Source: Mobula hypostoma (taxonomy: Eukaryota). Taken from it: a stretch of 64,000 nt of DNA. The position numbers and the translations under genes were made by a program. Location of the stretch: positions 43,898,001 to 43,962,000 of the forward strand of contig NC_086097.1 of assembly GCF_963921235.1 (NCBI RefSeq), in the 5' to 3' direction. Below the pieces are notes generated by a model. It worked only from the letters and a program-made list of their open reading frames with translations. It had not been told where the DNA came from and searched no databases. Shown here piece after piece: positions 1 to 64,000 of this stretch (position 1 is the stretch's first letter; every line of letters starts with the position of its first letter).

Positions 1-425
1 GGCGAGTTGATGGATAAGAGCTACAGTCACACCTAAGTTGCAGGAGGCTGGGTGACTGTCAGGAAAGGGAAGGGAACAGGCAGACAATCCAGAGTATCTC
101 AGTGGCCATTCCCCTCAGTAAAAAGTATACTGCTTTGGATCTGGCTGGGAGAGATGTCCTGCTGGTGGAAAGACAGAGCAGCCAGGTCTCTGGTTATGAG
201 ACTGGCTCGATAGATCAGATGGGAAAGGGGGAGAAGAGGAGAGAGATGGTGATAAGGGATTTAATAGTTAGGGGTAATTATTGTTAATTACAATAATTGT
301 GTGGATGTGAAAGAGACTTTCAAATGGCAAGTTGCCTCCCAGGTGCCAGAGTCAGGGACATTTCAGATTGGGTCCATAGCATTCTATATGGGGAATGAGA
401 GCAGTCAGATGTTGTGGTACATATT
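1..425 (+). mobile_element. Degenerate CR1 LINE, ORF1 SGNH-esterase region (left part, interrupted by the PLE)
   Basis: Broken frames read CLPGARVRDISD and SDVVVHI, like the CR1 ORF1 esterase at 38004-38510. The element resumes at 2281. Confidence 0.8.
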
Positions 426-1855
426 CGTGACACTTCTCACGCTCTTAAACTTTTTGATGATTTTAAGTTCCCTGGCCCCCACCGCTTTATTTTCACCATG
501 GATGTCCAGTCCTTATATACTTCCATCCCCCATCAGGATGGTCTCAAAGCTCTACGCTTCTTTTTGGATTCCAGACCTAATCAGTTCCCCTCTACCACCA
601 CTCTGCTCCGTCTAGTGGAATTAGTCCTTACTCTTAATAATTTCTCCTTTGGCTCCTCCCACTTCCTCCAAACTAAAGGTGTAGCTATGGGCACCTGTAT
701 GGGTCCTAGCTATGCCTGCCTTTTTATTGGCTTTGTGGAACAATCTATGTTCTGTGCCTATTCTGGTATCTGTCCCCCACTTTTCCTTCGCTACATCGAT
801 GACTGCATTGGCGCTGCTTCCTGCACGCATGCAGAACTCGTTGACTTTATTAACTTTGTCTCCAACTTTCACCCTGCCCTCAAGTTTACCTGGTCCATTT
901 CTGACACCTCCCTCCCCTTTCTAGATCTTTCTGTCTCTGTCTCTGGAGACAGCTTATCCACTGATGTCTACTATAAGCCTACTGACTCTCACAGCTATCT
1001 GGACTATTCCTCTTCTCACCCTGTCTCTTGCAAAAACGCCATCCCCTTCTCGCAATTCCTCCGTCTCCGCCACATCTGCTCTCAGGATGAGGCTTTTCAT
1101 TCTAGGACGAGGGAGATGTCTTCCTTTTTTAAAGAAAGGGGCTTCCCTTCCTCCACTATCAACTCTGCTCTTAAACGCATCTCCCCCATTTCACATACAT
1201 CTGCTCTCACTCCATCCTCCTGCCACCCCACAAGGAATAGGATTCCCCTGGTCCTCACCTACCACCCCACCAGCCTCCGGGTCCAACATATTATTCTCCG
1301 TAACTTCCGCCACCTCCAACGGGATCCCACCACTAAGCACATCTTTCCCTCCCCCCCGCTGCATTCCGCAGGGATCACTCCCTACGCAACTCCCTTGTCC
1401 ATTCGTCCCCCCCATCCCTCCCCACTGATCTCCCTCCTGGCACTTCTCCGTGTAAGCGGAACAAGTGCTACACATGCCCTTACACTTCCTCCCTTACCAC
1501 CATTCAGGGCCCCAAACAGTCCTTCCAGGTGAGGCAACACTTCACCTGTGAGTCGACTGGGGTGATATACTGCGTCCGGTGCTCCCGATGTGGCCTTTTA
1601 TATATTGGCGAGACCCGACGCAGACTGGGTGACCGCTTTGCTGAACATCTACGCTCTGTCCGCCAGAGAAAGCAGGATCTCCCAGTGGCCACACATTTTA
1701 ATTCCACATCCCATTCCCATTCTGACTTGTCTATCCACGGCCTCCTCTACTGTAAAGATGAAGCCACACTCAGGTTGGAGGAACAACACCTTATATTCCA
1801 TCTGGGTAGCCTCCAACCTGATGGCATGAACATCGACTTCTCTAACTTCCGCTAA
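426..1855 (+). pseudogene. PLE polyprotein (RT-GIY-YIG), 5'-truncated, one frameshift near 1350-1360
   Basis: ORF 414-1532 carries the RT. After the C-run near 1351 the conserved sequence AFRRDHSLRNSLV continues in the frame of ORF 1529-1855. Confidence 0.9.
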
Positions 1856-2147
1856 GGCCCCACCTCCCCCTCGTACCTCATCTGTTACTTATTTTTATGC
1901 ACACATTCTTTCTCTCACTCTCCTTTTTCTCCCTCTGTCCCTCTGAATATACCCCTTGCCCATCCTCTGGGTCCCCCCCCCTTGTCTTTCTTCCCGGACC
2001 TCCTGTCCCATGATCCTCTCATATCCCCTTTGCCAATCACCTGTCCAGCTCTTGGCTCCATCCCTCCCCCTCCTGTCTTCTCCTATCATTTTGGATCTCC
2101 CCCTCCCCCTCCAACTTTCAAATCCCTTACTCACTCTTCCTTCAGTT

Positions 2148-2183
2148 AGTCCTGACGAAGGGTCTCGGCCTGAAACGTCGACT
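2148..2183 (+). ncRNA. Minimal type I hammerhead ribozyme in the PLE pseudo-LTR
   Basis: agtc-CTGACGA-agggtctcggcct-GAAA-cg-TC-gact. Stem I is agtc/gact and stem III is the palindrome ACGT, as in PLE hammerheads. Confidence 0.85.
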
Positions 2184-2280
2184 GCACCGCTTCCTACAGA
2201 TGCTGCCTGGCCTGCTGCGTTTACCAGCAACTTTGATGTGTGTTGCTTGAATTTGCAGCATCTGCAGAATTCCTGTTGTT

Positions 2281-3890
2281 TGTAGTACATATTGGTAGGA
2301 AAGGGGATGAGGTGCTGAAGAGTAAATATAGAGAGCTGATAGGAAGCTAAAAAGCAGGGCGCCAAAGGTGGTGATCTCTGGATTGCAGCCAGTGCCTTGT
2401 ACAGTGAGGATAAGAAAAGAATGGCATGGCAGATGAATGTCTGGCTGAAGAATTGGTGCAGGGAGAGGTGTTTCAGATTTGTGGTTCATGGGGATCTCTT
2501 CTGGGTAAGTTATGACCTGTATAAAAGGGAGCGGTTGCACCTGATCTAAAGGGAGGCCAATATCCTTGTGGGCAGGTTTGCTAGACCTCTTGGGAAGGGT
2601 TTAAACTAGGTTGGCAGGATGACAGGAACCAATGTGATAGGTCAAAGGATGAAACAGCTGGTGTAAAGATGTATGCAACATGTGGAGAGACTTTGAGGAA
2701 GGATAGGCCATGGGTAGGGCATAATTGCAGTCAGTTGAATGGGTTGAAATTATCTACTGCAATGAGAGAAGTAGGGTTATGAACTTAGTGTGTGGATCAT
2801 TACATTGTACTACAACGTTGTGGCCATTACTGAGGCTTGGCTGTCACAAGGACAGGAATGGCTGCTGAATGTTTGGGGATATAGATGTTTCAAAAGGGAC
2901 AGAAGGAAGTTAACAGTGGTAGGACAGTGGCAATGCTAATCAGGGATAGTACCACAGCTGCAGAAAGGGATGTCATCATGGAGGCATTGTCTACAGAGTC
3001 AATGTGGGTGGAAGTCAGAAATGGGAATGGAGCAGAATTTATTTTGGGTATTTAGAATACTCTATTTTGAGTATTCTATAGATCTCCAAAAGCCACCAGT
3101 TCACTGGGGCAAATTTTGGAAAGGTGCAAAAGTAACAGGGTTGTTGTTATAGGTGACTTCAACTTCTCTAATATTGATTGGCACTTCCTCAGTGCCAAAG
3201 GTTTAGATGGGGTAGAATTTGTTAGGTGTGTCCAGGAAGGAGTCCTGACCCAATATGTGGACAGGCTGATGGAGAAGAGGCCATAACAGGTCCACTACTA
3301 GCCAATGTACCTGGTCAGATGATAGACCTCTTGGCAAGTGAGTATTTCAGAGACAGTGACCGCAACTCCCTGACCTTTACCATAGCCTTGGCCAGGGATA
3401 GGAGCAGATGGATTTAATTGGGGGAGAGTGAATTCTGATTTATGAATTATGAAGCAGGAACTTGGAAGCATAAATTGGGAACTGATGGAAACATACAACA
3501 GAAATGTGGAGGTTGTTTAGGGAGCATTCACATGGTGTTCTGGATAGGTTTGTCATCTAGAGAAAGGGCACGAATGGTAGGTGAAGAAACCATAGTTGAC
3601 AAAAGAAATGGAACATCTAGTCATAACTTAAGGCATAGGAAGCAAGGATTTAGGCCTGGAATAAGGAGAAAAATTCTTTACGTTGTGAATGATAAATCTT
3701 TTAAATTTCCTATCACAGATGGCTGTAGATTTTCAGATATTTGGTATGTTCAAGGGCAAGGTTATTTAGATAATAAGGAATTGGAGGATATTGGGAGGAA
3801 TCGAGAAGGTGATAAGTCATGATCATATTGAATAGCAAAGTCATGAAGCCTACTCCCCTCTTCATAGTACTTATGTGGATATGTTCCATA
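2281..3890 (+). mobile_element. Degenerate CR1 LINE (rest of ORF1, endonuclease region and a 3'-end fragment)
   Basis: Broken frames with VAITEAWL and GDFNF endonuclease motifs; CR1-type 3' end near 3840-3890. Confidence 0.8.
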
Positions 3891-4149
3891 AATGCTTTTG
3901 TACAGGAGTCAATTGAACTTGAACCAGCATTAATGGTTTTATTGCAATAAAGCAACTGCATTAAATTAATTATTGCCAAGTGTACTGTCCAAAGACCATG
4001 CTGCGAAGTTTTAATTCCTGACTGTAAATTTAATAGGGTTTCTGTATTGGTAGAGTTGAGGATTGGCTAAAGGACTGAACTAAGTATTTCAGGCTTTCAT
4101 GATTTCCAAGCTCTTTATTCCATAGAAGATATTAACAATAGATTTATTT

Positions 4150-4485
4150 TTGCAATACCATGTTGAATTACCAGGTGAACGAGTTGTTTTTGGGGTACTG
4201 CAAGTCGGTGCCTTTATTGATGCTTGCTGTATAATTGAGTGCTCGGTGGAGGGCGCTGATGCTTTATTTGCTCGTGGGGGTGGGGGGGGGGTGTCGTTGC
4301 CTTGTTGCTGCTTGTGCACGGGAGGGGGGAGCTAGGGGGGGGCTTTAGGGTTCTAACATTTAACTGTCATTCATTCTTTGGGGCACTCCTCTGTTTTCGT
4401 GGATGTTTGCGAAGAAAAGGAATTTCAGGATGTATACTGTATACATTTCTCTGACATTAAATGTTCCGATTGAAACTTACTGAAA
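4150..4485 (+). mobile_element. 3' part of a non-autonomous, probably Rex1-related element
   Basis: Clear reverse-complement similarity to 11361-11680 (cattcattctttggggcactcctctgtttt, catttctctgacattaaatg). Confidence 0.6.
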
Positions 4486-5029
4486 TTGCACAATCTGCTT
4501 GTACATAAATAGAAATATGGCATCTGATGTGTACTCTGGATTGCCACAGCCAGTTCTGTTTTGGCTGAGGTGAAATGTGTTCTGTTGCATTCCATAGAGC
4601 TTTCACATTCTCAGCTATCCTGGCAGCTTTCATTTCATTGAATTTAATTGTAAAAGAATAACTTTTACATGCAAGTGTTATTAACTTAATAAAATACTGT
4701 TGAATAGACTTAACATATCTCTCAAGGTATTACTTTTACTGATGTTAATTTGAAATTGCAACTTGTAAGAGAATCATGGGCATTATGTAGAATTATGTAG
4801 AATTTCCAAGGGTTGGTATGGAATGCCACAGAGACTAATCAGATTAAATACATATGCATTTTTAATATTGAAAGCTTTCTTAAATTGTAAAAATTACTGC
4901 GAATGTTGGAACTGCTTGTTCAAATAGGATGTTGTTTTCAATTATTAGCAGTAGAATCTCTTCACAGTATAAGCATATATAAACCTGTTAAAATTGATGT
5001 TAGTTCTGATATAGTTTTTATTGATGGCG

Positions 5030-5156
5030 ACGTACACAAAAGGCTGAAGGAACTCAGCAGGTCAGGCAACATCTATGGAAATGAGTAAACAGACAATGTT
5101 TCGAGCTGAGAGCCCCTTCTTCAGACCCTTTTCCAGCATCTGCAGACTTTGGTGTT
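5030..5156 (-). mobile_element. PLE terminal fragment with a degenerate hammerhead, followed by an inverted terminal piece
   Basis: Minus strand reads CTGAAGA..GAAA-catt. The plus-strand PLE end ttccagcatctgcaga follows. Confidence 0.7.
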
Positions 5157-5572
5157 TATAATTTTTGTTGATTATTGCTAGCAAGTCCATATCTAGTTAC
5201 CATCCTTAATTCTCAGAATTACTAGCTGGCCAAGTGATCTTAGTGTGCATTTACAGGAAGAGTTAATTACGTCTCTATGAATCTGAATATATGCAAAATT
5301 CCATGTAGAGGGTGAACTATTCTTCCCTGAACAGATAAGTTTTTATGGAAATCCAGTAGTTTCACAGTAAATATTCCTTAAGTGAGCATTTGATTATATA
5401 CTTATTGACTTAAATGAGTTTAAATTGCCTTGTTGTCTATTTGAACCCATCCTGGTCTTTGGATTACAAGTCCAGCACCATATGTGATCAGATCATTCAG
5501 GATGAGCATAACTCTTTACAACATTACGAGTTGTAATGGTAGAATATTGGTAGAAGAGGGTTTTGTTTAATT

Positions 5573-6001
5573 GGAATCAGAATCAGGTTTAATGTCATCA
5601 GCATATGTCATAGAATTTATTAACAGTGACAGTAGTACAATGCAATACATGATCAATATAGGAAAAATAAATGAATTTCAGTAGATATATATATATTAAA
5701 TAGAAATCAAAAATAGTAATTCAAAAAACAGAAATAATTTTAAAAAGTGAGGTAGTGTTCTTGCGTTCAATATCTATTTAGGAATTGGATGGCAAAAGGG
5801 AAGAAGCTGTTTCTCATTCACTGAGTGTGTGCCTTCAGGCTTCTGTACCTCCTTCCTGACAGTACCAGTGAGAAGAGGGCATGTCCTGGGTGATGGGGGT
5901 CCTTAATAATGGACGTCACCTTTCTGAGGTACCGCTCTTTGAAAATGTCTTGGATACTACGGAGGCCAGTGCCCAAGATGGAGCTGACTAATTTTACAAC
6001 T
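5573..6001 (-). mobile_element. Rex1/Babar LINE 3' fragment
   Basis: (CTGATT)n-type tail. Minus strand encodes SGRRYRSLKAHTQ, matching the C-terminus of ORF 62276-63673. Confidence 0.8.
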
Positions 6002-6269
6002 AATTACTTACATTTATATATACATTCCCAAGAAGTTTCACATTGTGAGCTAAAGGCATAATAGAAGTTCTTGAGAGGCAGTAAGCCAGTTCTCATGCTG
6101 TTTCTATCAGTTGGTTCAACTAAGTTGATCAGAAATAGTAATTTTATGAATATAGCACAATAATGCAAGGCTTTTGGTTCTAGCAGAGTTATTGTGTTTC
6201 TCCTGATAAGCTGGATGATAAAATGTAATATGAGGAGAGGAGCATCATACTGGGAACTGTAACATGGGA

Positions 6270-6455
6270 TTATGGAGGCTAAGTCATTGGGTGCATTTAA
6301 GGTAGAGATAGATAGGTTCTTGATTAGCCAGGGCATCAAGGGGTACGGGAGAAGGCTAAGGAGTGGGGTTGACTGGAAGAATTGGATCAGCCCATGATTG
6401 AATGGTGGAGCGGGCTCGATGGGCTGAATGGCCTACTACTCCTATATCTATGTTT
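6270..6455 (+). mobile_element. CR1 3'-end fragment
   Basis: gatgggctgaatggcctactactcctatatctatg, a CR1 3' UTR motif. Confidence 0.75.
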
Positions 6456-7300
6456 TTTCAGCCACGACTCAGTGATGCCCAACTGTCACATGGACCAATG
6501 TCTAATTGAGCCATGAGTTCGTCCACCTTATTCTGAATGCTACGCACATTTAAATACAACACCTTCAATCCTGCATTCTTCACCCTTCCAAATTTAACTC
6601 TGCTCTGTCTGCATTTGTACCCAATCATTGGCTTGTCCTTCCTTACATTCATGTTATACCCATCAACTACTTGTAAACCTGCTGGCTCATCCTCAGCTCT
6701 GTCATCCTGGTTCCCACCCCCTTGCCATAATAGTTTAAACCACTCCCAACAGCTCTAGTAAATCTGTCCGCAAGAATATTGGTCCCCCTTGGATTCAAGT
6801 GCAACCCGTCCCTTTTGTACAGGTCCCACCTGCTCTAAAAAAGGTCCCAATTATCCAGAAATCTGAATTCCTGCCCCCTGCTCCAATTCTTCAGTCACAT
6901 ATTTATCTGCTACCTCATTCTATTCCTATCCTCTCTGTTGCATGGCACAGGCAGCGATCCCAAGATTACTACCCTTGAGGTCCTGTTTCTCAGCTTCCTT
7001 CCTAACTCTCTGTATTCTGTTTTCAGGATCTCCTCCCTTTTTCTTCCTATGTTGTTGGTACCAATATGTACCACGACTTCTGGCTGCTCATTCTGCCTTT
7101 TCAGGATATTGTGGATGCATCCAGAAACATCTCGGATCCTGGTACCTGGAAGGCAAACTACCATCCGTTTTTCCTTTTTACGTCCGCAAAATCACCTGTC
7201 TGTCCCCCTGACTATGAAGTCCCCGACAACTGCTGCCGTCCTCTTCAGTTCCCTACCCTTCTGAGCCACAGGGCCAGGAGCACGGCTGATGTTGCTTCCC
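6456..7300 (-). mobile_element. CR1 fragment (ORF1 esterase and start of the ORF2 endonuclease)
   Basis: ORFs 6910-7164 (VCLPGTRIRDV, HIGTNNIG) and 6458-6652 (LYLNVRSIQNKVDEL). Confidence 0.85.
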
Positions 7301-7304
7301 CGCG

Positions 7305-7448
7305 ATTTGAATTTAATGCTACTGACTCTCCGCTGCCGACTCCCCCAATGTAAACTGGTGCTTGTCCTCCCTCCTTTTCCTGAAGTCAATAACTAGGTCT
7401 TTAGTTATGCTGATGTTGGGTGAGAAGTTATTGCAGCACCATTCAACT
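7305..7448 (-). mobile_element. Rex1 RT fragment
   Basis: Minus strand reads WCCNNFSPNISITKDLVIDFRK, compared with [22 protein letters not shown] in the young Rex1. Confidence 0.65.
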
Positions 7449-7454
7449 AGGTAA

Positions 7455-7915
7455 CCAGAGAGAGTGCAAAGGAGATTTACAAAGATGTTTCCTGGATTGG
7501 AGAATGTGCCTTATGAGAATAGATTGAGTGAACTTGGCCTTTTCTCCTGATAGAGGTGTAAACGATGATGAGAGGCATTGATCATATGCATAGCCAGAGG
7601 CTTTTTCCCAGGGCTGAAATGGCTAACACAAGGGAGCACAGTTTTAAGTTGTTTGGAAGTAGGTACAGGGGGAATGTAAGAGGCAATTTTTCGTACAGCG
7701 TTGGGTATGTGGAATGCACTGCCGGTGACAGTGGTAGAGGTGGATATAATAGAGTCTTTTAATAGACTCCTAGAGAGGTACATGGAGCTTAGAAAAATAT
7801 AGGGCTATGCAGTAGGGTAATTCTAGGCAGTTTCTAGAGTAGGGTACATGGCTGGCACAACATTGTGGGCCGAAGGGCCTGTAATGTGCTGTTGATTTCT
7901 GTGATCTGTGATCTA
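7455..7915 (+). mobile_element. CR1 3' fragment
   Basis: ERVQRRFTKMFPGL and the same 3' UTR as 42046-42847. Confidence 0.85.
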
Positions 7916-8769
7916 TAATCCAGAATCTTGCAGTACAAGTGACCCCTACTTTACAAAAGATGATGTTCCAAGAAAACCATTCATATCATGATTTTCTATC
8001 ATACTTATTAAATCCATGTTATGCTGCAAATGAGATGAATTCCTGTAGAATGTTTTTCTCTCAGAAGTAATGATGTGGGTGGGGGGGTGGGTGGCACTTA
8101 AAGTTTGCCTTGTCAGTTTCGAAAGCAAGTCTTTTACGTGATCAGCAGCTGCATTTGGGGACACGAGCAACAGAAGATGCTGTGACCTTCCTTCAATCTG
8201 AATGGAGACACAAATTTTTTAAACACATATCAAAGGTTTACTTTATTGTCAAAGTGTGCACGCACAATACAACTCTGATAGTTGCCTACTTCATATAGCC
8301 ATCAAATACAGAAAAAGAATGGGTGTTGATGAAAGAAAAGACATCAATTCCACCCACTGGCATGAAAAAGAGAAGGAACAATACTCACAGGCCCGAAAAT
8401 ATAGCATATAGTGCTATATTTGACATTTCCAAAACAATGCCACTACCAAATATACATTCCCGACCCTTCCTCTTTCCATATTTTGAAAGGACTGTGTCCT
8501 TTAGGTCAATCTAGTTTACTTTTCCATAACCAGCATGAACAACACCTACCCAAGCTATTGCAGAAGCAGCAGTACTTGCCTTTAAACCTCCTTGTTTCTC
8601 ACCGTGCATGTCACAAGTACAAGTGAATCAGCAATTTACTTCTAGTTTTTTTCAAATTAGTGTAAAATATTTGCAATGCACTACGTGGTCCTCCCTACAC
8701 TGGAAAGACCAAATGCAAATTAGGTGACCAATTTATATTCTACTTCTGTTCAGTCAGCAAGCACAATAC

Positions 8770-9295
8770 TGAGCTTCAAGTTGTCCGTGCTTTCATTTGT
8801 CAACCCAATCCTATTAATATTCACTCTGACCTCTTTTGTCTTCAGCCTCTTACAATGTTCTAACGTGTTCAATAGCAGGCTGAGGAACACAGCTCATCTC
8901 CCACTATAACCTTCCCAACTCAATACTGAGTGCAATCTGGATACTAAGTATTTCCACCTTTCTTTGTTTTCATTGCTGCAATGAGACACTTTTCCTTTTA
9001 TAATTTCAACAATAGATCTGCTTATTTCTTCTACACTTCTAGACCAAAGTTTTGTTTCTTTACTTGTCCCATAATCATTTTCCATCTTGCATCATTCTGT
9101 AGTATTTTCATCTTCCTTACCTTCTCCCTATTACTGACCACCTTCCCTTTTGCGTTTTGCCTTTTTTCATTCTCAGCATTTTAAATTCTTTTGTTTTTAA
9201 CCTTTCACAGTCCCAATGATTGAAATAATATCTCATAATCCTATCTACATAGATGCTGCCTAACATGCTAAAAAGATCTAGCATTCCCTGTTTTT
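8770..9295 (+). mobile_element. Old degenerate PLE 3' fragment
   Basis: HSDL and gctgaggaacac remnants of the GIY-YIG C-terminus, a pyrimidine tract and the catagatgctgcc terminal motif. Confidence 0.55.
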
Positions 9296-9964
9296 AATCC
9301 CTTTTTTCACTTAGGGAAGTGATATTGTTCTCATTATTGCCAAGGTTCCATCACCTTATGTAATGGAAAGCATTGCCTGAACTATCAACTTCTCTAACTT
9401 GCAGTGCTTTACATGATACAACATACACTATTTACCCCAATATGTCAAGAGTACTTGGAAGTCAATAATTCTTAAACTCTTTAAGTTATTTGATCGAAAT
9501 CCGAGATTTCACTTTTACTTATTACAATTAATTTTGCCTGTTGCCTTTCAGATATACACAGAGCATTTGCAAAGAAACTACAACAAAAAACAATGATTGT
9601 GTCACATTGATTATTGTAAAGTTTTTCAGATTTTGAAATAAATCAGAAAATTACAGCTGGCTGTTGTTGAACCACACTACAGTATGATCCAGTGCATGTG
9701 GTGCTGCCTAGATTTGATCACCAGAGGGCAAGAACATTCAACTTTAAGACATTGAAATGCTGTCCAAAACTATTTGCAAAAGAATGTAGCAAATCAGGAA
9801 ATGGATAAATTTAGAATAGTATTAATCAGCAAAGCAAATGGACACATGGAAAATATGAAATTAGGCAGGCATCTGATCTGCTGAATTTATATTGTGCGTA
9901 CATTTATGACTGATATTTAGCCTGCATCCTCATAATATTCAATCTCAAGTAAATTAGGTTAAAA

Positions 9965-10245
9965 AACACAAGGATGTCCCTTTAGAACAGAGATTAGGAG
10001 AAATTTCTTTAGCCAGTGGGTGGTGAATCTGTGGAATTCATTGCCACAGACAGCTGTGAAGGCCAAGTCATTTAGGTACATTTAAAGCAGATGTTGATAG
10101 ATTCTTAATTAGTAAGGATGTCAAAGGTTACAAGGAGATGGCAGGAGAGTGGGGTTGAAAGGGATAATAAATAAATCAAGCATGATCAAATGGCAGAGAA
10201 GACTTGGTGGTCTGAGTGATCTAATTCTGCCCCATGTCTTAGAAT
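9965..10245 (+). mobile_element. CR1 3'-end fragment
   Basis: FRTEIRRNFFSQWVVNLWNSLPQ followed by the CR1 3' UTR. Confidence 0.85.
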
Positions 10246-10249
10246 AATG

Positions 10250-10975
10250 AAATTTCATTTCTTCCCACTGGGATTACGGCAGTGTTTCTCTAAGCTCTAG
10301 AGTTACAAAATACACGTGGACTAAGACGTTAACTGTCCTGTGCTATCACCAGTGGGATCATCAGTTGATCTGCCACCTGTCTTCAGGAGTTTCGGCCCGC
10401 TTATGATCAAGACTCCCTCGAGGTGGTGGGCCAGCAGTGCTAAAGCACCACCTCCCACTGGTGAGCTTAAAAACTTGGCATCTGCCTCTATCAGAGTTGT
10501 TGGTCACTTCCATCCAACAGATAGTCTGCTCTTCAGGTGTCTATGGAACTACTGAAGGGTTTGCAAAAGATGGATACGCTGTCTGACTATCTGCCCCTCT
10601 GGTGCTTTCTTCAACTCAACCAAATCAAACATGTACTTTCCAACATCATAAATCATATCGCCCATCACTTCCAACTTTCTCTTTGATGTTCCTCTGAGAG
10701 TATTCTCCAACATCATACTGATATCCTCATCAAATACACGCCAAGCCTTCTCATCTGCCATTGCTGGCCACTTGACCTTCCTCTTCTTCTCTACCTCCAC
10801 ACCACCGCCGTCATGCGAAGGATCTACCTGGGTACTGTGGTCTGAAACCTGACCTGGATTATCTCTCGTCTGACCTGGAGTATGATGACTCTCTCCAGAG
10901 CGAGTCGCTGTGGCTTGTGAATCAGTGGTTGAAAAGACCACATCATCTGTGCTTGGCGAAATAATCTCATCTTCA
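10250..10975 (-). mobile_element. Internally deleted HERO-like (restriction-like endonuclease class) non-LTR retrotransposon
   Basis: ORF 10549-10941 contains KVKWPAMADEKAWRVFDEDISMMLE, which resembles the HERO N-terminal region as I recall it. No RT is present. A highly structured 3' region follows. Confidence 0.7.
10346..10464 (-). ncRNA. Candidate non-circularly permuted hammerhead ribozyme
   Basis: Minus strand reads GGAG-UC-UUGAUC..GGGCC-GAAA-CUCC..GAUCAA-CUGAUGA-UCCCACUGGUGA, with six complementary helices (see findings). Confidence 0.7.
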
Positions 10976-10979
10976 TCTA

Positions 10980-11335
10980 TAAGAAAGCATAGCCTTTTAT
11001 GCCTTAGTTATTGAAGTACTTGTCTAGACTCTTCTTAAATGTTGTCAGAGTATCTGCCTCCACCATCTCTTCAAGCAGTGCATGCCAAGTCCAACGTCCT
11101 CTCAGATCTCCTGAAAACAAATAAATAAATCTCCTACTGCTCACCTTAAACCTGTTCCATCCTACCTGAGATATCCCCAATATGGAAATATTAGTTTTCA
11201 CTATCTGTCCACCTTAGAATTTTATATACTTGCAGCAAGTCACCTCTCTGCTCAAAACAAACCCCAGCCTATCCAGTTTCTACTTTTAACTGAAATGCTC
11301 TAATCCTGGCAACATCTTGGTGAATCTCCTCTGGG
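10980..11335 (-). mobile_element. CR1 3' fragment
   Basis: Minus strand reads VEADTLTTFKKSLDKY, and an RFTKMLPGL-like segment. Confidence 0.75.
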
Positions 11336-11360
11336 AGAATGAAATCCAGTGGTGTGGCAA

Positions 11361-12200
11361 TCAGAACTCGATAGGTTCAGTAGGCACATTTAATATCAGA
11401 AATGTATACAATATACACCCTGAAGTTCTTTTTCTTCGCAAACATAGATGAAAACAGAGGAGTGCCCCAAAGAATGAATGACAGTTAAATGTTAGAACCC
11501 CAAAGCCTCCCCCAGCTCCCCCTCCCATGTACCAGCAGCAAAGCAATGATCCCCCCCCACCGCCAGCAGAAAAGCATCAGCACCCTCCACCAAGCACTCA
11601 AGTGTGCAGCAAAGCATCAATAAACACACTGCCTTGCAGTACTCCAAAGACTACTCGTTCACCCGTTAATTTGACTTACCACAGGCTCTCTCTCTCTCTC
11701 CCTAATAAGGGAAAAAGAAGTGATCCCGTTTCACAGGGAGAGGGGAAACATAACAAAGAACTCACTGATTTATGATGTTAAAAGTCTATTGTGTCATTTT
11801 TTCAGAGCCCTGCACCCAGAGAATTGGCCCCAGACAGGCTCAGGTCTCTGGGCACACAGCCAGCAGCTAACCCGCTGCTCCTGATGTTCTGTGTTCTTCT
11901 ACGACGCCTCAGTCAGGGGCACTGGCTTTCAATTAACCCATCTCCATAGCTACGAAAATCCAGCACCCTGAAGGCACGCTAGTCTTCTAGGCCACGGCCT
12001 TGACATATCAAAAAGCGACCAGTCGTGAGGCCCTGAGAGGGGGTACCATTCCTGCAAAGAACTGAAGTCAGAGTGTAACTCCAGGTCAGGGTCTTCAAAT
12101 GAACCTAGAAAAGGGGAAAAAAAAAAGATATCAAAGATAGAGCTGTTTCCAAAGGTGCAAGCAAAGGAGTTGCTGCTTAGCGCCATCTTAACTTTGCTTT
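11361..12200 (-). mobile_element. Non-autonomous, non-coding retroelement, probably Rex1-related (bipartite)
   Basis: The 5' end has the AAGATGGCG motif (plus strand cgccatctt, 12181-12189). The 3' part is shared with 4150-4485 and loosely with 8230-8420 and 25540-25990. No meaningful ORF. Confidence 0.55.
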
Positions 12201-12219
12201 GCCCTTAGGAGTACTGTAC

Positions 12220-13205
12220 GCAATGCTCCTAAACAAATGGTCAACATGGCTTTCATCCAGATGACGTCAGCTGGACAGATAAACAACAAATGTACTGCAG
12301 TTCCATTGGTTCCTGATGTTGCATAGGATAGATCTGGCCATTTTGCTGTGGAATACAGCTGAACTCTACTGTGCCACCTGTCCCTTGTAGAAATGTTTGA
12401 CCTTCAAACTGTCCAAAGTAGTGCTCTGCATGGAACGTCTTTTAGGCCATGCAGAAAAAGGAGATCATAAATACTGTCAGTGTTTCCTAACCAGATGGTC
12501 GAAGTTATCTGTACGATTCTCTCGTCGTTAGAACTTTCAAACAAGTACCAAGACTTTGCTTGGACTAATGAGAAGAGCCCTTGCTGACAGATCTTTCACA
12601 TTCTGTAGGAGTTTCAGTGCTCTCACACACTGTTTTCAAGGTGGCTGCAGGGAGGATAAGGTTGTCATCCATTTAACTTCTGGAATCTGTATTTCCTAAA
12701 AATGTCTGGAAAGGGATTCAGTGGTCTTCATTGAGTTTAATCCTGAATAGCTGTGGTAATTAGGATCTTATGCTCTGTGAACTGTCAGAACTTACAGAGC
12801 ACAGATACTGAGTCAAACACCAACTGTTGCGGGAGAAAGTATCATTGTGTTGAAAGATGCTCTCTGGTCCGTTGAAAAAATTGTGATCTTGCAGAGCAAG
12901 GATTACTTCTGTGACTGAATGCTGTGAATTGCTGAACTTCATGCTACAGGGCTCAGTGTTGAGGGATGCACTGTAGGTTGGTCTAGATCTTGCAAAGTCT
13001 CAATTGAGAGAGGCCACAGTTGAAGACCACTCTCTGGCTGCACATTAAACTCTACAACCCATGTTTGAAAAAACCGTGAGGACTGTCTACTCAAGGAATG
13101 TTTGCAAAGGAAAATTGATGTCATACCAATGTAATGTAAATTGTTTACATGAATGTTTATTATACATTTTCAAATGTTATGAAAATAATATTTTTCAAAT
13201 AAAAA
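12220..13205 (+). mobile_element. Degenerate Tx1/L1-clade LINE, 3' part of ORF2
   Basis: Broken frames read LSSLELSNKYQDFAW, RRALADRSF, LKDALWSV, TECCE and VLRDAL. AATAAA lies near 13198. Confidence 0.75.
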
Positions 13206-13609
13206 CTTCTGGGTTAATAATAAGAATACACCTTAAAAGCAATGACATGTGTATCCTCCACAAGTCATGATGTTTCAGAGCATGAAGGATCTGAACTGCA
13301 GCATGGCAGCTTTGAATATCCACTTCCCAGCCAGATTCCTTGAGCATACAATGACAACGTGCTTGCATGTATTGGCTGCCTACTCTTCAAAATGTAGGCA
13401 GGGAAACAAGGCAATACATGTCCACTAATGCACCAAGATTGTGGGTCTTTCCCAAATACAACCTGTTCCTTAAAATGAGATGAATGTTTATTACACATCT
13501 CCTCATCTTGTGCAATTTGAAAATTTCTTTGTTTTATCTAAAGTTTTCAAATGAAACTGGAGATTTAAGCTAGAGATTGAAATTTAGTACATCTCCAATA
13601 GATATGACA

Positions 13610-14000
13610 TTTGGAATTTAGTAGAACAAGAGATAATCTTATTGAAGTTAAGATCCTAAGAAGAGATGACAGGGTAGATGGTGGGATGTTTCCACTCGTG
13701 GGAGAGTCATGGACAAATGGACAGTTGCAAAATAAAGGGACGGTCGTTTTAAACTGAGGTGTGCAGAAAATTCTTCTTGCAGAAGATAGTGAGTCTTTGG
13801 AATTTTTTAAATTTGTAAGTCTGTGGAGGCAAGGTCACTGCAGTTTAAGAAAGAGGGAGATAACTTTTTGAAAGATTAGGAACTGAGAGTGATGTCAAAA
13901 TTAGGACAGAAGAGACTTGGAGTCATTGAACAAATATCATATTCAGGGGCAAGGCAAGCTTGAAGGGCCAGATGGCCCACTCCTACATCAACCTTCTTGT
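13610..14000 (+). mobile_element. Degenerate CR1 3' fragment
   Basis: FKTEVCRKFFLQKIVSLWNF-like sequence and CR1 3' UTR. Confidence 0.7.
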
Positions 14001-14290
14001 AACAGCATGAGCAAACATTTGTGACTGGTATCATCCACATTTGTATGTTTTATTAATTAATTGGAACAATAAAGTTTTGTTTTTATTAAGGTTTTAAATT
14101 TGTAATGGAGCATGCTAATAGTGCACTCAACTTTTTACTTCTTTACAATTATGGCAAGAATATTTCCAAAACTGTCAAATTCTGGGATGCTAATAAAGAA
14201 CAGTACTGCCAGACTTTAGAAACCTCAGTGCTCTAACAAGCCATCAATGTCTTTAACTCGTCTCTTTCTTATCAATTCCTGTAGACTCAA

Positions 14291-15803
14291 GAATAGAATA
14301 CAGCACAGTACAAGCCCTTCAGTCCACAATGTCCTGCCGACACTTTAACCTACAACATCAATCTAACCCTTCTCTTCCACATAGAGCTCCATTTTTTGAT
14401 TCAAGAGACTATTAAATGTTCCTAATGTTCCTAATGTACCTGCCTCTATCATCACCCTTAAAAGCTCATTCTGTGCATCTACCACTCTCTAGGGAAAAAA
14501 AAACTCTGAAATTTCCCCTATACTTCCTTCACAAAATCTTAAAGTTATGCTCCCTTCTATTTATAGTATTTATTTAGAGATGAAGTGTGGAATAGACCCT
14601 TCGTGTCCTTTGAGTTGTGCTGCCAGCAACTCCCAATTTAAGCCCAGCCTAATCATATGACAATTTACAATGACCAATTAACCTACTAACCAGTACATCT
14701 TTAGACCCTGGAGGAAACCCACACACTCCATGGGAGGGACTTACCTACTTCTTACAGAGGACCGTGGGATTGAACTCCACATTCCAACGCCCTGATCTGT
14801 AATAGTGTTGCACCAACTGCTACACTAGCGTGGCATCCATTTAGCTTCCATGATCCATTTCTGCCCTGGGAAAAGGTCTCCGCCTGTTGACTTGATCTAT
14901 GACTCTGAGCATCTTGTACACCTTTATCAAGACACCTCTCATCCTCCTTCACTCCAAAGAGAAAAGCTCTAGCTTGTTCAACCCAACCTCATAAGACATG
15001 CTCTCTAATCCTAATAAATCTCCTTTGCATGCACTCTAAAGCCTTCTTATCCTTACTTTAATGAAGCGATTTGAATTGAACATAATACTTCAAGTGTCTC
15101 TAACCAGAGTTGTTGTTGTTTTTTTTAAAAAGAGCTGCAACATTACTTCATAGCTCCTGAACTAATGAAGGCCAACTCCCCTGACTAATGAAGGCCAACA
15201 TTATATGCCTTCTTAATCACCCTATCAACTTATGTTGCAGTTTTGAGGGATCTATGGACATGAAATCCAAGATCTCTTTGTTTGTTTGTCCACACCATTA
15301 AGAATCCTACTATTAACCCTGTATCCTGTCTTCAAATTAGACCTTTCAAAGTGAATCACTTTGCACTTTTCTAGGTTGAACTCCATCTGCCATTTCTCAT
15401 CCCAGATGTGCATCCTATTAATGTCCTGTTATAAGTTATCACAACTTACTACATTTTCCACATCACCACCTAGCTTTGTATCATCCACTTTCACATTCTA
15501 GTCACATATAGAAATCGTAAAGAGCAGGGCTCCCAGAACAGATCCCTGCAGAATGCCAACCTATTTCCTCAAAGATTTCCAACAGATTTGTCAGGCAAGA
15601 TTTCCCCTGAAGGAAACCACGTTGACTTTGGCCTATTTTATCATATGCTTTCAAACACCCTGAAACCTCATCCTTAACAAGGGATTTCAACATCTTCCCA
15701 ATCACTGATATTAGATTAACTAGTCTATAATTTACTTTTTTCTGCCTTCCTCCTTTGTTAAAGAATGGAGTGACATTTGCAATTTTCCAGTCCTCTGGAA
15801 CCA
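14291..15803 (-). mobile_element. CR1 fragments (RT to 3' end) interrupted by a SINE
   Basis: ORF 15502-15804 reads VPEDWKIANVTPFF..GKSCLTNL. The 3' end is near 14291. Confidence 0.85.
14564..14838 (-). mobile_element. tRNA-derived V-SINE (HE1-like) with a CR1-type tail
   Basis: tRNA-like head, a gtgggtttcctcc core, and attta on both sides (14559-14563 and 14839-14843). Confidence 0.75.
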
Positions 15804-15814
15804 ATTTATAATCT

Positions 15815-16125
15815 GGTAATGCTTGAAGAGACTTGGAACGTCACCAAAGACACCTGCAAATTTCTACAGATGTACCGTGGAGAACGTTCTAACTGGCTGC
15901 ATCACCATCTGCTATGGGGGTGGGGGGGGGGTAAGTCACTGCAGAGTATTGGCAAAAGCTGCAAGTTGCAAACTCAGCCACCTCAATCTTGGGCATTAGC
16001 CTCCTCAGCATCCAGGACACCTTGAAAAGTTTGATGCCTCAGAAAGGTGGTGTCCATCATTAAGGACCCACATCACCCAGGACATGCCCTCTTTTCATTG
16101 CTACCATCAGGGAGGAGGTACAGAA
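15815..16125 (+). mobile_element. Rex1 3' fragment
   Basis: NFYRCTVENVLTGCIT, IIKDPHHPGH and LPSGRRY. Confidence 0.8.
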
Positions 16126-17457
16126 CTAAATTTTGAATGTGATATTTTGTGAGAATAGATACATCTAATTCAGCAAAGATAGGAAAAATGGAGGACTGAA
16201 TTTTGGTGCTTAGTAGGATGCAAGTCATAGAATTTTGGATGAGATGTTTTTACAGTCTGTATGCAGTGTAGGTTGGCCAGGAAGTACTTAAATAATTGAA
16301 ATAAAAAATATTGGAATAAGACCTTTTGCAACCAGGACAGAATTAGGTAGGGTAGGATATTACATGTTTTTGATGAGACTAGAAGACTTATTCCGCTCCA
16401 AGTAGAATGTTTAAGTTGTAATCTGTCAAATTCAAAGAAGGCAACAGGATCATTAGCAAAAGTTAAATACTTGAATATATTGAATAAAGATTGGCAATAT
16501 TCTTAGAGGACCTGAGGAATGGGGCATAGACGAAAAAGAAAAGTAGGCATTGAAGATGCACCAGCAATGATCAGATAGGCAGGTTGAATTGAATTCCTCT
16601 GAGCTAGGTGGCAGAGGAAAGGCATTTGAGGACGTTGGAGTGGTTAACTGTCTCAAAGTTACCAGAGGTTGAGGAACCTGAAGACGACCATGAAGGAAAC
16701 CATGTATTTCTAGTGCAAAGTCGTCTCAGACCATTGAAATATGACAAAGTTGATTTCATTGGCAAGTGTAGCTTCTATGACGGTTGGTGTTTCTATGTAC
16801 AGATGATTGTCTGATACAGGAAAAGGAAATGCTGATTCTAATCAGGAAGCCAGCCAGTGTTTGTATGCTCCACGTTGGTGGTTTTTCATTTAGATCATAG
16901 AGGTGAAATATCAGCTCTGCTGCCACCAAATAAGCATCTCCAGCTTTTTCTGCTTTTATTCAGATTTCCAGTATCTGCAGTATTTTGCTTTTGGATGATT
17001 TGTCTGAGATCCCATGATATTCCCCGGAAAAGATCTGTTGGCAATGGAAGTTAAAACTTACACTTGGGAGATGCAATCTGGCTGTTAGATTTGGACTGCA
17101 ACTAAATGTTAAATAAATAGCAGATGGAAACATTGAGGACAATGTTCTCTGATAGTACACTAGAGACACTGGTGTAGACGGAGATGGGAGAAGGCTTTAA
17201 AAGCTCCCATTTCAGCTTCAGAGGCTATGACAATAGGTTTCCAGTGTGTGCATCTTCCAAGAATTTGTTGTTCAGCAGAAATCTGGAAATGCAGTTGCTC
17301 TCCATGCCAAAAGCATTTTCTGCTCTAACAAGCTGAAGACTTGCCTGCCGCCCAACAACCAATCCAGCGATGCACTTGCACATCAGCCAGTCAACACTGA
17401 ATACTGCAATCCGCAGTCAGGCCTTTCCTTGCCCTTCAATGGAAAGACGCTCAACAA

Positions 17458-18721
17458 TAAAAGCTTTTCTAGATATGTAAAAAGGAAAAGACTGGTAAAG
17501 ACAAATGTAGGTCCCCTGCAGACAGAAACAGGTGAATTGATTATGGGGAGCAAGGACATGGCAGACCAATTGAATAATTACTTTGGTTCTGTCTTCACTA
17601 AGGAGGACATAAATAATCTTCCAGAAATAGTAAGGGACAGAGGGTCCAGTGAGATGGAGGAACTGAGCGAAATACATGTTAGTAGGGAAGTGGTGTTAGG
17701 TAAATTGAAGGGATTGAAGGCAGATAAATCCCCAGGGCCAGATGGTCTGCATCCTAGAGTGCTTAAGGAAGTAGCCCAAGAAATAGTGGATGCATTAGTG
17801 ATAATTTTTCAAAACTCGTTAGATTCTGGGCTAGTTCCTGAGGATTGGAGGGTGGCTAATGTAACCCCACTTTTTAAAAAAGGAGGGAGAGAGAAACCGG
17901 GGAATTATAGACCGGTTAGCCTAACGTCGGTGGTGGGGAAACTGCTGGAGTCAGTTATCAAGGATGTGATAACAGCACATTTGGAAAGCGGTGAAATGAT
18001 CGGACAAAGTCAGCATGGATTTGTGAAAGGAAAATCATGTCTGACGAATCTCATAGAATTTTTTGAGGATGTAACTAGTAGAGTGGATAGGGGAGAACCA
18101 GTGGATGTGGTATATTTGGATTTTCAAAAGGCTTTTGACAAGGTCCCACATAGGAGATTAGTGTGCAAACTTAAAGCACACGGTATTGGGGGTAAGGTAT
18201 TGGTGTGGGTGGAGAATTGGTTAGCAGACAGGAAGCAAAGAGTGGGAATAAACGGGACCTTTTCAGAATGGCAGGCAGTGACTAGTGGGGTACCGCAAGG
18301 CTCAGTGCTGGGACCCCAGTTGTTTACAATATATATTAATGACTTGGATGAGGGAATTAAATGCAGCATCTCCAAGTTTGCGGATGACATGAAGCTGGGT
18401 GGCAGTGTTAGCAGTGAGGAGGATGCTAAGAGGATGCAGGGTGACTTGGATAGGTTGGGTGAGTGGGCAAATTCATGGCAGATGCAATTTAATGTGGATA
18501 AATGTGAAGTTATCCACTTTGGTGGCAAAAATAGGAAAACAGATTATTATCTGAATGGTGGCCGATTAGGAAAAGGGGAGGTGCAACGAGATCTGGGTGT
18601 CATTATACACCAGTCATTGAAAGTGGGCATGCAGGTACAGCAGGCGGTGAAAAAGGCGAATGGTATGCTGGCATTTATAGCGAGAGGATTCGAGTACAGG
18701 AGCAGGGAGGTACTACTGCAG
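17458..18721 (+). mobile_element. Young CR1 internal fragment (RT domain), lacking both ends
   Basis: Uninterrupted RT frame (NYRPVSLTS, YLDFQKAFD, GVPQGSVLGP, KFADD). Nearly identical to about 44268-45530. Confidence 0.95.
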
Positions 18722-18759
18722 CCAACAAATGTTCCTGGTATGATAACCCTTTCATTCTA

Positions 18760-19080
18760 TCAACAAATTTGCGGATGACACCAAGTGGACAGTGATGAAG
18801 GCAATCTCAGCTTGCAAAGTGATCTGAACCAGCTGAGAGCACATGCTGAAAAATGGCAGATGGAATTTAATGCAGAAAGTATTGCACTTTGGGAGGACAA
18901 ACCAGGGTAAATTTTACACAATGAATGGTATGGCACTGAGGTGTGCTGAACAGAGGGATCTGGGAATACAGATCTATAATTCCTTGAAAGTGGCATCACA
19001 GGTAGATAGGGTCATAAAGAGATCTTTTGGCACATTAGCCTCCATAAATCAGGGCACTGAGTACAGGAGTTGGGATGTAT
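18760..19080 (+). mobile_element. Older CR1 fragment
   Basis: KFADDTK, KWQMEFNA and QRDLGIQ. Confidence 0.75.
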
Positions 19081-20075
19081 TCAATAAACTGCAGCTTGAT
19101 GTAGGTATTGCTGTAAGTGCTACTACTCAGTCTAAGCTGAAGGCACAGCTTGGATCTGATTACAGATTTGATTTTAATTTTCATTCATACCTCAAATATT
19201 CAATGAGATATCTGGAATTTCATGTTTTTAAAAAGCATTTAACAAGTTCAAAACTCATAAGATGAATAAGCACTAGTTTTATAAAAATGCAAATTAAAAG
19301 GGGACAGATGGGTATATTATATGACACCAATTTGTTCACATGCTTTGATTTTTTTTTGTTCTTGGGTCTCCCAGTTGACTGCAAGCTCCCCACGAATCTT
19401 TGTCATTTTCTGAAATGCCTCATTGATAATCCTGTTATGTACTTCAGTGATGCCTTAAATGTTTACTTGGTGAAACAACTCTTTCGTAACACTTCAATTC
19501 CCAGAACAAAATAGCATGTTGCGTCACTGAAGATCACATTTTCTGCCTCAGTGAGTACTGTATTTTAATTCTAAATTTAAAAATAATTGTTCTGCCTTTG
19601 CTGCTTCCTGAAGTTTAGTCATTTGTGCTCAAGTACCAATTTAGGTTTGACTTAAATTTTCGACCTTGGAGTCATCACTTTATTTTTATTTGATTGCATT
19701 CTTTAAGTTCCCTTTGGATAGATTACACAATATCATTCCCATCAGATGTCAGAAATCTAAAATATTTCCTTATTGTGCTTATTAGCTACAAGCCGAGTTT
19801 ACATTTTGATCTTAAAGGATGGAACGGAGGGAAAATCATGCAGTGATAATATGGTTAGTTTGAACTCATTTGGTTCACACTTCTACACCAGGGGTGGTAA
19901 ACCCTGCAATAATTATAGATGATTACAAAGCATGAACTGTTGTGTCTGAAGAGGAGATATTTGGAAATGATGGTTGACCAAATGTTGACTTTTGTGGAGG
20001 AGGAAGGGTTATCAAACAAGCTAGATTCCTTTATCAAATTCCTTGAGTACATTTTTTAAAATTTCCTTTTAAGAA

Positions 20076-20180
20076 CAGGAGTTCCCAACCTGGGGTTTAC
20101 AGAACCCTCCCGTTAATGGGAGGAGTCCATGGTTTATGGACACCCCAGTTAACAGTAGGGGTCCATGGCATTAAAAAGGT
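20076..20180 (+). mobile_element. Truncated hAT-type MITE
   Basis: Starts caggagttcccaacct, a hAT-like terminal repeat, and ends aaaaaggt where the reverse repeat is cut by a SINE. Confidence 0.5.
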
Positions 20181-20415
20181 CGGGATACAGCTCAATAACA
20201 AGCCCTTCTGGCCCCACGTGCCCATGCTGCCCATTGGACCAATTAATCTACTAACCCAGACGTCTTTGGAACGTGGGAAGAAACCAGAACGCCTGGAAGA
20301 AATCCATGAGATCACGAGGAGACTGTACAAACCCGTTACAGATAGTGGCGGTATTGAACGTGGGTTACTTCCACTGTAATAGCATCACACTAATTGCTGT
20401 GCTACCGTGCTGCCC
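20181..20415 (-). mobile_element. V-SINE with a CR1-type tail
   Basis: Head gggcagcacggtagcacagc and core ttcttcccacgttccaaagacgt. Confidence 0.75.
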
Positions 20416-20542
20416 TGAGAAAAGGACAAACTCATACAAATGGTATAAATCGCAAATGCTTAAGTCAAAGATAGAGAGATTGTTGTAAAAGGTACTCCCA
20501 ATTGATAACTCTACTAGTTTTTGTCAATCAATATCATAAATT

Positions 20543-20747
20543 TGCCAGCCGGTGGCATAGTGGCATCTGCACTGGACTTCGAGGCGAGTGATCCCGGGTT
20601 TGAATCCAGCCCTCCTTGCACGCTTTCCATCTGTGCTGGGTTGAGCGTTGAGGTAGCAACTCAACCTTGTAGAAAATAACAAAGGCTAAAGAAAGGGCAG
20701 AGTTGCCGTCCATTGCACCACAAGGGGTTGGAAGGGAACAACAACAA
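20543..20747 (+). mobile_element. tRNA(Arg)-derived SINE with a (CAA)n tail
   Basis: A-box tggcatagtgg, B-box ggtttgaatcc and anticodon-like TCG. TSD cataaatt at 20535-20542 and 20748-20755. Confidence 0.85.
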
Positions 20748-20932
20748 CATAAATTATTGAAATAGTTCAAAGAAAGATAACCACACCCTAGTCAAATTTA
20801 TTGTCAGGTGCACAAGTTCATGTATGCACAGGTGCAATAAAAACCTACATAGTGTCTGATACACAACTTTCAGAAGGAAAAACATAAATTAAATGTAAAT
20901 TACACCCATATTTCTTTTGTTTTTAAAACAAT

Positions 20933-21338
20933 TGTAACCCTCAGGTTTGGCCAGCTGTGTTAATCTAGGGGGAGACTATAGGGTTAGTAAAGAAAACAAA
21001 AAGGGTCCATTTTAATGAAAGAGTCTAATGCGCATGTTGGACCTCACTGTTTTCCTGTCTCCGTTGATTTTCCCCGGGTGTCATCGACTCCCAACCCCAT
21101 TCCAAGTCCGCTCAGTCCTGCAGTCTACGACTTCCCTGTTCTGGCATCTTCTCTCTCCATCTTCTCCCGAACCAAAAGCCCGTGAAATCCCTTCGCTCGG
21201 GCACATAAGAAAGAAAAACACCTCCCCTCATTGGCCAGCGCACATTCCAAAACCCACATTATCTCTAGTCATAACCCAAACACTGCTGCTACAGAGAAAC
21301 CATTACATTAGCAGTGAACCCCTTCCCAGGGTGTAAGA
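20933..21338. mobile_element. Probable solo LTR
   Basis: Starts TGTAACCC and ends gggtgtaaga (degenerate inverted terminus). Flanks are caat and ctat. Confidence 0.5.
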
Positions 21339-21899
21339 CTATGAACTGTAAAGAGTGGCTTCAATGGAATAAGCCATTGTCAGATGAAAATAAGGCTATG
21401 TAGTTCAAATATTTAAAATATGAATGGACAAAAGCTTTGAATATACTAACCTTTCTCCCTAATGCATGGATAACTAATCGGATCTGTGGCGAAGTTTGAT
21501 AAAATGCAGTGAGAGTGGGATTCATGTAGGGTCAGTGTAAGTGGATAGTTAATCACTTGTGCAGTCTTGGTGGGCTGAAGGACTTGCTTCCCCGTTCTAT
21601 CTCACTATGACTGGTATTCTCAGAAAGGTTTAGACTACTGAGTTGGGGACCAATATGTAAATGGAGAATGCTTTTCCAAAAGCTGCACCGTACAGACCAT
21701 GTGCCAGATCTCTCTCACACATTCCCTGAGTAGATTGTTTGTCAAGAGAGCAGACCCATATGAATTGGAAATACAAATGGTTATGCAGTAATCCCAGGAA
21801 TTATCATGTAATAGATAGAACTAAGTAATCCCACAATTTGTGATTCAGATCAAAGCTCAGAAGTCCTGCCATATCAGAAACTGATAAATTTGTTGGCTA

Positions 21900-22309
21900 C
21901 AACATGGGTCCAAGCCTCCATATTATCCAAGACATCTTCAAGGAGCGGTGTCTTACCTTGCAGATTGGATCATTAAGGACCCCTACCACCCAGGACTTGC
22001 CTTCGTCTCATTGTTACCATCGGGAAGGAGGTACAGAAGCCTGAAGGCACACACTCAGCAATTCAGGAACAGCTTCCTTGCCTCTGCCATACAATTTCTA
22101 AACGGACATTGAACCCATGAACACTACCTCACTACTTTATTTCTATTGATTTGGCACTGCTTATTTTAATTTAACTATTTAATAGACATAGATATACTCA
22201 ATTTTTTTCTCTGTATTTATTTATCATGTGTTCCATTGTACTGCTGCTGTAAAGTTAACAAATTTCACGACATATGCCAGTGATATTAAACCCAATTCTG
22301 ACTCCAATT
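21900..22309 (+). mobile_element. Rex1 3' fragment
   Basis: IIKDPYHPG, LPSGRRYRSLKAHTQQFRNSF and a Rex1-type 3' UTR. Confidence 0.85.
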
Positions 22310-22384
22310 GTATACGCTAGTGGATAGTTAAATTACTAACAGGGCAAGGAGCCTTAATAAAAAACATTCTCATTTGCACTATAG

Positions 22385-23830
22385 CAGGGGTTCAGCATCT
22401 GAGCATTAAACACAAGACTAAAGCATTCACAAGTATGAACAGCCAACTGGATGATCCACCTTGGCTTCCACCCGAAACTCCATTGTCACAAAAGCCAATC
22501 TTTAGCCAATTTGATTAACTCCACATGATTTAAGAGCTTTGGATAAGAACAAAAGGAACAGGAACTGGAATAAAGCATTGGCCATTGGACTCCACCATTC
22601 AATAAGATCATGACTAATCCAATCTTGGCCTCAACACCACCTTTCTTTGATCGCCATACAGCAAGAAAGTCTGAAAAAAAATCCAAATGTTTGTACTCCA
22701 AATCTTACTAGATCACCAGCCAAACTGTTGCAGTACAGCTACAAACTTGACATCTACCCAACAATGTGGGATATTGCCCGATATTTCCTGCTTACAAAAG
22801 CCAAAATAAACCAATCTAGTTCGTTACATCCAATTAGCATTTTCCCAAGTGTCAGCAAAGTGCCGAAAGGTATGATTGACACTAGTACCAAGCAGCACCT
22901 ACTCCCAAACCACAGAATACTGCTCAATTTGAATTCATCAGAACCTCATGACTCCAGTCCCCATCACAGCTTTGGTCCAAACATAGACCAAAGGGCTGAA
23001 TTCTACATGAAAGGTGGGAATAAATGCCTTTGATTTAATGAACATTTGATCACTTTGAATGGCGTCTAGGCACCCTGAGAGAAGTGACGCCAATGGACGT
23101 CAATGAAAAATTACTCTACTGGCTGTAATCATACCTTATGCCAAGCAAGGGAATTATGGTTGGAGGTCATTCATCGTAACCCTATGGACATTACTTCAGG
23201 AATGTCTCAAGGAGTGTGGTAAGCCCAGTTATCCTCAAATGGTTCATCAAGACTTCTGTTTTATTGAAAGATCAGAAAAGGGAATGTTTGTTGATGATTA
23301 CCTAATGTTAATTTCCATTTGCAACTCCTCAGCAAATGAAGCAATTATGCCTGCGTGAATTAAAATTACATTCAGGATAGTGTCTTTAAAAAAAATCAGT
23401 CAACTAGATTCCTTCTAGTACTTACCCTTGATACTCAGTGGCTTTACCCTCATTGAGACACTCAATCACCAACATTTTGGGAGTCACCATTACCCAAAAA
23501 CTCAAATGAACCAGCTACATAAATACTGCAAGAGCAAGTCAGAAGCTGAGTAGGTGATTCAATTCTTAACACCTCAACACCTTTCCAAAATACACATGGC
23601 ACAAGACAGTGTGATGGAATACTGCTGGCTTGGCTAGATGAATGCAGCTCCAGCAACAGTCAAGAGGTTTGACACTATACAGGGCAAGTGGACAGGTAGC
23701 CCCTAAATTGACCTCTACCACTATCATGCAATGATTTATCCATCTGCCAAAGGTATTGCAGTTACTTATCCAGGTTTTCCAACAGCACCTCCCAAACTCT
23801 CATCCTCTGCCAAGAATGACAAGGATTGCA
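22385..23830 (+). mobile_element. Old degenerate CR1/L2-group LINE (RT region), with a small inverted CR1 3' piece at about 22545-22645
   Basis: ORF 22647-23033 reads KLLQYSYKLDIYPTMWDIA..LHPISIF; a tttgttgatgat (FADD-like) motif follows. Confidence 0.65.
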
Positions 23831-23934
23831 GGCTCAAGGGAACAACAGCACCCAGATAGAGTCACACAGCACATAAACAGGCCCTTCAGCCCATCATGTC
23901 TAAGCTGATCATCAAGTACCCATCTACGCTAATA

Positions 23935-24463
23935 CAAGAGATCTTGCAGATGCTGGAAATCCGGAGCAACACACACCCAAATACTGGAGGAACTCAGCAG
24001 GTCAGGAAGCATCTATGGCAATGAATTAAACAATCCATTTTCCCAGCTGAGACGTTTCATCAAGACTGGAAAGGAAGGGGTAAGACGCAAGAAAAAGAAG
24101 ATGGGGTGAGGGGAAGGAGGATCAACTACAAGGTGATAGTGAAGTCGGGTGGGTGGAGGAGAGAGGATGAAGCAAGAAGCTGGGAGATGATAAGTGGAAT
24201 AGGCAAAGGACTGGAGAAGAAGGAATCTGATAGGAGAGGAAAGTGAATCATGGGAGAAAGGGAAGGAGGAGGGGCACCAGGGGGAGGTGAAGAGAAGAGG
24301 CAAGAGGCCATAATAGGGAAATGAAGAGAAGGGAAGGAGGAGGGGAAAATACCAGAAGCTGGAGAAATTGATGTTTATGCCATCAGATTGGAGGCTACCT
24401 AGACGGAATATAAGATGCCACTCCCCCAACCTGAGAGTGGCCTCATCCTGATAGAAGGGGAGG
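23935..24463 (-). mobile_element. PLE 3' fragment (GIY-YIG C-terminus and pseudo-LTR, decayed hammerhead)
   Basis: ORF 24013-24486 reads DEATLRLGEWHLIFRLGSLQSDGININFS. Confidence 0.9.
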
Positions 24464-24529
24464 CAATTGATCCCATTTACCAACACCTAGTCTGTAGCCT
24501 TTTACGCCTTGACGATTCACATGTGTATC

Positions 24530-25165
24530 TAAATACTGCTTGTGCATCAAGAGTATCTACACATTTCCACAACCATTTCAGCAGTGTGTTCCAGATTTTA
24601 TTCAATCTTTGGGATCCTCAGATGGCCTGAAACCCCTTTTTCTTGCTCTAAACCAATGTCCTCGTTTTTGACATCTCCATGATAGGATAAAGATTCCCAC
24701 AATCTGCCAGGTCTTTGTCCCTCATAATTTTGTACACCTATATCAGGTCTCCCCTCAACCTCCTCCACTCCTAGGAAAACAAACCCACCCTTTAGTTCTC
24801 CTCATAACTGAAACACCTCTATCTGGCAACATCTAGGCAAATCTCCTCTTTCCAGTACTATCATGTCCTTCCTACGTGCATTTACACAGTACTCTAGTTG
24901 TAACCTAATTGATGTTTCCTGAAATCCTGCTGTAACCTTCCTGTTCTTGTGTTTAATGTATAAGCTAATGAAGGCCACCATCCTGTATACATTATCTACC
25001 ACCTTCAAGGATGTTTGAACATGTACACCAAGTCCTACTGTTACCCACTATTTTCTTAGGCTTTCCTATTTATCTGTTTATTCTTATAACCCTTCCGAAG
25101 TGCTCCACTTTTTAGCTGATCAGGATTAAATTCCATCCGTCATTCCTCTCCCCATTTTTCCAACA
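24530..25165 (-). mobile_element. Degenerate CR1 fragment
   Basis: ORF 24802-25008 reads IRLQLEYCV..RKDMIVLER. Confidence 0.7.
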
Positions 25166-25184
25166 GAGCAGTGCTTTCCTGTGA

Positions 25185-25490
25185 ACTGTCTTTTCTAATT
25201 GAACAGTTGGAGCAGTGGAAATGACATTCAGGGAAGTGGCGTGCTCCTCTTGCAGCACGTGGAAATCAGGGAGACCTGATGACAAGACATGCAAGAGGTT
25301 CATTTGGTTGCAGACCACGTTTGGTAACTGGAGCTGGAGTTGGAGGAACTACAGCTCATTTGGAAGACTGGGGGGGGGGGGGTGGTGGTCGTGGTGTTGA
25401 TAGACAGGGCTTACAGGGAGACAGTTGCTCCTAGGATGCCAGCAACTGGGTGACCGTCAGGAGAAGAAAAGGAATTGTGCAGTCACTGCA
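25185..25490 (+). mobile_element. CR1 ORF1 N-terminal zinc-finger/leucine-zipper fragment
   Basis: VACSSCSTW..CKR, then an LELELEEL-like segment. Confidence 0.6.
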
Positions 25491-25539
25491 GGGTTGGTGA
25501 ATTGCAGAAAGTCCAGGTGGTTGCTCAGGGTAGGGTTTC

Positions 25540-25990
25540 ATAGGTTCAAAAGCTCATTTATTATTAAAGTATGTATGCAGTATACAACTCTGAGATTGGT
25601 CTTCAACAGGTAGCCACGAAACAAAGAAAAACCATGGAAGTCAAAGAGAACCATCAAACCAGCCCCTTGCACAATAAAACATGATCTTCAAACCCCCCTC
25701 CCCACACAATTTAACAAAACTGAACAAGAACATCGACCTCCCCCCACTCCCCTCCCCCACAGAAAATGTAACAAGAACGTCGACCCCCAAACCACCCCCC
25801 AGCTTCCACACAAAATACTAACAACATGTGGCAAGAACAATGATCCTAAACCCTCTCCCTTCGCATAAAAAAGCAAAAGACTGAAAAGTCCACAGTTCAT
25901 AAACACAATAGTCCAATCCATAAATGCAGACCTGGGTAAGATTCTCTGCTGTCATTGAAAGAGAGACACCACTCGAATGGAGAGGCCTAT
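25540..25990 (-). mobile_element. Non-autonomous Rex1-related 3' fragment
   Basis: tttattattaaagtatgtatgcagtatacaactctgagat resembles the ends at 11390 and 8240. Confidence 0.5.
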
Positions 25991-26134
25991 CCTCTAGCAC
26001 AGCGAGCCACCACACAAAGTAAAATGAAGGGCCAGGTGGGAGGGAAATGTTGGAGAGATCGTGGAGTGTGCTAAAAGGTCAGCACCACACTGCGGGCCGA
26101 GGGCCTATACTGTTCTACGTCCTATGTTCTATAA

Positions 26135-26660
26135 CCACCCTCTTGAAGCACTTCTTTACGGTAGATGTGAGAGCTACAAGATGTTGAGGCAGCTCACCCT
26201 ACTCTTCTAGGGCACCGGTATGATTACTGCCCTTTTGAAGCATGTGGGGACCTTATACAACAGTAGTGAGAAGCTGAAGGTGTCCTTGAATACACCAGCC
26301 GGTTGGTTGGCAAAGATTTTCAGTTCTCCTTCAGGGCCTACCACCTTGTGAGATTTCACCCTGTTGTAGGATCTCCTGACATAGGCCTCTGAGTTGGAGA
26401 CAACAGGGCATAGGGATTTGGGTAGGTATAGTGTTATTCACTCTTTAAAAACATGCATAAAAAAGCATTAAATTCATCAGGGAGTGAAGGACCACTGCAA
26501 TTTCTGCTGTTTGGTTTCACCTTATTGGAAGTAATTTCAATGAAACCCTGTCACAGCTGTTGTGCATCAATTGTGTCTCTAATTCACATGGCATTGCCTT
26601 TTTGATCTCATAATGGCCTCCTGAAGGTCATACCTGGACTTCTTGTAGGATTTTGAATTG
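26135..26660 (-). mobile_element. Degenerate Rex1 ORF fragment
   Basis: Minus strand has CANQPAGVFKDTF- and PTCFKRAVIIPVP-like motifs. Confidence 0.65.
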
Positions 26661-26811
26661 CCATGTTGTTTGTCTGTTTTTATAATTGTCTAAAAGGAGA
26701 TGTTTGATGTAAATACATGGCTTGTTATGTCACCTCACAGAGCAATTAATAATCATTTGATTAATAACCAATTAGTCCTGAGTCACATACAGGTCAGCAA
26801 ATTCCATTTCA

Positions 26812-26965
26812 ACCAAGAGAAAATCTGCGGATGCTGGAAATCCAAGCAGCACGCACAAAATACTGGAGTTGTTTGGTGAAGGGAGAGTCTGATAGAAGAG
26901 GACAGAAGGCCTTGGAAGAAAGAAAAGGGTGGAGGAGCACCAGAGAGAGGCGATGGGTGGGCAAA
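26812..26965 (-). mobile_element. PLE pseudo-LTR fragment (hammerhead deleted)
   Basis: agagaaatctgcggatgctggaaatcc terminal motif, joined to a purine-rich segment like 24215-24290. Confidence 0.7.
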
Positions 26966-27572
26966 TTCCTTCTGTTTAGGGGAAATATTAATCCAGATGG
27001 TTTTTGCAACAGTCTGTAATCTCAGACTGAGACTGAATTTTTAAAAAATGCAGATGTTTCTATCTGATTTTAAATTCCTTCGCTGCTGTGGTGGGATTTG
27101 AACTCCTGTATTTGAATTGATGATCTAAATTACCCTTCTAGCCCCATGCTACTGTTGCCAGCAGTGATTAGACATTTGAGACCGAATCTACCCCATAGTA
27201 TTTATGTATGGGAGAGTAGAAAGGCTCTGTCAGTCCTTCTATTGTTTTTCCTCTTTTGTTACCTAACAGGATTTAGTATTTTGGAGAAGTTTACGAATGA
27301 GGTCAACTGAGGTACTTGCTAACAGTTCAACCAAGGTTTTAGGATCCATGAATAACTCTATAATCCACTAAGCCTGAATAAAATGAGCCTTTTTACTTCT
27401 AAACAAAGTTAAGTTTCGTGGCTTTAAAATTTGACCATAAGATCATAAGGCATAGAAGCAGAATTAGACCATTCAGCCTGTCCAATCTGCTCTATCATTC
27501 CATCATGTTATTGCTCTCAAACCCGTTCTCCTGTCTTGTCCCCATAACCTTTGACACCCTGATTTATCAAGA

Positions 27573-27870
27573 ACTCAAGGTTCAGGGGGGAAGATTTAGG
27601 ACGAAGATGAGGAGAAACTGTTTTTCCCAGAGAGTGGTGAATCTGTGGAATTCTCTGCCCAGGGAAGCAGTTGAGGCTTCTTCACTAAATATATTTAAGA
27701 TACAGTTAGATAGGTTTTTACATAGTAAGGGAATTAAGGGTTATGGGGAAAAGGCAGGTAGATGGAGCTGAGTTTACGGACAGATCAGCCCATGTTCTTA
27801 TTGAATGGCGGGGCAGGCTTGGTGGGCTGGATGGCCTACTCCTGCTCCTATTTCTTATGTTCGTATGTTC
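27573..27870 (+). mobile_element. Young CR1 3'-end fragment nested in the opposite orientation
   Basis: LKVQGGRFRTKMRRNCFSQRVVNLWNSLP and tail ttcttatgttcgtatgttc. Confidence 0.85.
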
Positions 27871-28239
27871 ATCAACTTCCTCCTTAAATATACCCAGTGA
27901 CTTGGCCCGCATACTGTCTGTGGCTCTGTGGCAATGACTACCACAGATTCACCACTCTCTGGCTAAAGACTTTTTTTCTCATCTCTGTTCTAAATGGATA
28001 TCCCTCAATTCTGAGGCTGTGCCCACTGATCCTGGACTCCCCCACTATAGGAAACATCCTCTCTACACCCAGTTTATCCGGAGCTTTCAATATTTGATAG
28101 ATTGCAATGAGGTTCCTCCTCCCTTTATTCTTCTAAACTTCAGTGAGTACAGGCACAGAGCTAACAAACACTCCTCAAATGTTAACCTTTTCATTCCTGG
28201 GATAATTTTTGTGAGTTTCCTCTGGATTCTCTCCAATAC

Positions 28240-28468
28240 TGAAGCACCTTCAATAATTCCAAAAGACTGAAGTAGGGTAAACAGTGAAAGGCTTTTATTC
28301 GCAGTAAAACATGACCTCCATGCTGAGTGTCTGCCCCAGTCTGAGGAGGAGGAGCAGGGCAAAATCGCCTTTATTCAGGAATTTGTGGGAGGAGCCACAG
28401 AGGCAGTCAGCAGAGGGGCGTGTCCAGACAGTTAACCCAGTTACAACATATATATATGGTTTACCACA
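28240..28468 (-). mobile_element. Solo LTR, 229 bp
   Basis: TG...CA ends with a 5-bp TSD aatac (28235-28239 and 28469-28473). AATAAA is on the minus strand. It interrupts the CR1 cleanly. Confidence 0.85.
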
Positions 28469-30736
28469 AATACGAGGACATCTTTTCATAGATAAGGGGC
28501 CTAAAACTGCTCATAATGCTCCAAGTGCGGTCTGACCAATGCCTTCTAAAGCCACAGCATTAGCTCCTTTCTTTTGTATTCTAGTCCTCTTGAATTGAAT
28601 GCTAACATTGTATTTGCCTTCCTACCTCCAACTCAACCTGCAAGTTAACATTTAGGGAATCTTGCATGAGGACTCCCAAGTCCCTCTGCTTCTCTGATTC
28701 ATGAATTTTCTCCCCATCTAGAAAATAGTCCACAACTTTATTCCTTGTGCCAAAGTTCATGACCATGCACTTCCCTGCACTATATTCCATCTGCCACTTC
28801 TTTGCCCATTCACCTGATCTGTCCAAGACCTTCTGAAGACACACTGTTTTCTCCACACTATCTGCCCCTTCACCTATCTTTATATCGTCAACTAACTTGG
28901 CCCCTAAGCCACCAATTCCTTCATCCAAATCATCCAAACCTGGCTGTGCAATATCCATTGTTTGGCTGATTAAGATGTTAAACTGGCTCCAATGCATTTT
29001 TCATTACGCCTGTCCACCTGTACAAGTAAATAGCTAACACCTATCTGATGTATGCAAGATGGGCATATTGTGATGTCTGTCATGGCAGTGTGGTTAAAAT
29101 AGAGCAAAGCATTTCATTCAACATTTTGCCTGAAACTTGCACAGCTGCAGAAGTCCCAGTCAATATTATTTCAGGGATCACTGATCCTTTGCAAGGCCAT
29201 TATTAAGTCATAAAGTAATACAGCATTTGGCTCATCATGGCCGTGTCGACCCACGGTATTAATCTCAATTTTCAACACTTAGTCTATAACCTTCTCTTAT
29301 GAAGGACCAGTCCTGTGCAGGAGTCCCACTAATTCTTATCCTCTTGTTTTATTAAGAGGCAAAGAATCTTGCTGTCTGTCCTATCTATAGTCCTCATAAT
29401 TTTATATAAATTTTACATACCTCAAACATCTCCCTACTCACCTTTTCCACTCCAGGGAAGAACAATCTAGCCTCTGCAGTCACTCCTCATAACTAAAACA
29501 CTTTATCCCAGTTGCTGGTGACCTCACTGGTGCTTGCTCCAATTCCAGATGAGTTTGATTATATTTTTGACTTGTTTCAGTTTGCTAATCCAGTAGGCAA
29601 ATGCCTCAGCCTTGATTTTATTGCCATGGCATAGTTGTAAAGTATTGATAAGCATTCCTCTTGGACTAGAGAAAGGTATAGAAGGACGAACTGCTGGATA
29701 AGGAAGTGGAGGTAAGTGGGCATATCCACCAATCTGATTCTTCAGTGTGAGATAGTGTACGAAGTGTTCTGCTTCAATAGGGGGATTCATGGGCACACAT
29801 ATATGGTAAGAGTTCTGAGGATCACTGAGCGCTATATACCGCATCAACATCTGCAGACTTGAAGCAGAGTCAAGACCACCTTTCTCAAGGTTGTCGTTGG
29901 ATTTGAGCTGCAAATATTTGTGCCATCTTGGAGTTGGCTATCCAGTATGACATAAATGAATTCACTAAAATCATTAGCTGGAATGGATTTATCTTGCTAC
30001 GACATAATTTAGTCATTTTGCTCAATTTTAGGTGGAAGCCAATGAATTGCAAGAGAGACGGTGCAGTCTGGAGTGCAGGTCCAAGGCTAGATCACCAGGG
30101 AAAGTGGACAAAGGAATGGCACATGGACTTTAACTCAGGCACGTGCGAAATGACAAGGGCAAGGACCATGATTTGAGCTGAATTTGTATGTGCTCAAATT
30201 TAATTGGTCAGGGCACTTGAAAACCAAGAATTCCCTCTATGTATAAGGTTCTGTAAAGTTTAACCAATAAACAAACGTAAAGCTGAGGAGAAAGCTGATA
30301 ATGTCCAGAAAAGTTTGGCCTTAAAAGAACAGATTCTCAGCAGCAAAAGCACTACAGTGAGGAAGAGATGATCTGGTACATACAAGCACAAATTGATTGT
30401 TCATGGATTGATCACTGGGGCAGCCCAGTGGGGCATGCGAATTTAAGCTTGTAACATCGAAAGAGGGAACACTGAAGGTAGCAGTATCTGCCACTACATT
30501 GCTATTGCAATCTCTTAATTCAAGTAAAGGCAAAATGTTGGAAGAAATTCCAGCCTGTCATCACTTATTAAATCCCTGGCTTGGACTCTTCTACCACTGA
30601 TGGTAGGTTGATTTTCACACATTGTAAACATGGGTAAGTTAGTGGAGCTACTTGTCTTACACAGATATAAGTGAATTGGCAGATGAGCAATTATAAATCA
30701 TTTAAAATGACAGGAGAGTATCAGCTCTAAAGACAA

Positions 30737-31182
30737 ACTAGAGAAAATCTGCAGATGCTGGAAATCCAAGCAACACATACAAGGTGCTGGAGGGTCTCTG
30801 CAGACCAGGCCATATCTTTGGAAAAGAGTAAACAGTTGGCATTTTGAGCTGAGACACTTCATCAGGACTAGCAGAAAAAAAGAGGATCACAGATTGCAGA
30901 TTTTCTCTTGTTTGTTTGTGATTGGACTACTACATTGCAAAGTCTCTTCCAGGGATGACTACTCTGAAGAAGTTTAAATTTTCCCTTCAATGGGAGTTCA
31001 GTGAAACCCTCTCTCACTGCTCCTCCTCTGAGATCATCTCTTTTCTCCAGTCCTGATGAAGGGTCTTGGCCTGAAACAGCGACTATACTCTTTTCCATAG
31101 ATGCCTACCTGGCCTGCTGAGCTGCTCCAGCATTTTGTGTGGGGTGCTTGGATTTCCAGCGTCTGCAGATTTTCTCTCGTTT
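30737..31182. mobile_element. Inverted pair of PLE terminal fragments
   Basis: Minus copy at about 30737-30885 and plus copy at about 31035-31182. The plus copy hammerhead (31049-31084) has CAGC in place of CGTC. Confidence 0.85.
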
Positions 31183-31662
31183 GTAAGTGACTGTGAAGGT
31201 TTGATTCCTGATGTAGAGGATAGTCTTGATTTCGAAACTGAATGGAAGATCCATGGAGATCATTGAATGAAAAGAAATAAGATACAACCGTGAAAATGCA
31301 GTTTGTTTTTATAGGAAATCCATTGTTCTTTAAAGAAAAATCATCTAAAAAGGAAAATATCCAGCATTAGCTCATTCCCTACTCAAAAGACTACAAAAAA
31401 CAAATAACTGAGCACAAAATGCTGTAGAAATGGTCCTGAGGTAGAAGTAGTGCAACGGGAAAAGACTGAATACTCTGATACTAAGTTGTGACCTCTCCTG
31501 GAAGATGGCAAGATCAATGTTTTGAATCAGTCTGAAAGACCTGGCCAGGAAATGTACAAGTTACAATGATATTATAAGAAAGAATCACTTTGAGAATGTG
31601 TTGCGATTTTTTTATTATCAATCTCATACTATATTATTTTAAACTGAAACCAGTTACAGTTG

Positions 31663-31864
31663 TTGAAGAAGAAGAAGAAGAATAGCCCTTAACTCGGCAG
31701 TGGAGTTATTGGGGCACCTTCTTTTGACGGTGTTTCCGTAGCAAGCTATTATTGTTTTTATGAGGCTGAGTTGCTAGCTCGATGCTCAACCCGACTTGGA
31801 TTCGAACTTGGGAACCTTCGCTCCGGAGTCCGGCGCTGATACTATTGCGCCAGCAGGCAGGACT
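31663..31864 (-). mobile_element. tRNA(Arg)-derived SINE with a (TTC)n tail
   Basis: B-box gttcgaatcc and anticodon-like CCG. 12-bp TSD cagttacagttg at 31651-31662 and 31865-31876. Confidence 0.85.
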
Positions 31865-31876
31865 CAGTTACAGTTG

Positions 31877-32185
31877 ATGGTATGAATATCAATTTCTCCT
31901 CCTGGTAAACAAATTCCCAACCCCCTTCTTCCTCTGTTCCCCACTCCGATCCTTTACCCTTCTCACTTGCCAATTACTCCCCCCTCAGTCCCCTCCTTCC
32001 CTTTCTCCTGTGGTCCACTCTCCTATCCTATCAGATTCCTTCTTCTCTAACCCTTGACCTTTCCTACCAAACGGGCTTCACCTATTGCCTTCCAGCTAGC
32101 CTCCTTCCCCTCCCCCCACCTTTTTATTCTGGCATCCTCTACTTTCCTTCTCAGCCCTGATTTTCAACCTCTGCAGACTTGTGTC
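31877..32185 (+). mobile_element. PLE pseudo-LTR fragment
   Basis: gatggtatgaatatcaatttc (DGMNINF) followed by a pyrimidine-rich UTR like 24080-24390. Confidence 0.75.
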
Positions 32186-32273
32186 CACAGTTGATCGATG
32201 GTCATTTTCTATTTGCATTTATATTTGCTGACAATACACTTGGAGCAAATCCTGCAGACTGGCTGACTGCGTC

Positions 32274-32753
32274 GGGGCAGCGTGGCAATGTAGTGGTTAG
32301 CACGTAGCTTTACGGTGCCAGCTCTCAATTCCTGCCACTGCTTATAAGGAGTTTTCTCTCTGTGATCACGAGGAATTCTGCAGATGCTGAAAATTCAAGC
32401 ATCATTAAATTTGCTGGTGAACGCAGCAGGCCAGGCAGCATCTCCAGGAAGAGGTACAGTCGACGTTTCGGGCCGAGACCCTTCCTGGAGATGCTGCCTG
32501 GCCTGCTGTGTTCACCAGCAAATTTGATGTGTGTTGCTTCTCTCTGTGCTGTATGGGTTTCCTCTGGGCACACAGCTACTTCCCATGTTCGACAAACATA
32601 TGGGTTAATATTAGTGAGTTGTGGTCGTGATTTGCTGGCATTGGAAGTGTGGCTTCCAAACAGCACAAGCCTTGCTGATTTGATGCAAAATGACACATTT
32701 TTCTGATTGTTTCGATGTAGATTTGACAAATAAAGCTAATCTTTATCTCTTTA
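32274..32753 (+). mobile_element. V-SINE with a Rex1-type tail, interrupted by a PLE hairpin
   Basis: Head ggggcagcgtggcaatgtagtggttagc, core atgggtttcctctggg and tail tgacaaataaagctaatctt. Confidence 0.75.
32365..32537. mobile_element. PLE-derived fold-back insertion
   Basis: 49-nt inverted arms at 32403-32451 and 32481-32529. TSD ttctctctgtg at 32354-32364 and 32538-32548. Confidence 0.9.
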
Positions 32754-32845
32754 TTTTCATCTAAACATTAATGTTGCTTAGTTATCTTGCTAGTTAACTA
32801 AAAATATTGTTCCTGAGCAGCTCATGCTAACGTTCTCTTACTTCT

Positions 32846-33230
32846 TACTGCCCAGGATCATCACTTTGTTGTGGTAGCAAGGCTCGTGAGTTCCTGAGAG
32901 TCCAAGAGTGACGCCCTCTGGAGTTTAGCCATCTGATGCTCAGCTCCTGGCAGGGTCAACCATGGCGGTATCATCAAAGGAGAGTTTCCAGACAAAGACT
33001 GATCCAACCGAGACCTCAGTGGTGGAGCTGGTGATAGCTGATGACACACCACATCGACAGTGAAGGTGGAGGAAGGCTGCAGCAAAGGAAGGTCCCCAGT
33101 CATCTTGCATTCCAGGCCACTGGACCCCGACTCCAATCTGTCAAGGGCTGTGTGGTGGCTGCCCGTGCATTAGCCTCCCCTACGTTAAACAAAGTCATGC
33201 ACAGGCATTCTCCATGAAGGGAATCCACCT
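32846..33230 (+). mobile_element. RTE-clade LINE 5' UTR fragment
   Basis: ggatcatcactttgttgtgg..cagggtcaaccatggcgg..ccagacaaagactgatcc resembles the conserved RTE/BovB 5' motif (from recollection, not aligned). Confidence 0.55.
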
Positions 33231-34235
33231 TCTTGCCAGCTCAGAGACTGGGATGTATCAAATGGTACATTATGAACTCTATTATTAATACCAGTGTTCT
33301 TGACCCTTTAGAAATTAAAATCAATCAAAAAATAGTATTAACTATATTAGGGATCTAGTATAAAATCCCAGGTAAATTATTAAAATTCTGACAATTCATT
33401 TGGTATAGATTACGTTGGCTAGAAGTTATCGATAAAACTACAATGATGGCTTAAAACTTTTGCAGACAATATTAAATACTACAAATGTGAGAATAAAGAC
33501 TCCTGAGACTAAAATGACTGCTTTTGTTTCAGCATTTTCTCATTTATCTGCAAATGGCAGTGTTGGTAATCTTGGAATCCAAGTAGGCTTTTTGACTTCC
33601 AAAGGAAACAACATTTTGAACAAGATTTTTATATATAAATATTAAATCTGGCAGTTAACGAATATTTTAAAGCTGTTGGTTTAACAAATTCAGACTACTG
33701 CTTAAATGCCATTTAAAATTTGGGTAACTTTAGAAGTACTAAGTTAAGGATTTTACATCCACAGATGGTTGATAAAATAATTGTAGAACCATAGAGAAAC
33801 TGTATCCCTTTTCAGAACAACTGAAGGCAGAATAATGAACAAATCAATTACATACAATAGAAGGACTTCAACTTCAGCTGAGAGATGAGATGGGTTAGGT
33901 GTGTCTAATGCGAAGCTGGGAAGCGAAATTTAATTGCAACACTCCTTTGAGTAGCTTCCCACTCGTATGCAGCCCAATAGCCAAATTGCTTACAAGGCTG
34001 AAGAACACCTAGATAGGTTTGAGAAAGATATGTGGAACTGGGGCTTGAAATGCAGGACCCCTGACTGAGGACTGTGGTCTGAGGATGGGAGGTTGTGATG
34101 AGAGACGGTTGGATGGAGTGTTTCCATTCAGGGATTATTTCTAGCAATGGCTGGTTCACAGAAGACACTACTTGAAGGCGGGGCCTGGTGATCTTGGGAA
34201 TAGATGTTAGTCGGGGAGAAGCAGACTGATTGTCG

Positions 34236-34415
34236 GCTGGAGAAACTCAGCAGGTCAGGTAGCATCTATGGAGGGGACTAAACAGTCCAGGTTTCAGGCT
34301 GAGACCCTTCGTCAAACGTTTGTTCCCCTCCATGAGCGCTGTTTGACCTGCTTAGGTCCTCCAGCATTTTGTGTGTATTACTCTGGATTTCCAACATCTG
34401 CAGAATCTCTTGTTC
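34236..34415. mobile_element. Older PLE fold-back fragment
   Basis: Minus copy runs through a decayed hammerhead (TTGACGA..GAAA), then a plus copy of the same terminal sequence follows. Confidence 0.75.
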
Positions 34416-35869
34416 AAGATTGCAGGCTGGATTGGGTTGTCTGCAGTTTGGCACATGGGACCTATAGGAGAGGCTTTTGTGGTAAATTCACTCATCTCAT
34501 GATGCCCCATTTCAATGACCCAGTTTCCAGAAGCCTGAAAGAAGCCACATTTTGTGGTTTAATAATCATATTCCAATACCTCACGCGATTAATTTTCCTG
34601 CAGGCAGACTGGCCAACTCTGCTGACTCAAGAAACTGGCAGATCAGATTATTGTTTCAGGTGTTTTTCATTTTTATCTCTGACATAAACCCATTTTTGGA
34701 ATTAAAAATCAAACTAAGGTTTATTGCATTTAGCTGTACTGCATGATCTCCATGATGAAACATCAGAATATTTAATTACTTTGAAGATAATCAACAGTAT
34801 AAACTCCATACAATTGATTGCTTGTTCTCATTAAATACTAAGATAAAACAAGTGCTTAGTTAGGTTGTTGCTGAATGTGTACCAGATTTGTTACTCCTAA
34901 AATAGCCTTAAATACTGTTCTCATCTTTTATTGGCAGGCATTATAATCAAAAATAGCACAAACCTTGCCTCTTTGTGGATAAAATGAAGACCTCAAAGGA
35001 CCTACTCTGGCACAAGCTGAATAAAATGCTTATTTTTAAGATGCCAAAACAATAAAGGCATATTGTGAAACAAAATTAGGCTTTGAATCCCAAGCAGGCT
35101 AGCCTCAAGTGACCTACTGCAAATAAAAAGCTAGTATCAGACATCTGAACATTTTGCAACATAATTCCGCCTTGAATTAGAACTTAATCAGATTCATTGG
35201 GAATTTCTAGGAGATTTGTGTCAAATCAAGTCTATATAAAACTTCAGTTTTGTGATTGTGCAGGAATTTTGGCACTGGGCTTGAATAAAGCATTATTGGA
35301 TTAAAGAGCACCAAAGGAAAAAATATTGTCTTAATTTGCTTAGTTTTGTATTACTGTTAGTTACAGAAGTTTATGCAGGAGTTTATAAACTCTCAGTGTA
35401 TTCAATCCAAAGAAAATAAAAGGACCATTTCCTAAAGTGAGTTATAGTTCTCAAAGATGAAAAGTAAGGCACTTAAAAAAATCAAAAAAAGGTTCATTAA
35501 GAATCTGACTACTTGATAGGCTGTGAGCTGTTACTTTAATTTTCCACAACAGTCTGCTCCTGTCGGATATCTTCTCCTCCCTACTGAACGATCAGCGATC
35601 CCTGGTTAGTTGAATGGAAGACTGATAGAGTCCATACACATGAAATTATCTCATTCTCATCATGCAAAGGGCCATACTGTTTCCTCTTCATCCTTGAATC
35701 CACTGGCATGACTTCTGTTTTGTATTAAATATTGGCTGATATCTTTATTATTTATTATTCCGCTGCACCCGATGAACAGAGACATTTGTTCTGTATGGAA
35801 TCTGCTAGCTCTTATTAAAATATTCAACCTTGGTAGTGATGTGGATAGAAAAGAAGGTTACTAAGCTAA

Positions 35870-36059
35870 AGGTTGCTGGCCGGTGGTATGATAGCAACTA
35901 CACTGGACTTCAAGGCGAGTGGTTGCAGGTTCGAATCCGGCCGGGCCCTTGCACTGGGATGAGCGTCTAGCTAACAATTTGGCCTCATAACAAACAGACA
36001 AATGCTAAAGAAGTGGTTGCCATCCAATGCGCCACAAGGCACGGAGAGGAACAACAACA
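35870..36059 (+). mobile_element. tRNA(Arg)-derived SINE with a (CAA)n tail
   Basis: B-box ggttcgaatcc; homologous to 20543-20747. TSD aagctaa at 35863-35869 and 36060-36066. Confidence 0.85.
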
Positions 36060-36402
36060 AAGCTAATATGGATTGGATGGAAAGTTGGGCAGAGTGGAGG
36101 CAATTGGAATATAATCTCAATTAGTGCAAGGTGATGAATTTTGGAAAGTTAAAGAAGGATAATTCATATTAAGTAGAGGGGACGCACTAAGGAACAGTGG
36201 GACCAATGGGTTTAAGTCAATAGTACCCTGAAAATGGCAACATAGATTGATAGGGTCGAGAAGAAGATAAGTGGCATGCTTTCCTTCAAAGGTTAGAGCA
36301 CAGAATGTAAGAGCTTGGTTGTTACATTGCATCTTTACAAAAGCACTGGTTAGTTTGCCTTTGGAGAACTTTGTGCTGTTCTGGTGACTACATGACAGGA
36401 AG

Positions 36403-36571
36403 TGTAATGTATGGATCTATTTATTTTAAAGCAATGAACTCTACCTCCCTTAACACTACATACTGATCTATTGTTTTCTCTCTCTCGTTGCAATGTGAAT
36501 ACACCAGTTAAAGCCATCTCCTGTTTGCACGCTTCTATTTAATTGATATGTAGCTATGCACAGACACAACA
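36403..36571 (+). repeat. Gypsy 5' LTR
   Basis: TGTAA...ACAACA, homologous to 46423-46618. Followed by PBS tggtgacgag (36575-36584). Confidence 0.9.
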
Positions 36572-36749
36572 AATTGGTGACGAGTACGAATCTGAATATC
36601 AGAGAATATCACCGACTACACCAACAGTTACAGGACAAAACAGTGAGAGTTAAACAGCATGAGAAGGCCATCACAGATGCTAACAAACATTTGAGTACAG
36701 TGCATAGTACAGTGAAAGACACGCTGAATTTAAAGTGAAATTTAAAGTG

Positions 36750-37793
36750 ATGGCTTTAGTTGGGAAAGTTGACAAATTTGATAGTGCTAATGAAGGCTGG
36801 GATTCTTATATTGAGAGGGTAGAACTGTATTGTAATGCGAACACCATGGAAGAACAAAAGAAAGCCCCTATGCTTCTTAGCTTAATGGGGTTGCATCTCT
36901 TACACAACTTAGTAACCCCAGCAAAGCCAGCAAGCAAGATGTTTGATGAAATTGTTACAACTTTACGAACTCACTTGAGCCCTAAACTGCTGGCAATAGC
37001 TAGATTTTACAAAAGGAGCCAGTCAAAAGATGAAAGCATTTCTGAACACATTGCAGAAGTACACAAACTTTCCCGGTACTGTGACTTCAGAGATGGACTT
37101 TCTGATGCGTTAAGGGACAGGCTTATATGTGGCATGCATAGTCAAAGCACTCAAAAGAGGCTACTTTCCAATAGAGTCCTAACCTTAGAATGGACCTTGA
37201 CCATTGCACTGTTGTTAGAGACTGCAGCAAAGGATGCAGCATAACTGCAGAAAAGGAGATTAGAATGTGAAGTTCACAAAATGTCCCTGAATGGTGCAAA
37301 ATGCAAAATATATTATCATTGTGGCAAATCCTCCTGTGATGCAAATGATTGTTGGTTCAAGGAAAAAAAAATCTGCAGGAAGTGTCACGGAGAAGGTCAC
37401 ATACAGAAAATGTGCAAGGCAGACAAAAAGCAGAACTGAGTGGAAAGTCCCAAACACAGAGCCAAGCAAGTACATAACGTGTAAAACAGAATCAGACAAA
37501 ATGGAGTCTGACAAAGGTGAGCTGCCTTGCCTGGAACTGCACAGTATTACTGAAGCAGATCACAAAGTCATATGGATCACAACAGTTGTGTCTGGTGTAA
37601 AACTGAAAATGGAGCTGGATACAGGGCCAGCTTTGTCCATAATTCCAGAGGCTGACTACAACAGACCGTTTTCTAAGATACCATTGGAGAAGACCTCAGT
37701 GATGCCAAAGAGTTGGGTGAAAAACTGCCTCCCAAAGGCAAACTGAAAATAAGTCTGATGTATGGAGGCCAAACGCAACTATAGAACTTTATG
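36750..37793 (+). pseudogene. Gypsy gag-protease remnant
   Basis: MALVGKVDKFD..WDSYIER..LRDRLICGM, a degenerate CCHC knuckle (CRKCHGEGHIQKMC) and LKMELDTGPALSII. Confidence 0.9.
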
Positions 37794-40700
37794 CGCTGGC
37801 TGCAGCTCCTTGAGGACCGTGTTAGGGATCTGGAGCAGCAGCTGGATGACCTTCAGCTTCTATGGGAGAGTGAGGAGATCATCGATCAATGTTACAGGGA
37901 AGTAGTCACCCCGAAGTTGCAGGAGGCGAGTAGTTGGTGACTGTCAGGAGAAATGGAATTGTGAATAGGCAGTCAGTGCAGAGCACCCCCTAAGTATACT
38001 GTTTTGGATATCGTTGTCGGGGATGACCTTCCAGGGGAATGCCACGGAGACCGGGTTACTGGCACTGAGCATAGATCCATAGAGCAGAAGAGAAAGGGGG
38101 AGAAGAGGGGAGCGGTAGTGATAGGGGACATAATACTGAGGGGAACAGACAGGAGATTCTGTGGACGTGAATGGGACACCCGAGTGGTATGTTACCTCCC
38201 CAGTGCCAAGGCCAGGGATGTCTCGGATCGTATCCACAACACTTTGGAGAGGGAGGGAGAGCAACCAGATGTCTTGGTACATATTAGTACCAATGACACA
38301 GGAAGGAAAAGCAAAGAGGTCCTGAAAAGTGAATTTAGAGAGCTAGGTAGAAAGTTAAGATGCAGGACCTCCTTGGAAGTAACTCCTGGATTGTTGGCTG
38401 TGCCACGCGCCAGTGACGGTAGAAACAGGATGATCTGGCTGAGAAGCTGGTGTAGGGGGCAAGGGTTCAGGTTCTTGGATCATTGGGATCTCTTTTTGGG
38501 GGAGATATGACTTATTCAGAAGTGACACATTGCACCTAAACCAGAGGAGAACCAATATTCTCGTGGGCAGGTTTGTTAGAGCTGTTGGGGAGTGTTTAAA
38601 CTAACTTGGCAGGGGGTTGGGAACCAGAGTGAAGGGACACAGGATAGGACGTTTGGTTAAAAAAAAGTAAAAGATAGGTAGCATGCAGTCAGACTGTCAG
38701 GAAGGACAGGTAGAAGATAGGACATAATTGCAGCCAGCAGGGTGAGTCATCAGAGATGCAGAATCAAAAAGGGTAGCAAATACAGTACTCAAAGTGTTAT
38801 ATCTCAGTGCACGGAGTAGGAGAAATAAGGTGGATAATTTTGTTGCACTTTCACAGATGTTGGGTATGATGTTGTGGCCATCACTGAATCGTGGCTGAAG
38901 GATGGTTGTAGTTGGGAGCTGAATGTCCAAGGTTACACATTGTATCAGAGGGATAGGAAGGTAGGCAGAGGAGGTGGCGTGGCTCTGCTGGTAAGGAAAG
39001 GCATCAAATCAGTAGAAAGATGTGATATAGGATCAGAAAATGTTGAATCCTTGTGGGTTGAGTTAAGAAATTCCAAGGGTAAAAAGACCCTGAAGGCAGT
39101 TATACACAGGCCTCCGAACAGTAGCTGGGATGTGGACCACAGGTTATGACAGGAAATAGGAAAGGTGTGTCAAAAGGGCAATGTTATGATAATCATGGAA
39201 GATTTCAATATGCAGGGCGATTGGGAAAATCAGGTTGGAAATGGATCTCAAGAGAGTGAGTTTATTGAATGCCTTTGAGATGGCTTTTTAGAGCAGTTTG
39301 TCATTGAGCCCACTAGGGGATCAGCTATACTGGATTGGGTGTTATGTAATGAAACAGAGGCGATTAGGGAGCTTAATGTACAAGAACCCTTAGGAGGCAG
39401 TGATCACAATATGATTGAGTTCAACTTGAAGTTTGATAGAGAGAAAGTAAAGTCTGACGTAGCAGTATTTCGGTGGCATAAAGGAAATTACAGTGGTATG
39501 AGAAGGGAGTTGATCAAAAGAAGTTGGAAGGAGATGCTGGCAGCAGTGACACAAGTTTCTGGGAAAGATGAGAATGGTGCCAGGATAGATACATTCCAAA
39601 AATGAAGAAGCTTTTAAAACCATACAGGGAGCAACTAAAACAATCATTAGGAGGGAAAAGATGAAATAGGAAAGCAAGCTAGCAAACAATATTGAAGTGG
39701 AATTAAAAGCTTTTCCAAATATATAAAAAATAAAAGAGAGATGAGAGTGGATATAGGACCGCTAGAAAATGAGGTCGGAGAAATAATAAAGGGGCACAAG
39801 GAGATGGCAGCTGAACTAACTGAGCATTTTGCATCAGTCTTCACTGTGGAAGTGTACAGTTTGTGAAGGATGAGAAGTGCAGTTACTATCACAAGGCAGA
39901 AGGTGTTCAAAAAGCTGAAAGACCTAAGGGTACATAAATCACCTGGTCCAGGTGAACTGCACCCTAGGGTTCAGAAAGAGGTAGCGGTAGAGATTGTGGA
40001 GGCATTAGAAATGATCTTTCAAAAATTGTTGGACTCTGGCATAGTGTCAGAGGATTGCAACATTGCAAATGTCACTCCACTCTTTAAGAAAGGAGGAAGG
40101 CATCAGAAAAGAAATTATAGACCAGTTCGCCTGACCTCAGTGGCTGGGAAGATGTTGGAGTCAATTGTTAAGGATGAAGTTATGGAGTATTTGGTGATAC
40201 AGGACAAGATAGGACAAAGTCAGCATGGCTTCCTTAAGGGAGAATCTCGCCTGACAAATCTGTCGGAATTCTTTGAGGAGATTACAAGTAGGATAGATAA
40301 AGGTGATGCAATGGATGTTGTTTATTTGGACTTTCAGAAGGCCTTTGACAAGGTGCCATACTTGAGGCTGCTTCCCAATTTTAGAGCCCATGGTATTACA
40401 GGAAAGGTACTGGCATGGTTAGAGCACTGGCTGATTGATAGGCGGCAGCGAGTGGGAATAAAAGGATCCTTTTCTGCTTGGCTGCCGGTGACGAGTGGTG
40501 TTCCGCAAGGGTCGGTGTTGGGACCGCTTCTTTTTATCCTGTATATCAATGATTTAGATGATGGAATAGATGGCTTTATTGCCAGATTTGCAGATGATAT
40601 GAAGATTTGGTGGAGGGACAAGTAGTGTTGAGGAAACATGTAGGCTGCAGAAGGACATAGACAGATTAGGAGGTTGGGTAAGAAAGTGGCAATTGAAATA

Positions 40701-41477
40701 CAATGTTGGAAAATGCATGGTCATGCACTTTGGTAAAAGAAGTAAATGAGCAGACTATTTTCTAAACTGGGAGAAAATCCAAAAATCTGAGATGCAAAGG
40801 GACTTGGGAGTCCTTGTGCAGAACACCCTGAAGGTTAACTTGCAGGTTGAGTTGGTGTTGAGGAAGGCAAATGCAATGTTAGCATTAATTGCAAGAGGTC
40901 TTGAATACAAGAGCAGGGATGTGATGCTGAGGCCTCACCTTGACTATTGTGAACAATTTTGGGCTCCACATCTAAGAAAAGATGTGCTGAAATTAGAGAG
41001 GGTCCAGAGGTGATTCACAAGGATGATTCCGGGAATGATATGGTTATCATACGAGGAATGTTTGATGGCTCTGGGTCTGTACTGGCTGCAATTTAGAAGG
41101 ATGATGGGGAACCTTATTGAAACCTTTCAAATGTTGAAAGGCCTAGACAGAGTAGGTGTGGAAAGGATGTTTCCCATGGTGGGAGAGATAAGGATAAGAG
41201 GGCACAGCCTCAGGATAGAGGGGTATCCATTTAAAACAGAGATGCAGAGAAATTTCTGTAGCCAGAGGGCGGTGAACTTTGGCAGCTGTGGAGGCCAGGT
41301 TGTTTGTTGGGTGTATTTAAGGCAGAGCTTGCTATGTTCTTATTGGACAAGACATCAAAGGCTCCCGGGAGTAGGATGGGGAGTAGATCTGTAGAGGGGA
41401 GAAAAGGATCAGCCATGGCAAGTTTGACTCAATGGGCCATATGGCCTAATTCTGCTCCTATGTCTTATGGTCTTATG
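37794..41477 (+). mobile_element. Near full-length degenerate CR1 (ORF1 esterase, endonuclease, RT)
   Basis: ORFs 38004-38510, 38874-39149, 39870-40625 and 41023-41394. Tail tcttatggtcttatg, with ttatg at both junctions. Confidence 0.92.
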
Positions 41478-42045
41478 TCTCAAAAAATAGAGGGCCAATG
41501 GCTTTTGGATGTGAATGGTTGACAAAAATCCAACTAGCTGGCACTCAATCAAAGCTCTCAGTATGCCATCAGCAGTCAAATGGTAGCTCTAACCAGATAC
41601 TGGCACAACTGCTTAATGCTGGTGAGAAGGTGTTTGAAAAGGGTATTGGTAAACTGAAAGGCATGAAGGCCAAAATTGAACTGGATGAAACAACACCAAG
41701 ATTCCATAAAGTGCATCCAGTGCCTTACACACTACATCCTAAAGTGGATGCTGAATGGCACAGTAAAGAGTACATATCGACTTTGCTGGTCCATTCATGG
41801 ACTCAATGTTCCTGATAGCTGTGGATGCTCATTCAAACTTGCCAGAGATTACACCAATGAAGTCAACCACCAAGCAAAGTCTGTCTTTGCTCTGAGGTCT
41901 ATCTTTATCAGAAACAGCTTACCAGAACAAATTGTGAGAATTCAGACTGTTCATGAAGAAAGATGGCATCAGACATTTCAAGTCAGCTACTCACCACCCA
42001 GCAAAGAATGGCTTATTTGAAAGGTTTATCCAAATCTCAAGAAGT
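41478..42045 (+). pseudogene. Gypsy pol remnant: end of protease/linker joined to integrase core
   Basis: FHKVHPVPYTLHPKVDAE is followed within about 15 nt by RVHIDFAGPFMDSMFLIAVDAHS. Confidence 0.85.
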
Positions 42046-42847
42046 TCAACCCAGAAAAGTGTGAAGTAGTTCAGTTTGGTAGGTCAAATATGATGGCAGA
42101 ATCTAGTATTAATGGTAAGAATCTTAGCAGTGTGGAGGATCAGAGGGATCTTGGGGTCCGAGTCCATAGGACACTCAAAGCAGCTGCGCAGGTTGACTCT
42201 GTGGTTAAGAAGGCATACGGTGTATTGGCCTTCATTAATCGTGGAATTGAATTTAGGAGCTGAGAGGTAATGTTGCAACTATATAGGACCCTGGTCAGAC
42301 CCCATTTGGAGTACTGTGCTCAGTTCTGGTCGCTTCACTACAGGAAGGATGTGGGAACCATAGAAAGGGTGCAGAGGAGATTTACAAGGATGTTGCCTGG
42401 ATTGGGGAGCATGCCTTATGAGAATAGGTTGAGCGAACTCGGCCTTTTCTCCTTGGAGTGACGGAGGATGAGAGGTGACCTGACAGAGGTGTATAATATG
42501 ATGAGAAGCATTGATCATGTGGATAGTCAGAGGCTTTTTCCCAGCGCTGAAATGGTTGCCACAAGAGGACACAGGTTTAAGGTGCTGGGGAGTAGGTACA
42601 GAGAAGATGTCAAGGGTACGTTTTTAACACAGAGAGTGGTGAGTGTGTGGAATAGGCTGCCAACGACAGTGGTGGAGGCAGATACGATAGGGTCTTTTAA
42701 GAGACTTTTGGATAGGTACATGGAGCTTAGAAAAATAGAGGGCTATGGGTAAGCCTAGTAATTTCTAAGGTAGGGACATGTTCGGCACTACTTAGTGGGC
42801 CGAAGGGCCTATATTGTGCTGTAGGTTTGCTATGTTTCTATGTTTCT
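42046..42847 (+). mobile_element. 5'-truncated CR1
   Basis: LYRTLVRPHLEYCAQFW and tail (tatgtttc)n. aagt lies at both junctions (42042-42045 and 42848-42851). Confidence 0.92.
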
Positions 42848-43167
42848 AAGTCCTTTAAAACTATGGACAAGGAGGGCATTCCTCTACAGCACAAGGTGGA
42901 CAACTTCCTTTTTGTGTATTGGAACTCTGTTCATGTGATGACAAATCAAATACCTGCAATGATGTTCATGAACAGGAATCAGAGATCTCACATAGACCTC
43001 CTGAAACCAGAGCTACAGAGGGAAGTGGAGAATAAATAGTTCAACCAGTTGCCAAGCAAGGAGCTTTGAGATTGGACAGGAAGTCCTAGCGGGTGGTTAC
43101 TGAGAGGACAAGTGGGCACCCAAGAACTGGACCACTAATGTGCACAGTGGATGTTGGAGATCAAGAC
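42848..43167 (+). pseudogene. Gypsy integrase C-terminal remnant
   Basis: FLFVYWNSVHVMTNQIPAMMFMNR..DLLKP. Resumes at 46122. Confidence 0.8.
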
Positions 43168-46121
43168 AAATCCAGGGCAAGCATCAAAAAGGGCCACTTT
43201 TCAACATAATTGTATAAGGGCTAAGAGAGTTGTAAAAGAGTGCCTGAAGGCTTTGTGTGTCAATGCCAGGAGCATTGTGGATGAATTGAAAGTGCAGGTT
43301 GTTATTAATGATTATGATATAGTTGGGATCACAGAGACATGGCTTCAGGGTGACCAAGGATGGGAGCTCAACGTTCAGGGATATTCAATATTCAGGAGGG
43401 ATAGACATGAAGGAAGGGGAGGTGGGGTGGCATTGCTGGTTAAAGAGGAGATTAACGCAATAGAAAGGAAGGACATAAACCGGGAAGATGTGGAATCGAT
43501 ATGGGTAGAGCTGCATAACACTAAGGGGCAGAAAACGCTGGTGGGAGTTGTGTACAGGCCACCTAACAGTAGTAGTGAGGTCGGGGATGGTATTAAACAG
43601 GAAATTAGAAATGTGTGCAATAAAGGAACAGCAGTTATAATGGGTGACTTCAATCTACATGTAGATTGGGTGAACCAAATTGGTAAAGGTGCTGAGGAAG
43701 AGGATTTCTTGGAATGTATGCGGGATGGTTTTTTGAACCAACATGTCGAGGAACCAACTAGAGAGCAGATTATTCTAGACTGGGTTTTGAGCAATGAGGA
43801 AGGGTTAATTAGCAATCTTGTCATGAGAGGCCCCTTGGGTAAGAGTGACCATAATATGGTGGAATTCTTCATTAAGATGGAGAGTGACATAGTTAATTCA
43901 GAAACAAAGGTTCTGAACTTAAAGAGGGGTAACTTTGAAGGTATGAGATAGACTGGCAAATGACACTTAAAGGATTGACAGTGGATATGCAATGGCAAGC
44001 ATTTAAAGATTGCATGGATGAAATACAACAATTGTTCATCCCAGTTTGGCAAAAGAATAAATCAAGGAAGGTAGTGCACCCGTGGCTGACAAGGGAAATT
44101 AGGGATAGTATCAATTCCAAAGAAGAAGCATACAAATTAGCCAGAAAAAGTGGCTCACCTGAGGACTGGGAGAAATTCAGAGTTCAGCAGAGGAGGACAA
44201 AGGGCTTAATTAGGAAGGAGAAAAAAGATTATGAGAGAAAACTGGCAGGGAACATAAAAACTGACTGTAAAAGCTTTTATAAATATGTAAAAAGGAAAAG
44301 ACTGGTAAAGACAAATGTAGGTCCCCTACAGACAGAAACAGGTGAATTGATTATGGGGAGCAAGGACATGGCAGACCAATTGAATAATTACTTTGGTTCT
44401 GTCTTCACTAAGGAGGACATAAATAATCTTCCAGAATTAGTAGGGGACAGAGGGTCCAGTGAGATGGAGGAACTGAGCGAAATACATGTTAGTAGGGAAG
44501 TGGTGTTAGGTAAATTGAAGGGATTAAAGGCAGATAAATCCCCAGGGCCAGATGGTCTGCATTCCAGAGTGCTTAAGGAAGTAGCCCAAGAAATAGTGAA
44601 TGCATTAGTGATAACTTTTCAAAACTCGTTAGATTCTGGACTAGTTCCTGAGGATTGGAGGGTGGCTAATGTAACCCCGCTTTTTAAAAAAGGAGGGAGA
44701 GAGAAACCGGGGAATTATAGACTGATTAGCCTAACGTCGGTGGTGGGGAAACTGCAGGAGTCAGTTATCAAAGATGTGATAACAGCACATTTGGAAAGCG
44801 GTGAAATGATCGGACAAAGTCAGCATGGATTTGTGAAAGGAAAATCGTGTCTGACGAACCCATAGAATTTTTTGAGGATGTAACTAGTAGAGTGGATAGG
44901 GGAGAACCAGTGGATGTGGTATACTTGGATTTTCAAAAGGCTTTTGACAAGGTCCCACACAGGAGATTAGAGTGCAAACTTAAAGCACACGGTATTGGGG
45001 GTAAGGTATTGATGTGGATAGAGAATTGGTTAGCAGACAGGAAGCAAAGAGTGGGAATAAACGGGACCTTTTCAGAATGGCAGGCAGTGACTAGTGGGGT
45101 ACCGCAAGACTCAGTGCTGGGACCCCAGTTGTTTACAATATATATTAATGACTTGGACAAGGGAACTAAATGCAGCATCTCCAAGTTTGCGGATGATACG
45201 AAGCTGGGTGGCAGTGTTAGCTGTGAGGAGGATGCTAAGAGGATGCAGGGTGACTTGGATAGGTTGGGTGAGTGGGCAAATTCATGGCAGATGCAATTTA
45301 ATGTGGATAAATGTGAAGTTATCCACTTTGGTGGCAAAAATAGGAAAACAGATTATTATCTGAATGGTGGCCGATTAGGAAAAGGGGAGGTGCAACGAGA
45401 CCTGGGTGTCATTATACACCAGTCATTGAAAGTGGGCATGCAGGTACAGCAGGCGGTGAAAAAGGCGAATGGTATGCTGGCATTTATAGCAAGAGGATTC
45501 GAGTACAGGAGCAGGGAGGTACTACTGCAGTTGTACAAGGCCTTGGTGAGACCACACCTGGAGTATTGTGTGCAGTTTTGGTCCCTAATCTGAGGAAAGA
45601 CATCCTTGCCATAGAGGGAGTACAAAGAACGTTCACCAGATTGATTCCTGGGATGGCAGGACTTTCATATGAAGAAAGACTGGATGAACTAGGCTTGTAC
45701 TCGTTGGAATTTAGAAGATTGAGGGAGGATCTGATTGAAACGTATAAGATCCTAAAGGGATTGGACAGGCTAGATGCAGGAAGATTGTTCCCGATGTTGG
45801 GGAAGTCCAGAACGAGGGGCCACGGTTTGAGGATAAAGGCAAAGCCTTTTAGGACTGAGATTAGGAAAAACTTCTTCACACAGAGAGTGGTGAATCTGTG
45901 GAATTCTCTGCCACAGGAAACAGTTGAGGCCAGTTCATTGGCTATATTTAAGAGGGAGTTAGATATGGCACTTGTGGCTAGGGGGATCAGAGGGTATGGA
46001 GGGAAGGCTGGTGCAGGGTTCTGAGTTGGATGATCAGCCATGATCATACTGAATGGCGGTGCAGGCTTGAAGGGCCGAATAGCCTACTCCTGCACCTATT
46101 TTCTATGTTTCTATGTTTTCT
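43168..46121 (+). mobile_element. Young 5'-truncated CR1 with nearly complete ORF2 (endonuclease + RT), three frameshifts
   Basis: ORFs 43151-43951, 43960-44865, 44847-45593 and 45566-46024. Tail (ttctatgt)n. TSD aagac at 43163-43167 and 46122-46126. Confidence 0.95.
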
Positions 46122-46422
46122 AAGACGTGGAAATCATGTGGACTAGATACTGGATGCTCAACCAAAGAACACAATTGTGTCAACTGCAGCTATCAAGATG
46201 GACGCAATACAGTCACCGGACTTAGCTCTCAGTGGTGATCATGTCACCGACAGTGATGTGACACCAGAAACAGAACAACACTGAAAAGACTGAATCTTTA
46301 GGACTGTGAAGTTAGACTGTTATTGTGAAAGCATGTTTATTTGGAATGTAGGTTATGAAAGGGAAATTGAATGCTTTGTACATATATAGTTAACGTTGCA
46401 TTTAATCTAAAGGGGGAGGAAG

Positions 46423-46618
46423 TGCAATATAGGGATCTACTTCTTTTAGAGCAATATCCTCCTTAGCATGACGTATTGATCTGTTGTCTGCGATGTGCTG
46501 TTGTCGATACATGCGCATTGTTTTCTCTCTCTCGTTGCAATGTGGATACACCAGTTAAAGCCAACCCCTGCATGTGTGCTTTTATGTAATTGATATGAAG
46601 TTGTGCACAGACACAACA
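46423..46618 (+). repeat. Gypsy 3' LTR
   Basis: TGCAA...ACAACA, preceded by polypurine tract aaagggggaggaag (46409-46422). Confidence 0.9.
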
Positions 46619-48224
46619 GGAAGGATATCGTTGCAATGAAAAGATTGTGGAGGAAGTTCACCAGGATGTTGCCTAGATTGGAGAAGACTGGGCTTGTTTT
46701 CCCTGGGCAAAAGATCCTGAAGGGAGACCTGATAGAGGTGTCTAAAATGATAAGAGGCATAGTCAGAAACTTCTTCCCACAGTAGGGGTATTAAGAACAA
46801 GAGTACAGAAGTTTATGGTGAGAGGAAGATTTTTAAAAGGAAGTTGAAAGATTTTTTTCTACACTGAATGTGGTTGACATCTGGAACTCGATGCCAGAAG
46901 AGGTGATAAATCAGAAAGAGTCATTACATTTACGAGACATTTTTCTAAAAGCACCTGTAGAGACATGGCTTGGAAGGAATTGGACTTAATTTGGGCAGAC
47001 CAGACCAGTGCAGCTGTCAAAATGATTGAGATAGATGTGATGGGCTGATACTGCTCTCTACAACTTATGACGTTATTAAACTCTGTTTATTAGAGCTCTG
47101 TTTAAGCTCTATTTAGCTCTGTTTACCCCACCCTACTATTGCAGACACCCTGTGCAATAATATTATCACCTCTTATCTGGACGCTGTGAATGTGCACCTA
47201 TTACTGTATAATATTACGTCAATTCTTGCACTACTATCTTATCAGCGTGAACTTGTAAAACTTGTACATCTTATTTTTAAGGTAACTTATTTTTTATTCT
47301 TGCTTACTTCTCTTCTAATGTTTGTATATCTGTGCACTTGTAATGCTATTGTGACATTAATTTCCTTTGGGTTCAGTAAAGTATCTATTTATCTAAGTTT
47401 AGAACTACATTTTGCAGTTTTAAGCAATGTAATGATTAATAATCATATTTAGACTAATGCAATAAAACAATTTAAAATTGGTACTTGTGTTCCATAACTG
47501 GCAAATGATTGAACATGAAGCAGCAGGACATCAAATTCTCTTTGGGCAATTTTTGTATTCAGTTGAAAGGTTGAAGTGACTGGTAGCTTCTTAAATCCAT
47601 ACAAGAGAAGTTCATGCCAAATTCTTGTCCTTGTACAATAGCTGAGCAACTGTTTACATTGTAATGTCCCAATTGTGCCATATGAAATAAGAAAAGGTTA
47701 TTTGGCTTGGAAAACTCGTTTCCTAGACTTTTGTGCAATTTGCGTCAATTCCATTGACTCAAACCAACTCATTTAATTTCCTGTGGAAATAGTTTGCTTA
47801 TTTTCTACCAACCACCAAATGCAATAAGGAAGTACCATAAATTTCACAGATGATGCTTTGTTGATTCTAGCAAGAAAAGAAAGACTTGCGTTAAATAATG
47901 TTTTCCATCTTCCTTTCAAGATGTTTCAAAGGGCTTTCCAGTTAAAGAAGTGTTCTCAGTGTGTAGACTCTGCTGTTGAAAATGCAACTATTTGTAAACA
48001 GCAAGTTTTCGCAAATGTCATTATCAAAAATGACTAAGTCATCATCTGCTTTAGTAACATTGGCAAAGACCTCATAAATAGTTTCCTTCCTCTTCAAAAT
48101 AGATTTTATTATCCCCGTCTAAGAAAGCAGATCTGTTTCACATTTTATCACTGTTGGCTCTGGAGTTACCTCCTAGGTTACCTGCTTATTTGAAAATGTT
48201 AGCATCTGGTGTTAAAATATTAAA

Positions 48225-48548
48225 GATTTCAAGATTAAGGACTAGCTTTATTTGTCACATGTGGATTGAAATAGCGAAACATTCAGAGAAATGCATTGTT
48301 TGCGTCAACAACCAAAACAGTCTGAGGATGTGCTGGGGACAGCTAGCAAGTATCCCCATGCATCTGGCATCAACATAACATACCCAGAACTTGGTAACCC
48401 TAACCTGCACATCTTTGGGATGTGGGAAGAAACGGGAAAACCCTGAGGAAACATATATGGCCATGAGGAGAACGTACAAGCTCCGTACAGACAGAGACAG
48501 AATTGAACTGGAGACACTGGTGCAGTAAAGCCCTACACTAACCACTCC
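48225..48548 (-). mobile_element. V-SINE with a Rex1-type tail
   Basis: Core ttcttcccacatcccaaagatgtgc and tail tgtgacaaataaagcta. Confidence 0.75.
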
Positions 48549-49629
48549 ACAACCTAGTTCACTGAAATATGGTCAAAATCTCCAGTTTTTTCAATCTCAT
48601 TTCCATCTTGCTTACAACATGGTAATTTTGTACTTGAATTCTCTACCTCTATCAATGTGATCTATTTAAGTAACCCCTGTGAGACTTTATTAAGATATCT
48701 CATTAGCAGGAAGGTCTGGATCATGTTCCTATTCAATTGTTTAAAATTAAATTGCAGAGTTCCTGATTTTAGGATTGCTGCTTGCTCTTGCACAACAACA
48801 GAGGCCATAAAATGTTGCTGGGGCTCTTCCAGTCTCACACTGCTCCTATAATATCAGGCAAACAGCCTTTTCAGTTGTTTAACTATTCCCTGGAAATTTC
48901 TACCTGTAAGGAGAGACTAATTCCTCCAAAGGAGATTAAGCTGAGACAACCAGGAGTATGCCAAATGTCTCAGTGAATTTCCATGGGAGTTCTTGTGTAT
49001 GTGAGTGTGTGTGTGGGTGTGGGTTGGCATGTATAATATGTGAGAGGGCAGGAGAAGGGTTTGTTTACTACCTATGAGGAAGGTTGTAAAACTGTAACTT
49101 TTATTGGCAAGATTATCAGTTGATGTAAAAGTACTAGAAGAACAGCATGCAGTATACAAACATGCTTATGATGAAATCTGTGTGTGTCACAGGTCAATGT
49201 TTATCTACAACATGAGTGGAGGAAAACTATTTCTGCATAATTTGTTCCTGATGTGTTTTTAGTATTTAAGCTCACATTGAACTTTCCTGTTATGCACGGT
49301 GCTGTGTTTTATGTTTTATTTTTAGTGGAACAAGAATGGTTTCAGCAGGGTTGAAGATTGGTTGAGTAACCCTCCTAAAGCCATTTCAGGACATGGTGCT
49401 TGGTGTCACCTGTTTGATAATCCGCCAAAGCTGCCTTCTGCTCCAGTGACCCCACAGTCCCGAAAGGCATTATGAAACCAAGGTTGCTTGAGGTAATGAG
49501 CAGTCTACACAAAAGCTGCAGATTTTAACAAAGTTATTAGCCTTTGCGGAAATCTAGTTAAAACAGGTATATAAAGAAATCTAGAGACTTGGATTAAGCT
49601 ATCTGTTAAAAGGTGCACAGTATGCTTAT

Positions 49630-50050
49630 AGAAGCGAGAGACTGCAGGTGCTGGGAACTTGCGCAAAAACAAAAAACAAACTGTTGGAGAAACTTAGCAG
49701 GTTAAGCGGCATCTGTGAGGGGAGAGGAATTGTTGGTGCTTCAGGTCAAGATCCTGCATCACAACTGAGAACGGAGGGGAAAGATTACCAGCAGGAAGCG
49801 GGGGGGGGGGACGAGTCTGGGACTGGTAAGTGATGTGAGTGTGTGAAGGATGATGAGCAGAAGGGGCCAGAAGGGGAAAAGGTGAAGCTAGGAGGTAAAT
49901 GACAGCTCTATAAGCAGATAGGGAGAGAGAAGGTGATAATGGGAGCTATCAGTAAAGAGATAAAGGATAGATGGAACCAGATGGGAGAAGAGATCTGGTG
50001 GGTGAAGTGTGTGGGCAGAAGTTGGATGGAATCACAAAGGGGAAGGGAAC
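49630..50050 (-). mobile_element. Old PLE pseudo-LTR fragment
   Basis: gagactgcaggtgctgg..cagcagg-like terminal motif and a purine-rich body. Confidence 0.6.
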
Positions 50051-50194
50051 AGTACTTTTACTTGAGTTAACTAATGTTTGTCCAGGAATATGAAACCTCT
50101 TAAGATCATACCATGTGTAAATATATTTACTTAACCAGGATTATAAAACCATGTTTAGAATGTTAGAATTTGTCTACCACTGAAACGTGTCTAT

Positions 50195-51330
50195 GGTGGA
50201 TGCCAACTCCTTGGCTCTACGTTCATCACTGGAATATCTGGACAGTAAAGACACCAATGTCAAACTATTGTTTATTGACTACAGTTCTGCTTTCAATATT
50301 ATTCCAAGCAAATTCATTACCAGTCTCCGGAACCTGGGGATTAATACTTCCCTCCGCAACTGGATCTTAGAATTCCTGACCAGTAGACTGCAGTCAATAA
50401 GGATAGGCAGCAATACCTCTGCCATGATTATTCCAAACATAGGTGCTCCACAAGGTTGGGTCCTCAGCTCCCTACTCTGCTGCCTGTACATTCATGGCAG
50501 TGTGGCCAAATTCCTTCTGGAAGTTTCTAGATGATAGCACTGTAGCCGAAGTCAGAGTACAGGAATGATATAGAGAGCCTAGTGACAATGGTGCCATGGC
50601 AACAACCTTACCCTCAATGTCAACAAAACAAAAGAGTTGGTCATTGACTCCAGAAGGGGAGGCGGTGCACATGTTCCTGCGAACTTCAATGGTATTGAGG
50701 CTGAGAGGGTTGAGAGCTTCAAGATGAACACCATCTGATCCAACCAGGTCAATGTCACAGCCTAGATAGCTCGGCAATGCACCTGCTTCCTCAGGAGGCT
50801 GAAGAAACTTTTATCAAAGCCTTCTGTCTGGATGCATAACAGCTTGGCACGGCAACAGCCCTGCATGTGACTGCAAAAAACTAGAAGGAGTTGTGGACGC
50901 AGCTCAGCACATCTCAGGAACCAGCCTCCACTCTATGGACTCTGTCTACACTTCTTGCTGCTTCATAATCATAGTAACCAGCATAATCAAAGACACAGCC
51001 ACCCAGGGCATTCCCTTTTCTCCCCTCTCCCATTAGGCAGAAAATTCAAAAGTCTGATACCACCAGTCTCAAGGACAGCTTCTGTTATCAGACTCTTGAA
51101 CGGAATTCTTGTATGAGAAGATAGACCCTTTATCTCACTATCATCTTGCACCTTAATGCTTCCCTGTACTGCATTCTCTCTACAGCTGTTACACTTTATT
51201 TCACGTTGTTATTGTTTTATCTTGTTCTACCTCAATGCACTGAATGTCATGAATTTAACCATACGAGCAGTATATAAGTATTTCACTATAACTTGCTTGG
51301 TACATGTGACAAAAAGAAAACAATACCAAC
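50195..51330 (+). mobile_element. Degenerate Rex1 (RT to 3' end)
   Basis: ORF 50187-50534 reads [22 protein letters not shown]. Confidence 0.9.
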
Positions 51331-51424
51331 ATTGTTGGTAGTTTTACAGATCAAGGGTGAGGGTTGCATTGAAGTCCATAATTTTCATTTTTAGAAGTGT
51401 TTCTTGTATATCAATTACACAGTG

Positions 51425-51715
51425 CCTTCTCAAGCAGTCTCTTGGGAGGCAAGATGACATTGGCTTTGTTGGTTCTGTGAGGTGGTGTACCCTTTCACCA
51501 TTGACACTGGGCTTTTATGTGCTCCAATGCATGGATTTACATTTTCAACAATACTCCTTCTACTTTCAGTGATGATTCTTAAGATTCAGAGATGACATTG
51601 CATGTTTTTCAGAAATTTTTTTGAGCATGTCCTTGAATCTTTCCTCTGTCCATATGGGCATATCTTCCTTGACAGAGTTTGGAATTCAGTTTCTGCTTTG
51701 GGAATCTGGTTTGGG
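51425..51715 (-). mobile_element. Degenerate RTE-clade 3' fragment
   Basis: TRFPKQKLNSKLCQGR, then a KRFKDMLK-like segment. Confidence 0.55.
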
Positions 51716-51859
51716 AGAAGATATTGATGTTGGTTTTGTGCTCTTCCTGTGAACTGAGATAATTTTGTATTAGTATCTTTCCAATGCCAACTAAAGCCAG
51801 TAATATAAAACTGTCAAAGAAGCAGATGATATAAAGATGGATAACTGTGTTGGTCTGAG

Positions 51860-52675
51860 AAGGGCATAGAGTGTTTTCAGGGAGATAAAATAGGTAAAAT
51901 GAAGAGATAAGGACATGCAGATGGAATATAATATGGGAAAAATATTCTATCATCCACTTTGGTAGAAAAAAATGAAAAGTGGGGTATTTCTTAAAAGATT
52001 TAAGTTTGATAGGTATCGGTGTTCATTGGGATTGGGTGTCTATGCCATGGACCACTGAAAGCTAACGTGTAGAAGCAGTAAGCAAATAAGCAGGCAAATA
52101 ATATATGGGTTTTTATTGTGAGAGGATTTAAATATAAGAAAAGAGATGTCTCACTTCAATTATATTGAGCTTTGTGAGACTATTATGTACTGGCATGGTC
52201 TCTCTGGGAAGGGATTTACTTGCTAAAGAGAGGGCCTAGCAAAGATTCAACACATGAATTCCTGAGATAACTGGTTGGCTGTATCAGGAAACATCAAGCG
52301 GACTAGTCCTAAACCCTACAATTTAGAGGAATGAGTTGATGTCATTGAAATATTAAAAATGTTGCAGGATTTTGCAGGGTAAAAGGAAGGCTAATGCCTT
52401 CCCTGGCAGAGGCATCTAGAGCCAGGGGATGGGCATCAGCTATTAAAGATTTTTTCACCTATAAGGTAGTGAAATATTTACTCTCTCTATTTAAAGAGGT
52501 TCAGGTGCTAGGAATATTCAAGACATAGGATAATAGTTCTTTAGATATTAGGAAAACCAAGGGAGGTGGGATTATTGGAGAGAACTACCACTGCGAGAGA
52601 AAGACAACTGTGATCTTACTGAATGGCGGAGTGGCTATAATGGGATGAGTAGCACTCACCTATTTCTAATTCTTT
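51860..52675 (+). mobile_element. Old degenerate CR1 3' part
   Basis: QMEYNMGK..IIHFGRK remnants and a CR1 3' UTR. Confidence 0.7.
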
Positions 52676-52869
52676 CATGGAATATAATACTCTAGGCATA
52701 GAAATGAGAAGCATGATGAAGAAAATTTAAGGAGAATACAAGAAATGTATATTCTACATCTCAATCTGAAATGTCAACTGTCCATTCTTTTCTGTAGATG
52801 CTGCCTGACCCACTGAGTTCTTCCAGCAATGTCATTTTGCACAGAAATTTAGCATCTCCTTGTTGATCC

Positions 52870-53380
52870 TGTCTGATTTTAATTGATGCACCATTTGAAA
52901 AGGTTCTATTTAATGCATCATGGCTTCCTATCGCATCTATCAGTGCCTGCAAGAAATCGTAGAGAGTTGTGGACATAGCTTAGCACATCATAGAAACCAG
53001 CCTCCCTTTCATGTATTCTATCTATAATCTTGCTGCCTCAATAAAGCAGTCAGCATAACAACCACCCATCCTGGGCATTCTCTTCTCCCACTTCCGTAAA
53101 TCAAAGATACCGCTGAGCTCAAGTACAGCTTCTACCCTGCTGTAATAAGATTATTGAATGGTTCCCCAGTAATTTACCTCGTTATGACCTTGCACTTTAG
53201 AGTCTACCTGTACTGCACTTTCTCTGTAGCGATTAAACTTATTTTGCTTTCTGTTATTGTTTTATCTTAAGCTATCTCAATGTACTATGTAATGAATTAA
53301 TCTGTCTGAGCAGTATACAAGATAAGCTTTTCACTCTATCTTGGTACATATGACTATAATAAACCAATTCCAATTCCAAC
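52870..53380 (+). mobile_element. Rex1 3' fragment, preceded by a short PLE end (about 52765-52865)
   Basis: RVVDIA..HIIETSLP and tail ataaaccaattccaattcca. Confidence 0.75.
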
Positions 53381-55945
53381 CTTCTGACTCAGAATATGAA
53401 CCAAACTGAAATTTGAAGAAACATAAGATTATATCCTTAGAAACTCGGTCACTCTATAAGTGGCTGGAACTGCAATCATTTGCATGGTTGCAAAGGCCAT
53501 TTTATTTTTTTTATAGTGTTTTGGGTGCAGCTTGCCTGTTTAAGAAGATGAGAAATGTTGACATCTGTGACAGAACGTCTTAAAGAAGAAGCAAGTGGTG
53601 GTAGCAGACAGACATATGGTCTGATAGATTCAAATTAATTTGCTGGATATCAAGATAGCATCCGCATACCCTAATTTAGAATTAGGAAGGATAGTCTATG
53701 CCAGCAGAAATGATAAATTCCTCCATGCAGCATCTCCACTGGCAATGGGAAGCGGATGCTGTTGAAATTAATGCGAGAAGCCTAGCTCTCAGGTCGCGGC
53801 TAAATCAAAATCTACTTAATGACAAAATGAGTTTAATGACCTCAATAGAGTTGTCGCAGTAAGAAGCTTATTGCTCACCTCAGATATTACTTCCCTACCA
53901 CTCACACCACCTAAAACTATGTTATTCACAACCCCCAACCTAATTTCCCTTTGTACTCACTTCCTCATCATCCTGACCTCTGCATTATATTTCCTTTTTA
54001 CCCTGTCAACTAGCAAGTAATTTCCTATTCTTGACATGATGATGGCCCTTACTTTTCCACATTTCACGTCTTGCACCAAACATGATGTGCAAAGCAATGC
54101 TCATAGACCGAGGATGATAATTTCCACTGGTAAATTAATGATTGCCTCCATTACAAATTATGCAATGGATCACAACCTTGAATAATGGAGTTCTGCATTT
54201 CATGGTTAAATGGAGCCTATCGTATTTTGATGCATTACACTTAAGGAAAAAATTTGTGGGCAGAAATTTCAGCCTCTCGGTAATTTTACCACCCACTTTG
54301 TGTCTTTTAGAGAACTCCATTTCTGACACCAAAGAGGCTAAGTTCCTCCAGCATTTTGAGCGTGTTGCCTGGATTTCCAGCATCTGCAGATTTTCTCTTC
54401 TTTATAACTGTTAGTCTTAAACATCCACAGATCACAGAGACTGATGTTTAGTAACTAGTTACCAAATGCAGACTACGTTGTCAAAACTGTAATTATTAGT
54501 CTATGATTTACTGGCTAATGAATTGATCACTGAGTAAAGATTAAAATGATAATAGATTGATGAAATTGGAAATTAAAACAGATTTGTTTACAGGGGGCAC
54601 TTTGTCACAAGTGGATACTAAGCAAGAAACTATAATAGAGTCATAGTCATAGAACACTAAAGCACAGAAAAAATGCCCTTCGGCCCATCTAGTCCATTCC
54701 AACATATTAAGTTGCTAGTCCCATTGACTTGCATCCGGAATATAGCCCTCCATACCATTCCCATCCAGGTACTAATTGAATTTTCCCTAAAATGCTGAAA
54801 TCAAACTTTCAACCACCATTTCTGCTGGCAGCTCATTCCACACTCTCACCATCCTCTGAGTGAAGAAATTTTCTCTCAAATTCCTTTTGAACATTTCACC
54901 TTTTATCTTTAACCTATGACCACTATTTCTAGCCTTACTCAGCTTCAGTGGAAGAACTCTGCTTGCATTTTCCCTATCTATACCCCCTCATAATTTTGTA
55001 TGCCTCTTTTAAATCTCCAATTATTCTCCTAGGCCATGGAGAATAAAGGTCTAACCTACTGAACTTGCCAAACAGCTCAGATCCTCAAGACCTGGCAACA
55101 TCCTTGTAAATTTTCTCCGCACTCTTTCAATCTAATTAACATCTTTTGTGTAGATAAGTGATCAAAACTGCACAGAATACTTCAAATTAGACCTCACCAA
55201 TGTTTTATACAACTTCAACATAACATTCCATTCCCTGCACTCAGTACTTTGATTTATGAAGGCCAATGTGCCAAAAACTTGCTTTATGGTCCTATATCCC
55301 TTTGATGCTACTTTCAAGGAATTTAGATTTGTATTCTCAGATCCTTTCATTCTACTGTTCCCCTCAGTGTCCGACTGGTCAAGGTGTAAGTCCTAAGCTG
55401 GTTTGCCCTCCCAAAGTGCAATACCTCACACTTATCTGCATTAAATTCCATCTGCAATTTTTCACCCTATTTTCTCAGCTGGTCCAGATCTCGCTGCAAG
55501 CTTTGATAGGCTTCCTTGCTGTCCACTACACATCCAATTTTGGTGTCATCCACAAATTTGCTAATCCAATTTGCTACACGATCATTCACATCATTGTTAT
55601 AGATGATAAACAGCAATGGATCCAGCACAGATTTCTGCAGAACACCATGAATCACAGGCCTCCAGTAAGAGAAGTAACCACTCACTGCCATTCTCTGACT
55701 TCTTCCTGAAGCCAATGTTTAATCCAATTTACTACCTCATCCTGAATGCTAAGCATACTTGTCCAACCTCCCATGAGGACTTTGTCAAAGCCCTTGCTAA
55801 AGTCCATGTAGACAACATCCACTGCTTAGACTTCATCAAAGTTATTGATAGCTTCCTCAAATATCTCTATAAGATTGTTTAGACATGACCTACCACAAGC
55901 AAAACCATTTTGACTATCCCTAATCAGTCCCTGTCTATCCAAATA

Positions 55946-56905
55946 GACAGAATAAAGTAGATGAACTTGTAGCACAGTTACAGATTGGCATGCATGATGT
56001 TGTAGGCATCACTGAATCATGGCTGAAAGAAGATTATAGCAGGGAGCTTAATGTCCAAGGATACACGTTGTATTGAGAGGACAGGAAGAAGATTATAGCA
56101 GGGAACTTCATGTCCAAGGATACACATTGTATTGAAAGGACAGGAAGAAGATTATAGCAGGGAGCTTAATGTCCAAGGATACACATTGTATTGAGAGGAC
56201 AGGAAGAAGATTATAGCAGGGAACTTCATGTCCAAGGATACACATTGTATTGAGAGGACAGGAAGAAGGCAAAGGGTGGCATTGCTCTGTTGGTAAAAAG
56301 TGAAATTAAATCATTAGAAAGAGGTGACATACGGTTGGAAGGTGTTGAATAATTGTGGATAGAGCTAAGGAACTGCAGGGGTAAATAAATCCTGATGGGA
56401 GTTGCATACAGACACCAGAATAGTAGTAAGGATGTGGTTTACAAATTACAACGGGAGATAGAAAATGTATGCCTAAAAGGTAATATTACAATAGTCATGG
56501 GGGATTTCAAAATGCAGGTAGATTGGGAATATCAGGTTGGTGATGGATTCCTAGAGGTGGAATTTCTAGATTGCCTACGATATGTCTTTTTAGAGCAGCT
56601 CATGGTTGAGCCCACTAGGGGATCAGCTATATTGGAATGGGTGTTGTGTATTGAACCAGAATTGATTAGAGAGCTCCAGGTAAAAGAATCCTTTGGGGTA
56701 GGTGATCATGATATGGTCGAATTCACCCTGAAATTTGAGAAGGAAAAGCTGAAGTCAGATATATCAGTATTACAGTGGATGAAGGAATTACAGAGGCTTG
56801 AGAGAGGAGGTAGCCGATATCGGTTGGAAAAGAACACTGACAGTGGTAATGGCAGAGCAGCAATGGCTGGAATTTCTGGAAGCCATTCGGAAGGCACAGC
56901 ATAGA
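55946..56905 (+). mobile_element. CR1 endonuclease fragment in the opposite orientation
   Basis: VGITESWLKEDYSRELNVQGY; ORF 56395-56904 has MGDFKM and GDHDMVEF. Confidence 0.85.
56027..56268 (+). repeat. 59-bp tandem repeat, four copies in ABAB order
   Basis: Units start at 56027, 56086, 56145 and 56204. Confidence 0.97.
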
Positions 56906-57120
56906 AACAGAGAGCTATATATATAGCTCTCCTCATTTCCTTCCTAAGTGTTCTCTTGCATTTCTTATACTCCTCAAGTACTTCATTTGTTCCTCCCTGC
57001 CTCTAGCTACTATGTACCTCCTTCTTCTTCCTCACTCGGCCTCAATATCTCTCAAAAACCAAGTTTCCTTAAACCTTTTATCCTTGCATTTTATTGTGAC
57101 AGGAACATACAAACTCAGTA

Positions 57121-57273
57121 CAGCTGACCTTCACTAATCCGACTACCTGTTATCTGGTTCCTTTGATAATCCGGCACTGATTATGCTTAATGCGATCCTC
57201 CTGTAATTCAGCATTTTCACTAATCCAGCACTCCTCAAGGCCCAATGGTGCTGGATTAGTGAGGGTTGCCCTG
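57121..57273. mobile_element. Tc1/mariner (Tigger/pogo-type) MITE, 153 bp
   Basis: TA flanks (57119-57120 and 57274-57275) and imperfect inverted ends cagctgaccttcactaatcc / ggattagtgagggttgccctg. Confidence 0.8.
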
Positions 57274-57488
57274 TACTCTCAAAATTTCACTTTTGAAAGC
57301 CTCCAATTTACCAAACACTTTCTGTCCAGCACTTTCACAGTATACGAATCCCAGTCAATATGTGGAAAGTTAAAATCACCCACTATACCAACCTATGTTT
57401 CTTGAGGCAGTCTGCAATCTCTTTACAAATTTTATCCTTTAAATCCTGCTGGCTATTGGGTGGTCTATAATATAATCCCATTAACATG

Positions 57489-57769
57489 TTTTTTCCCCCC
57501 CTCCCCCTTTTCTTTCTTCCTAGGCCTCCGGTCCCATGATCCTCTCATATCCCTTTTATCAATCAATTGTCCAGCTCTTGGCTCCATCCCTCCCCCTCCT
57601 GTCTTCTCCTATCATTTTGGATCTCCCCCTCCCCCTCCCACTTTCAAGTCTTACTAGCTCTTCTTTCAGTTAGTCCTGACGAAGGGTCTCGGCCCGAAAC
57701 GTCGACTGTACCTTTTCCTAGAGATGCTGCCTGGCCTGCTGCAGTCACCAGCAACTTTGATATGTGTTT
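57489..57769 (+). mobile_element. Solo PLE pseudo-LTR insertion
   Basis: Homologous to about 1980-2245. TSD cattaacatg at 57479-57488 and 57770-57779. Confidence 0.92.
57672..57707 (+). ncRNA. Minimal type I hammerhead ribozyme (intact core)
   Basis: agtc-CTGACGA-agggtctcggccc-GAAA-cg-TC-gact. Confidence 0.85.
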
Positions 57770-58867
57770 CATTAACATGGTCATCCTTTTGTTATTCTTC
57801 AGTTCCACCCATATGGCCTCAGTAGATGAGCTCTCTGATCAGTTGTGTCTGAGCACTGTAGTGGCATTTTCCCTGGCACGTAATGCCACCCCTGTCCTTT
57901 TAATCTGACCCATTCTACCACATCTAATATAATTTAAAGGAAAACTGAATGAGTATTTGGAATGTAAAAAAAATAAAAGGATTTGAAAAACTAGGCAGAA
58001 TAATTGGATTGATAGCTTCAGATGAGGAACATCCAACAGTGTAGGCTCAGTGCCAAAGACATCCATCTGTGTACTGTTTTAATGAATTGTGGCCAACCGA
58101 TTTACTGTTTCTCAAGCTCTGAGATCCTAAATGCCACCTCTACAATTATGCCTAATTCCAAAATGGATTTTAATTACTGTTTTGCAATATGACTTGTTTT
58201 TCTGCACACTTGTGTGGCCCAGGTTTTGATAGGGTGAGGCATTTTTATTAAAAATTGTTCAGTTGTAGGAAAGTGGTAACACTGTAACTGAGCCAATCAG
58301 ATAAAGAAAATCTCTGCTGAATTAATGGATTTTAACTGGCCCTGAAATCTTCACTTCTATTTAACCGCTGTTTTCTGTGTCCTGGTGGTTTTGTCCTTAA
58401 CAACCTCTGGTTGTTCCTTTTCAAACATTAATTGGATCAATCTTAAGACTTCCATTTTCATTTCAAGCTTTATCAAATTTTAGGAAATCTTTAAAATTCA
58501 CCCCTTATTCCCTTCATTCGAGGTCGTTTCTTGAACCCAGCTCTTTGTATTTCACCACTAATGTGCACTCTGGTGTTCATTTGGTATCTACTGTTTAAAA
58601 TGGAAACAGAAATGATGGAAACACTAGCAGGTCAAACCAGTTTCCTCCCACATCGGAAAGCTGTGTGGGGTTACTTGATAAAAGTGTGAAGGTAGGCTAT
58701 TGAATTGGAGGGTGGGGGAGGGTAATAGTTAATGGATATGTGGGAAGAATAACAAAATTACTGCAACTGGGTGTTTGATGGCCAAGCATGCACTCAGAGG
58801 GCTGAATGTCACGTTTCTGTTTTTATTTCAGACTTCCAGCATCTGCATTTGTTTGATTTTCTTCCTT

Positions 58868-59172
58868 CTAAAGATAAAGATAAGTTTTATTTGTCACAAA
58901 ACATATAGTGAAATGTGTCATTTGCTGAAAATCTAATCAACAAGGATTGTGCGGGGCAGCCCGCAAGTGTTGGCATGCTTCCAGCACCAGCGTGGAATGC
59001 CCACTACACACTAGCCCGAACTGTAGATCTTTGGAATCTGTAGGGAAACCAGAAGACCCAAAAGATGGTCATGGGGAGAACATACAAACACACAGGGTGG
59101 TGGGAGATTACCCTGATCAGTGAACGCTGGTGCTATAAAGTGATGTGTTAACTGCTGTGCCGTCGTGCTGCC
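58868..59172 (-). mobile_element. V-SINE with a Rex1-type tail
   Basis: Head ggcagcacgacggcacagc and tail tgtgacaaataaaacttatctttatct; similar to 48225-48548. Confidence 0.7.
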
Positions 59173-59366
59173 TAGTTTTTGTTTCTTTATGTTTATTTGC
59201 TTACAGTCTCCTTCCAGATTCATTAACTTCTTGTTCATTGTCATCTCCCTGCCCAGCAGAATGACCTGAAATATCTCACTACATGGCAAGTGATTTGTCA
59301 TAAATATTGTTGTTTAATTACACAGAGATAAGATTTTCAAAGACTTGCAAGCCAGCAATCTAGATT

Positions 59367-60812
59367 TAAGACTATAAGATCATAATAACATAGACAGGGG
59401 AGCAGAATTAGGCTATTTGACCCATTAAGTCTTCTCCACCCATTCCATCATAGCAGATTTAGTATCCCTCTCAACATTATTCCCCTGCCTTCTCCCCATA
59501 ACCTTCGACACCCTCACTAATCAAGAACCTACCAAGGTCCACTTTAAATATACCCATTAACTTGGCCTCCACATACAATGAATTCCATGGATTCATTGCC
59601 CCTGGCTTAAGAAATCCTCCTCATCTCTGTTCTGAATGGATTCTGAGGCTGTGACCTCTGGTTCTACACTCTTCTACTATCAGAACCATCCTCTCCACTT
59701 TTTGGTAGGTTTTAATGAAATTTCCCCTCATTCTTCTAAACTCCTGTGAGGTCAGATCCTGAACCATCAAGTGCTCCTCACATGTTAACTCCTTCATACC
59801 CAGAATCGCTCTCACGAACCACCTCTAGATCCTCTCCAATGCCAGCATGTTGTTTCTTAGATAAGGGGCCTAAAACTGCTGACAATATGTGAAATGCAGC
59901 CTGCCCAGTAAACCCTCAGCATTACATCCTTCCTTTTATATTCTAGTCCTCTCAGGTGTGGCACCTTGTCAAAGGACTTTTGAAAATCCAAGTAAACAAT
60001 ATCCACTGACTCTCCTTTGTCTATCCTATTTGTTATTCCCTCAAAGAATTCCAAAAGGTTTGTCAGGCATGATTTGCCCTTAAGGAAACCATGCTGACTT
60101 TGGCCTACTTTATCATGTGCCTCCAAGTACCCCAAAACCTCATCCTTCGTAATGGACTCCAACATTTTCCCTAACATTGAAGTCAGGCAACGACGTGCAC
60201 AATGCCCCCTTCTATTGTGAAGACTGATTCTAAATACTTACTAATTTTGTCACTATTTCTTTGCCCGCCCCCCCCCCATTACTACCTCTTCGCCATCATT
60301 TTCCAGTGGTCCGATATCCACTCTCACCCCTCTGTTACGCTTCATATATCTGTAAAAAATTTTGGTATCCTCTTTTATATTTTTGGCCAGCTTACCTTCA
60401 TATTTAATTTTTTCTCTCCTTATGGCTTTTTGCTTGCCTTCTGTTGGTTTTTAAATGTTTCTCAATCCTCTAATTTCCAACTATGTTTCACTATATTATA
60501 TACCCTCTATTTTGCTTTTATGCTGTCTTTGGCTTCCCCTTGCAGCCACGGTTATGTCATCCTCCCTTTAGAATAATTCTTCATCTTTGGGATCTATCTA
60601 TCCTGTCCCTTCTGATTTTCCCAATCTACCTGCATATTGAAATCCCCCATGAATATTATAACATTGCTCTTTTTACACACCCTTTCTATCTCCCATTGTA
60701 ATTTGTATCCCACATCCTGGCTACTGTTCAGAGGCCAGCATATATCTCCCATCAGGGTCTTTTTAACCTCATAGTTTCTTAAGTCTATCCACAAGGTGTC
60801 TACATCTTCTGA
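59367..60812 (-). mobile_element. CR1 with several internal deletions
   Basis: ORFs 59857-60177 (QHGFLKGKSCLTNL..YLDFQKSFD) and 60594-60794 (MGDFNM). Confidence 0.88.
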
Positions 60813-60814
60813 TC

Positions 60815-62027
60815 GAGGAATTTAAAGAGTGTGTCCCTAGTGAGGTACAGACGTACCTAGAAGAGAAAGAGGTTGAGATTCTTTCTGCGGCCGCTAGGTT
60901 AACGGATGAGTTTGTCCTGACTGACAAGATTAAGTTTTTCCTGAGCAAGGGTTATCAGAAGAGTTACCGGGATAATCCGCCGAGTAAAACAGAAAACAAG
61001 GCAGGGGTTAGTGACAGAGGTAAAGAGGAGGGGAAACCGACCAAAGATAAGTTTTCCAGTTTTAACTGTTACTACTGCAGAAAGCCTGGCCATGTGGCAT
61101 CTAACTGTCTTATTCGGAAGAAAGAAATGGGAAAGGAGAAGGGGAAAACCCCCGATGTGTGTGTGCCGGCGGCTGAGACCACACGAAGGAAGGTGGGGTC
61201 TGGCCGAGTTCAGGAAGGGATTGAGTGGTTTATTATCAAGGGTTTTGTGTCCATGAAGGAGGGGTCACCCCTAGTTCCAGTGAGAATCTGGCGCGATACT
61301 GGAGCCTTTCAGTCACTGATATTAAGTGATGTCTTAGAATTTGGTGATGAGACAAAAACGGACTGAGTGAATATTCTGGAAGGTATTGGCAAGGGAACAG
61401 AGGTCGTGCCTTTGCACAAAATAACTCTGAAATGTGATTTAGTGTCTGGACCAGTTGAGATAGGGATATGACCTAAGTTACCGATAGCTAACGTGGACGT
61501 CTTGTTGGGAAATGACCTGGCAGGAAAAGATGTATACCCGGGGTTACAGCTAACAAGCCAGCCTGCTGTTAGTGAGACAAGCACAGACAGTGAACAGTGA
61601 ACTTTATCCCGCATGCGCGGTCACAAGAAGTATGACAAGGAAGTCTGCAGAAGTGAAGCGATCTGGATGGGAGGGGTCAGGTGCCCGCGATAGCAAAGAC
61701 AGGGGTATGGATCCTACTAACTTTTCTACCGTCTGTGTTCGACCAGGACCCAGGTAGTGAGGCGGATAGGAGGGGTTTGTCATTGTCCAGGCGGAAGCTT
61801 GTGGAAGAGCAGGATAGGGATCCTGAGGTTGCAGTTTTAAAAGAGACAGCTCTTTCGGAGGATGAAATTCAGAGGGAGTCAGTGGGTTACTCTCTGAAGG
61901 ATGGGATATTAATGAGGAAGTGGAGGCCACCGACACTACCTGCCGATGAGGGTTGGGCCGTGGTGCACCAGGTGGTGGTTCCGAAGGGTCACCGTACAGA
62001 AATTTTAAAGATGGCTCATACAATGCC
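60815..62027 (+). mobile_element. Gmr1-like Gypsy internal fragment (gag C-terminus, Zn knuckle, protease, start of integrase)
   Basis: EEFKECVPSEVQTYLEEK..TDEFVLT, CYYCRKPGHVASNC, IWRDTGAFQSLIL, LLGNDLAG, CAVTRSM and QVVVPKGHRTEILKMAH. Confidence 0.85.
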
Positions 62028-64000
62028 TTTATACTTTATACTTTATACTTCATTGTCGCCAAACAATTGATACTAGAACGTACAATCATCACAGCAATAT
62101 TTGATTCTGCACTTTACACTCTCCGGATTACAAATATTAAAAATAGTTAAAATTAGTAAATATTAAAAATTTAAATTATAAATCATAAATAGAAAATAGA
62201 AAAATGGGAAGTAAGGTAGTGCAAAAAAGCCGAGAGGCAGGTCCGGATATTTGGAGGGTATGGCCCAGATCCGGGTCAGGATCCGTTCAGCAGTCCTATC
62301 ACAGCTGGAAAGAAGCTGTTCCCAAATCTGGCCGTATGAGTCTTCAAGCTCCTGAACCTTCTCCCGGAGGGAAGAGGGACGAAAAGTCTGTTGGCTGGGT
62401 GGGTCGTGTCCTTGATTATCCTGGCAGCACTGTTCTGACAGCGTGCGGTGTAAAGTGAGTCCACGGACGGAAGATTGGTTTGTGTGATGTGCTGTGCCGT
62501 GTTCATGATCTTCTGTAGCTTCTTTCGGTCTTGGACAGGACAACCTCCATACCAGGTTGCGATGCACCCTAGAAGAATGCTTTCTACGGTGCATTTATAA
62601 AAATTAGTGAGGGTTTTAGGGGACAGGCCAAATTTGTTTAGTTTTCTCAGGAAGTAAAGGCGCTGGTGGGCCTTCTTGGCAGTGAACTCTGCTTGGTTGG
62701 ACCAAGTCAGGTCATTTGTGATATTGACCCTGAGGAACTTAAAGCTTTTGACCTGTTCCACTTGCATCCCACCGACGTAAATTGGGTCGTGTGGTCCGCT
62801 ACTCCTTCTGAAATCAACAACCAATTCCTTCGTCTTGCTGACGTTGAGGGATAGGTTATTGTCTTCGCACCATGCCACCAGGTTCTTAATTTCCTCTCTG
62901 TACTCAAACTCATCATTACCCGAGATACCGCCTACAATTGTTGTGTCATCAGCAAACTTATATATTGAGTTTGATGGAAACTTGGCTACACAATCATGGG
63001 TATACAGTGACCATAGCAGGGGGCTGAGTACACAGCCTTGTGGGGCACCGGTGCTCAGAGTGATTGTAGAGGAGAGCTTGTCCCCTATTTTTACAGCCTG
63101 GGTCCTGTCTGTGAGGAAGTTGAAGATCCAGCTGCAGATCTGAGTGCTAAGGCCCAGGTTCCGGAGCTTAGGAATCAGTTTATTTGGAATGATGGTATTA
63201 AAGGCAGAGCTGTAGTCAATGAAAAGGAGTCTTACATATGCGTCTTTATTCTCCAGGTGTTCTAGGGAGGAATATAGGGCCAGAGAGATGGCATCTGTTG
63301 TTGACCTGTTGCTCCGGTAGGCGAATTGCAAAGCGTCGAGGTTGACCGGTAGGCTGTGGTTGATGTGTGCCATAACCAATCTCTCGAAGCACTTCATAGC
63401 AATTGATGTCAGAGCCACAGGTCGATAATCATTCAGGCATGCCACCTTGCTCTTCTTCGGCACTGGGATTATCGTTGCCTTCTTAAAACACGAGGGGATC
63501 TTAGACTGAAGCAAGGAGCAGTTGAAGATGTCAGCAAACACTGCAGCTAGCTTGCTTGCACAGGCCCGGAGAACCCCTCCCGGGACGCCATCTGGGCCCA
63601 TCGCCTTCCTTGGATTTATCTTCAGGAAGGCCCTTCTAACGACCTTCTCGGTGACGATGAATCTCGATGCCACCAGGTCCGGTTCATCCAGAGGGAGCGG
63701 GACGCTCCTCTTCTATTCAAATCTTGCGTAGAATACGTTAAGTTCGTCAGGAAGAGAAGCGCCACAGTTATTGATATTCCCAGCCTTTTCCTTGTGCCCA
63801 GTGATCTCATTTAGACCCTGCCACAGTCTACTGGCATCCCTTTGGTTAGCCCGGGCTTCCAACTTGGCTCGATATTGCTTCTTGGCGCCCTTAATGCTTT
63901 CCGGAGTTCACGCCTGGATTCCGTGTAGCGACTGGTATCCCCGAACCTAAAAGCCGCAGCTCTAGCCTTTAAAAGGGACTTGACCTCATAATTCATCTAA
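62028..64000 (-). mobile_element. Young Rex1/Babar LINE, extending beyond the window
   Basis: Tail (AAGTATA)n at about 62028-62050, long RT ORF, and frameshifted upstream ORFs at 63622-63810 and 63811-63996. Confidence 0.95.
62276..63673 (-). CDS. Rex1 reverse transcriptase and C-terminal domain (465-aa open frame, part of a frameshifted ORF)
   Basis: [37 protein letters not shown] and QRLYFLRKL. Confidence 0.85.

Follow-up and report, generated by a model that had tools for sequence, protein, structure and literature searches.

A doubly pseudoknotted six-helix domain in the 3' UTR of an R2-superfamily LINE of Mobula hypostoma is probably a hammerhead ribozyme of unusual wiring

A 64,000-nucleotide stretch of the genome of Mobula hypostoma (contig NC_086097.1, positions 43,898,001 to 43,962,000; hereafter the window) carries on its minus strand a conserved, doubly pseudoknotted domain with six helices in the 3' UTR of a LINE, which we consider likely to be a hammerhead ribozyme with unusual wiring. 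To judge from its sequence, the domain looks like a new natural form of the hammerhead. The class of permutation to which it belongs is known (PMC10085705), and neither the opening of the chain between the core nucleotides A9 and G10.1 nor a LINE host is described in the accessible text of that paper.

The minus-strand letters from 10464 to 10346 are identical to those transcribed in an earlier note on this DNA, and all of the helices, the core motifs and the site that it named are present (Table 1). From 5' to 3', the core motifs occur in the order GUC, GAAA, CUGAUGA, i.e., site, GAAA, CUGANGA. The strand carrying positions 10.x is located 75 nt upstream and not directly behind A9, and a continuous backbone from A9 to 10.1 is absent. 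The UCCCAC that follows A9 is unable to pair with the GGGCC before G12; its partner is the 5' end of the domain, with which it forms the closing helix X, and in three relatives a 3-nt spacer stands behind A9. The nested helices alone are predicted to fold with -51.4 kcal/mol (z = -3.25), and none of 200 shuffled sequences was equally stable.

Table 1. Features of the LINE copy and of the candidate ribozyme domain (window coordinates)
Feature	Coordinates	Strand	Remarks
N-terminal ORF fragment of the same LINE family	10603..11007	minus	fused directly to the 3' module
LINE 3' module	10299..10602	minus	last ~13 nt of the ORF, stop codon and ~290-nt 3' UTR, no poly(A) tail
Six-helix domain	10346..10464	minus	119 nt; predicted hammerhead fold
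Helix X, 5' strand (closing helix)	10453..10464	minus	UCACCAGUGGGA/UCCCACUGGUGA; 12 perfect pairs, 10464-10453 with 10357-10346
Hairpin H	10433..10452	minus	GGUGGUGC-UUUA-GCACUGCU; 8 pairs, three of them G-U; adjoins X and Y with zero unpaired bases; four-way junction
Helix Y, 5' strand (stem II strand 10.1-10.5)	10428..10432	minus	G10.1 = 10432; partner 10394-10398
Helix Z, 5' strand	10421..10426	minus	pseudoknot joining stems I and II; partner 10373-10378
Stem III strand 16.5-16.1	10412..10416	minus	U16.1 = 10412; partner 10386-10390; GGAGU/ACUCC
Predicted cleavage site	10410..10411	minus	after C17 (10411), before U1.1 (10410); by analogy with the hammerhead core
Stem I strand 1.1-1.6	10405..10410	minus	partner 10365-10370; UUGAUC/GAUCAA
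Helix Y, 3' strand (stem II strand 11.5-11.1)	10394..10398	minus	GGCCC/GGGCC pairing
GAAA (G12, A13, A14, A15.1)	10390..10393	minus	core motif
Stem III strand 15.2-15.5	10386..10389	minus	pairing, and covariation in relatives
Helix Z, 3' strand	10373..10378	minus	CCACCU/AGGUGG pairing
Stem I strand 2.6-2.1	10365..10370	minus	partner 10405-10410
CUGAUGA (C3-A9)	10358..10364	minus	core motif
Helix X, 3' strand	10346..10357	minus	begins right behind A9
3' tail	10299..10345	minus	47 nt; small hairpin (GGAC...GUCC); extends to the element end

The placement of the candidate in the 3' region of a retrotransposon, as proposed in the earlier note, is borne out by the anatomy of the element: the domain lies in the 3' UTR of a LINE with a restriction-like endonuclease (RLE), and 47 nt separate the end of helix X from the element end. 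In full copies the stop codon is reached after about 13 nt of the 304-nt 3' module, which is why the domain is assigned to the UTR; the terminus of the latter reads ...UUUUGUAACUCU, and a poly(A) tail or signal is absent. The copy in the window appears to be an internally deleted derivative of the LINE, since the N-terminal piece of the ORF is directly joined to the 3' module. A 152-aa open frame is continuous through the 10602/10603 junction, and in other copies the C-terminus with reverse transcriptase (RT) and RLE stands upstream of 10602. Part of the upstream piece is common to the copies L023 and L024. A 221-nt query around the site yielded 1721 candidates in the 3.5-Gb genome of M. hypostoma itself, with 40 scored matches at 99 to 100% identity, and this stretch is present in at least 787 genome copies. 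The 29 other copies that were compared have a fixed 3' end at about 10299 and a variable 5' truncation, which reads as the signature of a LINE. The ORF of longer copies contains the Pfam domains RVT_1 (E = 8e-9) and zf-RVT, and in a protein alignment with eight relatives the CCHC set (C403, C406, H414, C419) and the columns of the RPD...E...K motif (R512, P513, D514, E529) are invariant. These features fit a host ORF composed of an RT, a CCHC motif and a restriction-like endonuclease of the R2 superfamily.

A protein search retrieved 76 relatives with 23 to 69% identity, among them proteins of amphioxus and teleosts as well as many contigs of 3.6 to 4.4 kb. A Ulp protease domain, a trait of NeSL/Utopia elements, was observed in some of the more distant relatives. 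An alignment-based scan of metagenome contigs gave 230 matched stretches, 186 of which encode a relative, and the best 80 of the 186 were kept as loci. These 80 contigs were searched with a descriptor consisting of CTGANGA, TH, GAAA, a stem I of at least 4 bp and a stem III of at least 5 bp. In the order site, GAAA, CUGANGA, the descriptor matched 35 times on the ORF strand (34 loci) versus once on the opposite strand, and the five other block orders gave 12 matches on both strands together. Two of the descriptor matches were discarded or flagged: the first match in L068 lies inside the ORF and was dropped, the genuine motif being found later downstream in the same locus, and the match in L100 relied on a spurious GAAA.

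Among the 50 metagenome loci that cover the ORF C-terminus together with 250 nt or more of the sequence behind it, 36 carry the motif downstream of the ORF. A clear motif was not found in the remaining 14, of which five have no more than 400 nt of downstream sequence. A broader covariance model used without filters recovered additional motifs in L068, L096, L105, L136 and L137 as well as a decayed motif at the 5' start of L085. In the relatives, a tail of 25 to 50 nt with a small hairpin, read by eye, follows the domain, and no tRNA genes adjoin the motif in the eight loci inspected. A DNA query (2063 candidates) revealed a second abundant family in the genome of M. hypostoma with the same fold and other sequences; the motif of this family shares 85 to 89% identity with that of one metagenome relative, and its subfamilies have either A or C at position 17.

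A joint parse of the relatives resulted in 27 non-redundant instances of 107 to 126 nt, each with six helices and with quite different sequences. The helices of L088, for instance, are AGGCAUCACCC/GGGUGAUGCCU (X), CCAGGAACU/AGUUCCUGG (Z), GGCGGC/GCCGCC (Y), GUAGU/ACUAC (stem III) and CCGUUG/CAACGG (stem I). The helices of the joint parse were optimised by the analysis script, and its counts, including the four to six pair types per position of stem I, are biased upward. A less biased check is provided by the seed alignment and the model-made alignment of the covariance model R1. Its seed consisted of ten distant relatives similar to one another, chosen because an alignment of the 27 sequences with MAFFT alone was faulty in the 5' half; the window was left out, and the model was restricted to the nested helices X, H, Z and III. 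In a search of 316 kb on both strands, R1 gave 30 matches at E <= 1, all 30 of them on the ORF strand, and it recognised the window domain with 60.7 bits (E = 3.4e-12).

In the seed alignment, 90.4% of the cells pair versus only 32 to 41% with slid partners, and 21 of the 43 pairs are compensatory. The model-made alignment of 29 distinct rows has 94.0% of 1083 cells paired, compared with 59.3% for shuffles and 37 to 43% for slid partners, and both-sided changes occur in 37 of its 40 pairs. The covariation score was 0.794 versus 0.197, and none of 500 shuffles reached any of the measures. With respect to the individual helices, covariation was recorded in all 12 pairs of X and in all seven modelled pairs of hairpin H (97.2% of cells paired), and compensatory changes in 7/7 pairs of Z and 4/6 of stem III (95.2% of cells paired). 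The two remaining helices stand outside the model; compensatory changes were found in the first three pairs of stem I (3/3; 95.1% of cells paired) and in four of the five pairs of Y (93.6%). The six-helix, pseudoknotted and non-circularly permuted model put forward in the earlier note thus stands, with covariation in every helix and an invariant core among distant relatives, including the CUGANGA, GAAA and NUH elements whose conservation in homologues it had made the touchstone.

The core columns were read from rows of the covariance model and not of the descriptor; among these rows, L083 and L100 are flagged as decayed copies and L120 for an alignment gap. CUGA is invariant (30/30 rows), and position 7 is free (U in 17 rows, A in 8, G in 3 and C in 2). 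G8 and A9 are conserved in all rows but one (29/30 each), the decayed L083 departing at both positions, and G12 is a G in 28 of 29, the exception being the decayed L100. A13, A14 and U16.1 are kept throughout (29/29). Position 17 is C in 15 rows, A in ten, U in four and G in none. G10.1 has a G in every row (30/30), and 27 of 29 rows have a C at C11.1; this first pair of helix Y is G-C in 26 rows and G-U in one. A15.1-U16.1 is retained in 27 rows out of 28, and the next pair of stem III, C15.2-G16.2, is G-C in 26. The nearly fixed pairs coincide with those that are fixed in hammerheads.

Further changes were seen in sequencing runs of other organisms. The helix X pair 10461-10349, which is C-G in the window, is U-A in locus L076 and in two of the four runs compared (X10 and X12, from two other organisms). 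At full depth, the contigs of these two runs have T in place of C at plus-strand position 10349 and A in place of G at 10461, and the 171-nt contig of run X10 has no further listed change within the domain. L076 differs from the window by three compensated pairs in helix X. The double change from C-G to U-A was not seen in the other two runs, X13 and X15, in which all copies were decayed or of low depth and had CpG changes, G12 being changed to A in four X15 contigs; these changes are taken as neutral decay and as evidence neither way.

CUGAUGA, GAAA and GUC are all short, and Rfam has no hammerhead match here, so that a chance resemblance to hammerhead motifs in a structured UTR deserves consideration. 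This explanation has a negligible probability in our view. The same motifs are found at the same places relative to six covarying helices in 27 non-redundant relatives, the median pairwise identity of the motif is 47%, and the strand and order control stands at 35 versus 1. Together with the R1 model and the covariation, this control refutes chance for practical purposes.

The domain was compared with catalogued and published structures, as suggested in the earlier note. Rfam 15 had zero matches across the window at the gathering score, nothing hammerhead-like between positions 10000 and 10800 at E <= 10 and zero hammerhead matches in 20 relatives, and the block order turned out to be that of a published class. 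Natural non-circular hammerhead permutations, whose existence the note had correctly mentioned, were described by Eckert, Friedrich, Weinberg and Weinberg (NAR 2023; PMC10085705) in unnamed metatranscriptome RNAs, the first time that non-circular permutations of a ribozyme were shown. These authors distinguished three core blocks, termed S (site), G (GAAA) and C (CUGAnGA) and assumed to be uninterrupted. Their type SGC is known from 407 and 176 sequences with validated cleavage, type CSG from two sequences that both cleaved in vitro, and type GCS from a single tested candidate with incomplete cleavage and without covariation support (PMC10085705).

The domain in the window resembles type SGC in the order site, GAAA, CUGANGA, in the two pseudoknots of the core and in the invariance of the latter, and it also shares the short link between stem I and stem II (PMC10085705). 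An extra helix is indicated for type SGC by the structure line of the supplement, which pairs a segment 5' of 2.x with a segment 3' of 10.x (PMC10085705); helix Z is its equivalent, because it joins the segment 3' of 10.x to the segment 5' of 2.x. The two differ in the position of strand 10.x: in the type SGC alignments it directly follows CUGANGA, and the strand behind CUGAUGA pairs with the strand before GAAA (PMC10085705), whereas in the window it is placed upstream of the site block. Only in the latter does the chain open between A9 and G10.1, with the approximately 12-bp helix X and the four-way junction with hairpin H closing the gap. We infer that the motif corresponds to type SGC circularly permuted once more, with its ends in the core. 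Given the assumption of unbroken blocks, the break of the backbone between A9 and G10.1 is without tested precedent in the accessible text of PMC10085705. Wiring opened at this point was found in no Rfam family and nowhere in the searchable literature, whose coverage is incomplete. The sources differ as well, i.e., metatranscriptome contigs that also contain hairpin ribozymes for type SGC (PMC10085705) versus 3' UTRs of autonomous LINEs in animal-type genomes for the present domain, and cleavage, validated for the former, is predicted for the latter. With the classic hammerheads of types I, II and III the domain has in common the core nucleotides, stems I to III, the pairs G10.1-C11.1 and A15.1-U16.1 and an H17 that is not G; it is distinguished from them by a connectivity that circular permutation cannot reach, by the lack of a three-way junction and by the lack of an Rfam match.

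In the proposed model, the chain has its opening within the core, between A9 and G10.1, and helix X of about 12 bp clamps the strand behind CUGAUGA to the far 5' strand. Helix X, hairpin H, stem II (helix Y, carrying G10.1-C11.1) and the core meet in a four-way junction with zero unpaired bases. The RNA is predicted to cleave itself behind C10411 by hammerhead chemistry. About 28 base pairs would then still hold the two products together, and for this reason re-ligation or the formation of circles is conceivable.

What such a cut would do in the cell can be approached through the anatomy of the genomic copies. A cut RNA that served as template would give DNA copies starting at U10410. In the genome of M. 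hypostoma, 787 intact GUC|UUGAUC junctions contrast with zero copies that have a foreign triplet before U1.1; this pattern search would let through about 42% of true truncations. Of the 29 other copies with the best match to the last 112 nt, none begins at the predicted site, and the shortest reaches 247 nt. In the second family, no copy starts at the site versus 70 intact junctions; its two odd junctions both belong to full copies that carry a minor alteration. Reverse transcription therefore uses a template that is continuous across the site. The idea raised in the earlier note that cleavage might define the RNA 3' end does not survive this result where the transposed RNA is concerned. The absence of a poly(A) tail or signal would make a ribozyme that sets the 3' end of the transposition template attractive. 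Such a cut would lose the last 112 nt, which are kept by all copies (787 intact junctions), and the fixed 3' end is situated 47 nt past helix X. This role is contradicted by the copy anatomy and has to be regarded as very improbable.

The same absence of copies starting at the site is also what would be expected if the domain were an RT recognition structure for target-primed reverse transcription, with a hammerhead fold whose cutting is absent or irrelevant in the cell. R2-type elements place an RT-binding RNA near their 3' end, i.e., at the same place, and the distance of the domain from the 3' end is 25 to 50 nt in all families inspected. Moreover, the shortest copies among 58 others examined have at least 237 nt, as if the whole domain were needed. 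A mere protein scaffold would have no need of the exact hammerhead pattern, which is present here in full: the catalytic bases are invariant with position 7 left free, position 17 is C, A or U and never G, and both C15.2-G16.2 and G10.1-C11.1 are kept. A purely structural function is accordingly judged possible and rather unlikely, and recognition and cutting are not mutually exclusive.

A hammerhead ribozyme thus remains the favoured explanation, and its most likely role, the weakest step of the proposal, would be to cut multimeric or read-through transcripts, e.g., from head-to-tail arrays, to unit length. The folded domain is probably also the 3' recognition module for the RT of the element, and both functions are compatible. 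Direct repeats with a period of 3.64 to 3.84 kb, corresponding to one element length, were detected in seven of the 28 contigs of relatives with at least 3750 nt. Five of these repeats are imperfect (92 to 99% identical) and for that reason represent real head-to-tail copies; the two others are exact terminal overlaps, which are an assembler product of tandem or circular molecules. From this arrangement, cutting of tandem transcripts by the domain, the second option of the earlier note, is plausible. Since a pattern search, in which the 5' end used was uncertain, did not find a tandem junction in the genome of M. hypostoma, the processing role is deduced solely from the relatives. A more far-reaching scenario is that this LINE clade uses the predicted ribozyme in the manner of viroids and retrozymes: transcripts of arrays would be cut and re-joined via X, Y, Z, I and III into a circular RNA serving as both messenger and template, on which the RT would start internally, 25 to 50 nt beyond the ribozyme. 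We regard this scenario as speculative and improbable.

Among other retroelements, Penelope-like elements and retrozymes likewise carry hammerheads, often in tandem copies and with a presumed function in the processing of multimeric transcripts (Cervera and de la Pena). These hammerheads are of type I or minimal dimeric forms in non-LINE or non-autonomous hosts, whereas the present domain is pseudoknotted and belongs to an autonomous RLE LINE. The HDV-like ribozymes of R2 and other LINEs (PMC13725137) are comparable in being self-cleaving, built into a LINE of the R2 superfamily and involved in the processing of co-transcripts. They represent another ribozyme class, are located at the 5' end and cut at the element boundary, in contrast to the predicted site inside the 3' UTR. 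The 3' UTR RNA bound by the R2 protein (PMC12222951) is also pseudoknotted and near the 3' end of an RLE LINE, and a hammerhead core is not reported in the accessible part of that study. In the searchable literature, including PMC13725137, no hammerhead in the 3' UTR of an RLE LINE was found; the coverage is incomplete and a report could exist.

The proposed ribozyme would represent a non-circular hammerhead form in animal genomes that is present in thousands of copies in a widespread clade of autonomous retrotransposons. It would constitute a fourth way of opening this topology, with the ends in the catalytic core and the gap bridged by a four-way junction, and the wiring bears on the question of how much of the hammerhead backbone is dispensable. 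Searches that assume unbroken blocks would then miss real members. For LINEs, a ribozyme in the 3' UTR would be added to the known HDV-like ribozymes at the 5' end, which raises the question of whether their RNA passes through a cut, re-ligated or circular stage. Should the circular reading prove correct, a circular RNA stage would be established in LINEs for the first time, and these elements would be the autonomous equivalents of retrozymes.

The predicted six-helix, pseudoknotted hammerhead-like motif recurs, with different sequences, in a second abundant family of the M. hypostoma genome (2063 candidates; loci L145 to L154; example in the table). These motifs are 85-89% identical to that of metagenome contig L112, with the second-family subfamilies down to 71-91% upstream of the motif, and position 17, the base just 5' of the predicted cleavage site, is A or C depending on the subfamily. 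In the protein search, the relatives P0001 to P0003, which come from an amphioxus hybrid assembly and from contigs, showed 66-69% identity over 535 amino acids, versus about 43% for teleost relatives. This distribution is patchy for a vertebrate-sized genome, and horizontal spread is possible.

The architecture varies among the relatives. The loop of hairpin H holds the palindrome UGAUCA in 15 of 30 aligned motifs, and two RNAs could kiss through this self-complementary loop; in the family represented in the window, UGAUCA is instead located in stem I. In a subgroup of four metagenome loci (L074, L116, L140, and L068), the H domain is much enlarged (~50 nt), and three extra bases (GCA or UGA) separate A9, the last base of CUGAUGA, from the closing helix X; the junction therefore tolerates a spacer. 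Another group (L071, L119, L131, and L133) carries the tRNA T-arm-like stretch GGUUCRAAUCC ~40-80 nt upstream of helix X, where ARAGORN called no tRNA. Between helix X and the 3' end of the element in the window, a small hairpin (GGAC...GUCC) was read by eye, as were corresponding hairpins (CACC...GGUG or CAUCC...GGGUG) in the 3' tails of relatives.

Features of the window and of related loci
Feature	Location	Strand	Remark
Second-family locus with the motif, example	L145:1440-1700		Own genome
H loop with UGAUCA, example	L082:3452-3477		
UGAUCA in stem I	10404-10409		Window
3' tail with small hairpin	10299-10345	-	Window
N-terminal ORF piece + 3' module	10603-11007 joined to 10299-10602	-	In-frame fusion
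Open frames resembling fragments of another, unrelated reverse transcriptase	15252-15840	-	By look of frames

Of 28 long contigs of relatives, 7 (L066, L075, L079, L084, L085, L093, and L112) contain repeats arranged head to tail, whose period of 3.64-3.84 kb corresponds to the length of one element. Two of the seven have exact terminal overlaps of 55 and 111 nt, which could alternatively indicate circular molecules.

The LINE copy in the window is internally deleted: an N-terminal ORF piece is joined to the 3' module, and the reading frame continues across the junction. The open frames that resemble fragments of another, unrelated reverse transcriptase lie 5 kb upstream of this copy on the same strand. 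The own-genome copies L023 and L024 partly share the arrangement of ORF piece and 3' module but have other junctions, and short deletion derivatives that retain the ribozyme domain may therefore be mobile themselves.
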